A stretch of DNA of 64,000 nt, from contig CAZZCF010000001.1 in the NCBI GenBank assembly GCA_964652955.1, forward strand, positions 12,555 through 76,554. Direction: 5' to 3'. The stretch is from an uncultured Leptospirales bacterium. GTDB lineage: Bacteria; Spirochaetota; UBA4802; JAKQUI01. How positions within the stretch are numbered: position 1 is the first letter of the stretch; each line of letters opens with the position of its first letter. This document shows positions 1 to 64,000 of this stretch, piece by piece. The position numbers were made by a program, and so were the translations under genes. A model generated the notes under the pieces. That model had not been told where the DNA came from. It worked only from the letters and a program-made list of their open reading frames with translations, and did no database searches.

Positions 1-314
1 ACGAATTATTTGTGTTCCTGATGAGCAGGTCGTATATCATCCTGACCGATAGCGGTGGCATTCAGGAAGAGGCGCCGAGCCTGGGGAAACCGGTACTGGT
101 GATGCGTGATACAACGGAAAGACCTGAGGCGCTCGAAGCCGGTACGGTGAAGCTGGTCGGGACCGACAGGGATGCCATAATCGAAGGGGTTGAGCGGTTG
201 CTTTTTGATAATGATGCCTATAACGATATGGTGAATTTAAAAAATCCCTACGGCGATGGGAAGGCGAGTGAGAGGATACTCGATTTTTTGAAGAAAAATT
301 TTAATGCCATTTGA
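1..314 (+). CDS. wecB: UDP-N-acetylglucosamine 2-epimerase, C-terminal fragment (5' end lies outside window)
   Basis: Translation '[36 protein letters not shown]...' matches the conserved C-terminal region of non-hydrolysing UDP-GlcNAc 2-epimerases; the reading frame is open to base 1. Confidence 0.8.
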
Positions 315-458
315 AATGCTCTCTCCTCTGCAGCATTGAGTTTGTTGACAAAAAACCTGTCATTTTATAATAAATAGCGATCGATTCGCTTCCTGTGCCT
401 GTCTGCAACAGGCAGATCGGGCAGGCGCTCGCGATGACATTGCGTTTGAGGGCCCCAT

Positions 459-1748
459 TTGCTGAAAAAGATACGCGAAATACTCGTCACCGATGATATT
501 CGTCCCATCGCCGAGAATGTCATCTCCCTCTCGCTCCTGCAGGCGGCCAACTACCTGCTGCCCCTGATCCTCCTTCCCTACCTGGTCAGGGTGCTCGAGC
601 CGGAGAAGTACGGCCTCGTGATGTTCGCGCTGGCCTTTATACAGTACTTCGTCATCCTCACCGATTACGGTTTCAACCTCTCGGCGACCAGGGCTATTTC
701 GGCTCACCGCGACAACCCTGACAGGGTATCCGAGATTTTCTCCGCGGTAATCATTATAAAGCTCCTCATTCTCCTCTGTTCATTTCTCCTGATGGCGATT
801 ATCGTCTCCCTCTTCGATACTTTCTCTCGGGAGATGGCGATATACTATCTGGCCTTCGGGATTGTCATCGGCAATATGCTCTTTCCGGTCTGGTTCTTTC
901 AGGGAATGGAGAAGATGCGCTATATTACGATACTCACCGTTCTGGCGAAGGGTATCTTCACCCTCTGCATCTTTGTGTTCGTCAAGGAGGTGGAGGATTA
1001 TCCCCTTGTTCCCCTCTTCTATTCTCTCGGCTTCATCGTTTCAGGCGCCCTCGCATTCCGGATTGCGATGAAGCGGTACGGCGTAACGCTGCGGCTGCCC
1101 TCCCTGCAGGCAGTGCGGGCGCAGCTCGGGGAGGGGTGGCATATCTTCATCTCCACCGTGGCGATAAATTCCTATCTTCTCTCCAATACCTTCCTCCTGG
1201 GGCTTTTCGAGAGCGATGCGGTGGTTGGATACTATGCAGCAGGAGAGAAGCTCGTGCGGTCGCTGACCTATCTCTTCCTGCCCCTCTTTCAGGCGCTCTA
1301 TCCCTACGTGTCGAGGAAAGCGGCTGATTCGCCGGAAGCGGTGACCAGTCTGCTGAAGAAGCTCATCCTGCTAGTTGCCGGTGTCGCATCGATTATCTTC
1401 ATCGGGATCTTTGCATTTTCGCCTGATATCGCATCTATCGTGCTGGGCGATCGGTTTCACGATTCAGTCGTTATCATACAAATTCTTTCGCCGCTCCTCG
1501 TCGTTATTCCCATCGCCTACGTTCTCTTCAACCTGGCGATGCTCTCCTTCGGCCTGGACCGGTACTATTCGAGGATTTACCTCTTCGGCGCCTTCTTCAA
1601 TCTTACCCTTATCGGCGTCTTCCTCGTTATTATGAAGTGGGGAGCAACCGGTGTCGCGCTTGCGAATCTCAGCAACGAGATTGTCATTACCGTGATAGCG
1701 GTGTTTATTCTGAAATGGAAAAGGAAAGAACTGCTTAATAAGAGTTGA
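459..1748 (+). CDS. Wzx-type polysaccharide/O-antigen flippase (MOP superfamily)
   Basis: 429-aa multi-TM protein with a TTG start; the N-terminal pattern 'LLQAANYLLPLILLPYLVRVLEPEKYGLV...' is typical of polysaccharide biosynthesis flippases. Confidence 0.8.
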   Translation: MLKKIREILVTDDIRPIAENVISLSLLQAANYLLPLILLPYLVRVLEPEKYGLVMFALAFIQYFVILTDYGFNLSATRAISAHRDNPDRVSEIFSAVIIIKLLILLCSFLLMAIIVSLFDTFSREMAIYYLAFGIVIGNMLFPVWFFQGMEKMRYITILTVLAKGIFTLCIFVFVKEVEDYPLVPLFYSLGFIVSGALAFRIAMKRYGVTLRLPSLQAVRAQLGEGWHIFISTVAINSYLLSNTFLLGLFESDAVVGYYAAGEKLVRSLTYLFLPLFQALYPYVSRKAADSPEAVTSLLKKLILLVAGVASIIFIGIFAFSPDIASIVLGDRFHDSVVIIQILSPLLVVIPIAYVLFNLAMLSFGLDRYYSRIYLFGAFFNLTLIGVFLVIMKWGATGVALANLSNEIVITVIAVFILKWKRKELLNKS

Positions 1749-1755
1749 TAGTGAG

Positions 1756-3069
1756 ATGACCGAACAGCGGAAGGCAAATCAATATACGTATCTGAACGGC
1801 ATACTCATCCTGGTAGGGCTCTACTATATCTATCCCCTCGCGGCGGCGATTCAGAATATACTCTTCGGGGTGATCTTCTTCAAGAGCGTGTACATCAAGT
1901 TCGCAATAGTGCTGTGCCTTATCCTTTTTCTGGCGCTGCACTGGAGGTCGCTGCACTGGAGGTCGATGCAGTGGCGGCTCGATTGGGTAGGCGGTGCATT
2001 TCTCGCGCTCATCGGTGTGAGCCTGCTGAGCTTCGCGTTCATGTTCCGGTACGATTATTCACTTCCGTACCGGCTCTTCTCGTACAACGTGCAGATGTTC
2101 TGGATTGTTCTTCTCTTCGTGCTCTACTTCTGCATCCGATTGGATGAGAAATCCTTCACCGCCATTCTCAACGTCGTAGCCATCGGGATCGCAATCTTTT
2201 TCATGGTCAATTTTATTCTCGCGCTCTTTCAGCATCTGTACAACAGCTCGATCATCCCGATTCGCTCCACCGACGGCTATTACCGCGTCTTTTCCTATTC
2301 CATGAGAGGGAAGCTCAAGGCCTTCGGCTTCATGCTCTCATGCCTGGATTTCGGGATACTGGCCGCTGCCGCGCTCTTTATCTCCCTCTCCCAAATAATG
2401 CGGCGCCACCGGCAGTGGCCCCTCTGGCTCGTGATAGTAATCTGCTCCATCATCGGAGTCTATATCTCCTACACGCGGGTCGCCTATCTGATTGCCTTCT
2501 TCGGGATATTCCTCGTCGCGGCGGTGCGATGGTATTCGCTGATGAAGCTGCTGCCTCCCCTCTCCTTCGCGGCGGGTCTGGTTATAACCCTCTGGCCCCG
2601 CGCGCTGATGACATTCTTCGACCTCTTCTTCGATGTGGATAAGAACCCCCTCTTCCACTTCAGGGCCATGCTGGTCAGGCACCGGAACTGGAAAAAGATG
2701 ATTGCGGAGCTCAAGGATGGCAGCATTATGGATATTCTCTTCGGCAGCGGCATGACCGACAACAGCCGCTTCCTGGAGATCACAAAGAGCAAGCTGATTG
2801 ACAATCTCTACCTGTCGGTTACGCTCTACAACGGGATTATCGTTTTATCGCTTTTTATTTTTCTCTATCTGCTGATCTATTACCGGGGGATAAAGCTGAT
2901 TAACGATGAGATGGACAGTGGGGGCGAGCCCCACCCCGCACTGGTCGCCGGCTTTTCTTTGATGGTTGTCCTGGCGGGGGTTTCCTTCTTTAACAACTTT
3001 GTCCCCTATATATACGTGCATATGCTTATTCCTCTGTTGTATTTAACCGTGAGAAGTGATGAGAGATAA
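1756..3069 (+). CDS. Wzy-like polytopic membrane protein (putative O-antigen/EPS polymerase)
   Basis: 437 aa with at least 10 predicted TM helices and no soluble domain, lying between the flippase and the glycosyltransferases. Family assignment rests on position and topology. Confidence 0.5.
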   Translation: MTEQRKANQYTYLNGILILVGLYYIYPLAAAIQNILFGVIFFKSVYIKFAIVLCLILFLALHWRSLHWRSMQWRLDWVGGAFLALIGVSLLSFAFMFRYDYSLPYRLFSYNVQMFWIVLLFVLYFCIRLDEKSFTAILNVVAIGIAIFFMVNFILALFQHLYNSSIIPIRSTDGYYRVFSYSMRGKLKAFGFMLSCLDFGILAAAALFISLSQIMRRHRQWPLWLVIVICSIIGVYISYTRVAYLIAFFGIFLVAAVRWYSLMKLLPPLSFAAGLVITLWPRALMTFFDLFFDVDKNPLFHFRAMLVRHRNWKKMIAELKDGSIMDILFGSGMTDNSRFLEITKSKLIDNLYLSVTLYNGIIVLSLFIFLYLLIYYRGIKLINDEMDSGGEPHPALVAGFSLMVVLAGVSFFNNFVPYIYVHMLIPLLYLTVRSDER

Positions 3070-4243
3070 GATCTACGTCCTGGTCCTCAACTACAGAAGC
3101 TGGCAGGACACCGTCATCTGCCTCGAGAGCCTGCTGCGAAGCGATGATCCCGATTATCAGGTTGTCGTTATCGACAACAGCTCGGGTGACGGTTCAGCGG
3201 AATGCATTGTCAGATGGCTGGAGGGTGATCTGACGCCTCCCTTCGTGGAAAGCGATCCGCTCGGCTCTCTCTTCACGCCGCCGCTGAAGAAGAAGATACC
3301 CTTCATTCGGTATGCCGCTGAGGAGGCCGAAAATGGCGGCGATGAGAAGCGCGAGAAGGCGCTCGAGCGGCAGATGCGGGATCGATACGCAAAGGGTGAT
3401 GAGCGTGCAGTAAAAGGGCGGATTAAGAGAGGCGAGCATTCCCCGGGATTGAACAGCGTGAATGTATATAACAAAAGTGGGCCGCCTGAAACAGCGCCAA
3501 CCTCCCGGCATCCGGTTATTCTCATTCAGTCGGATTCGAATCGAGGCTATGCGGGTGGGAACAATATCGGCATCAGGTATGCCCTTAAAAAAGGGGATTT
3601 CTCCGCGCTGTGGGTTCTGAACAACGATACGGTTGTCGAAGCCGATTCGCTTCGCCTCCTCCGTGAGCGGGCGGCGCAGCTTCGCAGCTCGAACAGAAGG
3701 GTCGGAATCATCGGCTCAAAGGTCCTCTATTACGACAGCCCGGATATCATTCAATCGGTCGGCGGCAGGTACAACAGATGGCTCGCCGTTCCCAGACACA
3801 TCGGCGAGGGCGAGCCGGACAGGGGGCAGTACGATGATACCGCGCATCATATCGACTACGTGCCCGGCGTCGCTATGCTCCTTCTCGGGGAATTCATCGA
3901 TGAAGTCGGCATCATGAACGAGGAGTACTTCCTCTTCTTCGAGGAGCTCGACCTGGCGGCGCGCGGCGCGCGGCGGGGCTGGGGGCTGGACATCTGCACC
4001 GGGAGCAGGGTGTATCACAAGGAGGGCCGGTCAACGGGATCGAATGTCAATCCGAAGAGGAGAAGCTATCTCTCCGAGTTCTATCAGCTGCGGAACAGGT
4101 CTGTTTTTACCGGGAACTACTATCGGCGGTATCTCCCCTCGGTGTATTTCGGCTATCTCCTGAGCCTCCTCAACGGGATGATGCGGGGGCAGTTTTACCG
4201 GTTCAGGATCATCTACGATATCATTCGGGGTGCGAGGCCGTGA
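3056..4243 (+). CDS. Family 2 glycosyltransferase (rhamnosyltransferase-like)
   Basis: N-terminal 'YVLVLNYRSWQDTVICLESLL...VVVIDNSSGDGS' and a 'VLNNDTVV' DxD-like motif typical of GT2. Start is GTG 3056 or ATG 3059, overlapping the upstream stop. Confidence 0.8.
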   Translation: MMRDKIYVLVLNYRSWQDTVICLESLLRSDDPDYQVVVIDNSSGDGSAECIVRWLEGDLTPPFVESDPLGSLFTPPLKKKIPFIRYAAEEAENGGDEKREKALERQMRDRYAKGDERAVKGRIKRGEHSPGLNSVNVYNKSGPPETAPTSRHPVILIQSDSNRGYAGGNNIGIRYALKKGDFSALWVLNNDTVVEADSLRLLRERAAQLRSSNRRVGIIGSKVLYYDSPDIIQSVGGRYNRWLAVPRHIGEGEPDRGQYDDTAHHIDYVPGVAMLLLGEFIDEVGIMNEEYFLFFEELDLAARGARRGWGLDICTGSRVYHKEGRSTGSNVNPKRRSYLSEFYQLRNRSVFTGNYYRRYLPSVYFGYLLSLLNGMMRGQFYRFRIIYDIIRGARP

Positions 4244-5316
4244 AGGTTGCCCTGATGACAGGTGATTATCCGGGGATTATCTCGGGTATCAGCGATTACA
4301 GCTTCCGCCTGAAGGAACAGCTCGAAAAGCTGGGGGATGAAGTGTTTGTGATAACATCGCTTGATGAGCGGGTGACAGATGAAGGAGTTGCATTGAGGAT
4401 TGCGTGGAATTTGAGGGGCTTTCGGGAGATCGGGAGATTTCTCAATGAGAATGGAATACGGGTGCTGAACATTCAGTATCCCTGTTCGCTGTACGGGAAA
4501 TATAATCTCTTTCCCCATCTCTACGCCGTGCTGCTGCGCCTCTCCGGCATGAAGATTGTCACCACGCTTCACGAGTTTTCGAACATCAACCTTCTCAGGC
4601 GTCTCTCGGAATATCTCTTCGTTATCTTTTCACAGCGTATTATCGTGACGAATGATCGTGATCGGGAAGCGATACTGAGGCGGATTCCCTTCAGCGGCGG
4701 GAAGATGTCGATTGTTCCCATCGGCTCGAACATCGGGGGCGTAAACGAGGGCCCTCGCTTCGATTCACGGTATATTACCTCTTTCGGCATCTTCTATCCC
4801 CGCAAGGGGGCGGAGCGGGTCATCGACATAATGGAGGCGCTTGACAGGAGCTTCGAAAATAAATATATTTTCAAGTTCATCGGGGGAACACATCCCTACT
4901 ATCCCGACTATCTCGGGAGGTTCAGGAGGCTTGCCGAATCGAGGCTCAGCAGGACCGAGTGGCATCTCGATCTCCCGTTGAATGGGATAGGACCGCTCCT
5001 CGCCGACTCCTTTCTCAGTGTTATGTGTTTCAGAGATGGGGCCTCATTGCGGCGGGGGAGCCTCCTCGCGGCGATTGCCAATGGCATTCCGGTGATAAGC
5101 AATCGGGGCGCGGGGACCGATCTCCGTGAAATCGAGGAGAAGGGTTTGTTCTATGCGGATGCTGATCTGAGCAATTGCGCTGAAATAGTGCAAAAGCTTC
5201 AGCGCGAGGATTTTTATCATTCTGCTTTTAATTCGCTCATCAATTTCGCAAAGAGATTTGACTTTCGTGCAATAGCGCGGGAGTATCAGAAGAATTTCAG
5301 TTTGTTTGATGAGTAG
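4240..5316 (+). CDS. Family 4 (GT-B) glycosyltransferase
   Basis: 358 aa with a GTG start; C-terminal 'RRGSLLAAIANGIPVISNRGAGTDLRE' resembles the GT4 sugar-donor binding region. Confidence 0.7.
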   Translation: MKVALMTGDYPGIISGISDYSFRLKEQLEKLGDEVFVITSLDERVTDEGVALRIAWNLRGFREIGRFLNENGIRVLNIQYPCSLYGKYNLFPHLYAVLLRLSGMKIVTTLHEFSNINLLRRLSEYLFVIFSQRIIVTNDRDREAILRRIPFSGGKMSIVPIGSNIGGVNEGPRFDSRYITSFGIFYPRKGAERVIDIMEALDRSFENKYIFKFIGGTHPYYPDYLGRFRRLAESRLSRTEWHLDLPLNGIGPLLADSFLSVMCFRDGASLRRGSLLAAIANGIPVISNRGAGTDLREIEEKGLFYADADLSNCAEIVQKLQREDFYHSAFNSLINFAKRFDFRAIAREYQKNFSLFDE

Positions 5317-5919
5317 CTTTAATAGATGAGTGAATTAAGGAACCTTTGCAAAACTGAAGATATTTTTATCATTTACTAGAGAGTAGCCAATATTATGTTA
5401 AATCAGTTGATCTCGCAAAATTATTTCTTAAAAAGATTTTTAAAGGTAAACTTTGCAAAGTGTTTTAACCCTGTTATAGTTTCTTATCATTTTACCAGAA
5501 TTAAAAATGTTGTTTTTATAAGGGGGCTTCTAAAAACTATTAATATGATGTCCCCCTGGCCGGCGTTGTTTTGCACATCCTGTGCACGCTGGCATGCGCG
5601 ACGTCGTGTCGCTGTGTGCACAATGCCTGATAAAACCAGTATTTACAATTTATGGATCAATGTAAATACCGGTTTTTAGAGGTGCCCATAATTTAAGAAT
5701 AGATTAAAAAGACAGTATTATTTTGATGGACTTTTATACTATGAGAAAAAAGCGAGGAACGGACTCCGAGCGCCATCGGCTGCACCGAGGCCGCTCATTG
5801 CCCTCAATGGCATCGGGGCATTTCCGACATAGGGTAGAAAATTTAATATCCTCAGCGAGCAGGCGGCCAGGATGGACGCCGGAGCCGCTAGCACAGGATA
5901 TTATATTCATCGGGGGAGC

Positions 5920-7059
5920 ATGTTAATGGCTTATTCGACCGCACTGGTACACGACTGGCTGACGACTATCGCCGGCTCCGAGAAGGTGCTCGAGGAGATG
6001 TATCGCCTCTATCCCTCGCCGATCTATACCCTGCTGACGGATCGCGATGCGCTGGGTGACTCGCCCCTCGTCGGGGGTGATATATCAACCTCCTTTATTC
6101 AAAAACTTCCCTTTGCGCGGAGAAAATACCGCTCCTATCTTCCCCTCTTCCCGATGGCGATTGAGGGATTCGATCTCTCCGGTTACGATGTCATCCTCTC
6201 GAGCTCACATGCCGTCGCCAAGGGGGTTCTCAAGCGTTCGGATCAGCTGCATATCTGCTACTGCCATACGCCGATGCGGTATATATGGGATGCCGCACAT
6301 CAGTATATGCGCGATGCGAAGCTCCGGGGAGTGACCGGTTTCATTGCGCGATGGGTTCTTCACTATCTGCGCATCTGGGATGTCATCTCGTCGAACCGCG
6401 TCGACTACTATATCGCGAACTCGATATATGTTGCCAATCGGATACGGAGCATCTACCGTCGGGAGGCGAAGGTCATCTATCCGCCGGTGGATGTCGATTC
6501 CTTCGAGCTGTGCGAGAGGAAGGATGAATACTATCTCGCCGCTTCGCGGCTCGTTCCCTACAAGCGGATCGACATCGTCGTCGAGGCTTTCGCGGGCATG
6601 AAGAATCGGAGGCTCCTGGTTGTCGGCGACGGCCCCGATATGAAGCGAATCAAGAAAATTGCGGGTAAAAACAGGAACATCGAAATTCTCGGTTATCAGC
6701 CCGCAGAGAAGCTCGGTGAATATATGCAGCGGGCGCGCGCCTTCATATTCCCCGCTCTGGAGGATTTCGGCATCATGCCTGTCGAAGCGCAGGCCTGCGG
6801 CACGCCGGTGATTGCCCTGGGAAGGGGAGGCGCCGCCGAGTCGGTCATCAACGGAAAGACGGGGATACACTTTTATACTCAGGAACCCGATGCCGTTGTT
6901 GCTGCAATAGAGGACTTTGAGCGGGAGAAGCGCTCCTTTGACCCGAAGGCGCTCAGAGAGAATGCGCTGAGGTTCGGTGTGGAGCGGTTTCGCCGGAAAT
7001 ATAAAAATTATGTTGAAAAATGCATCTCGGAATTCTATAGAAACCGTAAAAAGCGATAA
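5920..7059 (+). CDS. Family 4 (GT-B) glycosyltransferase
   Basis: 'ALVHDWLTTIAGSEKVLEEM' N-terminus and the 'FIFPALEDFGIMPVEAQACGTPVIALGRGGAAESV' EX7E region are both GT4-typical. ATG at 5920 is chosen over 5872 because it sits 5 nt downstream of a GGGGGAG RBS. Confidence 0.85.
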   Translation: MLMAYSTALVHDWLTTIAGSEKVLEEMYRLYPSPIYTLLTDRDALGDSPLVGGDISTSFIQKLPFARRKYRSYLPLFPMAIEGFDLSGYDVILSSSHAVAKGVLKRSDQLHICYCHTPMRYIWDAAHQYMRDAKLRGVTGFIARWVLHYLRIWDVISSNRVDYYIANSIYVANRIRSIYRREAKVIYPPVDVDSFELCERKDEYYLAASRLVPYKRIDIVVEAFAGMKNRRLLVVGDGPDMKRIKKIAGKNRNIEILGYQPAEKLGEYMQRARAFIFPALEDFGIMPVEAQACGTPVIALGRGGAAESVINGKTGIHFYTQEPDAVVAAIEDFEREKRSFDPKALRENALRFGVERFRRKYKNYVEKCISEFYRNRKKR

Positions 7060-7061
7060 GT

Positions 7062-8486
7062 ATGCTGAAGCATCGAGCGAAAATATACCTCAAGAGCATC
7101 ATCAGGAAGATGCTATTCTTCTGCAGCGACATCTCGCTGCTGCTGTTATCATTCCTGATCGCCTATCAGGTCAGGGATATACTCTACGATGCCGGGCTGC
7201 TGATCATTCCCAATCCGCCGGTGCAGTACTTTTATCCCTACTGGTATCTTCTCCTCTTTCATATACTCTTTCTCTTCGTGTTTGATCTCTACCGCCTCCG
7301 CTTCCCCTACTGGCTCGAGGTGAAGAAAACCGTAAAGGCGATTGCGGCGGGAACCGTCTCGATATTTTTCATGCTCGCCCTTTTGAAGATATCACAGGAG
7401 GTGTCGAGATTTATCATCCTCTTCATCGGGCTCTTTGCCGCGCTGGCCATACCGGTTCTCCGGGCGCTGGTGAAATTTCTCCTCTTCAGGTTGAACCTGT
7501 GGCAGGCTGATGTCCTCGTCATTGCGAATCCCGACGCTGACTTCGACTCCTTCTATGAACGCCTTAACGAGAACTGGTATGTGGGATACCGGCCGGCCCT
7601 TCTCATCGATGTTTCCTCCATGGAGCGGACCGCTCTGTCCGAGGCGCTTTCCCATGTGCAGCTTGAACATATGATACGTGAGAACAATATCGTCCTGCCG
7701 ATACTCTACAAGCTGGATAAGAATGAGTTCTACGATATCTTCATCAGGATGGATATATATTTCGAGGATATCAAGCTGATTCCCGATCTGCACTCCCTCT
7801 TCGTAAACAACGTTCGTGTCGAAAACGACGGCAGCACTATCTATATCAACTTCGAAAACAATCTCCTGCGCTACAACAATCGGCTGCTCCAGTATCTCTT
7901 CAACAAGATTGCGAGCATTCTCATCTTCCTGTTCCTCCTGCCCCTTTTTGTGCTCCTCGGGGTGCTGATCAAGCTCGATTCCCGCGGTCCGGTACTGTAT
8001 CGAGCGCGGCGTATCGGCGCTGATAAAGCAGACTTCGATGTCTTTAAGTTCCGGACCATGTTCCGGGACGCAGACAGGAAGCTCCACGATATACTCGAAT
8101 CCGATCCGGCGCTCAGAAGGGAGTTCGAGCGGAGCTTCAAGCTCAGGAACGACCCCCGGATAACCCGTGTCGGCAGGTTCCTCAGAAAGACCTCCCTCGA
8201 TGAGCTCCCGCAGATCTTCAACGTGCTCCGCGGCGAGATGAACCTGGTCGGCCCCCGGCCCATCGTTCACGAGGAGATCGAGAAGTACGGAAATGCCTTC
8301 GATGAGCTCATGAAGGTAAAGCCGGGCGTAACCGGCCTCTGGCAGGTGAGCGGCCGGAGCGATGTCGACTACGAGAAGCGGGTGCAGCTTGACCTCTTCT
8401 ACATCAAGAACTGGTCTCTCTGGATGGATATTACGATTCTGATGAGGACCGTTCTCGTTGTCCTCGGGGGGAGGGGGGCCTATTGA
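7062..8486 (+). CDS. Undecaprenyl-phosphate sugar phosphotransferase (WbaP/WcaJ family, bacterial sugar transferase domain)
   Basis: C-terminal '[11 protein letters not shown]...[21 protein letters not shown]' is the hallmark of polyprenyl glycosyl-phosphotransferases; N-terminal TM block precedes it. Confidence 0.9.
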
Positions 8487-9796
8487 ATACGACCGGTCAT
8501 TCATGGGCGTACCGGTGGTCCTTTTACTCACTCTGCCTCTTTCTCCTCTTCTCCGGGATATCAATATCGGTTTCGCAGGGCGCCCTGATCCTTGCAATAC
8601 TCCTGTGGCTGCTGGGAAGGGTTTTGAAATATGATGATACTGTCTATTATCGGAGCGGCCTGGAACGCTATGTTCTCCCCTTCTATGTTATCTCCTTTCT
8701 GCTCGCCTTCATATCTTCACCCGCAATTAAGGGGAATCTGCTCTATTTGAAGGATACTGGGCTTGCAGTTCTCTGCTTTCTGGTTCCTTCGATGCTGCGG
8801 CGGAGAGAGGAGATGTCGAGAATAGTAAAGATTATTATCTTCATCGCTCTCTTCAATTCGGTTGTCGGCATCGCGCAGTATCTTACCGATATCGACTTCA
8901 TGAATGCATTCAGATACGGACTTTCCGACAAGAGAGCTTACCTGAGCTACGGGAATCGCCATGTCGTCGGTTTCCTCGGACATCATCTGACCTATGGCGG
9001 TTATATGATGATGATAGCAATACCCTTCATCTATCTGAGCTTTGTGAAGGAGGGTGAGAAGAAGGAACGGCTTTTCATAAAGGTTTCGGCCCTCCTCTCA
9101 GCCCTGTCAGTTATTCTCAGCTGGGCGCGCTCGGTTATTGTCTCCCTTCCCTTTGGAATTCTCCCGCTTCTGTTCAGAAAGAAGAAGGTTTTTTTCGCGC
9201 TCTTTTTCTCTCTGATATTGGTTGTCATCACCATCTTCACGCATTTCGGCCCCGAGGAGGGAATTGTAAAGAATTTTCAGGATCACAGCACACAACTTCG
9301 TGTTGTCATGTGGGAAGCTGCTTTCAGGACCTGGCTGAAGCATCCCTTCTTCGGCACCGGCGGAGGGAACTATCTTGAGAAGTTCAGAAAAGAGGTGGGG
9401 CCCATTTCGAGCAGGCCCGAGCAGCGAAAGCTGATGATAAAATCGAAACATTACAAGTGGGGGCTTCGAATGCTGGTGAGAAAGGGTTCGCATCCCCACA
9501 ACGACTATCTCAATCAGCTGGCGCGGAAGGGTATTATCGGATTTCTCGCGTACCTCTATATGCTCTTCGGAATCTTCAGGTATATGAGTGCAGGCGTGAA
9601 GGATATTGAGGACAGATTCTACCGGCATCTCGCCATGGGGCTCTTCGGCGCCTACTGCACATTTCTCGCCGCGTCGATGTTCCAGTGCTACTTCACCGAT
9701 GAGGAGAACCTCGCCATGTTCTGGTTCACCGTCGGGCTTTTCGCTGCCGTCGTCAGGGTGGTGAATGCGGAGAAGGTTAAGCAGAATTCTGATTGA
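8483..9796 (+). CDS. O-antigen ligase (Wzy_C) domain membrane protein
   Basis: Polytopic protein containing 'SHPHNDYLNQLARKGIIG', the conserved H-N-x-Y-L motif loop of the WaaL/O-antigen-ligase family. TTG start overlaps the upstream stop as TTGA. Confidence 0.75.
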   Translation: MNTTGHSWAYRWSFYSLCLFLLFSGISISVSQGALILAILLWLLGRVLKYDDTVYYRSGLERYVLPFYVISFLLAFISSPAIKGNLLYLKDTGLAVLCFLVPSMLRRREEMSRIVKIIIFIALFNSVVGIAQYLTDIDFMNAFRYGLSDKRAYLSYGNRHVVGFLGHHLTYGGYMMMIAIPFIYLSFVKEGEKKERLFIKVSALLSALSVILSWARSVIVSLPFGILPLLFRKKKVFFALFFSLILVVITIFTHFGPEEGIVKNFQDHSTQLRVVMWEAAFRTWLKHPFFGTGGGNYLEKFRKEVGPISSRPEQRKLMIKSKHYKWGLRMLVRKGSHPHNDYLNQLARKGIIGFLAYLYMLFGIFRYMSAGVKDIEDRFYRHLAMGLFGAYCTFLAASMFQCYFTDEENLAMFWFTVGLFAAVVRVVNAEKVKQNSD

Positions 9797-9834
9797 TCAA
9801 TTCATTTTATAGCAGTGTGAAGCCCTGTTGTTAT

Positions 9835-9926
9835 GTCATTGCGAGCGCAGCGAAGCAATCTTTGTTCATTTAAAAGAGGTTTTTAATAAATATAGATTGC
9901 TTCGTCGCGGTGCTCCTCGCAATGAC
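9835..9926. repeat. Imperfect inverted repeat: GTCATTGCGAGCGCAGCGAAGCAATC ... GATTGCTTCG..CTCGCAATGAC
   Basis: Read directly from the sequence; the two arms are reverse complements with an internal indel, separated by an AT-rich spacer of about 35 nt. Confidence 0.7.
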
Positions 9927-9983
9927 AATGTGTGAAAAAATGTTAATAGCCACTGATAGCTTATAGCCGATCACCCTTCAGGC

Positions 9984-10029
9984 TCTCAATGACATGGCGC
10001 GCTCGCGTCCTCGAGGGGCTCGCAATGAC
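9984..10029. repeat. Two further copies of the CTC(G/T)CAATGAC motif around a CCTCGAGG palindrome
   Basis: CTCTCAATGAC at 9984 and CTCGCAATGAC at 10019, the reverse complement of the GTCATTGCGAG motif seen at 9835 and 10900. Confidence 0.6.
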
Positions 10030-10037
10030 GTTCCTTA

Positions 10038-10904
10038 CTATCTCTCACATTGAACAGCATATCTCCCATCCGGAAAAACCGTGACCACAATCGTTCCGTC
10101 CCTGTACGTCCGATAGACCTTCGCTGTTCGCGTATACCTTTGAATAACTTTATCAGCCGGATAGCCGTTGATGTTTCCTTTATTGACGCTGATGATAACC
10201 GTCTCGGGCTTCACCGCTTCGATGAATTCAACAGTGGCCGTATCCAGCGCACCGTGATGGCCAGCTTTCAGAATATGCGCTTTCAGATTGACGCCCCTTT
10301 TCAGGAGCTCCCCCTCGGTGATACGATTTCCATCGCCCATGAGGAGGCATCGGAAAGTGCCGAACTCCAGCATGCAGACAAGTGAGCCGGTATTCCAGTC
10401 GGCGCTTCCTCTGCTTTTCGGCGGCCAGAGCACGGTCAGAGTGATGCCGTTAAAATGCAAGCGGTTGCCTGCACCGAGCGGCTCGTATTTCGGGTTTTCT
10501 CTTACCAGGTCACGGTACCAGCGGAAGAGCGGCTGCTCTTTTGCATGCCTGTTTATATCCTCGCCGTTATCGTAAATATGATAGAAGGGAATGAGCTGTG
10601 CAATGGCAAAGATGCCTCCCATGTGGTCCGGATGGGGATGGGTGAGGATGATATGACCAATCGTGCCGATGTGCTGTTTCTGCAGATATCTCAGGAGGCG
10701 AACGCCGGTTATCGGATTCCCCGTGTCGACGAGAATGCACTCCTTCGATGTACGGATGAGAATGGCGTCGCCTTCGCCAACATCGATGAAATGTATGCTC
10801 AGTTTCTCCGGAGGAGCGGTTTGGTCTGTGGCACAGGATAGTGCTTGAAGAGCGAACGAAATGAATATCGCTGACAGAAGAATTTGTTTTGTGCAAACAG
10901 TCAT
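10038..10904 (-). CDS. MBL-fold metallo-hydrolase, ComEC/Rec2 C-terminal-domain-like, probable lipoprotein
   Basis: 'HIILTHPHPDHMGG' HxHxDH metallo-beta-lactamase motif and a signal peptide ending 'ALSCATDQ'. Start is placed at Met23 of the track ORF (ATG 10904), because the upstream 22 codons lie inside repeat element 10900-10956. Confidence 0.75.
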   Translation of the reverse strand: MTVCTKQILLSAIFISFALQALSCATDQTAPPEKLSIHFIDVGEGDAILIRTSKECILVDTGNPITGVRLLRYLQKQHIGTIGHIILTHPHPDHMGGIFAIAQLIPFYHIYDNGEDINRHAKEQPLFRWYRDLVRENPKYEPLGAGNRLHFNGITLTVLWPPKSRGSADWNTGSLVCMLEFGTFRCLLMGDGNRITEGELLKRGVNLKAHILKAGHHGALDTATVEFIEAVKPETVIISVNKGNINGYPADKVIQRYTRTAKVYRTYRDGTIVVTVFPDGRYAVQCER

Positions 10905-10981
10905 TGCGAGGAGCCGCAGGTGATTCCTCGACATGCTCGGAACAGGCTTTGCAATCTTTTCAAACGTCATCTCAATGCGAG
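10900..10981. repeat. Third member of the GTCATTGCGAG...GCAATC element family, plus a GTCATCTCAATGCGAG variant
   Basis: It starts GTCATTGCGAG and ends GCAATC exactly as the 9835 copy does. Its longer core carries a CGAGGA/TCCTCG inverted repeat. Confidence 0.65.
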
Positions 10982-11386
10982 TGATCTGTTGATCCGCATA
11001 ATCTCAATCTCGTACAGGCGGCAGGTGAGTGAAAAGCATGTCGCGTATTTCTCAAAGTCTCTGCACGTTAAAAGAGCCCGATTATAACTTGTTCGATGAT
11101 CGGAATTTGCCAATGCGAATACGGTGGTGCTCTATGAATTGAGCCACCAATAAGCATATAAGCTCTCAAAATGTATTTGTCAAGATAAATCAACTCTGCT
11201 GCGTTTATACACTGTGCAGATTATATTCAATGAAGACTTGACAGCCCGCAAAACATTATCTATCATGCAATCCTGCTATCCTGTCCAATTCTTTTCTTTT
11301 CACATGATTGAGGCTGATATGCTCGTGTGGAATGCGCTACGGGAATTCGTCTTTTCGAAGGCAGAAATAAAAAGGGGATTATCTGA

Positions 11387-11419
11387 CAGGATTACAGGAT
11401 AGATAACAGGATTACAGGA
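11387..11419 (+). repeat. Tandem direct repeat ACAGGATTACAGGA (2 copies, 5-nt spacer) immediately upstream of rfbA
   Basis: Exact 14-mer appears twice; the second copy supplies the AGGA Shine-Dalgarno 8 nt before the rfbA ATG. Confidence 0.8.
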
Positions 11420-11427
11420 AATCCGAT

Positions 11428-12297
11428 ATGAAAGGAATAATACTCGCGGGTGGTCACGGCACCCGGCTCTATCCGATTACCCGGGTGATCTGCAAGCAGC
11501 TCCTGCCGGTGTATGACAAGCCGATGATATACTATCCCCTTTCGGTTCTGATGCTCGCCGGCATACGGGATATTCTCATCATCTCGACACCGCAGGATAT
11601 CTCGCGTTTTGAGGCGCTGCTCGGTGATGGGAGCTGGATCGGAATATCGTTGAGCTATCGGATTCAAGAGGAGCCGCGGGGACTCGCCGATGCCTTTCTC
11701 GTCGGGAAGCGCTTCATCGGAAGCGATCCGGTGTGTCTGATACTCGGTGATAATATCTTTTACGGACACGCCTTGCCTCAGATGCTTCGCGAAGCAGCGT
11801 CGTATGATCAGGGGGCTACTATTTTCGGGTATTACGTGAACGATCCCGAACGGTACGGAGTTGTTGAATTCGATGAAGAGAAGGTAATGTCAATAGAGGA
11901 GAAGCCGGAAAATCCCAAGTCGAATTTCGCCGTAGCCGGTCTCTACTTTTATGATAACAGCGTTATTTCAATCGCTGAAGGATTGAAGCCTTCGGCGCGC
12001 GGGGAGCTTGAAATAACCGATGTAAACATGGCTTATCTCAGGCGAGGGACGCTCAGAGTGAAGCTCATGAGTCGCGGTTATGCCTGGCTCGATACCGGCA
12101 CTCACGATTCAATGCTTGATGCGTCGCTCTTCGTTCGGACCATCGAGGAGCGTCAGGGTCTCAAGATATCCTGTGTCGAGGAGATAGCGTATAAAATGGG
12201 TTACATCGATGCGGAACAGCTCACTGCAATTGCCAAACCGCTGCAAAAATCGGGGTACGGGGAATACCTCTTGAGAATGCTGGAGACGGAGCGATAG
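11428..12297 (+). CDS. rfbA: Glucose-1-phosphate thymidylyltransferase
   Basis: '[38 protein letters not shown]' is the canonical RmlA N-terminus; 289 aa. Confidence 0.95.
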
Positions 12298-12846
12298 ATG
12301 CCATTCACCTTCAGGAAGACTGGAATAGACGAGATTGTCGTTATCGAGCCGCAGCTTTATGGCGATCAACGAGGTTTTTTCCTTGAGACATATCGGGAGT
12401 CCGATTTCAGGAAATGGGGCATCGCTGATGTGTTCGTACAGGACAACCACTCATTTTCGGTAAAAGGGGTGATTCGCGGTCTGCACTATCAGATTCCTCC
12501 GCGTGCGCAGGCCAAGCTGATTTATGTCGTTCAGGGAGCGGTCTTGGATGTCGCCGTCGATGTCCGGCGGGGCTCGCCCACCTTCGCGAAGTTTGTCTCT
12601 GAAGAGCTCTCCGATTCAAACAGGTGGATGATGTACATTCCCGAGGGCTTCGCCCATGGATTTTGTGCTCTCACCGATAGCGTGCATATCATATATAAGT
12701 GCACCAGGGAATTTTCACCGGAGCACGATTCCGGCGTTCGATGGGACGATGAAGAGATCGGCATCGACTGGCCGGTTGACGCGCCCATTCTCTCCGAGCG
12801 TGACCGGAATCTGCCATTCCTTCGGGAAGCGGTGGTGTTTGATTAG
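12298..12846 (+). CDS. rfbC: dTDP-4-dehydrorhamnose 3,5-epimerase
   Basis: 182-aa cupin; 'IEPQLYGDQRGFFLETYRE' and 'GLHYQ' are RmlC hallmarks. ATG abuts the rfbA stop. Confidence 0.9.
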   Translation: MPFTFRKTGIDEIVVIEPQLYGDQRGFFLETYRESDFRKWGIADVFVQDNHSFSVKGVIRGLHYQIPPRAQAKLIYVVQGAVLDVAVDVRRGSPTFAKFVSEELSDSNRWMMYIPEGFAHGFCALTDSVHIIYKCTREFSPEHDSGVRWDDEEIGIDWPVDAPILSERDRNLPFLREAVVFD

Positions 12847-12949
12847 TGATTAGTGAATAGTAACGGGTAACGAGTGACGAGTGACAGGTAACGAGTAACA
12901 AGTAACTGATCAATAACTAGTCACTCGTTACTCGTCACATGTCACTATT
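12845..12949. repeat. Heptad-periodic palindromic repeat element (RGTRAYN units followed by their inverted complement)
   Basis: AGTGATT AGTGAAT AGTAACG GGTAACG AGTGACG AGTGACA GGTAACG AGTAACA AGTAACT | AACTAGT CACTCGT TACTCGT CACATGT CACTATT; read directly. A second copy of the family lies at 29631-29716. Confidence 0.7.
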
Positions 12950-13015
12950 AAAACATCGAGTTTATTGTATCGAATAGTCATATACCTGACATAGTAAGTA
13001 TAGGAATCCGATTTC

Positions 13016-13882
13016 ATGATATGGCTCGTAGGAAACAGGGGAATGCTGGGAAGGGAGATCGAGGAGTTATTGCAGGAGAGGGGTCTCCCCTTCGCCGGAA
13101 CTGATCGTGAAGTGGACATCACGGATTCCGGACGGCTGAGAGCCTTTGCGCGCGACCGGAGCATCGAGTGGATTATCAATTGCGCGGCATATACCGCGGT
13201 GGACAGGGCCGAGGATGAGCCCGATGCAGCCCGTGCGATAAATGCTGAAGGGCCGGGGAAGCTGGCTGATGTTGCCCGGGAGAAGGGCATCAAGCTGATA
13301 CATATCTCCACCGACTATGTTTATGACGGCACGAAGGCTTCGCCCTATACTGAAGATGACGACACCGGTCCGCTGAGCGTGTACGGGAAGAGCAAGCTTG
13401 AGGGGGAGCATTTCATACGGGATGTTCTTGCCGGGTATTATATTTTACGAACCGCGTGGCTTTTCGGCAGGTACGGGGGGAATTTCGTGCATACCATGCT
13501 GCATTTGTTCAACGAGAAGGACATTGTGGAGGTTGTAGCGGATCAGCGGGGCAGTCCCACGTATAGCTTCGATCTCGCTGAAACCGTATTGCGCATTGTT
13601 GAACAGGACAGCGATCGATTCGGCATCTATCACTATACGAACAGGGGTGATACCAGCTGGTTCGGTTTTGCGAATGAGATATACCGGATTTCACGGAGAA
13701 GGGGGATCATCTCTCGCGATGTTCGCATCATGCCGGTGACGAGCGATGCGTTTCCCCGGAGGGCGGCACGGCCGCAGAATTCTGTCCTGTCCAAGGCTAA
13801 AATTGAGGAGACCTTCGGTCTGAAGATACCGTTATGGCAGGATGCCCTGGAGAGATTCCTCGACCGCCTCGCGAAAAGGTGA
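13016..13882 (+). CDS. rfbD: dTDP-4-dehydrorhamnose reductase
   Basis: 288-aa SDR with 'WLVGNRGMLGREI' Rossmann N-terminus and the 'STDYVYDG' region typical of RmlD. Confidence 0.9.
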   Translation: MIWLVGNRGMLGREIEELLQERGLPFAGTDREVDITDSGRLRAFARDRSIEWIINCAAYTAVDRAEDEPDAARAINAEGPGKLADVAREKGIKLIHISTDYVYDGTKASPYTEDDDTGPLSVYGKSKLEGEHFIRDVLAGYYILRTAWLFGRYGGNFVHTMLHLFNEKDIVEVVADQRGSPTYSFDLAETVLRIVEQDSDRFGIYHYTNRGDTSWFGFANEIYRISRRRGIISRDVRIMPVTSDAFPRRAARPQNSVLSKAKIEETFGLKIPLWQDALERFLDRLAKR

Positions 13883-13930
13883 GCTCGGTCTGTCGGCTTT
13901 CCGGAATATGAATCACCTTCGAGGTTCTCG

Positions 13931-14995
13931 ATGCGGAAATTGAACAACATATTGATTACCGGCGGTGCGGGGTTCATCGGATCGAATTTCATCCGGCACA
14001 CCTTCGATTCCGATTTCGATGGGAGAATCATCAATGTCGATAAACTCACCTATGCGGGAAATCTTGAAAACCTTCAAGCGGTGAAAAGCCGTTACGGCGG
14101 GAAGCGATACTTCTTCGAGCGTGCGGATATCGGTGAGTATGAAACTATCAGAGAGCTGATCAGGCGCTACCATATTGACACCGTTGTTCACTTCGCAGCG
14201 GAATCCCATGTTGACCGCTCGATATACGGTCCCAAGGAGTTTATGCAGACCAATATTCTCGGGACATTTTCGCTGCTTGAAGCGGTACGGGAGAGATGGA
14301 GCGAACGCGATGATGTCCTCTTTCATCACATCAGCACCGATGAGGTCTACGGATCGCTCGGCTCCGATGGTTTTTTTTATGAGCATACCCCCTATGCGCC
14401 ACGGAGCCCCTACGCGGCATCAAAGGCTTCATCGGATCATCTCGTGATGGCGTATCATCACACCTACGGGATACCGGTAACGCTCACCAACTGCAGCAAC
14501 AACTACGGCCCCTATCAGTTTCCGGAGAAGCTGATACCGCTGATGATCCTCCGCATGATGGAAGAGAAGAGCTTGCCGGTATACGGTGACGGGAAGCATG
14601 TCAGGGACTGGCTCTATGTCGATGATCACAGCGCGGCGCTCTGGCTCGTCCTGAGACAGGGGATTATCGGGGAGCCATACAATATCGGCGGTGAGAGCGA
14701 GTGCGAGAACATCAAACTGGTGGAGATGCTCTGCGATAAGATGGATCTCGCCATGGGAAAGGAAGCGGGACATTATCGGCAGCTTATAACCTCTGTGCAG
14801 GATCGCCCCGGCCACGACCGGAGGTATGCGCTCAACTGCGATAAGATCAAGCGTGAGCTGGGCTGGAAACGGACAGTATCCCTTGATGCCGGTCTGGACA
14901 GAACCATACGCTGGTATCGGGAGAACGGGGAGTGGCTCAAACGGGTGCAGAGCGGGGAGTACCGGCAGTGGATTGAGAGACATTATCATCAGTGA
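13931..14995 (+). CDS. rfbB: dTDP-glucose 4,6-dehydratase
   Basis: 'ILITGGAGFIGSNF' Rossmann motif, the 'YSASKASSDHLV' YxxxK catalytic motif, and 354 aa. Confidence 0.95.
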   Translation: MRKLNNILITGGAGFIGSNFIRHTFDSDFDGRIINVDKLTYAGNLENLQAVKSRYGGKRYFFERADIGEYETIRELIRRYHIDTVVHFAAESHVDRSIYGPKEFMQTNILGTFSLLEAVRERWSERDDVLFHHISTDEVYGSLGSDGFFYEHTPYAPRSPYAASKASSDHLVMAYHHTYGIPVTLTNCSNNYGPYQFPEKLIPLMILRMMEEKSLPVYGDGKHVRDWLYVDDHSAALWLVLRQGIIGEPYNIGGESECENIKLVEMLCDKMDLAMGKEAGHYRQLITSVQDRPGHDRRYALNCDKIKRELGWKRTVSLDAGLDRTIRWYRENGEWLKRVQSGEYRQWIERHYHQ

Positions 14996-15107
14996 AATGC
15001 GGTTGATTGTATGCCAAACGCCCTCTCCGGAGAACGGATGATCGTGATCTGCGGAAGGGTGATTTGCTTTGCCGGACGATACACGAAGAATCGGCGTCCA
15101 TTAATTA

Positions 15108-15136
15108 TTGACAAAAAAAGATCTTTTATTGAATAT
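15108..15136 (+). promoter_or_regulatory. Candidate sigma70-type promoter for hom-thrC (TTGACA-17nt-GAATAT)
   Basis: TTGACA at 15108 and GAATAT at 15131 with a 17-nt spacer, about 155 nt upstream of hom. Sequence pattern only. Confidence 0.3.
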
Positions 15137-15291
15137 CAGAGACCACACCAATGGTGGAATATTCAGGTGAATCCTCATGAGAGGAGTGTTATATCCAATT
15201 TTTGGGGAGAGTCCTGTTTTGGAGCAATCGAGGTATTTTACTTTTTTAATAAATGAATAGATAATCATCATGGCAACTCCCGGGAGTGTAT

Positions 15292-17938
<2,647 letters not shown>

Positions 17939-17940
17939 CC

Positions 17941-18600
17941 ATGCGGATAACCGATCATGTCTATCAGGTGGGTGGCGCGGAGCTTTCTCATCCGTCCGAC
18001 GCGGGCATTTTCCTGATTCGCGAGGGATCGGAAGCCGCCCTGATAGACGCCGGCACAGGCCGTGGACACGATCTCGTTATGAGGAATATTCAATCCTGCG
18101 GGGTGGCACCCGAACGAATTCGCTTTCTCTTCATTACCCACTGTCATTTTGATCACACCGGCGGGGCGCAGCGAATAAAGGATGAAACCGGCTGCGATCT
18201 CGTTGCACATGCGCTTGATGCAATCTATCTCGAAAGCGGGGATCCTGAAGTCACCGCTGCCTCCTGGTACGGGAGCACTCTGGAGCCGCTCTCAATCGAT
18301 ATCGCGGTGACGGAGAAGGAGCAGAGCTTCTCTGTCGGGAACCTCGCGGTAACAATGTTTCACATCCCCGGTCACTCGCCGGGCTCGTCAGCGTTTACCG
18401 TTCAGTCGCATGACAGGATGGTTCTCTTCGGGCAGGATGTTCATGGCCCGCTTAACGCAGTGCTCCTCTCGAACCGCGACGATTATATTCAATCACTGGA
18501 GCTTCTTATCTCGCTGAATGCTGATGTACTCTGCGAAGGGCATTTCGGTATTTACGAGGGCAAAGAGCGGGTCAGGCGATTTATCGAATCTTTTTTATAA
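17941..18600 (+). CDS. MBL-fold metallo-hydrolase
   Basis: 'FITHCHFDHTGGA' HxHxDH motif; 219 aa; start 2 nt after the thrC stop. Confidence 0.8.
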   Translation: MRITDHVYQVGGAELSHPSDAGIFLIREGSEAALIDAGTGRGHDLVMRNIQSCGVAPERIRFLFITHCHFDHTGGAQRIKDETGCDLVAHALDAIYLESGDPEVTAASWYGSTLEPLSIDIAVTEKEQSFSVGNLAVTMFHIPGHSPGSSAFTVQSHDRMVLFGQDVHGPLNAVLLSNRDDYIQSLELLISLNADVLCEGHFGIYEGKERVRRFIESFL

Positions 18601-18742
18601 ATGGGGGAATGCTGTTCTCGTATTTCATGGTGATGCACGGGAGATGGCATTATAATCGGGGAAACAAACATCACCACCCCGAGGATCCGATCATTCTGGT
18701 ATACTTGTTAGAGGTGAGACGTATCTGATTAGAGAATATACA

Positions 18743-19654
18743 ATGGCAAAACGGTTAATTCGATCGGTCGTTACGGCGGAGAGAAATCCGGCAGTTGCTA
18801 TCCTTCTCTCACTGCTGAGCACGGGACTCGGGCAGATCTATAACGGCGAGCTGTCGAAGGGGATAGTATTTTTTGCGCTGCGTGTGTTAACGCTGCTCTT
18901 TATCCCCCTTTCCTTTGTTGTCGATTTTCGGAGCTCCTCCCTTGCCGTTTTTATCGCGCTGGTGCTCATACATATATTCCTGTGGATTGCGGCAGCGGGT
19001 GAAGCCTGTATCTCGTCGATGCGAAAAAAAAAATATATTCTCACGGTGTATAACTCTGTAGTGCTCTATTGTGTGTTCGGTTGTGCGAGCACGCTTATCC
19101 TTCTGTTTCTCTTCGTGCCGGTATCGCTCTTCTTCCGGATCGAGACGGTTCCCTCGAATTCGATGAATCCGACACTGTTCAGAGGGGAGTCGGTTGTGGT
19201 TAATACCTACGTGGTGCGAAGCGTGAAACCGGGAGAGGTTGTTTTCTACAGGCAGGGCGGGGTGGCGAAATTCGGAAGGGTAATCGCAACAGCGGGTGAT
19301 GCGGTTGTCGATAAAGGGGGAGTGTTCGAGATTAATGATGTTGACCTTTCCCTGGGCGTTTTTACCGATGATGAGCTTGATCGCATGGGTCTGGAGAATA
19401 GTGACGATATCTTTACCGAGAACAATGGGGAGCGCAGATATCCGATTCGGTATCTGCCATCGAGAGGACGATCGCGGAAGAATCGCGTTCGTATAGCAAT
19501 CGAAAAGGGGGCGGTTCTCGTTGCGCCTGATAACAGGAGAAGAGAGGACGTCTATGAGATAATTCCTGTTACGGCGGTCCGGGGGCGGGTTGAGGGAATA
19601 GTGATGAGCAGTCGGATCCGGAGAATCATGCTGTTGCCGTATATTCGTGAATGA
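18743..19654 (+). CDS. lepB: Signal peptidase I (S26) catalytic domain fused to an N-terminal TM2-like domain
   Basis: 'SNSMNPTL' catalytic Ser box and a 'GDAVVDKG' region, preceded by an 'AILLSLLSTGLGQIYNGELSKG' TM2-domain-like segment and further TM helices. Confidence 0.65.
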   Translation: MAKRLIRSVVTAERNPAVAILLSLLSTGLGQIYNGELSKGIVFFALRVLTLLFIPLSFVVDFRSSSLAVFIALVLIHIFLWIAAAGEACISSMRKKKYILTVYNSVVLYCVFGCASTLILLFLFVPVSLFFRIETVPSNSMNPTLFRGESVVVNTYVVRSVKPGEVVFYRQGGVAKFGRVIATAGDAVVDKGGVFEINDVDLSLGVFTDDELDRMGLENSDDIFTENNGERRYPIRYLPSRGRSRKNRVRIAIEKGAVLVAPDNRRREDVYEIIPVTAVRGRVEGIVMSSRIRRIMLLPYIRE

Positions 19655-19789
19655 AGCTTCATGGTCCGTTTTTATCGCCTCAATGCGCTATGAAAAAATT
19701 TATCAATAGAGTGTGTAAATGATTTATGGTGGCAGGTGCAGCGAGAAGCTGTCTTGAATGTGTCGGGAGATGAAAAGGGGAGGAAAGGC

Positions 19790-20758
19790 ATGTCACTCGT
19801 AATTGGGTGTAATAGCTTTGTTGGCCGTTCACTGGCAAAAAGACTTCTGCAAAAAGGGGCTCCGGTGAGGGGCATGGATTTCTGGCGTGATGAGCGTGCT
19901 CCCGAGAAGCTGGAATTCATTGAGGGTTCGGTTCTTGATTACGACCTGTTGCTCGAAGCGTGTGCCGGTGTTGATGTTGTGTATCATCTCATGGAGGTGC
20001 GACATCCATCGCGGTATGGCAGAAGATTCATGAAGAAGATAAATGTTACCGGTACTGAAAATGTTATCAGGGCAGCACTGGAAAAGCAGGTGCAAAAGAT
20101 TATTGTTCTCTCCACGGCCGATATATACGGGAAACCGAAGGCAATTCCGGTCAAGCATGACGATCCGAAGAAACCGGTGAGCGCCTATGGCCGAGACAAG
20201 CTCCGGGCAGAGAAGATATGCTGGCGATATATTGAAAAGCATGGCGCCGATATCACCATTTTCAGATCTACCTTTATTGCGGGAGCGGGGGTTGATGATC
20301 CGATGATTCTTATCATGTTGTATATGGCGCTGGCACTGGGTGATGCCAATCGGCTCTATGTCGCCGGTGACGGCGATTCTCTCCTTCAGATGATTCATCC
20401 CGATGATGTGGTTGATGCCTTCCTTGCCGCAGTAACGTCCCCCCGATCACGGGGGAAGGCCTATAATATCGGATCGGATAATGTGCCTACCCAGATTGAG
20501 CAGGTGGTCAAGCTGAAAGAGCTCGCCAAGCTCGATTGCTATATAAAGCACCTCAATCCCCGTTGTACCCGCTTCCTCTCCCTGATCCTCCGCCCTCTGA
20601 ATATTCCCTATCTCTCGAAAGAGCATATCTTGGGACTTCTTTCGAATATCGTTCTCGACTGCAGCAGGGCAAAGCGGGAGATCAACTGGTATCCCAGGAA
20701 AGACAATATCGATATTCTCGTTGAAACATGTGCGTGGTATGAACGGGAAAAGCTCTGA
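19790..20758 (+). CDS. NAD-dependent epimerase/dehydratase (extended SDR)
   Basis: 'MSLVIGCNSFVGRSLAKRL' Rossmann N-terminus and 'YGRDKLRAEK' YxxxK. ATG 19790 follows an AAAGGGGAGGA RBS; the track ORF starts 54 nt earlier. Confidence 0.8.
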   Translation: MSLVIGCNSFVGRSLAKRLLQKGAPVRGMDFWRDERAPEKLEFIEGSVLDYDLLLEACAGVDVVYHLMEVRHPSRYGRRFMKKINVTGTENVIRAALEKQVQKIIVLSTADIYGKPKAIPVKHDDPKKPVSAYGRDKLRAEKICWRYIEKHGADITIFRSTFIAGAGVDDPMILIMLYMALALGDANRLYVAGDGDSLLQMIHPDDVVDAFLAAVTSPRSRGKAYNIGSDNVPTQIEQVVKLKELAKLDCYIKHLNPRCTRFLSLILRPLNIPYLSKEHILGLLSNIVLDCSRAKREINWYPRKDNIDILVETCAWYEREKL

Positions 20759-20765
20759 GCGGGGT

Positions 20766-22409
20766 TCAGCGCGTAAAGAGATTTTTGAGCGCCTCCCACA
20801 GTTTCAGGAGCAGCACTCTCAGCAGTTGTCCGGGAGTTCCTTCTCCGGCATTCATGGTGAGCATGAGCTGTGCTCTTTTGATCTCCTCCGCGGTGAGCGG
20901 TCGTGAGCGCGATATTTCCTTACGTTTTTTCTTAACCTCTTTTCTCGCGAGCTTTAAAATTTCCTTCTCTTCATCGAGTCGTGCACGGGTAACCATATCA
21001 TAGAGGGTGGGCTCATGAAGCAATCTCTCGCGGATCTGTTGCAGCCGCTCGTGAGCATTCTGCAGGTGCGGATTTTTTCTGTTTTCGCTCAATTCGAGCA
21101 ACAGCTCGAGGTACTGGTTCAGGAAATAAGCCTGCTTGTACAATCGCTTCAATTCATCAATGGAGAGGCGTTCGAGATCGATTCTCTCAAACTCGTCAAC
21201 TGCAGTAATGATAAAATCCAGTGTTTCATCGGTCACCTTGAAGAGATCTTCCTGCTTGAGATCGCGAAGCTCAATGAATCGGTACGCGACTTCTTTGAGG
21301 TCATTCAACATCTGCTCGGAGATCTCCAGGAGGTATCGCAGACCGCGTTTCTCATGTGCGTTCAGGTGTGCCGATCCCCTTTCGGCATCGGAGAGCTTCT
21401 TGCGGATGTCATTGATGCTCAGCTGAGAAGGTTCAGCGGCGGCGTACTTTCGCTGCAGGGTGAATTCTTTATCGATAAAATTCGGTTCTGCGAGATCCTG
21501 ACCGATTTTCAGTATGTTCAATTTGATGTCACCGAGCAGCCTGAGGATTTTAAATCTGTCTATCTTGCTGATACCGTCGGTCACCACCAGTATCTCTGAA
21601 CGCATGATATCCTTATCGCGTTTGATATCCTCAATGGCCTGTTCAATCGCGAACTGAAGATTGGTGCTCCTCCCACCGGTGGTTGTTAAGAGGACTTTTT
21701 CAATCAACAGCGGGAAGTCCTCTTTTTCCCCCAATCGGTGGAGATCTCCGACATCCGAGTCGAAGGATCGAAAGAATATCATGGCATTGGTGTTCATCTT
21801 CCTCCTGAGGAATTCGGCGACGAGGCATTTGGAGAAAAAGGATCTCATTTTAAGATCCATGGAACGGGATCGATCCAGGAGGAGGTAAACCTTCTGCTCA
21901 AATCGATTCGCTGTTTTGCCGGTTTCGTCACGGCTTGTTGTTATCGGTTTATACTGATCGTATTCTGATTTATAGAATTTCTGAACCTGCAGTGTTTTCG
22001 TGAGGAGCTTGATGTCGAATATATCGTCCTCCTGAGCGAGCTCTCGCGGAAGGGACTTCTTCAAATCGTATATGGTTTTGAAAAAAGCAATTTCCATCGT
22101 ATCGCTGAGCGGGGAAGAGATCTCTTTTCTGTTTATCAGTATTGATTCATCCCGGTTCGGAGCTTTCATCCGCTCCTCCCGTGAGAGCTCCTCGATAGCG
22201 GTGAGTGCATCTGAGACGGTTTCCGGCGTGAATACGACCCGTGCGATTTCGAATATGGTCAGAAATTCTCTCGGGAGCATTGTCGCAAGATTATCGAAGA
22301 ATCCCAGAGCGTCCCAGTATTCAAAGAAATTGGTGCTCGGCTTATATGAGCGGGAGATGCTTTTGGAAGATGTTTGTATCACTTCATCTGCCTCACGCGG
22401 AAGATGCAT
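20766..22409 (-). CDS. von Willebrand factor type A (VWA) domain protein with long N- and C-terminal helical extensions
   Basis: MIDAS motif 'LLLDRSRSM' (DxSxS), followed by a '...TTGGRSTNLQFAIEQA...VVTDG' VWA core. About 175 aa N-terminal and 300 aa C-terminal of it (coiled-coil-like) are unassigned. Confidence 0.75.
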   Translation of the reverse strand: MHLPREADEVIQTSSKSISRSYKPSTNFFEYWDALGFFDNLATMLPREFLTIFEIARVVFTPETVSDALTAIEELSREERMKAPNRDESILINRKEISSPLSDTMEIAFFKTIYDLKKSLPRELAQEDDIFDIKLLTKTLQVQKFYKSEYDQYKPITTSRDETGKTANRFEQKVYLLLDRSRSMDLKMRSFFSKCLVAEFLRRKMNTNAMIFFRSFDSDVGDLHRLGEKEDFPLLIEKVLLTTTGGRSTNLQFAIEQAIEDIKRDKDIMRSEILVVTDGISKIDRFKILRLLGDIKLNILKIGQDLAEPNFIDKEFTLQRKYAAAEPSQLSINDIRKKLSDAERGSAHLNAHEKRGLRYLLEISEQMLNDLKEVAYRFIELRDLKQEDLFKVTDETLDFIITAVDEFERIDLERLSIDELKRLYKQAYFLNQYLELLLELSENRKNPHLQNAHERLQQIRERLLHEPTLYDMVTRARLDEEKEILKLARKEVKKKRKEISRSRPLTAEEIKRAQLMLTMNAGEGTPGQLLRVLLLKLWEALKNLFTR

Positions 22410-22491
22410 CCTGTCGATCGTGAAGGGTTTGCATCGAATGGTGTCTGCTCTTTATCCCTCTCACCGGGGGCATTGCCCCTGGCGTATGAAC

Positions 22492-23994
22492 TTACAGTAT
22501 GTTGCCATAGTCTTTCAGGATGCCTTCCTTGAGCTCTCGTACTTCTTCAACGGCCGGATGCAATTCTGTTATGCTGTTTTTCAGCGTTGCCAGTGTTATC
22601 TCCTCCTCCTCCACCTTCGATTTGCCGGGGAATATCTTCTTGAAGAGCTTCCGCAACCCCTGGAGGAGGCCGGTATCCTCTTTCAGCCGTTCCCTCTTTT
22701 CCGGATCTTCCCTCATCTCCTGAAGGAGCTTCCTGATATTGAGCAAAAACTCGATCTGATGAATTGCGCCCGTCGAGGTGAATTGTACCATGGTCTGTTC
22801 GTATGCATCCAGGAAGGCGTCTTTTTCGGATTTATCTCGTGCTTTCACCGAGATGTAGCTGTTCAGCGTGCAGAGCATCAGATACAAACTTTTTACATCA
22901 TCCATGGATACTTCATGCCGGTTGTCGAGAAGGGCGGCAGCTCTCAGAAAATCCGCCGACTTCGCCAGTTTTCTCGGGCTGATGAAGAAATTATATTCGC
23001 TCCGTCGCATTTCGGAAACGAATTTGTTGGTGATCACATTTTTCATAAAGAACACGGTGTCGGGAATGGTAACCTGAATATCCCTGTTGTTGTTTTTGAT
23101 GATTTCGGAGATGTGTATTATCTGGCTGAAGGGGATTTTCTTTTCCGGTTCGGTTGGCTTGCCGCGGCTGAACGCATAGGTATGATCGATAAGGAGCTGA
23201 GAGTACATATTCGAATCTTCCGGAATAATGGCCTTATAGATGAAACGGTCGAGCACCGCCTCGGTGACTTCATTGATTCTCATATAGTTGGCTGTTGCGA
23301 TGGTCGAATGTACCGCCGCATCGATGATCTCGGGACCATTGATGAACTTCCGCTCGTTGAGAACGGAGAGGAGCGATCGGAGCACAACATCACTGGCGTC
23401 GAAAAACTCATCCAGAAAAACAAGATCGGCCTCGATAATGGAGCCGTGAATATTATGGCGAATGATTCCCTTTTTGAACTCCTCAATGTTATAGGGGCCG
23501 AAATAGTTATCGGGGGTCTGGTCCTTGCTCGCCTGCGATGAGAAGACCCGAACATTATCGAAGGTGTTGAAGATATAATTGGCAAGGTATGATTTTGCCA
23601 TGCCGGTTCTGCTCAGGAGGAGGAGATGCTCCTGGGTGAGTATGGCATACATCGCCTGTTTGATAATCTCATCCCGGCCGATGACGTTCTGGGAGATCCG
23701 TTCCATATGCCATTTTAAATAGCTCGTAATCGAGGGGATATCGTAGTCAGCCTCTTTCTCGACAATCTCCACCGGAATATCCGGTACTTTCCCCGGTTTT
23801 TTTTCGACCCGGCTGGTGACAACAAACTGAGAGGGTGTCTCCGTATCGCGCTCAATCCTGTCGTCCTCGCGGCATATTCCCGGTTCCGCATCATCGGGTG
23901 TGTAAATATAGTACCCCTCTTCTTCGAACAGCGATTCGACTGAAGCGTATTTGATTAATTCTCGTTTTTCCGATTTTGATCGCATCGTATACAT
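22492..23994 (-). CDS. MoxR-like AAA+ ATPase (AAA_3/AAA_5 class) with degenerate P-loop and long terminal extensions
   Basis: 'GRDEIIKQAMYAILTQEHLLLLSRTGMAKS' (Walker A-like), 'DLVFLDEF' (Walker B), 'TIATANYM' (sensor 1) and 'AVLDRFIYK' (arginine finger) are arranged as in MoxR/RavA. ATG 23994 lies 13 nt after the kinase stop behind a GGAGA RBS. Confidence 0.75.
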   Translation of the reverse strand: MYTMRSKSEKRELIKYASVESLFEEEGYYIYTPDDAEPGICREDDRIERDTETPSQFVVTSRVEKKPGKVPDIPVEIVEKEADYDIPSITSYLKWHMERISQNVIGRDEIIKQAMYAILTQEHLLLLSRTGMAKSYLANYIFNTFDNVRVFSSQASKDQTPDNYFGPYNIEEFKKGIIRHNIHGSIIEADLVFLDEFFDASDVVLRSLLSVLNERKFINGPEIIDAAVHSTIATANYMRINEVTEAVLDRFIYKAIIPEDSNMYSQLLIDHTYAFSRGKPTEPEKKIPFSQIIHISEIIKNNNRDIQVTIPDTVFFMKNVITNKFVSEMRRSEYNFFISPRKLAKSADFLRAAALLDNRHEVSMDDVKSLYLMLCTLNSYISVKARDKSEKDAFLDAYEQTMVQFTSTGAIHQIEFLLNIRKLLQEMREDPEKRERLKEDTGLLQGLRKLFKKIFPGKSKVEEEEITLATLKNSITELHPAVEEVRELKEGILKDYGNIL

Positions 23995-24007
23995 CAATCT
24001 CCGGTTT

Positions 24008-25624
24008 TCATTCGTTAACGGCCGGTACGAGGATCTTTACCGAGGTGCCTTCCCCGGGAGAGCTCTTGATCCCGATAGTTCCCCCCATGTTTTCGATGAT
24101 GGAGTAGGTTACCATCAGTCCCAGTCCGGATGCCTTCTTCCCCTTGGTGGTAAAAAAGGGCTGGAAGATACTTTTAAGGTTCTCTTTCGGAATGCCGATT
24201 CCGTTATCTTCGACCAGTATGGAGGCGAAGGTGCTGCTGTTTACTGATACCGAATCAACGGAGAGCACGAGCTCGCCCTTGTCGGGCATGGCGTCCTCCG
24301 CGTTGGAAATGAGATGCAGCAGGACCTGTATCAATTGATTGCGTATGCCCCTGACGCGCGGGCTCTTCTCCGAGTAGGAGGTCGTCACCTTGTACCCGTT
24401 TTTCTGGAGCCTGTTCAGGGTTGCCTGGATGGGATGGGCGGTCAGGATCTTGTGCAGATCAAAGACTTCCTTGGCTTCCTCCTCGGGCTTCGAGAGGCTC
24501 AGCAGCTGATCGGGGATTTTCTTAATGCGCTCCAGCTCATTTTTGAGCGAATGTACATAATCAGCCACCGGGCTCTTGTCGTCGATGTTCTTTTCGATGA
24601 AGTTGAGATCCATTGTCATGAGATTGAGGGGAACTTTCAGCTCGAAGGCGACGCCGTTTGCGAGCAGCCCCATGGCGGAGAGCTTCTCCGACCGCTTCAT
24701 CTTGTTTGCGATTTTCATCTGTTCGGTAATGTCCTCGACCATGACCAGGATGCTCTTGACCTTCATGTTGGTGTCGAGGAGCGGATTCATTCGCACGTTA
24801 AGATTGAGTTTTCTGTCCCGGGAGGGCGGGACATATTCGATATTATCCTGTTGTACCGGTTTTTTCCTGAGAACGGCATCATCGAGGAGTTTTTGCATCC
24901 CTGACTCTTTAAAGCCGGGGTGTTCGGAGAGGTTGATGCCGATAGTGGTTTCTTTGGCCTCCTGCCCCATGAGCTGTCTGAAAGCCGGATTATCACTGAG
25001 GATAATCCCGGTTGGTTCCAGCGTGAATATGCCGATGGGAGCGCTCTCGATTATTTCATCGTTCAGGGTTTTCAGCCGCTTCATCTCTTCAGCCTGCAGG
25101 AACTGCTCCCGAATACGTTCTTCCAGCCTGATGGTGTTTTCTCGAAGCTTCTTCTCCATCAGGTGCATGTCGGTGATGTCTCTCAGGATGGCGATGAGGC
25201 CGATAACGCTGCCATCTTCAAATCGTATCGGTGAGAAGTTGGCAATAAAGTATGTGAGATTGCCGTCTCTATCATAGGTTTTCATCTTTTCGTTATGGAA
25301 TACCCGTCCTTCTTTGAGCACCAGCTCGAAGACAATCCGTGCTCGCTCCAGTTCGATTTCCGGGATGTATTCAGAATAGTGCATACCGACTGCTTCATCG
25401 CGTGAGAATTTCGACAGCTTTTCGCCGGCTTCGTTGACAAAGAGAAAGTTCCCGGAACTATCAAGTAAGAATATTACATCGGAAGCGGACTCTACCAGGT
25501 ATTTGTAGTAGAGTCCCAGGTCCATCATGAGCGATTGTTCTTCATTTTTTTTACGATATGCTATGAACTTCTCAATGATTTCTTCTTTGCTCAGTGATTC
25601 TAATTCTTTCGGATTAATTGCCAT
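24008..25624 (-). CDS. Cytoplasmic PAS-PAS sensor histidine kinase-like protein (HisKA-like + HATPase_c), phospho-acceptor position occupied by Phe
   Basis: It has no TM segment and two PAS-like regions. The HATPase_c N box 'LLHLISNAEDAM', G1 'DNGIGI' and G2 'GLGL' are present. The H-box region reads 'GVAFELKVPL', where the family consensus is G-x-A-H-E-x-x-x-P-L. Confidence 0.8.
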   Translation of the reverse strand: MAINPKELESLSKEEIIEKFIAYRKKNEEQSLMMDLGLYYKYLVESASDVIFLLDSSGNFLFVNEAGEKLSKFSRDEAVGMHYSEYIPEIELERARIVFELVLKEGRVFHNEKMKTYDRDGNLTYFIANFSPIRFEDGSVIGLIAILRDITDMHLMEKKLRENTIRLEERIREQFLQAEEMKRLKTLNDEIIESAPIGIFTLEPTGIILSDNPAFRQLMGQEAKETTIGINLSEHPGFKESGMQKLLDDAVLRKKPVQQDNIEYVPPSRDRKLNLNVRMNPLLDTNMKVKSILVMVEDITEQMKIANKMKRSEKLSAMGLLANGVAFELKVPLNLMTMDLNFIEKNIDDKSPVADYVHSLKNELERIKKIPDQLLSLSKPEEEAKEVFDLHKILTAHPIQATLNRLQKNGYKVTTSYSEKSPRVRGIRNQLIQVLLHLISNAEDAMPDKGELVLSVDSVSVNSSTFASILVEDNGIGIPKENLKSIFQPFFTTKGKKASGLGLMVTYSIIENMGGTIGIKSSPGEGTSVKILVPAVNE

Positions 25625-25713
25625 GGCATACCACTTCTCAGAGAAGAATGGGGTTTCCGATATCTACCATTAAAATATATCAAATCCCCTCCTAAAAACA
25701 ACTACAATTTTTT

Positions 25714-26151
25714 TTAGGATATGCGCACCGTGTTGAAAAACCATACTTCAACGATGAGGCTCACAAGAGTGCCGGCGAGGAATGATAGTGCGAAGAAGGT
25801 GTAATTCATTCTGAAAATAAAATATCCCCCCAGAGCAAAGATCGCCAGAATGACGACTCGCAGGATAAATCCCGCGAGGGTTACTGTGAGGAGAACCAGG
25901 ATGTTTGATCGCATTCCCCTGAGGGCGCCGAGCAACCACAGAAACGAGAGCGTCGCACTTGCTGTTGTTCCGGTAAGATATCCCAGAAAGGCTGCAATCC
26001 CGCGGTATTTGAGACAGAGGAGCGCGATGCCGAAATTCACGAGAGTGGCAATCGCGATCGGATAGAGAGCTTTTCTCGTACCTGTCATGGGACTCCCGGA
26101 GAGAATTGTGTTGATAAAACGACCGTACAGAAAAACCGGGTCCCGGGGCAC
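25714..26151 (-). CDS. Small integral membrane protein (about 4 TM), unknown function
   Basis: 145-aa hydrophobic ORF between adk and the kinase gene on the same strand. No motif recognised and the start is uncertain (an alternative Met lies at residue 22). Confidence 0.45.
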   Translation of the reverse strand: MPRDPVFLYGRFINTILSGSPMTGTRKALYPIAIATLVNFGIALLCLKYRGIAAFLGYLTGTTASATLSFLWLLGALRGMRSNILVLLTVTLAGFILRVVILAIFALGGYFIFRMNYTFFALSFLAGTLVSLIVEVWFFNTVRIS

Positions 26152-26187
26152 ACTTCGGATCCCCTTCCACGGAATGGCGGGGGCGGC

Positions 26188-26880
26188 TTACTTCAGCTGC
26201 GAGAGGAGCTCAGCGCTGACCTCTTCGACACCGGGTTTTCCGTCCAGCTCAATGATGCGGGGGCGGCCGTTGTTGTCCCGTGCAATCTGCTTGAAGTACT
26301 CAACTGATGCGAGCGTTCCCTCATCACGGTCGTAATAAATGGCGTGGCGTTTATCAATTGCCCCCTCGTCCTGATCATCGGCTCTTGCTGAAAGCGCGCC
26401 ACCGCAGACTCTGCAGACAAGCTCACCGTCTTTTTCTCGTGGCCTGATCGCCTCAATATAGATGTTATTGGGGTGATTGTTGTCGTTTTCGCACAATCGC
26501 CTTCCCATAATTCTCTTTTTCGCCGTTTCTCGATCCAGGACGATTTCGATGACATAATCGAGCGAGATATTCTCCCGATCAAGAGCTTCATTCAGAGCTT
26601 GTGCCTGTGCCCCGTTTCTGGGAAAACCGTCGAGGAGCCAGCCCTCTCTGCAATCGTCCTCTTTCAATCTGCTCAGTATCATCGGGATGGTTATGTCGTC
26701 GGGAACGAGGTCGCCTCTATCGATGAACTCCTTCGCCTTTTTCCCGAGCGCTGTTCCCTTTGTGATGTTTTCCCTGAATATCACACCCGATTCGATATGG
26801 GGAATCTGGTATTTTTTCTGTACGATGGCCCCCTGCGTTCCCTTGCCGCTTCCGTTTGGCCCGAAGATCAGTATATTCAT
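26188..26880 (-). CDS. adk: Adenylate kinase with Cys-rich (zinc) LID
   Basis: 'MNILIFGPNGSGKGTQG' P-loop, 'GFPRNGAQAQAL', and a LID carrying the Cys pair 'CRVCGG'. Confidence 0.95.
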   Translation of the reverse strand: MNILIFGPNGSGKGTQGAIVQKKYQIPHIESGVIFRENITKGTALGKKAKEFIDRGDLVPDDITIPMILSRLKEDDCREGWLLDGFPRNGAQAQALNEALDRENISLDYVIEIVLDRETAKKRIMGRRLCENDNNHPNNIYIEAIRPREKDGELVCRVCGGALSARADDQDEGAIDKRHAIYYDRDEGTLASVEYFKQIARDNNGRPRIIELDGKPGVEEVSAELLSQLK

Positions 26881-27235
26881 CCATACACCTCGCTTTCACT
26901 GCAAAGTTCGCTGCTGATTACGTGTTGAGTCAGGAGACGATGAGCACCCGCGTTCATTATAGAACGAGATTACGATAGGGGCGAAAATTGTAAAGAAAGT
27001 TTTGCAACAATGCGTCAATCCGGGCGATGAGTTTTCTGCCATCTCCGTTTCATCATGGTGCGGGTAATAGGGTATGGCCCCTCCGGGGGTGATAATGATC
27101 ATTTGTATTGTGCTTGACCTCCTAGTATTTTCCATTATCGATAGTATCGTCTGCCATATAGTGCGGGATAGCTGACAGGAGGAGGTTGACGTGATCGTGC
27201 AGAACAGGCCACAGAAATAACGCAGGGAGGATGAC

Positions 27236-27691
27236 ATGGAATTTATACCGGTTGAAAAGCTCAAAGAGATGATTGGCCAGGAGATGGGAGTGAGCGACTG
27301 GGTTCAGATTGATCAGGGGAAAATAAATCAGTTCGCCGAATGTACCGGTGATCATCAGTGGATACACGTTGATGTCGAGAAGGCAAAGCAGGGCCCCTTT
27401 GGCGGACCCATTGCACACGGTTTTCTCACCCTCTCACTGATACCGGTTTTGAGCGGCTCGAGCAAATACATGCCGGAGGGAATCAAGATGGCCATTAACT
27501 ACGGGCTCAATAAGGTCAGGTTCATCAACCCCGTACCGGCCGGCTCGCGGGTTCGGAGCAGAATGGTCCTGGCGGATATTGAAGAACGCTCCGGCGGAAG
27601 AATAATGATGACCACCACTCATAATATCGAGATTGAGGGGCAGGATAAACCGGCATGTATTGCTGAATCGCTGGCGCTCTTCTATGTGTAG
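27236..27691 (+). CDS. MaoC-like (R)-specific enoyl-CoA hydratase / hot-dog dehydratase
   Basis: 'NQFAECTGDHQWIHVDVEKAKQGPFGGPIAHGF' is the MaoC dehydratase signature. Confidence 0.85.
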   Translation: MEFIPVEKLKEMIGQEMGVSDWVQIDQGKINQFAECTGDHQWIHVDVEKAKQGPFGGPIAHGFLTLSLIPVLSGSSKYMPEGIKMAINYGLNKVRFINPVPAGSRVRSRMVLADIEERSGGRIMMTTTHNIEIEGQDKPACIAESLALFYV

Positions 27692-27965
27692 AGGGTTTCT
27701 CTTGTTTCCTGGAAAAGCTTAAAAGTCCAGACCGGATTACGGGATGATAAGGAAATTTTTTCAATCCTGATAATCTGAACAGAGTGTTTAAATGTTTAAT
27801 TCAGTTGAAACGATGATGAGGCTCGCAAAAGATAAGGAGAAAGGGAATAAGAATAACCACAACATGAAATCCTGTTATCCCGTCTAATTTTTTTCCTTTC
27901 CATAATGTGAGTGTCTCAGGATCGTAGATGATGTGATCAGAGGGTTTATTTACAAGGAGGAAACC

Positions 27966-29633
27966 ATGGAGGAGAAGCCCTGGCATCGCCATTATGATTA
28001 CTGTGTCCCCACCACGATTCGCTATCCGAGAATTCCTGCGCATGAAATACTTCAGATTCCGGTGAGCGGCTTTCCGGACAAAACAGCGCTGTACTTTTAC
28101 GGCACGGAGATGACATTCTGGGAGCTCCGGCAGCGTGTTCTGATCATGGCAACCGCCCTTCAGTCGCTGGGCGTGCGGAAGGGGGATCGGGTCGGCGTGC
28201 ATCTTCCCAACTGCCCGCAGTTCGTCATAGCGTATTACGCGGTCATGTCGCTCGGTGCGATTGTGGTCAACCTCAACCCCATGTATACCGCCGAGGAGCT
28301 CAAGGCCGTTGCGGCGAATACCGGCATGACCGCGCTGTTTACCTTCGATATGTTCATTGAGAACGTCCGGAAGATGCTCGAGGCGGTTGAGATTCCCCGG
28401 GTGATCGTCACACGGGTAACCGATTTTATCGACGGGATTCCCCGGAGCACGCCGGAGGATCTCGGCTTGGAGGAGGGGTGGCATCACTTCTCGCTGCTCA
28501 TGGATGCCGTTACGAGCGTGAAGCGCCCCCGCGTTGATATAGTCCCGGATGATCCGGCGCTCATACAGTTCACCGGCGGAACAACCGGCATTCCCAAGGG
28601 GGCGGTGTTGACCCACGGGAATCTCGTTGCGGCGACGCTGCAGTGCGCGCTCTGGGGGTCGGCGACAATCGGGTATATCGCGCCGGAGCGGCGGAACGTG
28701 CTCTCGGTGCTTCCCTATTTTCACGTCTACGGTGCCATTGTCGCCCTGAGCTGGGGTATGTTCAGCTGCGCAACACAGATAGTGGTTCCCCGCTTTGAGA
28801 TCGATGAGCTCATGGGTATCATCGCGAATTTCAATGAGATTACCTTCTTCCCGGCCGTTCCCACCATGATAAACGCGGTTATCAATCACCCGAAGGCGGA
28901 TGAGCTGAACCTCGCCAGGCGGCTCGGGCTCCTGAACAGCGGAGGCGGTCCCATGCCGGTAGAGCTCATTGAGAAGGCCCGGGATATGAACATCAACTAC
29001 AGCGAGGGGTGGGGCATGAGCGAGACCACCTCCCTCGGCATCGCGAACCCCGTTCTCGGCCTCAAGAAGAGCGGTGGGATAGGTATCCCCTTCCCCGATA
29101 CCGATATTCGCATTGTCGATGTTGAAAAGGGCGTGGAGGAGGTCCCCCGGGGGGAACCGGGCGAGATTGTTATCAGGAGCCCGCTGGTCATGAAGGAGTA
29201 CTGGAACAATCCCGAGGAAACGGCGGGGCAGCTCAGGGATGGATGGCTCTCTACCGGTGATATCGCCTATTTTGATGATGATGACTATGTTTTTATCGTC
29301 GATCGGAAGAAGGATATGATAATTGCCGGCGGTTACAATATATACCCGCGGGAGATCGACGAGGTGCTCTACGAGCATCCCAAGATTGCCGATGCCGTTG
29401 CCGTGGGAATTCCCGATGAGTATCGCGGCGAAACAGTCAAGGCGTACATCGTGCCCCGAGAAGGGGAGACCCTCACCGAAAAGGAGGTCATCGATTTCTG
29501 CAAGGAGAAGCTCGCGCCCTACAAGCAGCCGAAGGTTGTCGAGTTCCGAAAAGAGCTTCCGAAATCGGCCGTGGGAAAGATCCTTCGAAAGATACTCCGC
29601 GACGAGGAGATGGGGAAGGGGAAGGGGAAGTAG
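27966..29633 (+). CDS. Long-chain acyl-CoA synthetase / AMP-dependent synthetase-ligase
   Basis: AMP-binding 'TGGTTGIPKGAVLTHGNL' and a 'GEIVIRSPLVMKEYWNNPEETA' region. Start is ATG 27966 after a GGAGGAAACC RBS. Confidence 0.9.
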   Translation: MEEKPWHRHYDYCVPTTIRYPRIPAHEILQIPVSGFPDKTALYFYGTEMTFWELRQRVLIMATALQSLGVRKGDRVGVHLPNCPQFVIAYYAVMSLGAIVVNLNPMYTAEELKAVAANTGMTALFTFDMFIENVRKMLEAVEIPRVIVTRVTDFIDGIPRSTPEDLGLEEGWHHFSLLMDAVTSVKRPRVDIVPDDPALIQFTGGTTGIPKGAVLTHGNLVAATLQCALWGSATIGYIAPERRNVLSVLPYFHVYGAIVALSWGMFSCATQIVVPRFEIDELMGIIANFNEITFFPAVPTMINAVINHPKADELNLARRLGLLNSGGGPMPVELIEKARDMNINYSEGWGMSETTSLGIANPVLGLKKSGGIGIPFPDTDIRIVDVEKGVEEVPRGEPGEIVIRSPLVMKEYWNNPEETAGQLRDGWLSTGDIAYFDDDDYVFIVDRKKDMIIAGGYNIYPREIDEVLYEHPKIADAVAVGIPDEYRGETVKAYIVPREGETLTEKEVIDFCKEKLAPYKQPKVVEFRKELPKSAVGKILRKILRDEEMGKGKGK

Positions 29634-29716
29634 TAACGGGTTAATAGTTAATAGTGAATAGTGATTGGTAATCGTATGTCTTTTTAACGTGTCACTTGTT
29701 ACCTGTCACTCGTTTC
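29631..29716. repeat. Second copy of the heptad-periodic repeat family (GTAACGG GTTAATA GTTAATA GTGAATA GTGATTG ... GTCACTTGTTACCTGTCACTCG)
   Basis: It shares the motifs AGTGAATAGT, GTAACGGGT and GTCACTCGT with the 12845-12949 element and likewise begins at a stop codon. Confidence 0.6.
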
Positions 29717-29827
29717 AAATAAAATAATCTGCGTCCATCTGCGGTTAATTGTTTAAGCAGTAAAGGGAACATTAGGAGTCATAATCGCGGTAGTGGTGTT
29801 TGCTGCTGAGTGAACAGAGATATCCGG

Positions 29828-30751
29828 CTACTCAATCATCGAGTCCAGAATCCGGTGAATCTCCTCGATGCTCTCTGCGTGAACGAGCCGGTTTCTCGTC
29901 CGGGAGGCGTTTTTGATCCCGTGCATGTATTTCACCAGATGCTTCCTCATGAGGATTATCCCCCGCTGGCCGTAGAAGGCCATCATGAGCCCGAGATGCT
30001 CTCTGATCTGATCGATGCGCTCGCCGAGGTCAGGCGTTTCCCCCGAGAAAATCCAGGGATTGCCGAGGGCTCCCCGCCCTATCATCACGGCCGGGCATCC
30101 TGAATATCGCAGCCGCTCCCGTGCCTCGGAATGGGATCTGATATCGCCATTCCCTATCACGGGGATTGAGAGGTCCCGGTTAATCTCACGGATGATATTC
30201 CAGTTCGCCTCCTCGGCAAACCGCTGTGATCGGGTTCTGCCGTGTACGGTGATGAGGGAGATGCCCGCGTCCTGCAGTGCCCGGGCGACGGTCATGTAGT
30301 TCAGGGTGTGCGCGTCCCAGCCGATCCTTATTTTCGCCGAAACCGGAGCCTCTCCCCCGTCGATGACCCTTTCCGCAATGGCTTTCATGTGTTCCGGCTG
30401 CCGAAGGAGGGCGGCTCCCGATCCGCTCTTGCAGACCTTCGGGGCGCAGCATCCGAAATTGATATCGATGATATCCGGTTTGAGCGCCGAGACCTGCCGA
30501 GCCGCTTCACCCATGATGTCGGGATCATTCCCGAAGAGCTGAATGCCGATGGGGCGCTCCTCCTCGGTAAAGCGCAGCAGATCCCGCGTTTTCCTGCTCT
30601 CGCTGACGATACCCTGCGCGCTGATGAGCTCGGAGAAGACGAGAACGGCGCCCTGTTTTCTGGCGATCCTCCTGAAGGGCGAATCGGTGTAGCCCGCCAT
30701 CGGCGCGAGAACGAGCTCTCCCGCTATGTTCAGATCTTTTAATTGTATCAT
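29828..30751 (-). CDS. dus: tRNA-dihydrouridine synthase
   Basis: 'LAPMAGYTDSPFRRIARKQGA...IQLFGNDP...INFGCCAPKV' contains the Dus FMN/catalytic Cys region. Confidence 0.9.
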   Translation of the reverse strand: MIQLKDLNIAGELVLAPMAGYTDSPFRRIARKQGAVLVFSELISAQGIVSESRKTRDLLRFTEEERPIGIQLFGNDPDIMGEAARQVSALKPDIIDINFGCCAPKVCKSGSGAALLRQPEHMKAIAERVIDGGEAPVSAKIRIGWDAHTLNYMTVARALQDAGISLITVHGRTRSQRFAEEANWNIIREINRDLSIPVIGNGDIRSHSEARERLRYSGCPAVMIGRGALGNPWIFSGETPDLGERIDQIREHLGLMMAFYGQRGIILMRKHLVKYMHGIKNASRTRNRLVHAESIEEIHRILDSMIE

Positions 30752-31038
30752 GCTGTTTCGCCGCTCCGTGTGATCCGGCGCTTCGTGCCGGAATTATACG
30801 GGTCTCCGAAAGTTTTGTAAACCACGGATTTCGAAGATAACGCAGGTGCGCTATTCCATCAACTTTTTTTGAGCAGCCCTTTGTTTCATGCCCTGGCACG
30901 GAGAGCACCCGTCTGCGCGGGAGGCGGAAACTGATGCGAGACATAAGAAGCGTCCTGCGTGAGAAGTGCTGTTCTGCGTCCCTCTGTGGGATTATCATGC
31001 TCTATCAATTTGAGGAAGAGCACTTCGGGATGCGATCT

Positions 31039-31512
31039 TCACCGGAGCTGCTCATTTCGCGGGCGCTTCGATCCGCTTTTCAGGATGGCGTATTCGAATC
31101 CGTCCAGGAGCACCTGAAAGGATGCCGCGTTGATGTTCTCGGAGAGTGAATACACCTTCCACACCTCATCGCCGTCGGTGAAGATAATGGTCACCTCGAC
31201 ATCGGTGCTGGTTCCCCGCTTCGCGTCCATGATATTCGCGCGGTAGTCGATCAGCTTGACGCTTTCAATTTCGGGGAAGAGGGGGGTGAGCGCCTTCTTG
31301 AGCACCTTCGCGAGGGCGTCCACGGGGCCGTTGCCGGTAGACGCCTCGTGAATGAGCCTCCCGTTCGCCTCAATCTGCACCGTCGCTTCGGGATCGACCC
31401 CGTTGTCTATCAACCGGTATCTTCCCACAATCGTGAAGGGAGGGGCATACCGCTTCAGCGAGCGCGAAATGGTAAGCGCTTTGGTCGCATCCTGTATCTC
31501 ATAACTCAGCAT
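31039..31512 (-). CDS. Standalone LeuA-allosteric (dimerisation) domain protein
   Basis: 157 aa; 'GNGPVDALAKVLKKAL' and the 'VKLIDYRANIMDAKRGTSTDVEVTI' beta-strand region resemble the C-terminal regulatory domain of 2-isopropylmalate/citramalate synthases. No catalytic TIM-barrel gene lies upstream. Confidence 0.5.
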   Translation of the reverse strand: MLSYEIQDATKALTISRSLKRYAPPFTIVGRYRLIDNGVDPEATVQIEANGRLIHEASTGNGPVDALAKVLKKALTPLFPEIESVKLIDYRANIMDAKRGTSTDVEVTIIFTDGDEVWKVYSLSENINAASFQVLLDGFEYAILKSGSKRPRNEQLR

Positions 31513-31582
31513 TGAAACATCTCTCGTATGAGGTCGCGTGGTCGGCTCTTATTGATATTCGTTATCCTGCCTCGGGAAGAGA

Positions 31583-32014
31583 TCACTCGCCGGTGGTTTC
31601 TTCAGAGCCCTCATTCTCTTCCCCGTAATCGTAATCGAGCTCAAGGGTTCGGTTATCATCATCCTCATTTACGCTCAGCGTAGCCTCCTTCACCTTATCG
31701 TCGTCGCGATAGACTTTAATGGTTATGGAGGCGTTCTTGTTCGCTTCGATGGTTGCGCTTATCTCGAGATAATCGAGCTCGTCGATCTCTTTTTCGAATT
31801 GGAAGGTGTTGCTCCCGACGCCGATCGGGTTGTCGATGGCTTTCAATGATCCCCCGTCGACGATATAATATCCCTCGAATTCGCCGCCGACACAGACGAT
31901 CTTGAACTCGATGGGATCGTAGGACTCGTCGGAGCAGGAGAGCGCGCAGCATGCCATGATCAGCAGCATGATAGGCACGCGCTTTAATTTCATGGTGAAC
32001 ATATTCTTCCGCAC
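31583..32014 (-). CDS. Secreted acidic lipoprotein, unknown function
   Basis: Lipobox 'ALSCSD' after a hydrophobic leader and an Asp/Glu-rich C-terminus. Start is uncertain (Met1, Met5 or Met8). Confidence 0.5.
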   Translation of the reverse strand: MRKNMFTMKLKRVPIMLLIMACCALSCSDESYDPIEFKIVCVGGEFEGYYIVDGGSLKAIDNPIGVGSNTFQFEKEIDELDYLEISATIEANKNASITIKVYRDDDKVKEATLSVNEDDDNRTLELDYDYGEENEGSEETTGE

Positions 32015-32498
32015 ACTCCTTTGACTGAAGATTTTATCTTCCCGTGTTCGGGTTCACCAGGCACTGATGAACGGCCGCATCCGCTTTTTAGGGGGTCCCA
32101 TTATAGGTTACTCCCGGTGTTCATATGTTACGGAATTATTCAGCCGATTCCGTCTCCCGGAATTCCGATGCGCATAAAAAAGTATTCCCCGGGAGCGGTT
32201 GATGTCAAGAAAATATACTTCGATTTTGAAAAAAGTAATTTACAGGAATTGTTCGAAATTGTACAATACTGAGCAGTAATTGCGTTTACTATAACTACCG
32301 GTTTTAGAGATGCTATAAATATATCTCTCCGTCGTTTATTTCGTTGTAAATTGAGTCGATTTGTCCCGTTCAGAGGGCTTTTTCTGGTAATTGGTACTGA
32401 GAAAGGTGTCATCTCTTGACTTTTTGAGCTTTCGATATCTTTTTTTGTCACTTTTTATGAATATGAATCGCTTATTCTGGTTAGGGTAAAACGCCACT

Positions 32499-33017
32499 AT
32501 GTTCTGGAAGAACAGAGAGTTTGCTGAGGCGTATGGTGATTACTATCCACTGGTGTTCAGCATCGTGTATACAAAGGTGGGGAATATTGAAGATGCAGAG
32601 GATATCTGTCAGGAGGTTTTTATAAAATTCTATGAGAAGCTTGAAACAATCGAGAACAGGAGAAAGTGGCTTTACGGCGCGTTGCGTTTGCAGATATTCT
32701 CGCATTTCCGGAAGAAGTCACGTGGGAGCGTGGAGCTCGATGAGGTTGCTGACGACGTAGGCTTCTCTTTTGTAAACGGGTTCAGGGATGTGCGAATCAT
32801 TCTCGAAGAAGCCTTTGATGAAACAGCAAATTTCAACGATGAGCGGGAGCGAGTTCTCTTCGACCTCATAGCCATTCGCCACTTTACCTACGAGGAGGCC
32901 GGGAGACAGCTGGGTTGGAATAAAAGGCAGGTTCGCTATCGGTACGGTGAGATCGTTAAGAGAGTTCTGGATTATTTAAGGAAGAAGGGGATAGATAAGC
33001 TCGAGGATCTCCTATGA
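32499..33017 (+). CDS. ECF-type RNA polymerase sigma factor (sigma-70 regions 2 and 4)
   Basis: Region 2 'YYPLVFSIVYTKVGNIEDAEDICQEVFIKFYEKLE' and region 4 'DLIAIRHFTYEEAGRQLGWNKRQVRYRYGE'. Confidence 0.85.
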   Translation: MFWKNREFAEAYGDYYPLVFSIVYTKVGNIEDAEDICQEVFIKFYEKLETIENRRKWLYGALRLQIFSHFRKKSRGSVELDEVADDVGFSFVNGFRDVRIILEEAFDETANFNDERERVLFDLIAIRHFTYEEAGRQLGWNKRQVRYRYGEIVKRVLDYLRKKGIDKLEDLL

Positions 33018-33760
33018 ATACGGATACCTCTCAATTTGCCGAAGTTCTCGAAAGGTACGGTTTTGCCGAACCGATCCCGCCTGAAGTGCAAAAGCATATC
33101 CGAAACATCAAGAGCGAGCAGTTTATACGGACCCTGAGGAAAGCCGGTAAATACAGTTTTATCTTCGGAATTGTTACTTCTGTTTTCTTTGCCATAAAGA
33201 AAATGGGCGTGGGCACAACTATTGTGAAGAGTGCTCTTCTGGTCTTCGCGTCGGCTGTCATATCTCTTACGATACTATCATCAGGCATTTACCTCTCCTT
33301 CAAATTTATTACAGCTCCCGAGGAAAGGATTGAGGAAAAAAGAGAAGATGTGGTGCAATCGGGTGACGGTGGGATCGATAAACGGATAATCCATGAGAAA
33401 AAGGCACGGAGAGAGATTCCGGAGGGAGTGATGCAGTTGGGCGTGCAACCCTTTGTTGCTGTTAATGTGAAGGGGAGGATTGCGCTCCTGGCTGCCGATA
33501 CCATCGCGAAGAAGCTTGTCGAGCTGAGCGGGAGCTCCCGGGTGATAAATATGAGGAGGGGGAGAGAGGGGGGAAGGATAGGTCTTATGCTTTTGGGATC
33601 GGTTGAGGATTTGGAGGGAACCTATACCATCACTGCAAAAGTAGTCGGTGTCAGAGATTCGAAGATCGTATTCTATACGTCGGAGACCGTTCGTTCGATT
33701 GATGAGATTCCCGCAGCCTGCACGAGGATTGCAGAGCGGATTTCGAAAATCATCAGATAG
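33014..33760 (+). CDS. Putative membrane-anchored anti-sigma factor / regulator
   Basis: Its start overlaps the sigma gene stop by 4 nt; a short cytoplasmic N-terminus is followed by two TM helices and a periplasmic domain. Assignment is by position. Confidence 0.45.
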   Translation: MNTDTSQFAEVLERYGFAEPIPPEVQKHIRNIKSEQFIRTLRKAGKYSFIFGIVTSVFFAIKKMGVGTTIVKSALLVFASAVISLTILSSGIYLSFKFITAPEERIEEKREDVVQSGDGGIDKRIIHEKKARREIPEGVMQLGVQPFVAVNVKGRIALLAADTIAKKLVELSGSSRVINMRRGREGGRIGLMLLGSVEDLEGTYTITAKVVGVRDSKIVFYTSETVRSIDEIPAACTRIAERISKIIR

Positions 33761-33782
33761 AAAAAGCACAACAGGGGTTCTT

Positions 33783-34790
33783 GTGAAGACAGCACACGGG
33801 AGGTTGCTCTGGCGCAGCGCGGTGCTCCTCTTTTCCATATTGCTAAGCACCTCTGCCCGGTCCGATACCGGATCGGTTGCGAAGAGAGTTGCCGTGCTCA
33901 ATTTTACGGCCAACAACACGTCTGAAGGAATTTCCCGTATTGTCCGCAATCAGGTTGAGATTAATCTGTTCAAGACGCAGTATTTTGATATTCTCGAGAG
34001 AAATCAGATAGATCTCCTCCTGAAGGAGCGGGAAAAGCAGGCTGCCGAGTGTAATGATGAGAATTGCGCCGTTAAGATAGGGAAGATTCTCTCCGCTCAT
34101 TTTGTCATCATCGGGAGCGTGGATAAGCTCGAAAGTTTCGTTATTACCATCAAGGTGGTAAGCGTAAAGGAGCGATCGGTGATACTGGTCGACTCTCAGG
34201 AGGTTGATTCACTCGGAAATATCAGAGGTACGACAACGGTCATTACCAGACGGGTTGCGGACAAGCTGCGGGTAAATATGAGCGGTGAGAAGAAGAGCTT
34301 TTTCCCTCCGCTTGCCTTTTCGCTTCGCCTGAGTTATCTGTGGCCCACGGGCTATCTTAAGGATCTCGCTTATCCGGGGTACGGCGTTTCGATGCGGGGA
34401 GGCTTTGAAGATATTTTCCTGAAGGATGTACAGATCGGGATTGATCTCGGCTATTTCAGTTTCCGGGGAAGAGATGCAGTGGATCGAGCGACGATGATAC
34501 CGGTTGTGCTCATTGTCGGGTATCGTTTTGCCGCAGGGAGGTTTTTTGCGATTCCGGAGTTTTCGTCGGGGGTCAGTTATAACACCATCAGTTACGATGC
34601 CGGGAACCGAAAATCCGGTGAGCGGAAGGAGAGCAGAATGCAGCCGCTCGTCAGGGGAGGCCTTGTGCTGGGGGGCTTTCTGGGAGGCTCGCTCAGCGGC
34701 GTTATCGGCGCTGAATACGGAAGCATCTTCGAAAGAGAGGGGAGGATATCCTTTGTTTCCATCATCACCGGCGTTTCGGCGTCATTTTGA
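33783..34790 (+). CDS. Outer-membrane lipoprotein with CsgG/LpoB-like N-domain and C-terminal beta-barrel-like region
   Basis: 'VAVLNFTANNTSEGISRIVRNQVEINLFKTQYFDILERNQID...AVKIGKILSAHFVIIGSVDKL' fits the CsgG-family fold pattern. The C-terminus has alternating aromatic/Gly strands. GTG 33783 follows an ACAGGGG RBS after the upstream stop. Confidence 0.5.
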   Translation: MKTAHGRLLWRSAVLLFSILLSTSARSDTGSVAKRVAVLNFTANNTSEGISRIVRNQVEINLFKTQYFDILERNQIDLLLKEREKQAAECNDENCAVKIGKILSAHFVIIGSVDKLESFVITIKVVSVKERSVILVDSQEVDSLGNIRGTTTVITRRVADKLRVNMSGEKKSFFPPLAFSLRLSYLWPTGYLKDLAYPGYGVSMRGGFEDIFLKDVQIGIDLGYFSFRGRDAVDRATMIPVVLIVGYRFAAGRFFAIPEFSSGVSYNTISYDAGNRKSGERKESRMQPLVRGGLVLGGFLGGSLSGVIGAEYGSIFEREGRISFVSIITGVSASF

Positions 34791-35022
34791 GACCTCTGTC
34801 ATCATCAACCTTCGGGAATAAGCTCTCCCCGCGGGCACAGGGTCAGGTCATGGGTTCGATCACCGAAGATGAGCTCAACGAGCGATTGTCAGTTCTCTGA
34901 TTCTTTTGTTAAGGATCGGGGCGCAGTGGCGGATGACGAACAACGATAACGCTCTGTTTGTATGCAATTCGCCGGCCGGGCGCGCTACAGAAAGAAAAAG
35001 TCGTTTATGACAGGAGGTGCAC

Positions 35023-36843
35023 ATGAAAGGGATGTTTCAGTTTTCCATCGTTGCCGTATCACTCTCTCTCATATCCTGTAATAGCCTCTTTTATGATATT
35101 TCTTCACCCTCCAGCGAATATATAAAGCCGGAAGTGGCGTATGTGTATCCCGAGCCGGGTTTAGTTGATGTGCCGACAAACACATCGATACTCGTATCCT
35201 TCAACAAGGAGATTGATATCGCGTCAATCGATAGCGAGGCCTTGCATGTTGTCGATGAGTTTGGCAATGTATTGCGGGGGGAGATTGCCTTTCACGAGAA
35301 CAGCATCGCCATATTCGAGCCCGAAGAGCCGATGATTCCGCATACGGCATACACGGCAATGCTGAAAAAAGATGTCCGGGATATGGAGGGGGGAGCGCTT
35401 GACGCTGATTATTCATGGAGCTTTATAACCGGCTCGGAGGAGGACATGGCTTCACCGGAGATTGTTTCGACCCTCCCGGAGCATAATGCGGCATGCCCCA
35501 CCGAGAGCGTCTCGATAGTGGCCACTTTCAACGAGGACATCAATCCTCTGTCGATAACGCCGGAAACCTTTCGTGTTGAGGACGGAGAGGATATCGTCGC
35601 GGGAGCGATAAGCTATGATGCCGGCAGGAGATCGATCATATTCGTCCCCTACGGGCGGTTGAATGACAATTCCCGTTACCGGGTTGCCGTTATGAACATA
35701 AGGGATCTCGCGAAAAATCCCCTGAGCGCGGAATTCGTCTGGAATTTCAGAACCGGCGCGATTCGAATAGAGCTCGAGGATGCCAGGAACTGCGAGAACG
35801 GCTTCGCCACCTTCGGGCATCCGCCGCGAAGGCTGTTCAAGGATGATGGATTCCCGCTCTCGGAGGGGACCGATTTTACCTACGATTTGTCAATCGCCTC
35901 TCTCTTCGACCGAGGGATAAATGGAGCCTTCGAGCCCGGAAAATACTTCCGGATTGTCGAGAACGGGAAAAATATTGTGGATAGTAACGGCCTTGCGCTG
36001 GTTCCGGTGGCCAGGATGATCCTCTTCAGCGATATTAATCGGATTGCTCCGAAGCCGTATCAGTGCTATATCGATCCGATGAGCGGATATTTTATACTGC
36101 CTCGTCCCGATTACTGGAGCAGGCTGGAGAGCCTGGATGATATTGTCGAGGCGGAAATTTATGACACCGTGCCGAGTTACAGCGGGAATCAGTTGTCCTG
36201 TACGACCGGCAAGTTCGGAAAGTGTATTTATCAGTATGAAACCTCACCAGAGCATATCGATACTAATATTTTCTACATGTACCCTTTCGGTGATGCTGAA
36301 AAAACTTCATCTCGGGGAACGGCATCTTTCTGGTTGCGTTGTAATCCTCCTTCGGGGAAATATTACATATACAGCCATTTTGTTTTCGGGAATAACAATG
36401 TACACTTTACCTGTGATTACTGGGGCCAGAAAATTATTAAAATAAATGTTAACGGAGTTGTAGTTGCGAGTAAAAATTTAAATTGGACGGGATGGACACA
36501 TGTTTATGTCGTATGGGCGGAGGATCGAAGCCTCTCGGATAACAAGACTGTACGGGTATTTATCAACGGTCAGGAATATGTTTCAACAACCGCGATAATA
36601 GATACGGAGGGTGCTACATATTATAAAGGATTAATGACCTTTGTCCTTAATGAACAATACGGATACAATTACTGGGACAACATCAAAATCTGGAAGCACG
36701 TCGTCTCCGAGGATCCCTCCTGGGAGTACAACAGCGGCGCCGGAAGGGAGGATGCCCTTCACGAAATGTACGGTCCCGACAACGGCTACAGGCCCCTCCT
36801 CACCGGTCCCGGAAACGGGGTGGGGTACTACTACGTGCCGTGA
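35023..36843 (+). CDS. Large surface lipoprotein with two SbsA/Big-like Ig domains and a C-terminal LamG/ConA-like domain
   Basis: Lipobox 'LISCNS'; two repeats of 'Y(V/I)xP..G..DVPTNTSI.V.F...I' type; the C-terminal part is beta-rich and resembles the lectin/LamG fold. ATG 35023 follows AGGAGG. Confidence 0.6.
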   Translation: MKGMFQFSIVAVSLSLISCNSLFYDISSPSSEYIKPEVAYVYPEPGLVDVPTNTSILVSFNKEIDIASIDSEALHVVDEFGNVLRGEIAFHENSIAIFEPEEPMIPHTAYTAMLKKDVRDMEGGALDADYSWSFITGSEEDMASPEIVSTLPEHNAACPTESVSIVATFNEDINPLSITPETFRVEDGEDIVAGAISYDAGRRSIIFVPYGRLNDNSRYRVAVMNIRDLAKNPLSAEFVWNFRTGAIRIELEDARNCENGFATFGHPPRRLFKDDGFPLSEGTDFTYDLSIASLFDRGINGAFEPGKYFRIVENGKNIVDSNGLALVPVARMILFSDINRIAPKPYQCYIDPMSGYFILPRPDYWSRLESLDDIVEAEIYDTVPSYSGNQLSCTTGKFGKCIYQYETSPEHIDTNIFYMYPFGDAEKTSSRGTASFWLRCNPPSGKYYIYSHFVFGNNNVHFTCDYWGQKIIKINVNGVVVASKNLNWTGWTHVYVVWAEDRSLSDNKTVRVFINGQEYVSTTAIIDTEGATYYKGLMTFVLNEQYGYNYWDNIKIWKHVVSEDPSWEYNSGAGREDALHEMYGPDNGYRPLLTGPGNGVGYYYVP

Positions 36844-36994
36844 GGATGTAGCTAGTTGTTAATTGACCGATTGCCAATATTTTAGAAAAGACCATAGCAT
36901 TTCAATAAATATTGTTAGTGTAATTTCAAATCGAATCGAAGTGATGTAATTAATTTATTTTGCATAGGAATTCAATAAAGCAGAAGAGGGTGGA

Positions 36995-37759
36995 ATGAGA
37001 AGATTTTATATTATACTTATACCCATACTGTTGTTTATGGTTAGTAATTTGTTAATAGTTATTCCTGATAATTGCAGGACCCTTGATGATTTGATCAGTC
37101 AATTGAATTTTTTCAGTTATGTATTAAAGATATTGTTTGTTTTGTTAGCAATTGCTATTTTTCTAATATACAATTTAACAGCTGTAATGGGAACTTTGAA
37201 TAAATTTATTCAATTTGATACGATTAGACCGGATATAATTGGCAAGTTGGTTGAAGAATCTTTAAACATTTTTAAGGAATTGGGTATTGAATTTAGAGTT
37301 AATGTAATGCTGGTTAAATTTAAAATCATTGTATGGAAACGATTTATAAAATTTCTTCGGCCATTTATTTTTCAAAAACAATTCAAAACCGTTTATCATT
37401 ACAATATGGAGCATGATCGAGATAAGGATTTAGGGCTTATAACAAAGCAGGGTGTTGCAGGTTTGGCTTATAATGATCCCGAGGGGAAACATAGAATCGT
37501 TGATTTTATGAATGTTGATAGGAAATTTTTTAAATTAGATAAAGATCAACTTGATAGAACAAAGAGTATTAAATTTGTAATTAGCACTCCAATTCTTAAA
37601 TGGAATCATGAAACTGGTAAATTAACTGATAAGGTTATCGGAGTGGTCAACATTGATAGTAGAAATAATTCATTTAAGATTATACAGGAAAAAGTTGTAA
37701 TTGAGGATTTAGTTCAGTACAGTTACAATATAGCTGATTATGTCGCAAAGTTATATTAA
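36995..37759 (+). CDS. AT-rich islet gene: N-terminal 2-TM segment plus GAF-like domain protein
   Basis: Local GC is roughly 30% against about 57% for its neighbours. Two TM helices are followed by 'GLITKQGVAGLAYNDPEGKHRIVDF...SIKFVISTPIL...KVIGVVNIDS', which matches the GAF ligand-binding core pattern. Confidence 0.5.
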   Translation: MRRFYIILIPILLFMVSNLLIVIPDNCRTLDDLISQLNFFSYVLKILFVLLAIAIFLIYNLTAVMGTLNKFIQFDTIRPDIIGKLVEESLNIFKELGIEFRVNVMLVKFKIIVWKRFIKFLRPFIFQKQFKTVYHYNMEHDRDKDLGLITKQGVAGLAYNDPEGKHRIVDFMNVDRKFFKLDKDQLDRTKSIKFVISTPILKWNHETGKLTDKVIGVVNIDSRNNSFKIIQEKVVIEDLVQYSYNIADYVAKLY

Positions 37760-37804
37760 TTTGATTTCTTTTATGAGAATTGTATATTCAATACAGAGGC
37801 TAAA

Positions 37805-38011
37805 ATGAATAGCAAAAAGAAAAAAGACGACAATAAAACAATGCTTGTAGAAATAGAAGGTATGCCTGGAGTGTATACCTCAACTGGCAGTTGTCATTCA
37901 ACCGATATTGATTATTCTACATTGGTAGATAGAATATTAAAGCCGTTAGAAAAAACAAGAAAAATAAAAGGTCCAATTCCCAAATGGCCTATAAAAGGTG
38001 TGGAAGAATGA
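37805..38011 (+). CDS. Small hypothetical protein (68 aa) in the AT-rich islet
   Basis: Open frame with Lys-rich N-terminus; no recognisable motif. Coding status uncertain. Confidence 0.3.
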   Translation: MNSKKKKDDNKTMLVEIEGMPGVYTSTGSCHSTDIDYSTLVDRILKPLEKTRKIKGPIPKWPIKGVEE

Positions 38012-38028
38012 TCCTGACCGATCCCGGC

Positions 38029-38301
38029 CTAATCCCTGAAGTTGTAGTGCTTCCTCACCGGCTCCTTGACGTTCCACGTGCAGGAGAGCCCCCGTGGGAA
38101 GGTGACGAAATCGCCCTTTGAGAATTCCACCTTTTTGCCGTCGGGCATCTCCACCTCGACTTTTCCCTCCAGGAGGAGGCACTCCTCGGTGCTGTCGTAG
38201 GACCAGTCGAACCGGGATACTTCCTTCTCCCATACCGGCCAGCTGTAAACGCCCCGCTTCTTGAGCTCGCCCTCTTCTATTTTTTCGATTGTAATTTCCA
38301 T
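38029..38301 (-). CDS. Small cupin-fold protein
   Basis: 90 aa with 'LLLEGKVEVEMPDGKKVEFSKGDFVTFPRGLSCTW', typical of single-domain cupins. Confidence 0.7.
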   Translation of the reverse strand: MEITIEKIEEGELKKRGVYSWPVWEKEVSRFDWSYDSTEECLLLEGKVEVEMPDGKKVEFSKGDFVTFPRGLSCTWNVKEPVRKHYNFRD

Positions 38302-39074
38302 CGCAATTGTAACCTCTCTGTTTTTTCAGGCTGTATTCTCTAAGGTATTATTATTTATTGAAACAGAACTGGCGATGCTATCGCCCGATTGCTGTTTGGC
38401 ACATTTCCAATCAATCAGACACGTGATTTGCTTAACGCTCATAACGTCGATTATTCTTACAGATCCAAGGGAGCATTTTGATATCATCGCTCGCTCCGCC
38501 ACAAATATCATATCCCGTGATTGTGGCTTCGGCGGCAATCCTGGCCGCCTGCTCGCCGAGTATATCAAAATGCCCCCTTATTGGCAACTTTCTTTTATTT
38601 TTTAAACAGTCCGGAGAATTCTGTTTCCCATGTAACTCCTGATGTCATGGTAAAGAATAAGAGAAATGGCGTTTGCCGGCTTTCGTCTATCGGGAATTGC
38701 TTTTGCCAAAGGGGGATGTCAATCACTTTCCCTTCAACGGCGGCAGCCGGCAATCACGGGAGCATTTTCCGCCCGCCTCCGCGTGAATTTATTTTCCCCA
38801 TGAAATGATTTAAACTGTACATTTAATTCAGTATATTGTATACATGAACTGTACATTTACGGAGCGGAAGCTGTTATCACCCTCTTCGCTTTTGGGTATT
38901 TGCGGTCAGGCGGAGTGTATCCTCTTTATGGAGGGTGGAAGAATTTTGTTGCGGTGCCGATCATCATCACGGTTATCATCGAACAGATATGCAGCTATTA
39001 TTTTTATACTATCAACAGCAAAGGGATCGATAGCAGGATGTACAGCACACAGAGAACTATTTTGAGGGATTATC

Positions 39075-40274
39075 ATGGGAGCAAAGCTAAAACATAAAAA
39101 GGTGGGCGTTATCTTTTCCGGCGGTCCTGCGCCGAGCGCAAACACCGTGATCTCCTCGACCGCCCTGAACTTTCTTGATCACAATATCCCGGTGGTCGGA
39201 TTCTACCGGGGATACGAGTTCATCCAGGATTTCAACAAGGACAATCCGAGGCTCAAGAAGGGGGTTCACTATGAGGATATTACCGGTGATATATCACGGG
39301 TGCGCAATGATCGGGGGATCTATCTCCGGACGTCGCGGGCCAATCCGGGAAAGAAGATCCAGGCCGTCGAGGATCTCAAGGACCCGGAGAAGAACGTCCG
39401 GCTGAGGAATATCATCGATGCCTGTGAATACTTTCAGATCGGCGCGCTCATTTCAATCGGGGGTGATGATACCCTGAAAACGGCAAATTATCTCTGGCTG
39501 ATGGGGCTGCCGATCATTCACATCCCGAAGACCATTGACAACGACTACTACGGGATTCCCTGGACCTTCGGTTACTGGACTGCCGTCGATGCCGCGCACA
39601 ATATCATGCTCGATCTCAAGGCGGACGCGCAGGCGACGGACAGCTTTCACATCATCGAGCTGATGGGGAGGAAGGCCGGCTGGATTACCTACGCGGCGGG
39701 CATTGCCGCCGAGGCGATAATGATGATCTCTTCGGAAGATATTCAGGATGAGATCCTGGATGTCGATGCGATGGCCAGCAGGCTAACCGATGTCATCATC
39801 GCCCGGGAGAACAACCGCCGCCCCTACGGAATCATCGCGATTGCCGAGGGGCTCGCCGATAAGCTGCCCGATGGCCTGAAGCCGACCGAGACCGACCGGC
39901 ACGGAAACATAATCTACGGCAAGGCGAATATCGCCCATATCTTTGCCGAGAAGGTCAAGGAGCTCTACCATGAGCGGACCGGTCTGGAGGTCAAGATTAC
40001 GCCGAAGCAGATCGGCTATGAGACGAGGGCGTCGGCGCCGATAAGCTTCGATGTGGTGCTCGGAAGCATGCTCGGATACGGGGCGTATAAATTCTTCTCG
40101 GAAGACACCTTCGGCGTGATGGTCTCGGTTACCGATAACTTCGATCTGAAGGCGGTCCCCTTTTCGGAGTTGATTGATCAGGAGACGCTGAAAACGAAGC
40201 TCAGGGATGTTCCGAAGGGGAGTGATTTCTTCTCCCTGAAGGAGCGCCTCTCCTACGGAAAGTTCTGGGAGTAG
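39075..40274 (+). CDS. pfp: Pyrophosphate-dependent 6-phosphofructokinase (GGDD motif)
   Basis: 'VGVIFSGGPAPSANTVIS' and 'ISIGGDDTLKTANYL'; the Asp in GGDD replaces the Gly of ATP-dependent PFKs. Confidence 0.85.
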   Translation: MGAKLKHKKVGVIFSGGPAPSANTVISSTALNFLDHNIPVVGFYRGYEFIQDFNKDNPRLKKGVHYEDITGDISRVRNDRGIYLRTSRANPGKKIQAVEDLKDPEKNVRLRNIIDACEYFQIGALISIGGDDTLKTANYLWLMGLPIIHIPKTIDNDYYGIPWTFGYWTAVDAAHNIMLDLKADAQATDSFHIIELMGRKAGWITYAAGIAAEAIMMISSEDIQDEILDVDAMASRLTDVIIARENNRRPYGIIAIAEGLADKLPDGLKPTETDRHGNIIYGKANIAHIFAEKVKELYHERTGLEVKITPKQIGYETRASAPISFDVVLGSMLGYGAYKFFSEDTFGVMVSVTDNFDLKAVPFSELIDQETLKTKLRDVPKGSDFFSLKERLSYGKFWE

Positions 40275-40297
40275 CGCCGGTTCGGGATGATACAGGA

Positions 40298-40765
40298 ATG
40301 GATATGATCTCCACAGGGAAAAAATTCAGTGCGCTTCTCATTGTTTTGCTGCTGCCCTGCTGGTATTGCTGCTCTTCGGGTGAGAGCACGCCGGAGCGGA
40401 CGCTCAGCGCCGTCCAGGAGAAGGCGCAGTCGGGAAAGCTCGCCGAGATAGGTGAGCATCTGACCGGTGATACGGTCGCGGCAATAAACCGCCTGAAGGA
40501 TTATCCGGCTGCGAGCTGGCAGAACGACTTTGCAAGCCGCTTCCCCGAAGGAGCCGAATGGAAAGTTATTCGCCGGGAGGTAAAGGGGGACACGGCCCTG
40601 ATAACGATGAAGTGCGTTGATCATCCCGTGGAGAACGTTATCGGATTCCAGACGGACTACCGGCTGCGTCGCGAGGGGGGTGTCTGGAAGATCGACATGC
40701 ACGAGCAGCTCGAGCGGGCCGCCGATCGGCTGAAGGAGTTTCGGGACTTCGGCACGAAGCGATAG
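40298..40765 (+). CDS. Lipoprotein, unknown function
   Basis: Signal peptide with 'CWYCCSSGE' lipobox region; 155 aa. Confidence 0.5.
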   Translation: MDMISTGKKFSALLIVLLLPCWYCCSSGESTPERTLSAVQEKAQSGKLAEIGEHLTGDTVAAINRLKDYPAASWQNDFASRFPEGAEWKVIRREVKGDTALITMKCVDHPVENVIGFQTDYRLRREGGVWKIDMHEQLERAADRLKEFRDFGTKR

Positions 40766-41069
40766 CCCGCATTGTCACGACAAGAGAATTGCCATGGACG
40801 ACAGCAGTTCTCTCGATAGTGGAAATGATTTTTCTTCTCCGCTGCGGGCGCATTCTCCCGTAAAAAGCGGGTTGCTTTCCCTTTCCCATCGCCCAATCTC
40901 ATCGACTCATCTCATGACATCCGGATGATGACTGAGAGAGCCGGTGAGCAGTGTAGAATCCTTCGGTATTCTCGCCGACCCGCCTGTTTCAGGTATTAAA
41001 TTTTTTGCAACACATCTCTTTTGCTGGTAAAATAACAGCAATTACACTTTTACTGGAAAATTTTACAGG

Positions 41070-41837
41070 ATGTACGTAATGCTGATTATGAGAACTATAA
41101 AAATGAGATGTACGGCATTTCTCGCCCTGCTTGCGGTGCTGATCCCGGCTTTCCCGGCGGGCGCTCAGATTCTCCTCGATTTCGAAAACGGGATTGTTGC
41201 CAGCGGTTATAACGATGTCCGTATTCCCGGCGACGGGGGGACGACATTCTCCCTCTCCGATGATCTGAAGAGCGATCCCGTCTACTTTTACCGGTTTCGG
41301 CTGGGGTATCTCCTCGAACGGCATTCACTCTCGCTGCTCATCGCGCCGCTTCGCGTTGAATCGGAGGGGCAGGTCGATCGCGAGGTGCGGTTCGGGGACA
41401 CGGTTTTCCCCGCCGATACCGATCTCAAATCCGAGTACCGCTTCGATTCGTATCGGGCGACCTACCGCTACGACTTCTTCGTGGGCGAATCGTTGCGCAT
41501 CGGTGCGGGCCTCACCGGCAAGATACGCGATGCGTCCATCAGCCTCGAGGGGGACGGCCGGCGGGAGGAGAAGAAGAACACCGGATTCGTTCCCCTGATC
41601 AATTTCAGCCTGCAGTGGCTTTTCGTCAGGTCCTTCAGCCTGCTCGTCGACGGCGACGCCCTCTTTTCTCCCTACGGACGGGCCGAGGATATTCTCTTCG
41701 CGCTCCAGTATCATCACAGCCGTCGTCTCGCCGTGCGGCTGGGATACCGGATGCTCGAAGGGGGCGCCGACAACGATGAGGTGTACACCTTCGCCCTCTT
41801 CCACTACGCCGTTTTCGGCATAACACTCCTTCTCTAG
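41070..41837 (+). CDS. Putative outer-membrane beta-barrel protein
   Basis: Signal peptide '[17 protein letters not shown]', alternating hydrophobic beta-strand pattern and an aromatic C-terminus. Start could be Met12 (41103). Confidence 0.5.
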
Positions 41838-43150
41838 GGCGGCCACTCGAATTCCGTCTGATGGGCGTCCTTCTGCCTCGCCGATGCCCTGACGATCGGG
41901 ATCTCCTCCCATCGCGTGGTAAACCGGGGAGAGAGCTTCAGCTGGCGCATGCGCCACTCCTTGCGAATCCCCTCCGCCGCGTAGACGACGGTGCCCGTGC
42001 CCCATCGGTCGTTGATCCGGTCGACTGTCTTCATCAGCAGCTGCTGTTTCTCGCCGGGGGTTTCCCTGAAGAGATTGAGCTGCGCCTGATCCTCCGGTAT
42101 GATTTCGGAGAAGAAAACCCCCGTTTTCTTGTAGCGGAAGCCGGGCCGGTATATTTTCGCGAGGAGCCGGTGCGCGTGCCGGATGAGCTCGGCGGTATAG
42201 GAGGTGGGGAGGGGCACTCTGAGGGTGATGCTGTTGTGGTACTGCGGTTCATCCTTGAAGGGGTTGGTGCCCAGGAAAACGGTTATGAAGAGGGCCACCG
42301 AGCGCTGGGCGCGGAGCTTCTGTGCCGCCCGCGATACGTATGCAGCGAGCGCCTCCCCGAGCTCGGAAAGCCGCTCCACCGGCCTCCCGAAGGAGCGGGA
42401 GCTGACGATCCCCTTTTTGGGAGGGGGGGCCTCCTCGAGGGGAATGCAGGAGTGCCCCCGCAGCTCCCATACGGTGCGCAGCCCCATGACGGTCATGTGC
42501 TTCCGTATCCAGCGGTCCGGCGCGTCCCTGAGGTCGAGGGCGGTGAAGATGCCGTTCAGGTTAAGCAGCCTGGTGTACTGCATGCCGACCCCCCAGATAT
42601 CTTCTACCTTCACGCTCTTCAGAAGTCTTTCGCGCCCGGGATATCCGGCGATAGTGAACACCCCGCGATGGCCGGAGCTCCTCTTTGCCAGCCTGCTGGC
42701 CAGCTTGGCCAGCGTCTTGGTGGGACCGATCCCGATGGACGTGGGGATGCCGGTCCACTGCAGGACGGTTTCCCGCATCTGATGGGCGTATTCGGTGACA
42801 TCGGGCACGGAGAACAGCCTGCCGAGGGAGAGGAAGGCCTCGTCGATGGAATATATTTCCATGTCCGGGGCAAAGGGTGAGATGGTATCCATCACGCGCC
42901 GGGACATATCGCCATAGAGGGCGTAATTGGAGGAGAAAGCGGCAACGGCACCTTCTTTCACAAGCTCCCGGCACTCGAAGGCGGGGGCGCCGAATCGTAT
43001 TCCCATCGCCTTGGCCTCGTTTGAGCGGGCGACGACGTTCCCGTCGTTGTTGGAGAGCACCACGACAGGCTTCCCCCGGAGGCCGGGATTGAACACCCGC
43101 TCGCAGGAAACGTAGAAGTTGTTGCAGTCCACGAGGGCGAAAAGAGACAC
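41834..43150 (-). CDS. umuC: Y-family translesion DNA polymerase (DNA polymerase V catalytic subunit)
   Basis: '[36 protein letters not shown]' is the UmuC/DinB N-terminal catalytic motif. GTG 43150 has an AGGAG RBS and lies 11 nt after the umuD stop; the track ORF extends into umuD. Confidence 0.85.
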
Positions 43151-43161
43151 CGTTCCCGCTC

Positions 43162-43605
43162 CTACACCTGATGGATGACGTGGGAGACCACCCCCCACAC
43201 CTCGAACTCCATCTCGGGGGTGACCTCAATGGGCGCAAAGGCCGGATTCTCGGGTATCAGGGAGACGGTGTTGCGCATCCGCTGTATGCGCTTCACGGTG
43301 AGCTCGCCGTTCACCGCCGCGATGACGATCCGGTTGTCCGTCGCCTCGAGGGCGCGGTCCACTATCAGGATATCGCCGGGATTGATGCCTGCGTCGATCA
43401 TGGAGTTCCCCGATACGCGCACGAAAAAAGTTGCCGCGGGATGCCTGATCAGAAGCTCGTTGAGATCGAGCTTTTTATCGATGTAGTCGTCGGCGGGAGA
43501 GGGAAACCCCGCGGATATATTCGCCGCAAAGAGGGGGAGCTCCTCTCGCTGCTGATTCGCGAAACGGTATATCTCCTCTATGCAGTCGCTCTTTGTTCTT
43601 TTCAT
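43162..43605 (-). CDS. umuD: UmuD-like S24 peptidase (SOS mutagenesis accessory protein)
   Basis: Candidate 'AG' cleavage site in 'ISAGFPSP', Ser nucleophile in 'GNSM' and Lys in 'VKRI'; no HTH. ATG 43605 is preceded by GAGGTGGAG. Confidence 0.85.
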
Positions 43606-43626
43606 GTCTCCACCTCGTATGCGTGC

Positions 43627-43669
43627 TTGTGCACAATATACTATATATATGTATAGTATATTGTGCAAC
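43627..43669 (-). promoter_or_regulatory. Perfect 14-bp inverted repeat CACAATATACTATA-TATATG-TATAGTATATTGTG upstream of umuD (candidate operator / SOS box)
   Basis: Read directly; arms are exact reverse complements with a 6-bp spacer, 25-60 nt upstream of the umuD start. Confidence 0.5.
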
Positions 43670-43827
43670 AACAATTTTTTCCGTTCCGGGAATTTTTTGC
43701 GGGGCGTGCGGCGAGAGGAATTCACGTTTACGGGAAGCGTATGGGGGTAGATGTTTATATGCTATGGTCGAGAGCGCTGCCCGCTAATATGGATAGAACC
43801 GTTCGCCCTGCTCATGCCGGGCGATAG

Positions 43828-44904
43828 TTATCGGTAGAAATGCTGAATCGTGGCTGCCCGCTCAATGAGTAGCGGCGAGTTCATCGGTTGGCGGGTATAG
43901 AGGAGCTTTCCCTTCCGGGAGACCCGGATCACGTATGGCTGCCCGAGTTTCCGGGTGAGATGATGGAAAAAGACAAATTCAGCGATATCCTCTGCCCAGG
44001 ACATGCTCCCGTACAGTGATGCGAAGGGTGTTTGCTCGAGCCCCCGGTACAGCTCCGGCGCTCGGGAGAGGGGAATTGCGGGATCCTTCAACCCGTAGAA
44101 GGTGAGAGAGCTTCGCAGAGGAAAGTCGTACCGCTCCAGGGGCTTCCGCAGCTCTTTCCAGATACCGTCGATGAAGGGGGTGCTCCGGGGATGGCCTGTT
44201 TTCCTGAGTCCCTCCTCGACATAGGGGGTGACATGCGTTACATAGTCCACGGCATGGGTCGATTCGTGGAGGAGGACATAGGTGAATCCGCTGTATCTTT
44301 TCCCGCCGCTCACGGTGATGATTGTATCCGATCCGTCATCTTTGAAGCAGGAGTTCTCCCGGTAGGTGAGCCAGGAGGAGATGCTCTTTCGAAGTGATTC
44401 GGGGTTGAAGACCATGAAGACATACATGCCGCCGCTGGAATCGACAACCCAGTCGGTCAGTCCGCCTCCCATGAAGTTCCGGATGAAGTACATTCCCAGG
44501 AGGCGCTCCCGGAGCACCGATGCGGTAAGCGGAGGGAGCGCGGCGAGCGACTGACGGATTCGCCGCAATTCTCGCCGGTCGGGTTTGTACGAATGATAAT
44601 CCTCGCGGCTGTCCATTTCGCGGAGATAGCTGAGCACGAAATCGGGCGCATCGGTTATCCGTGATACGAGTGATGATGCCGGATCAAAGGTATACCGTGA
44701 ATACTGATGGACTGCAGCACGCTCGGCATCGGTAACGATTCCTTTATCCGTACAGCTTGCGTGGAACGATAGGACTATAAGCAGTACGAGTATACGGGAG
44801 AGGGGGGCGCTCACCCCTTTCCTCGTTCGCGTGAGACGGTGGTCTGAAGCTGACGGAGAGGGGGAAGCGGCATTTCTGGCTCTGTGCTCGGGTTTTGTTC
44901 TCAC
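43828..44904 (-). CDS. Putative zinc metalloprotease lipoprotein (HExxH)
   Basis: Signal peptide plus 'FHASCTD' lipobox; a single 'VLLHESTHAV' HExxH motif; otherwise no recognised family. Confidence 0.5.
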   Translation of the reverse strand: MRTKPEHRARNAASPSPSASDHRLTRTRKGVSAPLSRILVLLIVLSFHASCTDKGIVTDAERAAVHQYSRYTFDPASSLVSRITDAPDFVLSYLREMDSREDYHSYKPDRRELRRIRQSLAALPPLTASVLRERLLGMYFIRNFMGGGLTDWVVDSSGGMYVFMVFNPESLRKSISSWLTYRENSCFKDDGSDTIITVSGGKRYSGFTYVLLHESTHAVDYVTHVTPYVEEGLRKTGHPRSTPFIDGIWKELRKPLERYDFPLRSSLTFYGLKDPAIPLSRAPELYRGLEQTPFASLYGSMSWAEDIAEFVFFHHLTRKLGQPYVIRVSRKGKLLYTRQPMNSPLLIERAATIQHFYR

Positions 44905-44923
44905 TGTTTTTGCTCCGGATTGT

Positions 44924-45382
44924 TCATGATGGTTTCGGTCTGTACAGGATTACCTCAACTCCCGCTTCGGCTATCATTTCATCCGCAAGGGGGTCACGGT
45001 AGGGTTCCTTGACGATAAATGTTTTTATTCCGCTGTTGATGAGCATCTTGGTGCATATGGAGCACGGCTGATGGGTTACGTAAATCCGCGCACCGTTGAT
45101 TGAAACGCCGTGCAGCGCAGCCTGGATGATCGCATTCTGTTCCGCGTGCAATCCCCGGCAGAGCTCGTGCCGCTCACCCGAGGGGACATTGTATTTGGTT
45201 CTCAGACAGTTCTCCTCGGTGCAGTGAGAGATTCCGGTCGGAGGACCGTTGTACCCCGTTGCAAGTATGCGCTTGTCCTTGACGATTACCGCGCCCACCT
45301 GCCGGCGGATGCACGTTGCCCGCGTAGATACATCTTCCGCTATCTTCATGAAGTAGTCATCCCAGGAAGGCCGCTCTCTCAT
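44924..45382 (-). CDS. dCMP deaminase (cytidine/deoxycytidylate deaminase family)
   Basis: 'HAEQNAI' and 'PCSICTKM' zinc-ligand motifs, 152 aa. Confidence 0.85.
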
Positions 45383-45386
45383 TTCC

Positions 45387-45983
45387 CTATCGCACCTCGT
45401 GGTTGAAGTTAAGTGTGGTGGAGATCGGTTCTCCGATATTTATCCGTATCAGCGCAACGAGGGGAACATATTCGTTTCTCCGTGCGAGGAAGCTCTTTTC
45501 CGATAGTATGTATTCCGGATGCGCAGAGACGAAGCGCTCGATAACAGCAGTGTCGATAACGCTGATGAAGTTTTTTACTTCGCCGGGGAGTACCGATAAT
45601 CCGGTGATAGCATCACCGATGGCCGTTCGGTATACTTCATCTCTGCCGTGAAGTAGCAACAGGTCGGATATACCCCCGTTGTAAGAGACCCGCTTCTGCC
45701 GGGGGAGCGTGTTCTTTATTGAAAGGGAGAAGAGATACTGTTGTGCCGCTCCCTCTTTCGTCATTGAGAATCGGTATTGCAGGCCCCCGTGGTTGATGCT
45801 CGTGCTGGTATAGAGCTTCTCGGGGGCCCTGTTGTAGATGAAGAGCAGGATAAGCACGATCACCAGTGCATCGATGACGAGAATAATCCGCGAGAGTCTC
45901 CGCTTCTTAACGGTGCTGTTCTGATGCCTTCCGGCCTGTATTCTTTCGAGCGCTTCCTGAATGCTTTCTTTTCTCTTCGCCAT
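45387..45983 (-). CDS. Hypothetical single-pass membrane protein
   Basis: One TM helix ('[17 protein letters not shown]') after a basic N-terminus; no motif recognised. Confidence 0.45.
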
Positions 45984-46204
45984 GGTTTAAACAGCCCTTC
46001 GAAATCTGTGATGATTACCGTAAAAGAATATTTGAATTTTTCAAGAAATATTTCGTAAAACTCCATTCCGGATGTTGCTTTTGTGCGGGGAGCGCGCTCC
46101 CCGATGACAGTGCTATTTCACCTTGGTAAAATTTACTTGCTATAATTTGAAAACTATGTTCCATTTGTATGCGTCAATGCTTTTTTTTGTCTCTGATGAC
46201 TTAA

Positions 46205-47933
<1,729 letters not shown>

Positions 47934-48072
47934 CCTGTGCGGGACTGTTCGAGCCTTCCCGGTGAGAGGTATAAAGAGCTCGCGATGATACCCGGTGAGC
48001 AAAAACCGGAGAAGCGGAAGGCAAGCTGAAGTGCCCCGTGAGCGGCAGCGGTCGTGATGGTGTGAGATTGCT

Positions 48073-48696
48073 GTGGCGAAACGGTTTGCAGAGGCGATCA
48101 CTTGGAGGAGCGATTCATCCCGTATGGAAGTGTTGTTTGAATCCTATACCGAGAAGGATGTTGCGGTTATCAGGTGGCAGTTGAAGAGCGACCGTGCATT
48201 CCCGGCAGGCATCGTCGAGCGATGCGCCCACGGATTTCCCCGGCTGATTACACTTGATGCTGAGAGCTCTGAGGATGAAGCAGTGCCGCTGAATTATACG
48301 GCGATTGCGAATGTGCTGTGGTTGACCTGCCCCTATCTGAATGAAAAAATACACCTGCTCGAAACCGAAAAGGGCATCTCCTTCATCGCTGACTTGATAG
48401 ACGAAGATGGATCGCTCGGTGCTGTCATGGAAAGCGCTCATGCTCATTTCTATTTCCTGCGAAAGAAGGTATACGGGCGGTTGCTCGGGAGCACAACGAA
48501 GAAGAAGGTATCGACCCTCTTCGATACCGGGATAGGGGGGATGAGATATCCTGCTTCGATTAAATGCCTCCATCAGCACTTTTCGCATTTCAGGGTGTAT
48601 CGTCACAATGTCGTCGGACGTATGACACACAACCTGCTCGGAGGGAAGCTAAACTGTAATGAGGTAATCTGCAGGAATGCGTGCGAAGGAAACTGA
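48073..48696 (+). CDS. DUF501-like protein
   Basis: The conserved Cys/His cluster 'IKCLHQHFSHF' and 'CPYLNE' resemble DUF501, which typically neighbours eno and ftsB. Start may be the internal Met at 48124. Confidence 0.5.
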   Translation: MAKRFAEAITWRSDSSRMEVLFESYTEKDVAVIRWQLKSDRAFPAGIVERCAHGFPRLITLDAESSEDEAVPLNYTAIANVLWLTCPYLNEKIHLLETEKGISFIADLIDEDGSLGAVMESAHAHFYFLRKKVYGRLLGSTTKKKVSTLFDTGIGGMRYPASIKCLHQHFSHFRVYRHNVVGRMTHNLLGGKLNCNEVICRNACEGN

Positions 48697-49339
48697 AATA
48701 ATAAAAATAAAAAAGCTTCGAAAAGACGGCTCCTTGAGCAATGAGATTGTTGAGAAGATATCGAATGCGTTGCTGAAGGAGGATCTCGTCGTTTTACCGA
48801 TTGATAACATTTACGGTGTCGTTGGCCTTACCGAACCGAAGGTGATGAGCAGGATCGCAAAGATCCGTCGGGTGAACACGGTCGAGCTTGTCCACCTGAT
48901 ATCTTCCTTCAAAATGCTGAATAGCTTTGCGCACTATACCAAATGTGATTATGATTTCCTGAACAGGGTCTGGCCGGGTGAGGTCAATGTCATTCTGCAT
49001 CGGAGGAACGGGCGTGAGACGAAAAAGCCGGTTGTTATCCGCTTCCCGAAGAATAAATTCATACAGCGCGTTATCGATTCGGTCGATTGTCCCCTGATCG
49101 TCTCAAAGGCATTCGATAAAAAGAATGAGATTCTGTACCGGGAGGAGGAGATACTCCGGAGGTTCGTCGACAGGGTTGATTTGATCATCATCATCGAAGA
49201 GCTCTGCAAGAAGTATCCCATTTCCACCCTTATCGATATTAGCGAGGGCGAACTGAAGATAATCAGGGAGGGGAAGATCACCTCGGAAGAGATCAAGTCG
49301 CTGTACTTTCTCGACAAAGACGATGATTTCGTGTGCTGA
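48677..49339 (+). CDS. YrdC/Sua5-domain protein (L-threonylcarbamoyladenylate synthase-like)
   Basis: 'LVVLPIDNIYGVVG' and 'VWPGEVNVIL' are YrdC-fold signatures. Confidence 0.7.
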   Translation: MRAKETEIIKIKKLRKDGSLSNEIVEKISNALLKEDLVVLPIDNIYGVVGLTEPKVMSRIAKIRRVNTVELVHLISSFKMLNSFAHYTKCDYDFLNRVWPGEVNVILHRRNGRETKKPVVIRFPKNKFIQRVIDSVDCPLIVSKAFDKKNEILYREEEILRRFVDRVDLIIIIEELCKKYPISTLIDISEGELKIIREGKITSEEIKSLYFLDKDDDFVC

Positions 49340-49392
49340 GTGATACCGAGCTGCTCCGATGCTGCTTTCTTGTGCTCGACAGCAGTGTGCGC

Positions 49393-50193
49393 TTATAAAT
49401 AGATGTGATTCACTCCAAAGAGCCGCAGATGTCCTTTAAAGGCTCTGCTTTCCGTGAAGGGTTTCACCAGTGACGAGAGGATGTCTCTTCGAGCGAGAAT
49501 CCTCTTGCCGATGATCCTCGCGGCAAAGCAGCGATCGCCGCTCTCGGTCTGGACGATCAGGAAGTGATTGGGTCGCTCGTTTTCCGTTGATGATGTTGCG
49601 AGGGGATCTATAACCGGAATTATCCGGTCATCGATCTTTATGCTCATTCTTCGGTCATCGGCATAGAGCGTTCGAATATTCTCGAATTCGATCACGCTGA
49701 AGGTGTCGTAGGGAGTGATAAAGTGGGACCCGTTTCTCTGAAAGGTTATCCATCGGAATTGAGCGCTTTCCACGTCTTCTTCCGCCGTATATTCACGGGA
49801 TTCTTTCTGTTCGTGATACAGGCGCGGGAATTCGTCAAAGCTGCTGTTTCTGAGCTCGATGACTTTCGAGTGGAGATAATAGACGAGATTGAAGTTGATT
49901 CCTTCGTTCGTGTATCTCGTCGCATACTCTTTCAGGAGGGCCTTGAGCTTCAGAAGGTACTCCAGGCCGTATATCGTGTTGAAATTCGAATATATTGATG
50001 AGAGCAGATCGATTCGACTGATGAGTTCATCATAAACAGATTGGAAATCAGCATACTTCTTTTCCAGCGTGAGGAGCGATTGTTCGATAAGCTCGCTGAT
50101 CTCCTCAATTTTCTGCAGGTTGTTTTGCCAGAAAGTGCGATAGAACTGATATTCCCTGTAGTTCTGCTTTTCCGTTGGCACAGTCATATTCAT
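49393..50193 (-). CDS. Hypothetical protein with C-terminal CheW-like domain
   Basis: The C-terminal 130 aa ('FRWITFQRNGSHFITPYDTFSVIEFENI...IPVIDP...HFLIVQTESGDRCFAARI') follow the CheW-like beta pattern. The N-terminal half is helical with no match. Confidence 0.4.
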   Translation of the reverse strand: MNMTVPTEKQNYREYQFYRTFWQNNLQKIEEISELIEQSLLTLEKKYADFQSVYDELISRIDLLSSIYSNFNTIYGLEYLLKLKALLKEYATRYTNEGINFNLVYYLHSKVIELRNSSFDEFPRLYHEQKESREYTAEEDVESAQFRWITFQRNGSHFITPYDTFSVIEFENIRTLYADDRRMSIKIDDRIIPVIDPLATSSTENERPNHFLIVQTESGDRCFAARIIGKRILARRDILSSLVKPFTESRAFKGHLRLFGVNHIYL

Positions 50194-50575
50194 AGTTTAC
50201 AGGGTGTCGGGACGGGCGGTCAATTCATTTTTTTTTTTCGTATCCCCCCGCGTGCTGTTATATATTTATGTCATACGGGATGTTTTCCCTCGAAGCGTTT
50301 CGCAAGGATGAAAGCTGAGAGGTGTCGCAGTGTCGTGGCCTGTATGTTTCTTGCCGGTGTATGTAATTAATTTATTGAAATTATTGATTATATTTCTATA
50401 GTGGGTTTTCCGTTTATCAGCATTGGTATTTTTTTATTGCTCTTTTGTTTATTATCTTCATATTGAAGTGAGCAGAGAGAGCAGGTGCTGTTGTTTCTTA
50501 CACAATCCCTGAGCGGAATGATATTCGTTTCGCAAACGCATCTGAGAAATAAATATCGTCGGTAAGGAGTGTTGT

Positions 50576-53500
50576 ATGCCTTCAAAAAGTGGTAAGAAAA
50601 TGAAAACAATGGACGGGAATATGGCTGCTGCATATGTTGCCTATGCGTTTACCGAGGTGGCGGCGATTTATCCCATTACCCCCTCGTCGAATATGGCCGA
50701 GCATATGGATGAGTGGGCTGCCCACGGCCAGCGGAACATATTTGGTGAAACGGTCAAAGTTGTCGAAATGCAATCGGAAGCGGGTGCTGCCGGTGCACTG
50801 CACGGTTCCCTGCAGGCGGGTGTCCTGACGTCAACATTCACCGCATCCCAGGGGCTCCTCCTCATGGTTCCCAACATGTATAAGATATCGGGCGAGCTCC
50901 TGCCGGGAGTTTTTCATGTCAGCGCCCGATCCCTCTCCACACATGCGCTTTCAATTTTCGGTGATCATTCAGATATCTACGCCACGAGGCAGACCGGTTT
51001 TGCCCTCCTGGCGAGCGGTGGCGTTCAGCAGGTTATCGATCTCGGCTGCGTGGCTCACCTTGCAGCCGTCAAGTCGAGAATCCCCTTTCTTCATTTCTTC
51101 GACGGGTTCAGAACCTCTCATGAGATTCAGAAAATCGAGCTCATTGACTATGAGGATCTCGCAAAGCTTCTGGATTATGACGCGCTCCATCAGTTCAGGC
51201 AGCGGGCGTTGAATCCGGAGCATCCGGTGACGAGAGGAACCGCGATGAATCCCGATATTTTCTTCCAGCTGCGCGAGTCGGCAAATCCCTATTATGATGC
51301 GGTTCCCGATATTGTTGCAGGCTACATGAAGGAGATCAGCACCCTGACCGGGCGGGAGTATCGTCCCTTCAATTACTATGGCGATCCGAATGCCGAGAAT
51401 GTGGTAATCGCCATGGGCTCGGTGACCGAAACCCTGCTCGAAACGATCGATTATCTCCTGGCAGCGGGGGAGAAGGTGGGGCTGATAACGGTGCATATGT
51501 ACCGGCCCTTCTCGGAGAAGTACTTTTTTGAGATATTCCCGAAATCCGTGAAGCGAATCGCCGTGCTCGACAGAACCAAAGAGCCGGGCGCGAACGGGGA
51601 GCCGCTCTATCTCGATGTCAGAAACATGTTCTATCAGCGGGAGAACGCTCCCCTCATCGTCGGTGGACGATACGGATTGAGCTCCAAGGATTCGACGCCG
51701 GGCCGCCTGATACCGGTTTTCGACAACCTGAAATTGCCTGAGCCGAAAAATGATTTCACCGTGGGCATCGTCGACGATGTTACTTTTAGGTCCCTTCCCA
51801 TCCTGGGGAGAATCAAGACGGCTCCGAAGGGCACTTTCGCGGCAAAGTTCTACGGAATCGGTGCCGACGGGACGGTCGGGGCGAACAAGAATTCATTGAA
51901 GATTATCGGCGACAACACGAATATGTTCGGCCAGGCCTATTTTGCCTATGATGCGAAAAAATCGGGCGGCGTGACCGTGTCCCATCTGCGATTCGGGAAT
52001 AAGCCCATCAAGTCAACCTATCTGGTCATCAATCCCGATTTTGTCGCATGCCACGTCCCCGCCTTCATCGATAAGTACGACATGCTCAACGGCTTGAAGG
52101 AGGGGGGGACATTCCTTCTCAACAGCGTTTGGGATGTTGAGGAAACTCAAGAGCGGTTGCCCGACAGCGTGAAAAAGTATCTGGCGGAGAATAATATCAA
52201 ACTTTATATCATCAACGCAACGGAGATCGCCGAAGAGCTGGGGCTTGGCGGGAGGACCAATACTATTATGCAGGCCGCATTCTTCAAGCTCGCCGAGGTG
52301 ATGCCCTATGAGCAGGCGGTCGAGTACATGAAGGATGCCATCAAGAAGACCTATGGCAGAAAGGGTGATGATATCGTCAATATGAACTATGCCGCCGTTG
52401 ATAAAGGGGGTGAGCGGATTGTGCAGGTTCCGGTTCCTCCGGAGTGGAAGGATATCGAGGTGAAGGAGAACCTGCCGCGTGAGGATGTACCCGATTTCAT
52501 CAGGGATATTGCGGATCCGATTAACCGCCTCGATGTCAATCAATTGCCGGTGAGCGCCTTCCGCGACAATCCCGATGGAACCTTCCCTCCGGGAACAACG
52601 GCATACGAGAAGCGGGGAATCGCCATCAACGTGCCGGAGTGGCAGCCCGATAACTGTATACAGTGCAATCAGTGCTCCTATGTCTGCCCCCACGCGGTCA
52701 TCCGTCCCTTCCTCCTGAACGAGGAGGAGCGGAAGAACGCGCCGGAGGGAACGGTCACCGTTGATGCCAAGGGGAAGGGACTGGAGGGATATCAGTTCAG
52801 GATACAGATAAGCCCGCTCGACTGCACCGGCTGCGGCAACTGCGCCGAGACCTGCCCGGCAAAGGAGAAGGCGCTGATCATGAAGCCGCTCAATACGCAG
52901 ATGGATCAGGCTGAGCGGTGGGAGTACTTCTCGAAGAATATCACCTATAAGGACACTCTTGTCCCGAAGAATACGGTGAAGGGGAGCCAGTTCGCACAGC
53001 CCCTCTTCGAGTACTCCGGCGCCTGTGCCGGATGCGGTGAGACGCCCTATATCAAGCTGATCACGCAGCTCTACGGCGACCGGATGATGATCGCCAATGC
53101 GACCGGCTGCTCCTCGATATACGGGGGGACCGCGCCATCGACTCCCTATACCACCAACCCGGATGGTCACGGCCCGGCGTGGGCGAGCTCGCTCTTCGAG
53201 GACAATGCCGAATACGGCTTCGGCATGTTGCTCGGCGTCGAGCAGATGCGCAGGCGGATCGTCGATCTCGCACGGAAGTGTATCGAGAGCGGTGCATCAT
53301 CCGAGCTCGCAAAAGCGCTCAACGAGTGGATTGACGGAAAGGATGACGCCGATCGATCGAAGGAGGCGACGAAGAAGCTCATCCCCCTCCTCGAGAAGGA
53401 GAAGGGAGATGCGGCGCAGGATATTCTGCGGCTGAAGCAGTACCTCGTCAAGAAGTCGATCTGGGTGATTGGCGGAGACGGCTGGGCCTACGATATCGGC

Positions 53501-54115
53501 TACGGCGGGCTGGATCACGTGCTGGCATCGGGCGAGGATGTCAACGTTCTCGTTCTCGACACGGAGGTCTATTCGAATACCGGCGGTCAGTCGTCGAAGG
53601 CGACGCCGATGGGCGCCGTGGCGAAATTCGCCGCCGCGGGCAAACGGGTCCGGAAGAAGGATCTGGGCGTCATGGCCATCTCATACGGCTATGTCTACGT
53701 TGCGCAGGTCGCCATGGGCGCGAGCCACGCACAGTATCTCAAGGCGGTCACCGAGGCTGAAGCCTATCAGGGGCCCTCGCTGATCATCGCCTATGCGCCC
53801 TGCATCAATCACGGTATCAGGGCCGGCATGGGGAAATCGCAGATCGAGGAGAAGCGGGCGGTCGAGGTTGGCTACTGGCATCTCTATCGCTACAATCCGC
53901 TGCTCGAGAAGGAGGGGAAGAATCCCTTTGTGCTCGATTCGAAGGAGCCGAAGTGGGATGAGTTCAACGATTTCCTGATGGGCGAGGTGCGCTACAGCTC
54001 CCTGAAGAAGGAGTTTCCCGATGTCGCCGATGAGCTCTTCGTGGCGGCCCGGGAGAATGCCCGGTGGCGCTACAAAACCTATAAGCGGCTGGCGAGCTAC
54101 GAGCCGATCGAATAG
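50576..54115 (+). CDS. nifJ: Pyruvate:ferredoxin (flavodoxin) oxidoreductase, single-chain PFOR
   Basis: 1179 aa; 'AAYVAYAFTEVAAIYPITPSS' N-terminus, two ferredoxin-type 'CxxCxxCxxxCP' motifs (CIQCNQCSYVCP and CTGCGNCAETCP) and the TPP-binding 'GGDGWAYDIGYGG'. Confidence 0.95.
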   Translation: MPSKSGKKMKTMDGNMAAAYVAYAFTEVAAIYPITPSSNMAEHMDEWAAHGQRNIFGETVKVVEMQSEAGAAGALHGSLQAGVLTSTFTASQGLLLMVPNMYKISGELLPGVFHVSARSLSTHALSIFGDHSDIYATRQTGFALLASGGVQQVIDLGCVAHLAAVKSRIPFLHFFDGFRTSHEIQKIELIDYEDLAKLLDYDALHQFRQRALNPEHPVTRGTAMNPDIFFQLRESANPYYDAVPDIVAGYMKEISTLTGREYRPFNYYGDPNAENVVIAMGSVTETLLETIDYLLAAGEKVGLITVHMYRPFSEKYFFEIFPKSVKRIAVLDRTKEPGANGEPLYLDVRNMFYQRENAPLIVGGRYGLSSKDSTPGRLIPVFDNLKLPEPKNDFTVGIVDDVTFRSLPILGRIKTAPKGTFAAKFYGIGADGTVGANKNSLKIIGDNTNMFGQAYFAYDAKKSGGVTVSHLRFGNKPIKSTYLVINPDFVACHVPAFIDKYDMLNGLKEGGTFLLNSVWDVEETQERLPDSVKKYLAENNIKLYIINATEIAEELGLGGRTNTIMQAAFFKLAEVMPYEQAVEYMKDAIKKTYGRKGDDIVNMNYAAVDKGGERIVQVPVPPEWKDIEVKENLPREDVPDFIRDIADPINRLDVNQLPVSAFRDNPDGTFPPGTTAYEKRGIAINVPEWQPDNCIQCNQCSYVCPHAVIRPFLLNEEERKNAPEGTVTVDAKGKGLEGYQFRIQISPLDCTGCGNCAETCPAKEKALIMKPLNTQMDQAERWEYFSKNITYKDTLVPKNTVKGSQFAQPLFEYSGACAGCGETPYIKLITQLYGDRMMIANATGCSSIYGGTAPSTPYTTNPDGHGPAWASSLFEDNAEYGFGMLLGVEQMRRRIVDLARKCIESGASSELAKALNEWIDGKDDADRSKEATKKLIPLLEKEKGDAAQDILRLKQYLVKKSIWVIGGDGWAYDIGYGGLDHVLASGEDVNVLVLDTEVYSNTGGQSSKATPMGAVAKFAAAGKRVRKKDLGVMAISYGYVYVAQVAMGASHAQYLKAVTEAEAYQGPSLIIAYAPCINHGIRAGMGKSQIEEKRAVEVGYWHLYRYNPLLEKEGKNPFVLDSKEPKWDEFNDFLMGEVRYSSLKKEFPDVADELFVAARENARWRYKTYKRLASYEPIE

Positions 54116-54142
54116 GGTGGGGATTAATTCGAGCCTCTTCCC

Positions 54143-54670
54143 ATGAGCACCGAAACCATCATGTGGCTTCTCCCGATTGTATTCATGTTGCATGATTTCG
54201 AAGAGATAATCATGATGAAGCCCTGGATCGGAAGGGAGCAGGGGGCTCTCATGCAAAGGTTCCCCCGCTTCATGGGCAGGATCATTCCCCATGTTTCAAA
54301 GCTTTCGACCTCATCCTTCAGCTTCGCCGTGCTCTTCATGTTTGCCCTCATAACGGTGCTTACCCTCATCTCGGTGGAGTGTAAGCTGTATTCACTCTGG
54401 TCCGGCTTTCTAGTCGGCTTCGGACTGCATGCGATCATTCACATTATTCAGTTTATCGTATACCGGAAATATGTTCCGGTGATCATCACCTCGTTTCCGG
54501 CACTTCTCTATTCCCTCCTGGCATTCTATACGGTATATACCCGGCTGAATCTTGAGATAATGCCGATCCTTCTCTGGAGCATGATAGCCGTGACGCTCCT
54601 TCCGATAAGTGTCCTCGTTGCCCATTACCTCGCCGGCAGGTTCGAAACCTGGCTCTCGGGCAGGTTCTAA
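54143..54670 (+). CDS. HXXEE-domain membrane protein
   Basis: 'PIVFMLHDFEEIIMM' is the HXXEE motif; 5-6 TM helices. Confidence 0.6.
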   Translation: MSTETIMWLLPIVFMLHDFEEIIMMKPWIGREQGALMQRFPRFMGRIIPHVSKLSTSSFSFAVLFMFALITVLTLISVECKLYSLWSGFLVGFGLHAIIHIIQFIVYRKYVPVIITSFPALLYSLLAFYTVYTRLNLEIMPILLWSMIAVTLLPISVLVAHYLAGRFETWLSGRF

Positions 54671-54945
54671 AAGATACGTTGCAAGGTTGCGTTAATCTGC
54701 AAACCGATCCGCTCACTGTTATCACCACACATTTTCCTAAAAATTGGATTTCACGGCACTATTGAGATACATCGGTATTTCAGGGCGCTCTCCCGTTCTT
54801 TGCCCGAAACGCGAATATTTAAAAAAAATGAAACCGTTCAGTGATTCGCCGGGTTAATGATACAGAACATGGCGGGTGGCTGTTGCTGTCATTGCGTCAC
54901 CCTTTTCCATAACTTCACTGATATGATTCATTTCGCGGGAGGCTT

Positions 54946-55509
54946 TTGATGAAGAGAAATACGGTTCTGATTATCATCGGCGTCGTGATACTGGCCTTTG
55001 CGGCGGGCGTCTATGTGTTTTTTGAGTATAGCGATCCATCTCTGAGCCGGTCGTGGCTAGGCAGGAGATTCCATCCGCATCCGAAGGGTGAACTTTTTTT
55101 GAAGATGATGCGAAAAGATCTCGATCTCAACGACGAGCAGTACGAGAAATTTCATCAGATATACCTTCGGGATAAGGAGAAGATAAACTCGTACCGGAGC
55201 CGGATCATGGAGCTTATGGATCAGCTTGACACGGTCGTTCTTCGGGACGTCTTTGATGAGAAGAAGACCAGAGCAATACTTGAGAAGATCGACGCGATCA
55301 AGCGCGAGGAGAGGGTGCTCCATATAAAGAACAGATTCGAGATGCAGCAGTTTCTGACGCCGGCGCAGAAGGAGAAGATGGACCGGCGGCTCAGAGATAT
55401 GTTTCAGCGGCTCCGCAGGAGATTCGGGCCGCCGGACGAAAAGCCTCTCGGTCCGCCGGATGAAGGTCTCATGGGGCTGCCACCGGACAGGCCGGCAGTG
55501 CACCGATAA
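54946..55509 (+). CDS. Periplasmic Spy/CpxP-family (LTXXQ motif) protein
   Basis: Signal/TM anchor, then helical repeats with 'LNDEQYEKF' and 'FLTPAQKEKM' LTXXQ-type motifs; Pro-rich tail. Confidence 0.6.
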   Translation: MMKRNTVLIIIGVVILAFAAGVYVFFEYSDPSLSRSWLGRRFHPHPKGELFLKMMRKDLDLNDEQYEKFHQIYLRDKEKINSYRSRIMELMDQLDTVVLRDVFDEKKTRAILEKIDAIKREERVLHIKNRFEMQQFLTPAQKEKMDRRLRDMFQRLRRRFGPPDEKPLGPPDEGLMGLPPDRPAVHR

Positions 55510-55545
55510 GGAGCACGGCACAGACGATGGTTAAGGAATGCTTGT

Positions 55546-56064
55546 ATGAATGAGAAGGAATTCGTGCAGTTTGTCGAGGAGACCAAGGGAATCGTCCTTG
55601 CGGCGGTGAGAAAGTACCTGCCGGCCGACCTGTACCATTCGATCGATGATGTTGCGCAGGAGACCTATCTCAGAATTTACCGGAACATGAAGAAAGCCGC
55701 CTTTCCCGATGATGGCTCCCGCAACAACTGGATTTACACCATTGCGAAGAATGAATCGCTTCGGATGGTGGACAGATCGAACAGAGAGGATGTCAAGATA
55801 CGGCAGTTCATCGAGTCAATGGGTGCGGAGGTGCCGCTCGGCGAGGCGCTGACCGATGAAATTGTTATGATTCGGGAGGTGATCTCTTTGCTGCCGAACA
55901 GGTACCGTGTGGTCTTCGAGCTGCTGGTGATGGGATTTTCCGAGCGGCAGATTGCAGAGAAGCTCTCGATGAAGCGGGGGACCATCAGATCGAGAATACA
56001 TCGGGGGAAGGAGCTTATCTTCAGGAACCTCTCGGAGAAGGGGGTGCGATATGAGAGCTCGTGA
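55546..56064 (+). CDS. ECF-type RNA polymerase sigma factor
   Basis: Region 2 'DDVAQETYLRIYRNM' and region 4 'LLVMGFSERQIAEKLSMKRGTIRSRIHRGK'. Confidence 0.85.
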   Translation: MNEKEFVQFVEETKGIVLAAVRKYLPADLYHSIDDVAQETYLRIYRNMKKAAFPDDGSRNNWIYTIAKNESLRMVDRSNREDVKIRQFIESMGAEVPLGEALTDEIVMIREVISLLPNRYRVVFELLVMGFSERQIAEKLSMKRGTIRSRIHRGKELIFRNLSEKGVRYESS

Positions 56065-56383
56065 AACGAAAGAGATTTTCAACAGGGAAATAGACCGAAG
56101 ACTCGAGAATCCGCAGTGGAGCAGTGAGATCGGGTCACGGGTTATAACCCGGGTGCGACAGGAACGGAAGAGGAAGGTTGTTGATATCGCCTCAACCCTG
56201 TTTCCGGTTGCCGCAGCGGCAATGCTTGCAATAGTGCTTGTCTATCAGCTTGCTTATTCCCCTGTTGATGAGAGCATGGTTATTGCCGCAGACAACTCGA
56301 TGATAGTGGTACCGGAGGTTTCCGGGCTTGCCTACGATGAGGTTGATCAGCTCGTAAACTACGCTTCCTATCAGAACAGGTGA
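56051..56383 (+). CDS. Putative single-pass anti-sigma factor
   Basis: It overlaps the sigma gene stop; a basic cytoplasmic N-terminus is followed by one TM helix ('LFPVAAAAMLAIVLVY'). Assignment is by position. Confidence 0.45.
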   Translation: MRARETKEIFNREIDRRLENPQWSSEIGSRVITRVRQERKRKVVDIASTLFPVAAAAMLAIVLVYQLAYSPVDESMVIAADNSMIVVPEVSGLAYDEVDQLVNYASYQNR

Positions 56384-57210
56384 TTCATATGGTTAAAAAG
56401 CTAATGAGCGATTTTATGAAAGTGCATAAGCGAAATGCCGTCATTGCTGCAGGTATTGTCTCTGTTATCATCCTCATTGTCGTGATGGCTTTGCGCTCTC
56501 CCGTTGAGACGGTGAAGCCGCGTATCGGACCGGTTGTTGAAGCGGTCTACGCGCTCGGAACCGTGAAAACCGATAGATGGTACAATATTCGATTCGGCAT
56601 GAGCACCATCGTTCGAAAGCTGTATGTCGATGAGGGGCAGAGCGTCACGAAGGGAACCCCCCTCATCATGACCGATGCGCCCGTGGTGTTCGACGCTCCC
56701 TTTTCCGGTACGGTGACCTCGATTCCCTACCGGGAGGGGGAGATGGCGCCGGCAGGACAGGTCGTGCTGACCCTCTCGAGTCTGGAGAAGATGTATGTTC
56801 GCGTTTCACTCGATCAGGAGTCGATTATCAAAGTCAGAAAGGGGCAGCAGGCCGAGCTGAGCTTTGAGAACCTGAGAAATGTGCAGGTTGAGGGGACGGT
56901 GGAGAGCATCTATCCGTCGGGGAATGAATTCCTGGCTAAAATCGAGGTGAAGGAATTCCCCGAGGGAGTTCTCCCGGAAATGACCTGCGATGTCGCGATA
57001 AAGATTCGTCAAATCGAGAAGGCCGTCCTGATACCTGCAAGGTCGGTTGTACAGGGAAAGATTACCGTCATACGCAAAGGGGAGCAGAGGGAAATCCCCG
57101 TCGAGACGCGCCCCATCGATGAGCGCTGGACTGAGGTGCTGAACGATGCCGTTCAGCCGGCAGACCGGATTATCGTAAAGAGTAATTCTTCGGGGAAAAA
57201 AGGAAAATAG
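56380..57210 (+). CDS. Efflux periplasmic adaptor (membrane fusion protein, HlyD/MacA-like)
   Basis: N-terminal TM anchor, then biotinyl/lipoyl-like half-motifs and beta-barrel region typical of MFPs. Confidence 0.75.
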   Translation: MIHMVKKLMSDFMKVHKRNAVIAAGIVSVIILIVVMALRSPVETVKPRIGPVVEAVYALGTVKTDRWYNIRFGMSTIVRKLYVDEGQSVTKGTPLIMTDAPVVFDAPFSGTVTSIPYREGEMAPAGQVVLTLSSLEKMYVRVSLDQESIIKVRKGQQAELSFENLRNVQVEGTVESIYPSGNEFLAKIEVKEFPEGVLPEMTCDVAIKIRQIEKAVLIPARSVVQGKITVIRKGEQREIPVETRPIDERWTEVLNDAVQPADRIIVKSNSSGKKGK

Positions 57211-57289
57211 CACTGGTCGAAGGTACCCCTATAGGGCGACCGCAATTGCAGTGCATGGTAATTACAGAGCGTAACGGGAGCGTATTACA

Positions 57290-58522
57290 ATGTGGTTTGT
57301 GGCATTAAAGCACATATTTTCTCGAAAGAGCCAGACCCTGCTCACTTTTCTGGCAATCATGCTGGGCGCCGCGGGATATGTTATCTTTTCAGGCATACAG
57401 CTCGGCTTCCAGCAGTTCATGATTGACCGGCTCGTCGAGCGGAGCGGACATATCAGCATTACCGCTCGAAACGAGTTTATCACCACCGAAACTGTCAGGG
57501 GTCTCTTCTTCAAAGGCGCGCCGGTCAGATGGGTGAACAAGCCCTCGGGGAGAAGATTCTATACGGAGCTGACGAGCGCGAGCGAATGGTACCGCCGGCT
57601 GAAAGTGAACCGGGAGCTGGAAGCCTATGCGCCGCAGCTCACACAGGACGTGACGGTTAGCCACGGAACCTTCACTCAGAATGTGGCGCTCGTCGGAATC
57701 GATCCCGTCAGGCAGGCGATGGTGACAAATATTGAGGATGATATTACCGAAGGCACGCTCACCGCGCTCAACGGCGGCAATGCGCTGATACTCATCGGCG
57801 AGCGTCTGATGAAGTTCCTGGGGGCGAAGGTCGATGACAGTATTACCGTTTCACTGGCTGACGGCAGCGTTCTCCCGATGAAGATCATCGGAACTTTCGA
57901 TACCGGTGACCGGAGGGTCGACGAGCGAACGATATATGCCTCGCTGAGCTCGGTGCAGCATGCCACCGGCATGATAGGGAAGGTGACGAAGATTGTCATA
58001 AAGATAAATGACTTCGAGCGTGCGGCGGAGGTGGCAACTGACTGGAACCGGTTGAGCAGGGACACGGTGGAGAGCTGGGATCAGGCAAATGCGGATCGCC
58101 TCAGCATGATGAGCACACAGGACATGGTCAGAAATATCACCACCTTTGCCTTTATCGTGATAGTTGCCTTCGGCATCTACAACATTCTCAATATGGTGGT
58201 GAATCACAAGAAGCGCGATATAGCCATTCTCCGGTCGATCGGATACGATCAGGGAGATACGGTTTTTCTCTTTCTGGTCCAGGGTGTGCTGATCGGCATT
58301 GTTGGAGCGTTTACGGGGCTCCTCGTCGGCTATATTGGGTGCTCCTATATTGAAACGATAAAGTTACCCTTTGGACGGCTGCACATGATGATCTCCTGGG
58401 ATCCGCTGATTTATGTGAAGGGGTTCATTCTGGTGGTGGGCGCTTCCCTGATTGCGAGCTATTTCCCGGCACGCATGGCCGGCCGCCTCTCTCCTATCGA
58501 TATCATCAGGGGGACGATCTGA
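57290..58522 (+). CDS. ABC transporter permease (FtsX/MacB-LolE family)
   Basis: An N-terminal TM helix, a large periplasmic domain, then three C-terminal TM helices containing 'ILRSIGY', the FtsX-like signature. Confidence 0.85.
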   Translation: MWFVALKHIFSRKSQTLLTFLAIMLGAAGYVIFSGIQLGFQQFMIDRLVERSGHISITARNEFITTETVRGLFFKGAPVRWVNKPSGRRFYTELTSASEWYRRLKVNRELEAYAPQLTQDVTVSHGTFTQNVALVGIDPVRQAMVTNIEDDITEGTLTALNGGNALILIGERLMKFLGAKVDDSITVSLADGSVLPMKIIGTFDTGDRRVDERTIYASLSSVQHATGMIGKVTKIVIKINDFERAAEVATDWNRLSRDTVESWDQANADRLSMMSTQDMVRNITTFAFIVIVAFGIYNILNMVVNHKKRDIAILRSIGYDQGDTVFLFLVQGVLIGIVGAFTGLLVGYIGCSYIETIKLPFGRLHMMISWDPLIYVKGFILVVGASLIASYFPARMAGRLSPIDIIRGTI

Positions 58523-58524
58523 TC

Positions 58525-59208
58525 ATGAGATCAGTTGAATGCAATGAGATTGTCAAGTCCTTCGGGGAGCCGCCGCTCGTGGTCCTCAAGACCCTCTCCT
58601 TTACGGTTGAGCAGGGTGAGTTCGTGGGCATTACCGGCCGTTCGGGTTCGGGCAAATCGACCCTTCTCTACGTCGTCAGCGGTCTCGATGATCTCACCGC
58701 GGGCACCGTATACCTTTCGGGGAAGAATATACACGATATGGAGGAGGAAGAGCTTCACCGGTTCAGGAACAAGAACATGGGTTTCGTTTTCCAGTTCCAC
58801 TATCTCCTGCCCGAGCTCACCACGCTGGAGAACATCCTGATGCCGGCCCGCAAATTCGGTGAGGAGCAGAAACGGAAAGGCTATGCGGTTTCACTCATGG
58901 AGCAGTTCGATGTCATCCACTGCAAAGACAAGCTTCCCTCGCAGATGTCCGGAGGGGAGATGCAGCGCACGGCCATTGCCCGGTCGCTCGTCATGGAGCC
59001 GGAATTCCTCTTTATCGATGAGCCGACGGGGAATCTGGATTCGGAGAACGGAGAGAAGGTCATGCAAATCCTGGAGGAGGTGAACGAGGATCTCGGCACG
59101 ACGATACTCATGGTCACCCATGAGCAGGATTATGCCGAGCGGGCTTCGCGGCAGATTCATCTCCTGGATGGCATGATTGAAAAGGATACGATGAGGAAAA
59201 AACGATGA
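58525..59208 (+). CDS. ABC transporter ATP-binding protein (MacB/LolD type)
   Basis: Walker A 'GRSGSGKSTLL', ABC signature 'MSGGEMQR' and Walker B 'LFIDEPTGNLD'. Confidence 0.9.
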   Translation: MRSVECNEIVKSFGEPPLVVLKTLSFTVEQGEFVGITGRSGSGKSTLLYVVSGLDDLTAGTVYLSGKNIHDMEEEELHRFRNKNMGFVFQFHYLLPELTTLENILMPARKFGEEQKRKGYAVSLMEQFDVIHCKDKLPSQMSGGEMQRTAIARSLVMEPEFLFIDEPTGNLDSENGEKVMQILEEVNEDLGTTILMVTHEQDYAERASRQIHLLDGMIEKDTMRKKR

Positions 59209-60647
59209 AGAGACGGCATACCATTCCTGTCCGCTGTGTTATCATGATAGCGTTGTTCGCGTCCGCGCCGATCGGAGCGCAGGATCTGAAGGCTCCCGGA
59301 AAGAAAATTTCATACCGGGATTATATCGACACCATTACTCAGAAGCTTCCCGAGCTGAAGAGAAATGAAATTCAGGTTCAACGGGCGAAGAATACGCTCG
59401 ACGGGACAGAGAGCACCGAGGATACCTTCCTGGAGGGTGATGCGACCTATACGAGAACCAAGCAGTACTCGCGGAATCCCTTCTCCCGTACCGGCTATAC
59501 GAGCGAATATACGGCAAATCTCGGGATCGCCAGGAAGTTCAATCGAACGGGCACAACGCTCAGTACGGGGCTGTCCTATTATCAGCTCGATAACGATATC
59601 AATTATGAAGGAGCTGCGATACCGAATACCTATTATTATCCTTCGGTGTACCTGAAGTTTTCCCAGTCGCTTCTCAAGAATACCTTCGGCATTATCGATC
59701 GCTTTGCGAAAAACGATGCGGCGATGAAGCTCGAGATAGAGAAGCTTCGGAGAAGCGAATCGGACAAATCGGATATGAACTACTATCGCAAGCTCTATTT
59801 TGACTGGGTTGAATATCTCGAACAGCTGCGGCTCATTAACGAATCCATCAGGAACGCCCGGGCGCTCTCAAATCAGGTTTCTCGGCGCTTCAGATCGGGA
59901 CTGGCGGGTAACGATGACGTGCAGAGCGCCGCGGCACTGGTTCTGCAGTACCGGGCAACCTATGAGGAGGTGATGGCGTCACGGATTGCCCTCGAGCGGG
60001 AGCTTCAGCTCTTTTTCGATACGGCGCAGCGTCAACCCGAATCGAGCGAGTTCGACAGGCTCTATGCAATGGCGAGAGAAAAGGGCTACCCGCGAGTTCC
60101 CTTTGAGAAGACGAAGAGCGCCGAGATATACCGGCTCACGAAGAAGAATTATCGCTATGCGAAGGATGTCGCCGAGAACAGGCTCCTGCCGCAGCTCGAC
60201 CTGGTTGCGCAGGTGACACGGAAAGCACAGGACGATCAGTTCTCCACCGCGGCACGTGAGCTGAACGACACCGATTACTATATCGGATTCAGCATGAGCT
60301 ATCCGCTGGAGAATATCGAGAGCCGCAGTGCGGTGAAAGAGGCTGAGCTTTCCATACAGGAGATAAACAACGAGTTCAGCGTATCGAAAAACGGTTATCA
60401 TAAAAGCCTCGATTCGCTGATTGAGTATTCAAAGGGTGTCGAGCGGGTCATCGATTTGAAGGAAAAGAGGATAAAGACGCTCGAATCGAAATACAGGACT
60501 GAATTAAAAAAATATCAACAGACACGGCTTGATCTCCAGTTTCTCATCAATACCGCCAATGAGATCACCAGCGAGCAGATAGGCCTGCTGCAGTTGAAGA
60601 ATCAGATCATACGATACGCCATCGATTACGCTGATCTGACGAAATAA
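59205..60647 (+). CDS. TolC-family outer-membrane efflux protein
   Basis: Signal peptide, about 480 aa, two helical-repeat halves with coiled-coil heptads typical of outer-membrane factor proteins. It follows the MFP-permease-ATPase genes. Confidence 0.8.
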   Translation: MKRRHTIPVRCVIMIALFASAPIGAQDLKAPGKKISYRDYIDTITQKLPELKRNEIQVQRAKNTLDGTESTEDTFLEGDATYTRTKQYSRNPFSRTGYTSEYTANLGIARKFNRTGTTLSTGLSYYQLDNDINYEGAAIPNTYYYPSVYLKFSQSLLKNTFGIIDRFAKNDAAMKLEIEKLRRSESDKSDMNYYRKLYFDWVEYLEQLRLINESIRNARALSNQVSRRFRSGLAGNDDVQSAAALVLQYRATYEEVMASRIALERELQLFFDTAQRQPESSEFDRLYAMAREKGYPRVPFEKTKSAEIYRLTKKNYRYAKDVAENRLLPQLDLVAQVTRKAQDDQFSTAARELNDTDYYIGFSMSYPLENIESRSAVKEAELSIQEINNEFSVSKNGYHKSLDSLIEYSKGVERVIDLKEKRIKTLESKYRTELKKYQQTRLDLQFLINTANEITSEQIGLLQLKNQIIRYAIDYADLTK

Positions 60648-60751
60648 TGCAACCCCTTGAGCGAAGCCTACTTCACGGGGGTGATGATCATTTGGTATCT
60701 ATTGGCTGTGTCTGTATTGATGTGAATAATGCAGAACGTCAGGCACAAAAG

Positions 60752-60782
60752 ACAAAAAAAAAGGGGCTACAAACCCCTTTGG
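60752..60782 (-). terminator. Rho-independent terminator (hairpin AAAGGGG-CTACAAA-CCCCTTT followed by a T9 run on the minus strand); it may also serve the upstream plus-strand operon
   Basis: Read directly. On the minus strand the stem is followed by TTTTTTTTT, about 30 nt after the LCCL gene stop. Confidence 0.6.
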
Positions 60783-60810
60783 ATAATACCACTATTAAGC
60801 CAGCAAGAAA

Positions 60811-61194
60811 TTACTTAGAGACGGTAAAGGCTTTGTCCCCCCAGGAGCTGCTCCAGTCATTGGATTTCACTCCATTCCGCTCGCTCCCCTTGTATGAGGG
60901 AAGGCTTTTGGTGATGGTAATCGTTGCAATCCCGCCCTTATCGGCCGGCACAATTCCTGCGTGAACGGCAGCCAGGCAGACTGCTGAGTCCATCGTGTAG
61001 GTATCCGTTCCCCAGATTGAACCGGTCGTGCAATCAGCAGGACATTCAACCATGAATGATACGCCGATATCGGTTTTTTCCAGTTTCAGGTTTTCGATTT
61101 TATCTGCGCAGGTCGCCTTGATCCCCTTCTTGCAGCCGATTACAGATGCAATTGAAAAAAACACCAGAATAAGAATCACAACTTTATTTCTCAT
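60811..61194 (-). CDS. LCCL-domain lipoprotein
   Basis: Lipobox 'VIGCKK' and 'SIWGTDTYTMDSAVCLAAVHAGIV...GG', the LCCL signature. Confidence 0.7.
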   Translation of the reverse strand: MRNKVVILILVFFSIASVIGCKKGIKATCADKIENLKLEKTDIGVSFMVECPADCTTGSIWGTDTYTMDSAVCLAAVHAGIVPADKGGIATITITKSLPSYKGSERNGVKSNDWSSSWGDKAFTVSK

Positions 61195-61517
61195 AGCTCC
61201 CCCCCTAATTTTTTATTTACTGTTAGCATATACAAAGAACAGTGCTCTTTCAGCAAAATACGATAATAACAAAAAATTTTTTATTTGTCAATCAATATAT
61301 TTTCCTCCCTGTTGCGGAGAAGCTCAGTTCAAGAGGAATATCATCCAGGGGTCCTATGAGCATTTCCTCGCTCCTCGGGAAACGCTTTCAATACTACCCA
61401 TGCCACGATTGATCGCACAGGCAAGCTAAGCGCCGTTTTTCCTTTCCGCGAAATGCCCCTACGATGCCTGTTCCCGGGATGAGGTGATAAGAGTGCCATC
61501 GGTCTCTTGCCGGGCGC

Positions 61518-62585
61518 TCAGAGCCGCTCCTGTATGTACTTGGTGAGTATGTTTCGGGCGGGATCTGACATCTCCAGGAGGCGGAAGGTGTAGTACGAAA
61601 CGCTCTCCTCGGTGATGGTCCTGTCGGAGATGACCTTTGAGGTAATGTTTATCTTGAACTCCGAGAGCTCGAATTGCAGCGAGTAGCTCTTCTCGTAATC
61701 CAGCTTCTCTGCGACGCGCACTATCGCCTCGAACTCGTTCATCTTGTAAATAGTGCCGTTTATTTGTACAGCTTCACCGAGCCCGGCTTCCTCCTCCGCT
61801 TTGAGTTCGGTTATGATACATGAGATGATCGTATCGATGTAGGGATGGCGCTCCTCTTCACCACGGGTGAAGACATCGGGGAGGGGAATGCCTATCAATT
61901 TATTTTCAACAGTGGCAATGGCAGTATCAAAGGTATATTCGGCATCTCCCTTTCTCCAGAGATATACCCTGATCGGCTTACCGGCGAAGTCCCTATATTC
62001 GCCGGGATTGCGAAACAGCTTAACGGAGAGCATCTTGTCCTTATTCCCGATGACGCGGCCGATAAAGACATCATTCTCTTCGGTGAAGAAACAGAGGAGG
62101 ATGTCGGTCTCGAGATCGGTTAGGCGATCCAGCGTTTTTTTAACGCTCTTTCGGTGATAGAGCTTTTCATAGGTTTTAATGATGTCGATGCTTATCTGAT
62201 GGAGTGATTCCTGCAGCTCTTCCTGCTCACGCAGAAACGGTAAAAAGCTTCCCAGGGATAATTCAAAGAGATCCGGATTCTGCAGGATATTAATGGAATC
62301 CTTGAGTTTCAGCATATTTGCCAATCCGTTCAGAATCTTGATCTGGTAATTGGAGAGCCCGAGCTGCTTCGTCTTGAAGAGGAAGAGCTGTTCTGCATGC
62401 ATCTTCTTCTTTTGCAGGTAGTGATTGTACCTGAACAGTATGAGAAAGGCGAGCACAAGGAGTACTACCAGGATGATGAGCACCATTTCGATTGCAGAGG
62501 GAACAGGCCATTTCACACCCCATACCGTTTCTATCATGATGAGGCACTCCTGCTTTTTTTTACGCCCGCAGGTGCCGTGTAGCAA
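61518..62585 (-). CDS. Membrane-anchored protein with YcgR/PilZ-like C-terminal region (weak)
   Basis: One TM helix ('MVLIILVVLLVLAFLILF'), then a beta-rich region loosely resembling YcgR-N plus PilZ; the RxxxR / DxSxxG motifs are not canonical. Start is uncertain. Confidence 0.35.
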   Translation of the reverse strand: MLHGTCGRKKKQECLIMIETVWGVKWPVPSAIEMVLIILVVLLVLAFLILFRYNHYLQKKKMHAEQLFLFKTKQLGLSNYQIKILNGLANMLKLKDSINILQNPDLFELSLGSFLPFLREQEELQESLHQISIDIIKTYEKLYHRKSVKKTLDRLTDLETDILLCFFTEENDVFIGRVIGNKDKMLSVKLFRNPGEYRDFAGKPIRVYLWRKGDAEYTFDTAIATVENKLIGIPLPDVFTRGEEERHPYIDTIISCIITELKAEEEAGLGEAVQINGTIYKMNEFEAIVRVAEKLDYEKSYSLQFELSEFKINITSKVISDRTITEESVSYYTFRLLEMSDPARNILTKYIQERL

Positions 62586-62906
62586 TCGATTTATTGAACC
62601 TGTCGACGCAGGTGGGTACCTTCATGATAAGCTTCAACCTTCTTCTGCCGAGGAAGCTTGATCTCCACTTTCAGATTCAGGTTCCCTTCATTTTTGCTGT
62701 TGGCTCAAAAATGCAAAATACTATCACGTGCACTGCAGGCTGTTTGATAAGATAACAAAACAGGGTGAATAAAAGCAATTAAAAAATAAATTTTATCGAT
62801 GGAATCACGATTGAGGAGGGCTAAAAAAAGGTGGACAGACGCCGTTGCGCACTGTAGGGTACCTTGCCGCGGATATATACGGATATATTTGTACGGGAGT
62901 ATTTAG

Positions 62907-64000
62907 ATGAAGCATACAAAACTGATTTTTGCAGTCCCGGTCTTTATCATCCTGCTCACTGAAGCTGTTTTCCCCGGGAGCTTACTGAAGGAGGCGGTGT
63001 TTTCACCGAAAAAAGCGGACATTTATTTCTACGTAAACGTTGCATCGGCACACCGATTCTTTCGGAAGAATGGTATTGACACCGCCGATGTGGTTCCCCT
63101 CTTCCAGAAGGACGCGAATCACCGTGAGAACCAGATCTTCCGGAAGGTGTATGATAACATACAGGAGATGCTCATTATCGGTCAGACTGAAAAGATTGAA
63201 CAGGATACCGGTGTCCTCGTCTTTATGAGCGTTAAGAATCACCGAACCTCTTTCCCCGCTGCGACGAAAAGGCTGAAGAGCCAATGGGCGGCCGGTAAGA
63301 AGGTTTATATATATGATGAGCGGCGCAATCTCTACCTCGCGACCATCGATAATATACTTGTGCTCGGTTTTAAGCCGAATGTTATATCCTACCTCGCGTC
63401 TCGGAAAGCGAAAAAGACGAAGAACACTATTCTGCTCGAAAAGGTAATCCCCAATTCCCGGGGTAAAACGGGGTATCTCTACATACCCGTCTCAAAGCAT
63501 ATTAAGAACGTGATGCAGGAGGCCCTCAAAAAGGGAGCCCGATGGGGCCGGGGATTGCACTCCAACGTCTTTGCCAGGGCGATGTTGAATCTCAGTTCGC
63601 TGGAGGTCGCATTTACCCTGCAGGAGCGCATCGCCCTCTTCTGCGAGCTCGAGTCAACGAACGCGCTTGACGGTGAACGGACGCTCATGGTAAGTCACTT
63701 TATGATTGTCGGGACCAGTATGGCTCTCTCCTTTGCCGATATGCTGTCGCGGTCTCTCGGGAAGACGCCCCCCCCGCCCGATGAAAAAATGGAGAAGATG
63801 CAGGCTGTTTTCGGGAGAATTCGAACAAAGCAGAAGAAGAAGGGGGTGCTCCTCTCTCTTGCCCTGAATGAGGAGGAGACCCGCGAGATTGTAAAATCGA
63901 TCAAGCATTCGATACAGGTTGCACGAGAGAAGCGCGAAAAGCTGCTGCAGGAGAAACGGATTGAAGATCTCTATGGAGCCGTGAAAGGGGATGATCCGGA
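62907..64000 (+). CDS. Hypothetical secreted/membrane-anchored protein, 3'-truncated by window end
   Basis: ATG 62907 after a GGGAG RBS; N-terminal hydrophobic segment 'LIFAVPVFIILL'. Open frame of at least 364 codons runs to the window edge; it is absent from the ORF track because no stop falls inside the window. Confidence 0.5.
   Translation, partial: MKHTKLIFAVPVFIILLTEAVFPGSLLKEAVFSPKKADIYFYVNVASAHRFFRKNGIDTADVVPLFQKDANHRENQIFRKVYDNIQEMLIIGQTEKIEQDTGVLVFMSVKNHRTSFPAATKRLKSQWAAGKKVYIYDERRNLYLATIDNILVLGFKPNVISYLASRKAKKTKNTILLEKVIPNSRGKTGYLYIPVSKHIKNVMQEALKKGARWGRGLHSNVFARAMLNLSSLEVAFTLQERIALFCELESTNALDGERTLMVSHFMIVGTSMALSFADMLSRSLGKTPPPPDEKMEKMQAVFGRIRTKQKKKGVLLSLALNEEETREIVKSIKHSIQVAREKREKLLQEKRIEDLYGAVKGDDP

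Follow-up and report, generated by a model that had tools for sequence, protein, structure and literature searches.

The DNA analysed here is a stretch of 64,000 nucleotides from an uncultured Leptospirales bacterium, called the window in what follows, and within it a short AT-rich islet with two open reading frames separates a lipoprotein gene from a cupin gene. The question raised by this locus is where such DNA came from and what its two genes, designated ORF-A and ORF-B, might do together. To answer it we examined the composition and borders of the islet, the two predicted proteins, the distribution of their families and the known systems that they resemble.

Composition and borders of the islet

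The islet (36844..38028, no strand assigned) was delimited by GC content, GC3 and strain comparison, and it occupies the whole intergenic space from the stop codon of the lipoprotein gene (36841-36843) to the stop codon of the cupin gene (38029-38031, minus strand). Analysis in 200-nt windows gave a GC content of 0.56 at 36700-36899, of 0.255 to 0.33 at 36900-37999 and of 0.575 at 38000-38199, which bears out the drop from about 57% to about 30% GC at 36850-38020, with a return at the cupin gene, that was claimed in a preliminary description of this DNA. When the whole window was divided into 1-kb bins, the bin 37001-38000 had a GC content of 0.289 and the other 63 bins ranged from 0.433 to 0.619; the GC content of the host genome is about 0.52. 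Codon usage, proposed in the same description as a check alongside windowed GC, revealed a GC3 of 0.25 in both islet ORFs, against 0.64±0.09 in the 39 window ORFs of at least 250 aa, the next lowest value being 0.52. The fall in GC is therefore a matter of codon usage and not of amino acid content alone, and we rejected the explanation that it merely reflects a membrane protein rich in Ile, Lys and Asn.

The left neighbour is the lipoprotein gene (35017-36843, plus strand; Big_5, LamG-like) and the right neighbour is the convergent cupin gene (38029-38301, minus strand; Cupin_3), and the ORFs of 254 and 68 aa were found between them as described. These convergent neighbours are unremarkable genes of the housekeeping type, with envelope and metabolic functions. 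Nothing by which a transposon or insertion element would be recognised was detected, since the islet has no flanking direct repeats beyond chance, no convincing terminal inverted repeats and, among the window ORFs, no mobility gene. The window contains no tRNA, and hence no tRNA integration site, and its sole Rfam match is a distant 6S RNA, so that integration at a tRNA or another RNA gene was also discarded.

The 8-mer TGACCGAT is indeed present at both borders, as had been noticed, with a left copy at 36864..36871 and a right copy at 38015..38022 (both plus strand) instead of at 36868 and 38017; the right copy falls within the 17-nt gap that separates the ORF-B stop from the cupin stop. The window contains 8 copies of the 8-mer, where 3.0 would be expected, an 8-mer common to both border windows was obtained in 7% of shuffles (P≈0.07), and no equivalent border repeat was found at four other insertion sites of the family (L003, L015, L016 and L017). 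Both copies were thus judged to be chance matches, and the suggestion that they represent a target-site duplication was abandoned.

The two predicted proteins and possible control elements

ORF-A (36995..37759, plus strand), recognised from the ORF list, its homologues and an AlphaFold2 model, encodes a putative membrane-anchored GAF toxin of 254 aa and is preceded by a Shine-Dalgarno GAGG at 36986-36989. Hydropathy and the structure model predict a membrane hairpin (37007..37180, plus strand) formed by TM1 (residues ~5-23, 37007-37063), a short helix-containing loop on the periplasmic side (residues 30-37) and TM2 (residues ~40-62, 37112-37180). The hydropathy peaks of 2.73 and 2.71 at these segments, together with the modelled helices, agree with the two N-terminal TM helices reported earlier. 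In the model (pLDDT 93.6, pTM 0.86) helices span residues 3-22, 40-94 and 236-253, the second one being a single helix in which TM2 is predicted to continue as a cytoplasmic extension (residues ~63-94, 37181..37276, plus strand) that leads to the GAF domain (residues ~95-254, 37277..37756, plus strand). Exactly two TM segments were detected in 63 of the 73 ORF-A family members, and the K+R counts of the family (2.0 at the N-terminus, 1.6 in the loop and 5.2 after TM2) indicate an N-in/C-in topology, which was obtained for all 63 two-TM members.

The C-terminal domain of the model folds into three layers (alpha/beta/alpha), the central one an antiparallel sheet, and superposes on solved GAF domains, and two methods agree on this assignment, so that the GAF fold proposed for this region is confirmed at the level of structure prediction. 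The motifs of the ORF-A family in this domain are R101-x-N103, Q152-G-V-x-G156-x-A, S197-x-P199 and G216-V-x-N-x-D-S222, and the motifs quoted in the preliminary description, including KVIGVVNIDS, are present in the protein. ORF-A falls below the gathering threshold of Pfam GAF, with no match at E≤1; within the family, GAF_2 matched 10 and GAF 6 of the 73 members, weakly (best E of 6e-4 and 0.01, respectively), and the family profile reached the PDE5A GAF domain in the PDB at E=0.1. As the Pfam matches are weak or absent, membership of the GAF superfamily rests on the fold. By analogy with alpha1/alpha5 of CSpoIISA (PMC3057836), we infer that the helix at residues ~63-94 and the C-terminal helix at 236-253 may build a four-helix bundle upon dimerisation.

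ORF-B (37805..38011, plus strand) begins 45 nt past the ORF-A stop, has its own Shine-Dalgarno GAGG at 37796-37799 and encodes a protein of 68 aa, a putative small basic antitoxin or partner. Its family comprises at least 12 clusters of proteins of 52-80 aa, with a net charge of +1 to +14 and no hydrophobic segment, and each member that was looked up is encoded directly downstream of an ORF-A homologue. We found no match for ORF-B in Pfam, PHROG or the PDB. The AlphaFold2 model, which is of low confidence (pLDDT 62), places beta strands at residues 13-16 and 24-27 and an alpha helix at 37-51, and the protein is probably disordered on its own. The motifs EGKNGLY and SISEISKIL characterise the sequence. 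ORF-B could also be a regulator or a substrate instead of an antitoxin.

The segment 36871..36979 (plus strand) is a tentative upstream control region, in which a weak promoter-like site spans 36871-36900 and a direct repeat of 17 nt has the copies CATAGCATTTCAATAAA (36893-36909) and CATAGGAATTCAATAAA (36963-36979). Promoter-like matches number 15 against 6.6 expected, and such sites are considered weak because AT-rich DNA yields many chance promoter matches. Two further tentative sites on the plus strand lie in the 3' end of ORF-A (37701-37729) and in the gap between ORF-A and ORF-B (37761-37788), and these candidates (37701..37788) may supply a separate promoter for the antitoxin; in the spoIIS operon, the PB promoter sits inside spoIISA (PMC6562991).

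Distribution, mobility and history of the gene pair

A search among 1.84 billion representatives identified 92 clusters of ORF-A homologues, nearly all of ~250 aa, whose distribution is sporadic. All 10 distinct full-length cassettes that were recovered contain a small ORF 10-58 nt downstream of ORF-A, which encodes a partner of 52-91 aa across the loci and matches the ORF-B profile in nine of them, with E values from 1e-19 to 1e-25 and of 1.5e-7 at L029, a locus where ORF-A identity has fallen to ~22% and ORF-B is still recognised. ORF-B is missing beside a frameshifted copy of ORF-A (L017) and beside a soluble homologue that has no TM segments (L002). The pairing is strict across deep divergence, and the 68-aa ORF, treated before as a bystander, is a co-inherited partner. 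Since both families are conserved at the protein level across the same deep divergence, we discarded the possibility that the ORFs are spurious.

In six host contexts that are unrelated to each other the gene pair is AT-shifted relative to its flanks, and the shift appears wherever the GC content of the host is higher. At some loci the neighbours of the pair are an ISAzo13 transposase, a serine recombinase, an HNH gene or an SpbK-like TIR gene. These data show that the pair is mobile between unrelated loci and that the islet belongs to a cassette of foreign composition that moves horizontally. The sporadic distribution, the AT shift and the mobile or defence-related neighbours are, taken together, what toxin–antitoxin or defence cargo typically shows.

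No family match was obtained for ORF-A or ORF-B in Pfam, NCBIfam or PHROGs. PADLOC returned no match for the window proteins and only stray, marginal single-member matches among the 73 family members, and this inconsistency led us to reject a known defence system. Searches by tblastn of 50,697 phage records gave no match and those of 72,556 plasmids a single spurious one, and IMG/VR contained no relatives, so that an origin from a phage or a plasmid was rejected.

Both available strains of the species, which share 97.9% nucleotide identity, carry the islet and differ in it by a single substitution. The divergence between strains within the lipoprotein gene ends at 36844, and one strain contig (L008) shows a 1-nt deletion at 38023, directly after the right copy of TGACCGAT. 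The comparison with islet-free strains that had been suggested for defining the insertion boundaries found no empty site: homologues of the lipoprotein gene led to same-species contigs (L008, L009 and L010), all with the islet, and to a distant genome (L011) in which downstream synteny is not conserved. Of the recent horizontal acquisition first proposed, the horizontal part stands, given the AT-shifted pair in six unrelated contexts, and its recency cannot be shown, because both strains carry the islet and no empty site was found.

Comparison with SpoIIS and other membrane-anchored systems

Among the systems compared, the closest in overall design is SpoIISA–SpoIISB. SpoIISA has 248 aa, with N-terminal TM segments (1-87) followed by a helix of seven turns and, in the cytoplasm, a GAF domain (PMC3057836, PMC6562991) that dimerises via a four-helix bundle (PMC3057836), and in the spoIIS operon the toxin gene precedes the antitoxin gene (PMC6562991). 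ORF-A, with 254 aa, is similar in size and has, after N-terminal TM segments that number two and not three, an extended helix, a cytoplasmic GAF domain and an antiparallel C-terminal helix in the same succession, a likeness of layout; the islet also has the toxin-like gene first and the antitoxin-like gene second in a single predicted operon. SpoIISB, of 56 aa, is basic and natively disordered, and when bound it forms a coil, beta strands at 19-22 and 26-29 and an alpha helix at 37-52, its most conserved parts being the C-terminal helix and the segment between the strands (PMC3057836). The low-confidence model of ORF-B has the same coil-beta-beta-alpha order at nearly equal residue numbers, and its motifs EGKNGLY and SISEISKIL fall in the segments corresponding to the two most conserved ones of SpoIISB. 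The antitoxins are of 45-56 aa in SpoIIS and 52-82 aa here, both basic and hydrophilic, with disorder probable for ORF-B, and the basic C-terminal stretch of SpoIISB (PMC4926146) is paralleled by a basic tail in ORF-B. Both systems show extreme sequence divergence within the family, and both have copies on accessory DNA that are spread by horizontal transfer.

The two modules also differ in several respects. ORF-A has two TM segments (63 of 73 members) with the N-terminus inside, whereas SpoIISA has three with the N-terminus outside; the invariant residues R38, Y42, D78 and D225 of SpoIISA are not mappable on ORF-A, and the GAF domain of ORF-A is the more canonical one. The islet has a single antitoxin gene, whereas SpoIIS has the duplicate SpoIISC, and it has no link with sporulation; the islet family is hosted by uncultured bacteria that vary in GC content, whereas the hosts of SpoIIS are Bacilli. 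At the sequence level, hhalign gave a probability of 0.1% both for the ORF-A family profile against 3O6Q_A and for the ORF-B family profile against 3O6Q_B, and PDB profile searches with either protein did not retrieve 3O6Q at E≤10. The Pfam and NCBIfam libraries hold SpoIIS models, and the SpoIIS family is absent from the matches of ORF-A and ORF-B in both. Sequence homology to SpoIISA and SpoIISB was rejected on the hhalign result, in a test that is weak for distant members, since SpoIISA orthologues share only 4 invariant residues (PMC4926146).

On balance, we favour, by somewhat more than even chances, the explanation that the islet is a horizontally acquired toxin–antitoxin module of two genes, of the SpoIIS type and of a new family. 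We infer that such a module is toxic, that ORF-B neutralises it, how the two proteins bind and any role in phage defence. As an N-in/C-in hairpin in the inner membrane, ORF-A would turn its long helix and GAF domain towards the cytoplasm and would probably dimerise through its N- and C-terminal helices. ORF-B, co-transcribed with ORF-A in one operon, would bind the cytoplasmic GAF dimer and hold ORF-A inactive. Loss of ORF-B by proteolysis, by shut-off of host expression (for example during phage infection) or by loss of the locus would free ORF-A, which would then oligomerise and damage the envelope, either through holin-like membrane lesions, as SpoIISA does, or through inhibition of cell division, as toxFtsL(D9) does.

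The preliminary description pointed to the layout of abortive-infection effectors. If ORF-A were an effector gated by a second messenger, a cyclase gene at another site would supply the cyclic nucleotide that its GAF domain binds, and this binding would drive its TM helices to permeabilise the membrane, in the manner of Pycsar PycTM or CBASS 2TM proteins. Pycsar PycTM, CBASS 2TM/Cap15 and the type III CRISPR protein Cam1 do share with ORF-A the N-terminal TM helices and the cytoplasmic ligand-binding domain, and killing by membrane disruption is proposed for them as in the ORF-A model. Effectors of this group use cNMP-binding, SAVED or CARF domains and, to our knowledge, always have a cyclase or CD-NTase gene beside them, whereas ORF-A has a GAF sensor whose motifs are a generic GAF core (by alignment to the PDE5 GAF domain) with no recognisable cNMP signature. 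The earlier statement that no cyclase is adjacent proved true of the window and of ~10 independent loci, where no CD-NTase gene was found next to the pair either; the neighbours of the homologues, which were to be inspected for nucleotide cyclases or phage-defence genes, included the SpbK-like TIR gene and no cyclase. With an obligate partner that is a small protein and not an enzyme, no cyclase at any locus and no PADLOC match, the pair is better accommodated as SpoIISA/SpoIISB-like, and we regard the effector as very improbable. Also improbable is a lysis-timing module of phage origin, carried as a moron or a prophage remnant, in which ORF-A would correspond to a class III (T4 T-like) holin and ORF-B to a small antiholin of the cytoplasm such as T4 RIII. 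[quoted passage not shown] Its similarity to T-type holins and to the BFVD phage TM+GAF proteins is one of fold and not of sequence, no holin family occurs among the Pfam matches of the ORF-A family, none of the loci has an endolysin, a spanin or another hallmark gene of phages next to it, and the phage records, IMG/VR and PHROGs gave no match.

The pair might instead be harmless, with a tethered GAF domain that senses a small ligand and reversibly holds the basic ORF-B, as a partner switch and not as poison and antidote; once let go, ORF-B would act at another place, for instance on nucleic acid. GAF domains are typically sensors, the net charge of ORF-B family members (up to +14) is compatible with nucleic-acid binding, the toxicity of ORF-A is presumed, and its neighbours in the window are ordinary envelope and metabolic genes. 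We nevertheless hold this to be unlikely, since the pair occurs in unrelated contexts with mobile or defence neighbours and no conserved regulon, has a foreign composition and a sporadic distribution, and includes a frameshifted copy (L017), as is common for toxin genes; in addition, the two membrane-anchored GAF proteins of comparable size that have been studied by experiment are both toxins. One of them, toxFtsL(D9) of Gelidibacter mesophilus (281 aa), combines a TM segment with an FtsL-like helix and a GAF domain. It makes cells filament and delocalises FtsZ without causing depolarisation, and in experiments it is neutralised by its co-encoded antitoxin, a Panacea (DUF4065) domain protein, with which it forms the bicistronic NetFlax module toxFtsL(D9):PanA (PMC10440598). 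Compared by description only, toxFtsL(D9) (WP_027127282.1) resembles ORF-A in its membrane anchor, size, long helix and GAF domain, a layout compatible with a division inhibitor whose long membrane-proximal helix disturbs the divisome without forming a pore. Such an inhibitor would change only the last step of the toxin–antitoxin explanation, within which it is nested, and it appears distinctly unlikely: no FtsL/DivIC signal is present among the Pfam matches listed for the family, and the partner of ORF-A is a small basic protein of 52-82 aa and not PanA, a PanA/DUF4065 gene adjoining the pair at none of the loci examined.

The toxin–antitoxin module proposed here is small (~1.1 kb), and its family is missed by current annotation and defence-finder pipelines because Pfam, NCBIfam, PADLOC and PHROGs do not include it. 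Modules with a layout like that of SpoIIS and an unrelated sequence occur in uncultured bacteria that differ greatly in GC content, are foreign in composition each time and are at times found beside transposases, recombinases or an SpbK-like abortive-infection gene. This suggests that combining a membrane-anchored GAF toxin with a small disordered antidote is a mobile design of general use and not a curiosity of sporulation. A broader view, which we consider possible but doubtful, is that ORF-A and ORF-B represent a widespread but unrecognised class of membrane-tethered GAF killers held in check by a small disordered protein, which would also have SpoIISA–SpoIISB, toxFtsL(D9) and the T-type holins, together with their antiholins, among its branches, and in which the GAF pocket would serve as a trigger for a ligand or an infection. 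If this were true, the cassette would be a complete abortive-infection switch in minimal form, able to work without a cyclase, biology of the SpoIIS type would be carried far outside the Bacilli, and holin/antiholin control and toxin–antitoxin systems would be evolutionarily linked.

Composition and history of the islet

The AT-rich islet (36844-38028) fills the whole gap between two stop codons, that of a Big_5/LamG-like lipoprotein gene on its left (35017-36843, + strand) and that of a convergent Cupin_3 gene on its right (38029-38301, - strand). GC content per 200-nt window falls from 0.56 (36700-36899) to 0.255-0.33 (36900-37999) and rises again to 0.575 (38000-38199), and the 1-kb bin 37001-38000 has a GC of 0.289 vs 0.433-0.619 in the remaining 63 bins of the window. 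Two co-oriented genes lie within it, the putative toxin gene ORF-A (36995-37759, + strand, 254 aa) and the putative antitoxin gene ORF-B (37805-38011, + strand, 68 aa), each with a GAGG Shine-Dalgarno motif 5 nt upstream. Their GC3 is 0.25, against 0.64±0.09 in the window's 39 ORFs of at least 250 aa (next lowest, 0.52), which indicates foreign codon usage and not merely a protein rich in Ile, Lys and Asn. The compositional break given in the preliminary description is real and sharp.

The 8-mer TGACCGAT is present at both borders (36864-36871 and 38015-38022), 2-4 nt from where that description had placed it, and had been considered a possible target-site duplication. We rejected the repeat as a sign of transposition, since border windows of this size had a common 8-mer in 7% of shuffles, since the window contains TGACCGAT 8 times (3.0 expected; 0 of 100 shuffles reached 8), a mild window-wide excess unrelated to the islet, and since four further sites where the ORF-A/ORF-B cassette is inserted have no comparable flanking repeat. 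Longer chance repeats also span the same region, such as the 10-mer TCCTCACCGG at 36797 and 38052. No tRNA, integrase or transposase was detected in or beside the islet.

Three contigs from other samples (L008, L009 and L010) come from the same species (97.5-97.9% nucleotide identity over 11-14 kb) and carry the islet at the identical place; no islet-free site was found. Compared with L008, the islet shows one substitution (37223, I77V); position 36844 is also changed, and there is a 1-nt indel at 38023. Since it is present in all sampled strains, the insertion is older than their divergence, and the acquisition cannot be called recent, as had been proposed. The L009 and L010 contigs, from independent metagenomes (ENA ERZ27256773 and JGI 3300017991), both end at 37035-37036, 40 nt into ORF-A, probably because the assembly graph broke there, owing to co-occurring strains or to low coverage of AT-rich DNA.

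The adjoining lipoprotein gene has a different record. Of the 293 differences that separate the window from L008, 170 are located at 36000-36750, in its 3' half, where divergence is about 23% vs about 0.3% elsewhere and stops at 36844, the exact islet edge. The two lipoproteins are 85% identical, and GC is 0.38-0.40 at 36200-36600 within the gene. This pattern resembles that of a recombination tract, or of a surface protein under diversification that could serve as a phage receptor. In a distant relative with a 4.8-Mb genome (L011), the sigma factor/CsgG/Big_5 synteny is kept with neither cupin nor islet downstream, the Big_5 protein being 35% identical to that of the window. The regions 33648-36843 of the window and 3889-12019 of L011 have in common an ECF-type sigma factor, a protein of about 248 aa, a CsgG-like lipoprotein and the Big_5 lipoprotein, suggesting that the islet abuts a surface-structure operon.

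Elsewhere in the window, 22 strain differences are clustered at 27000-27250 (L008 2216-2669). A MaoC-dehydratase gene there, one 151-aa ORF in the window, is divided in L008 into two ORFs of 86 and 67 aa, pointing to a frameshift or indel. The sole Rfam match in the window is a 6S/SsrS RNA gene (62560-62744, - strand; RF00013, 94.8 bits), and ARAGORN found no tRNA genes in it.

The ORF-A and ORF-B families

ORF-A itself had no match in Pfam, NCBIfam, PADLOC or PHROGs. HMMER, run exhaustively against 1.84 billion representatives, recovered 92 related clusters, nearly all of 240-280 aa, whose alignment displays the motifs LRxNxM, QGVxGxA, SxPI and IGVxNxDS. The AlphaFold2 model built on this alignment (pLDDT 93.6, pTM 0.86) has a helix at 3-22, a short helix at 30-37, a long helix at 40-94, an alpha/beta domain and a terminal helix at 236-253. 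The Foldseek search agrees with a GAF fold; weak Pfam signals among 73 family members (GAF_2 in 10, GAF in 6) and the best PDB profile match, a weak sequence signal to the PDE5A GAF, point the same way. Exactly two hydrophobic segments are present in 63 of the 73 members, with K+R of 2.0 at the N-terminus, 1.6 in the loop and 5.2 after TM2; the charge distribution gives an N-in/C-in topology in all 63, which places the GAF domain in the cytoplasm. ORF-A is thus a membrane-anchored protein with a cytoplasmic GAF domain, and the preliminary guess of a 2TM + GAF protein was correct.

The nearest homologues of ORF-A all have a small ORF after them: P0002 (40% identity to ORF-A) by one of 78 aa, P0003 (49%) by 66 aa, P0006 (37%) by 79 aa and P0008 (36%) by 58 aa. 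Extra loci from a metagenome scan showed the same order, and the small proteins are homologous among themselves. Conversely, a profile search with ORF-B retrieved 12 clusters of 52-80 aa, and every cluster looked up lies directly 3' of a 248-250-aa ORF-A homologue. HMMs for both families, run across all DNA fetched, found a single cassette in the window and a detectable ORF-B in nine distinct full-length cassettes. The pairing holds at about 22% ORF-A identity, as the ORF after P0066 (locus L029), of 56 aa, matches the ORF-B profile (E=1.5e-7); the 91-aa ORF after P0055 has only a weak GLY motif. Intergenic gaps range from 10 to 58 nt across loci. ORF-B is therefore an obligate partner of ORF-A.

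The same HMM scan gave no ORF-B match at a frameshifted, probably pseudogenised ORF-A copy (L017, 7667-8390), nor at a soluble homologue from a Myxococcota MAG (L002/L018, 9797-10528) made up of the GAF part only, without TM helices.

ORF-B proteins have a net charge of +1 to +14 and no hydrophobic segment. Their low-confidence AlphaFold2 model (pLDDT 62) predicts strands at 13-16 and 24-27, a helix at 37-51 and disordered tails, and conservation peaks in the inter-strand turn (VPVEGKNGLY) and the helix (SISEISKIL-x-RPLP).

Upstream, the 150-nt ORF-A leader contains a 17-nt direct repeat, CATAGCATTTCAATAAA / CATAGGAATTCAATAAA (36893-36909 and 36963-36979, 70 nt apart), which could act as an operator or promoter for the cassette. 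Promoter-like hexamer pairs at 37701-37729, within the last part of ORF-A (its 3' end), and at 37761-37788, in the ORF-A/ORF-B gap, resemble the SpoIIS arrangement, in which a stronger internal PB promoter drives spoIISB (PMC6562991); matches of this kind often arise by chance in AT-rich DNA (15 detected vs 6.6 expected).

Genomic contexts of the cassette

The cassette is mobile cargo found in unrelated contexts. In L003 it has a LytTR regulator on one side and an unknown gene on the other. It lies directly after an ISAzo13-type DDE transposase (6-947) in L016, directly after a serine recombinase (Resolvase + Recombinase, 4441-5124) and near a DEAD-like helicase in L029, and directly after a 94-aa HNH endonuclease (8587-8871), among small unknown ORFs, in L019. 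In one lineage (L015 and L025) it follows, by about 720 nt, a 298-aa TIR_2 protein (374-1270 and 295-1191, respectively) with a match to the SpbK model of PADLOC (E=3e-17), and in L023/L024 it follows a PKD/LysM protein with an 86-aa TIR fragment nearby. These TIR genes may reflect a defence-island context.

In GC-richer hosts the cassette is AT-shifted, with GC of 0.28/0.33 in the window (flanks 0.52), 0.23/0.31 in L003 (0.52), 0.35 in L015 (0.5-0.6), 0.31 in L016 (about 0.5), 0.34 in L023 (0.51-0.64) and 0.34 in L026 (0.54). In the low-GC contigs L004, L006, L019 and L029 it matches its surroundings, and together these data suggest low-GC donors. The AT-shifted pair in unrelated contexts and its foreign codon usage corroborate the horizontal transfer proposed before.

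Relation to known toxins and proposed mechanism

ORF-A (254 aa) and SpoIISA of Bacillus subtilis (248 aa) are similar in length and differ in TM segments, with two (residues about 5-62) in ORF-A and three (residues 1-87) in SpoIISA. In SpoIISA a seven-turn helix and a cytoplasmic GAF domain follow, dimerising via an alpha1/alpha5 four-helix bundle (PMC3057836); in the ORF-A model these positions are taken by the helix 40-94, the GAF domain and the C-terminal helix. The small partners (SpoIISB 56 aa, SpoIISC 45 aa, ORF-B 52-82 aa) are basic and hydrophilic, SpoIISB being natively disordered and ORF-B modelled with low confidence. Bound SpoIISB forms a coil, strands at 19-22 and 26-29 and a helix at 37-52, much as predicted for ORF-B, and is conserved in its inter-strand segment and C-terminal helix, as ORF-B is in its turn and helix. 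The basic C-terminus of SpoIISB is essential (PMC4926146), and ORF-B also ends in a basic stretch. With the same toxin-antitoxin gene order, the pair appears to have every SpoIIS architectural feature compared except TM count.

True SpoIISA orthologues have only four invariant residues in common, and non-Bacillus SpoIIS copies are located on accessory DNA (PMC4926146). Alignment of our family profiles to the deposited 3O6Q sequences with hhalign gave a probability of 0.1% for both toxin and antitoxin, and PDB profile searches with the two families never retrieved 3O6Q. Membership of SpoIIS and mechanism are distinct questions. In both B. subtilis and E. coli, full-length SpoIISA is lethal through damage to the envelope, and it is considered holin-like (PMC3057836, PMC4926146, PMC6562991). 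A second precedent comes from Gelidibacter mesophilus, whose 281-aa toxin toxFtsL(D9) has a TM/helix/GAF layout, is neutralised by PanA and stops cells from dividing while the membrane stays polarised (PMC10440598).

On the basis of this architecture and the toxFtsL(D9) precedent, we propose that ORF-A and ORF-B form a SpoIIS-type poison-antidote pair. ORF-B would bind and hold the cytoplasmic GAF dimer of ORF-A; upon its loss, ORF-A would oligomerise and cause pore-like envelope damage or a division block. That ORF-A is instead a cyclic-nucleotide effector, as in the earlier framing of an orphan cyclase effector, is very improbable, since no cyclase or CD-NTase lies beside the cassette at any locus examined and since this reading leaves the conserved partner ORF-B unaccounted for. 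A non-toxic sensor and sequestration pair is somewhat less improbable, although still unlikely. The islet is best explained as a SpoIIS-like toxin-antitoxin cassette of a family absent from annotation libraries. A putative role in phage exclusion or mobile-DNA stabilisation is plausible, given the SpbK-like, recombinase and transposase genes nearby. The cassette would thereby carry a poorly understood toxin-antitoxin design, with a mechanism that has precedent, well beyond the Bacilli.

Follow-up and report, generated by a model that had tools for sequence, protein, structure and literature searches.

A conserved palindrome over the putative umuDC promoter of an uncultured Spirochaetota lineage as a candidate SOS operator

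Described SOS operators and mutagenic polymerase operons

The LexA box of Escherichia coli has the consensus TACTGTATATATATACAGTA, in which the G and C of CTGT/ACAG are the most critical bases for LexA binding. Many spirochaetes are not known to carry lexA. To our knowledge, no SOS system is recognised in most cultured Spirochaetota, and little information is available on how members of the phylum other than Leptospira regulate their response to DNA damage. Leptospira is the sole spirochaete with a characterised SOS system, and ChIP-seq in Leptospira interrogans defined the LexA1 box as CTnnACnnnnGTnnAG (PMC4756842). In Leptospira, the operators of recA and recN contain the literal half-sites CTATAC and GTATAG, and among the genes of the regulon is dinP, for a Y-family polymerase, with LexA1 binding in its promoter region (PMC3789691).

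Two further systems bear on error-prone polymerase genes. Bacteroidetes, once believed to be without LexA, have lineage-specific palindromes in their umuD and dinB promoters and employ non-canonical, CI-like SOS regulators that read the motifs GGA-N5-TCC and CTAA-N5-TTAG (PMC8565304). In Acinetobacter, the UmuDAb-DdrR regulon is governed through an unusually large operator (PMC11332147). The locus described here is a umuDC operon within a 64-kb stretch of DNA (the window), and a long palindrome lies in front of it.

The umuDC operon and its chromosomal setting

The two genes lie on the same strand, umuD upstream, with an 11-nt gap between them (43151-43161; Table 1). They had been described as a umuDC operon from the sequence, and that assignment is borne out, with both genes over the NCBI curated cut-offs for Pol V. 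UmuC has the domains IMS, IMS_C and DUF4113 (Pfam) and lies barely over the cut-off of the NCBIfam UmuC model NF002955 (440.6 bits against 431). The NCBIfam DinB and Pol IV models all score far under their cut-offs on it, and on these criteria the product is a UmuC-type Y-family polymerase, not one of the DinB type.

UmuD passes its own NCBIfam model, NF007621, with ease (169.6 bits against a cut-off of 110) and stays under the threshold of the LexA equivalog TIGR00498 (89.6 against 110.95). In an alignment to E. coli UmuD (PDB 8gmt_B; E = 4.9e-40), Ala32-Gly33 falls opposite the Cys24-Gly25 cleavage site and the catalytic dyad is present, with GNSM for GDSM at Ser60 and TVKR at the Lys97 position. 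The locus therefore has in common with E. coli umuDC the gene order and short gap, the UmuD cleavage site with its Ser/Lys dyad, and an operator-like element over the promoter; the umuD-then-umuC arrangement is common to all relatives examined. Peptidase_S24 is the only Pfam domain of the protein. Without a DNA-binding domain, UmuD cannot repress its own operon. A longer, GTG-started umuD reading frame would cross the palindrome, but the ATG and Shine-Dalgarno sequence of the orthologues argue otherwise, GAGGTG standing at the same place in three of them (L001, L095 and L006).

Table 1. Positions of the umuDC genes and upstream elements in the window
Feature	Position	Strand	Description
umuC	41834-43150	-	438 aa, GTG start; Y-family polymerase subunit of Pol V
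umuD	43162-43605	-	147 aa, S24 self-cleaving subunit; ATG at 43605
Shine-Dalgarno region	43608-43616	-	GAGGTGGAG; ends 2 nt before umuD ATG; read from sequence
Full palindrome	43630-43667		TGCACAATATACTATA-TATATG-TATAGTATATTGTGCA; 38 bp, 16-nt perfect arms
Conserved dyad (proposed operator)	43635-43662		AATATACTATA-N6-TATAGTATATT; 28 bp, 11-6-11
Core	43641-43656		16 bp; CTATATATATGTATAG on the + strand, CTATAC-ATAT-ATATAG in umuD orientation
Sigma-70-like promoter within palindrome (putative)	43640-43667	-	-35 TGCACA (43667-43662), 16-nt spacer, -10 TATAGT (43645-43640)
A-tract + TTGTTGTT block	43666-43681	-	Conserved; just upstream of dyad

Whose chromosome is this, if it is a chromosome? Every named top relative of the enolase encoded in the window is a Spirochaetota metagenome-assembled genome (MAG), at 72-80% identity, so the window comes from an uncultured Spirochaetota lineage. 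Near-identical contigs occur in JGI 3300017989 and 3300018080, a 94% relative in SRR7614767, and the samples are of hypersaline sediment. Enolase, dCMP deaminase, PFK and PFOR flank umuDC also in relatives whose UmuD is as little as 75% identical, and this conserved housekeeping synteny places umuDC on the chromosome, as opposed to a recent mobile element. The preliminary description had allowed for either location; of the two, the chromosomal one stands. There are no tRNAs, nor are there recombinase or mobile-element genes nearby. A plasmid origin was rejected, the best plasmid-borne UmuC homologue being 52% identical, as was a phage origin, there being no phage DNA match. The raised GC content (0.613 versus 0.513) is the sole hint of an old transfer.

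A conserved dyad overlapping a putative promoter

Counted from the umuD ATG, the palindrome lies 26-60 nt upstream. It had been reported as a perfect 14-bp inverted repeat, CACAATATACTATA-N6-TATAGTATATTGTG, which is found at exactly 43632-43665; this somewhat understates its arms (Table 1), and when the palindrome is scored without a loop, the arms lengthen to 19 nt and contain a single mismatch. No other inverted repeat in the 64-kb window combines perfect arms of at least 10 nt with a loop of at most 10 nt. Thirty shuffles that preserve dinucleotide composition gave longest perfect arms of 9-13 nt, against the 16 nt observed. The core is likewise the single site in the window within one mismatch of CTATAC-N4-GTATAG; apart from the umuD site, the half-site, TACTAT-N8-ATAGTA, CTATAC-N4-GTATAG and CTnnACnnnnGTnnAG all occur there at shuffle level. 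REP elements and IS ends were rejected as explanations, the palindrome being single copy and at a fixed orthologous position. A scan of viral contigs for ATACTAT-N8-ATAGTAT returned at least 120 matches, which are AT-rich noise. The strict 20-mer has four matches there, three of them within repeats of the (TA)n type and the fourth in front of a RusA-like gene, and all four were judged to be chance.

How well is the palindrome conserved? Five distinct orthologous umuD upstream regions were aligned, their UmuD proteins being 75-100% identical. In the syntenic relatives (75-94%) the flanks have diverged and the 28-bp dyad is retained: 23 of 32 columns are invariant in the dyad block and 14 of 21 in the A-tract/TTGTTG block, whereas for the upstream flank the figure is 9 of 50. 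The clade-wide core is the 16-bp CTATAY-ATAT-RTATAG. The half-site as first proposed holds for its inner part, the 28-bp dyad, and not for its outer CAC/GTG, which only the window and the relative closest to it have. Two of the differences among orthologues are symmetric double substitutions, one at pair 6/35 (C-G in the window, T-A in L001) and the other at pair 8/33 (G-C in L006, A-T in the others). These two independent changes preserve the symmetry of the dyad, although they could reflect template-switch correction of a quasi-palindrome rather than selection. Farther afield, a more distant umuD locus (L097) carries two adjacent boxes that each match the Leptospira LexA1 consensus at 7/8. 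When UmuD was used to scan metagenome contigs, the relatives among the matches listed were at most 67% identical and the motif was absent, with the exception of one partial locus that has the imperfect version of the dyad seen in a Spirochaetota MAG. A similar scan of a genome-contig collection gave a best match of 69% identity.

The 11-6-11 layout of the conserved dyad invites comparison with Xer sites, which have a 28-bp, 11-6-11 architecture with distinct XerC and XerD arms. That the dyad is a dif/Xer-type site for site-specific recombination is nevertheless extremely improbable. Its arms are fully symmetric, unlike those bound by XerC and XerD, and in all orthologues it keeps a fixed distance upstream of umuD, beside promoter elements. 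Moreover, no GC-skew sign change occurs nearby, the cumulative skew climbing steadily across the window, and, as mentioned, recombinase and mobile-element genes are absent from its surroundings.

What the palindrome does overlap is a putative promoter. The sigma-70-like hexamers in Table 1 make 9 of 12 consensus matches, the assignment being one of consensus match only, and the alternative hexamers TTGTTG (-35) and TATATA (-10) are also present. The predicted transcription start falls inside the promoter-proximal arm of the palindrome. Just upstream, AAAAAATT(G/A)TTGTT is invariant in 5/5 orthologues, with diverged intergenic DNA around it, and the A-tract/TTGTTGTT block looks like an UP element plus alternative -35. 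Could the whole block, then, simply be a strong AT-rich promoter of UP element, -35 and TA-rich -10, with no dedicated repressor and with a neutral symmetry produced by (TA)n slippage and template-switch correction? The centre of the dyad is indeed (TA)n-like, symmetry of the outer arms TGCAC/GTGCA is confined to the window and L001, and one NCBI contig stops at the dyad, which marks it as troublesome DNA. The promoter match is also identical on the + strand, because the palindrome is symmetric. However, a one-way promoter needs no mirror arm on its downstream side, but here the sequence after the -10, TATAGTAT, does not vary among orthologues, and neither do the symmetric non-TA bases C13 and G28 (alignment A2). 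An unregulated mutagenic polymerase would also be unusual, the umuDC operons known to us being repressed, and we regard this explanation as quite unlikely.

A structural role for the palindrome at the level of nucleic acid, as a DNA cruciform or as an RNA stem-loop that serves processing, stability or attenuation in transcripts reading through from the gene upstream, is a very unlikely alternative. For the sense RNA, the predicted fold has an energy of -27.1 kcal/mol (z = -4.7), and across orthologues 91% of cells pair when G-U is counted, with three pairs changed on both sides; the observed covariation score was reached in 4 of 500 shuffles. Against this, 8 of the 16 pairs are invariant in sequence, a better fit to a protein recognition site than to a freely co-varying stem, and no Rfam family matches at the palindrome. 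The only conserved promoter-like elements would start transcription inside the palindrome, leaving the left arm out of the umuDC mRNA. Nor is the palindrome an intrinsic terminator, since no U-tract comes after the stem: the stem is AT-rich, the umuD strand continues after it with CAAGCACGC, and a terminator scan made no call.

The data support a palindrome that is real, non-random and conserved, and that overlaps promoter-like hexamers as expected of an operator.

Candidate regulators of the operon

Which regulator would read such a site? It was put forward as a non-canonical SOS box, and it is one, with CTAT-N8-ATAG in place of CTGT-N8-ACAG. The critical G and C are missing, and a LexA box of the E. 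coli or gammaproteobacterial type was rejected on that ground. The 20-mer TACTATACATATATATAGTA is identical to the E. coli consensus at 17 of 20 positions when compared by eye. The core matches the Leptospira LexA1 consensus at 7/8 in every orthologue, though this consensus is degenerate and 6/8 is reached by chance in most 250-nt regions; the fit to CTGT-N8-ACAG, at 6/8, is only marginally lower. The motif, which was suggested to define the LexA box of the lineage and may do so, differs from the E. coli consensus; its core is not unprecedented, resembling the Leptospira LexA1 box.

With that box the site shares a phylum and a 16-bp palindromic frame, and the CT/AG ends and one AC/GT are found in every orthologue here. 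It differs in that degeneracy always affects one of the two AC/GT positions and in that the symmetry of the dyad reaches out to 28 bp (38 bp in this strain), the AT-rich flanks being invariant. The organism of the window is not one of the Leptospiraceae. The Leptospira LexA2 box, TTGTA-N10-TACAA, is a misfit, the outer arms here (ACAAT...ATTGT) having the opposite orientation. Three lexA promoters from Leptospiraceae-like MAGs (L303, L304 and L306), none of them from the window's lineage, contain no clear CTATAC-N4-GTATAG. In other phyla within the same data set, S24 genes have the known LexA boxes of their hosts at a similar position; GAAC-N4-GTTC lies upstream of S24 genes in Syntrophorhabdus loci, and CTGT...ATAG lies upstream of lexA in a Wenzhouxiangellaceae MAG (L083) and related loci.

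A search was made for the regulator itself. In the 64-kb window there is no lexA (tblastn), recA or other SOS gene, nor any regulator close to umuDC (Pfam on about 50 window ORFs), and tblastn found no lexA in the fetched loci, the syntenic ones included. The LexA query was a Leptospira sequence, 96% identical to a database protein, and all the proteins that it retrieved were from Leptospiraceae.

One reading of these results is that the dyad serves a non-canonical regulator encoded elsewhere, either a phage-CI-like HTH-S24 protein or a repressor of some other kind, dimeric or tetrameric, that reads the 11-6-11 arrangement. The absence of lexA from the window and syntenic loci is in keeping with this, as is the symmetric co-variation, which in a dyad of 28 bp extends some 13 bp outward from its centre and exceeds typical LexA boxes. 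There are also precedents on umuDC in Bacteroidetes (PMC8565304) and in Acinetobacter UmuDAb (PMC11332147), the latter resembling the present case in placing an error-prone polymerase operon under an unusually long palindromic operator. The precedents do not carry over in detail, however. The UmuDAb operator, with its TTGA arms and GTnAC core (TTGA...GTnAC...TCAA), is unrelated to the dyad, and UmuDAb-type self-regulation was rejected: UmuDAb carries an extra N-terminal DNA-binding domain that it requires and that the 147-aa, S24-only UmuD lacks. Sequence inspection likewise gave no match of the dyad to the Bacteroidetes boxes GGA-N5-TCC and CTAA-N5-TTAG. In Bacteroidetes the regulator is often encoded beside the polymerase, whereas no regulator gene adjoins umuDC in any syntenic locus here. 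Since the core, in addition, conforms to the CT-N12-AG frame seen in LexA boxes already known, a non-canonical regulator of this kind seems unlikely. A broader proposal, that the 28-bp dyad is the site of a distinct SOS regulator, whether a LexA of extended, new specificity or a non-LexA repressor, is a less likely reading.

The length of the dyad deserves mention in its own right: at 28 bp it is longer than the usual LexA site of 16-20 bp, which counts against a site of the usual kind.

The palindrome probably serves a dimeric SOS repressor of the LexA type as its operator, placed over the core promoter of umuDC on a Spirochaetota chromosome. We infer that a repressor binds there, that it is a LexA with leptospiral specificity and that the operon is damage inducible. 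In undamaged cells, the repressor would sit on the 16-bp core together with AT-rich symmetric flanking bases and, lying over the spacer and -10, would block RNA polymerase. Upon DNA damage, activated RecA would bring about self-cleavage of the repressor, and umuDC would be transcribed. UmuD would then be cut at Ala32-Gly33 to give UmuD', which together with UmuC would form Pol V.

Such an arrangement is otherwise the expected one for a mutagenic polymerase operon and is ordinary in kind. Its use lies in the conserved candidate operator, which offers a seed motif for rebuilding the SOS regulon of the lineage from MAGs and a concrete EMSA probe for the cognate LexA. Should a distinct regulator turn out to act on the 28-bp dyad, the site would represent a new class of SOS box and would widen the taxonomic reach of the SOS response to uncultured, free-living Spirochaetota.

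The umuDC operon and its genomic setting

The preliminary description of this stretch proposed a umuDC operon, and this holds: the two minus-strand genes lie 11 nt apart, and both products score above the cut-offs of the NCBI curated models for Pol V subunits (UmuD, 169.6 against NF007621, cut-off 110; UmuC, 440.6 against NF002955, cut-off 431). The pair scores under the LexA and Pol IV models' own cut-offs. Pfam finds Peptidase_S24 alone in UmuD and IMS, IMS_C, and DUF4113 in UmuC. Aligned with Escherichia coli UmuD (8gmt_B; E = 4.9e-40), UmuD keeps the catalytic Ser and Lys motifs and has Ala32-Gly33 at the Cys24-Gly25 cleavage position. UmuDAb-type self-regulation is ruled out, since UmuD lacks a DNA-binding domain.

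Coordinates of features in the window
Feature	Position	Strand	Details
umuDC operon	41834-43605	-	GC 0.613
umuD	43162-43605	-	147 aa; ATG preceded by GAGGTGGAG
umuC	41834-43150	-	438 aa; GTG start
Palindrome	43630-43667		38 bp; perfect arms of 16 nt
Conserved dyad	43635-43662		28 bp
Core of dyad	43641-43656		16 bp
Terminator-like hairpin	43678-43692	+	followed by T6
Low-GC islet	37001-38000		GC 0.289
ORF in islet	36995-37759		254 aa; no Pfam match
6S RNA	62560-62744	-	full length; Rfam RF00013; 94.8 bits (gathering score, 46.4)
Longest ORF call at 6S RNA	61518-62585	-	5' end slightly overlapped by 6S RNA
bpMoxR-type AAA+ ATPase and adjoining ORF	20766-23997	-	ATPase, PF20030; ORF, 547 aa, without Pfam match

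Is the cassette chromosomal or borne on a mobile element, both of which had been entertained? Loci with UmuD 100%, 94%, and 75% identical share one gene order (PFOR, Sua5, DUF501, enolase, dCMP deaminase, a 330- to 360-aa protein without a Pfam match, umuD, umuC, PFK), no tRNA, integrase, or transposase lies beside the operon, and the nearest plasmid UmuC is 52% identical. These observations indicate that the cassette sits on the chromosome and has passed vertically within this clade, and the mobile option falls away. The window's enolase has its best named relatives exclusively in Spirochaetota metagenome-assembled genomes (MAGs) (72 to 80% identity), and the window's proteins are also found on metagenome contigs from NCBI, JGI, and ENA. 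The operon is about 10 points richer in GC than the window (0.513), and UmuD is 65 to 69% identical to proteins of unrelated phyla (Sumerlaeota, WOR-3, Omnitrophota, and Desulfuromonas), features compatible with an old horizontal origin despite the present synteny.

Just upstream of the PFK gene, the low-GC islet, which also contains small ORFs, may be a recent insertion, as syntenic relatives carry different genes on that side of PFK. Elsewhere, the 6S RNA overlap places the true start of the overlapped ORF probably further downstream, and the bpMoxR ATPase (the MoxR domain type of MoxR-vWA-beta-propeller ternary systems) and its neighbor may form part of such a system.

A conserved dyad over the predicted umuDC promoter

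The inverted repeat upstream of umuD had been located exactly, but its length was understated. It is the sole inverted repeat in the 64-kb window with perfect arms of at least 10 nt and a loop of at most 10 nt; the longest perfect arms in 30 dinucleotide-preserving shuffles were 9 to 13 nt. Reading toward umuD, AAAAAATTGTTGTTGCACAATATACTATACATATATATAGTATATTGTGCAC is followed by 24 nt and the ATG. The site was compared across an alignment of five distinct orthologous sequences (from the window and comparison loci L001, L300, L095, and L006). Invariant columns number 9 of 50 in the upstream flank, which is nearly unalignable, 14 of 21 in the A-tract/TTGTTGTT block, and 23 of 32 in the dyad, the common element being AATATACTATA-N6-TATAGTATATT. 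Symmetry of the TGCAC/GTGCA ends is confined to the window and L001. Two independent double changes keep the dyad symmetric, one at mirrored columns 6/35 (C-G in the window, T-A in L001) and one at 8/33 (G-C in L006, A-T in the others), and the lone central mismatch switches arms between strains: the window reads CTATAC...ATATAG, the other sequences CTATAT...GTATAG. The contig of L300 (GCA_975960765.1, an NCBI MAG; positions 1-60) stops just past the dyad (…TATAGTATATTGGGT); the palindrome probably disrupts assembly from short reads, and this may account for the absence of umuDC from some bins of the lineage.

A promoter consensus scan places TGCACA-16-TATAGT (9 of 12 matches) within the palindrome, on both strands because of its symmetry; TTGTTG and TATATA are alternative hexamers. 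The adjoining plus-strand hairpin, kept only in the window and L001, would halt antisense transcripts of the mirror-image promoter.

What might bind here? We think it reasonably probable that a LexA-type dimer would sit on the dyad and occlude the -10 element and spacer of the umuDC promoter. Repression would be lifted once RecA stimulates the repressor to cleave itself; UmuD would then be cut at Ala32-Gly33, and Pol V would assemble. Binding by a non-LexA repressor, to which the unusual length of the dyad might point, is unlikely. That the site is a plain promoter whose symmetry is neutral, arising by template-switch correction, is a distinctly improbable reading, the invariant downstream arm being useless to a unidirectional promoter. 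An RNA or DNA hairpin could draw on the folding energy (-27 kcal/mol, z = -4.7) and some covariation, but is very improbable given the missing U-tract, a transcription start predicted inside the dyad from conserved promoter elements, and sequence invariance in half of the pairs. A dif/Xer-like site we regard as excluded, as GC skew climbs steadily and the promoter context is fixed.

Resemblance to leptospiral LexA boxes

The E. coli SOS box needs CTGT/ACAG. The 20-mer TACTATACATATATATAGTA is identical to the E. coli consensus at 17 of 20 positions, but CTAT/ATAG stands in their place, so the motif was rightly called noncanonical. The LexA1 box of Leptospira interrogans, from ChIP-seq, is the 16-nt palindrome CTnnACnnnnGTnnAG (PMC4756842). 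In all orthologues the core fits this consensus at 7 of 8 positions, one better than the E. coli frame; it is a weak consensus, and most 250-nt regions reach 6 of 8 by chance. The half-sites CTATAC and GTATAG occur verbatim in the boxes of Leptospira recA (TTTGCTATACAAA) and of the recN promoter (TTTGtatagCAAT) (PMC3789691). We take the match as a good lead, to which the common phylum adds credibility, though it falls short of proof.

More distant loci were also compared. L097 (JGI 3300009506) has, upstream of umuD at about positions 340-375 of that locus, a palindrome of 34 bp that differs in sequence, CTAAACATA-N16-TATGTTTAG, readable as a pair of CTnnACnnnnGTnnAG-like boxes 2 nt apart, each matching at 7 of 8 positions, and L010, a Spirochaetota MAG, has ATAC-ATTT-GTATAG. 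Some 60 nt upstream of umuD in L009, L220, and L222 (unclassified MAG; UmuD 67 to 68% identical) lies a 30-bp AT-rich palindrome, GCATAA-N18-TTATGC, with outer arms similar to the L001 arms TGCATAAT...ATTATGCA but differently spaced. A viral contig, L311 (IMG/VR 3300037245_001991), carries a perfect TACTATACATATGTATAGTA palindrome at 1360-1379, in GC-rich flanks and roughly 200 nt upstream of the gene for a RusA-like resolvase, probably by coincidence.

Neither lexA, recA, nor any other SOS gene lies in the 64-kb window, and no second copy of the site rises above chance there. In a loose motif scan of viral contigs, AT-rich noise overwhelmed the matches. A LexA search with an approximate Leptospira LexA (96% identical to the database entry) matched Leptospiraceae proteins throughout, and the three Leptospiraceae lexA promoters inspected showed no clear box. 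With neither SOS gene nor second site in the window and a search fruitless for the lineage, it is by inference that we call the regulator LexA-type.

Overall, this uncultured spirochete has a well-formed umuDC operon on its chromosome, with a conserved candidate SOS-type operator. The extended 28-bp dyad is the point of modest interest, and it could serve as a starting motif from which to reconstruct the SOS regulon of Spirochaetota other than leptospires.
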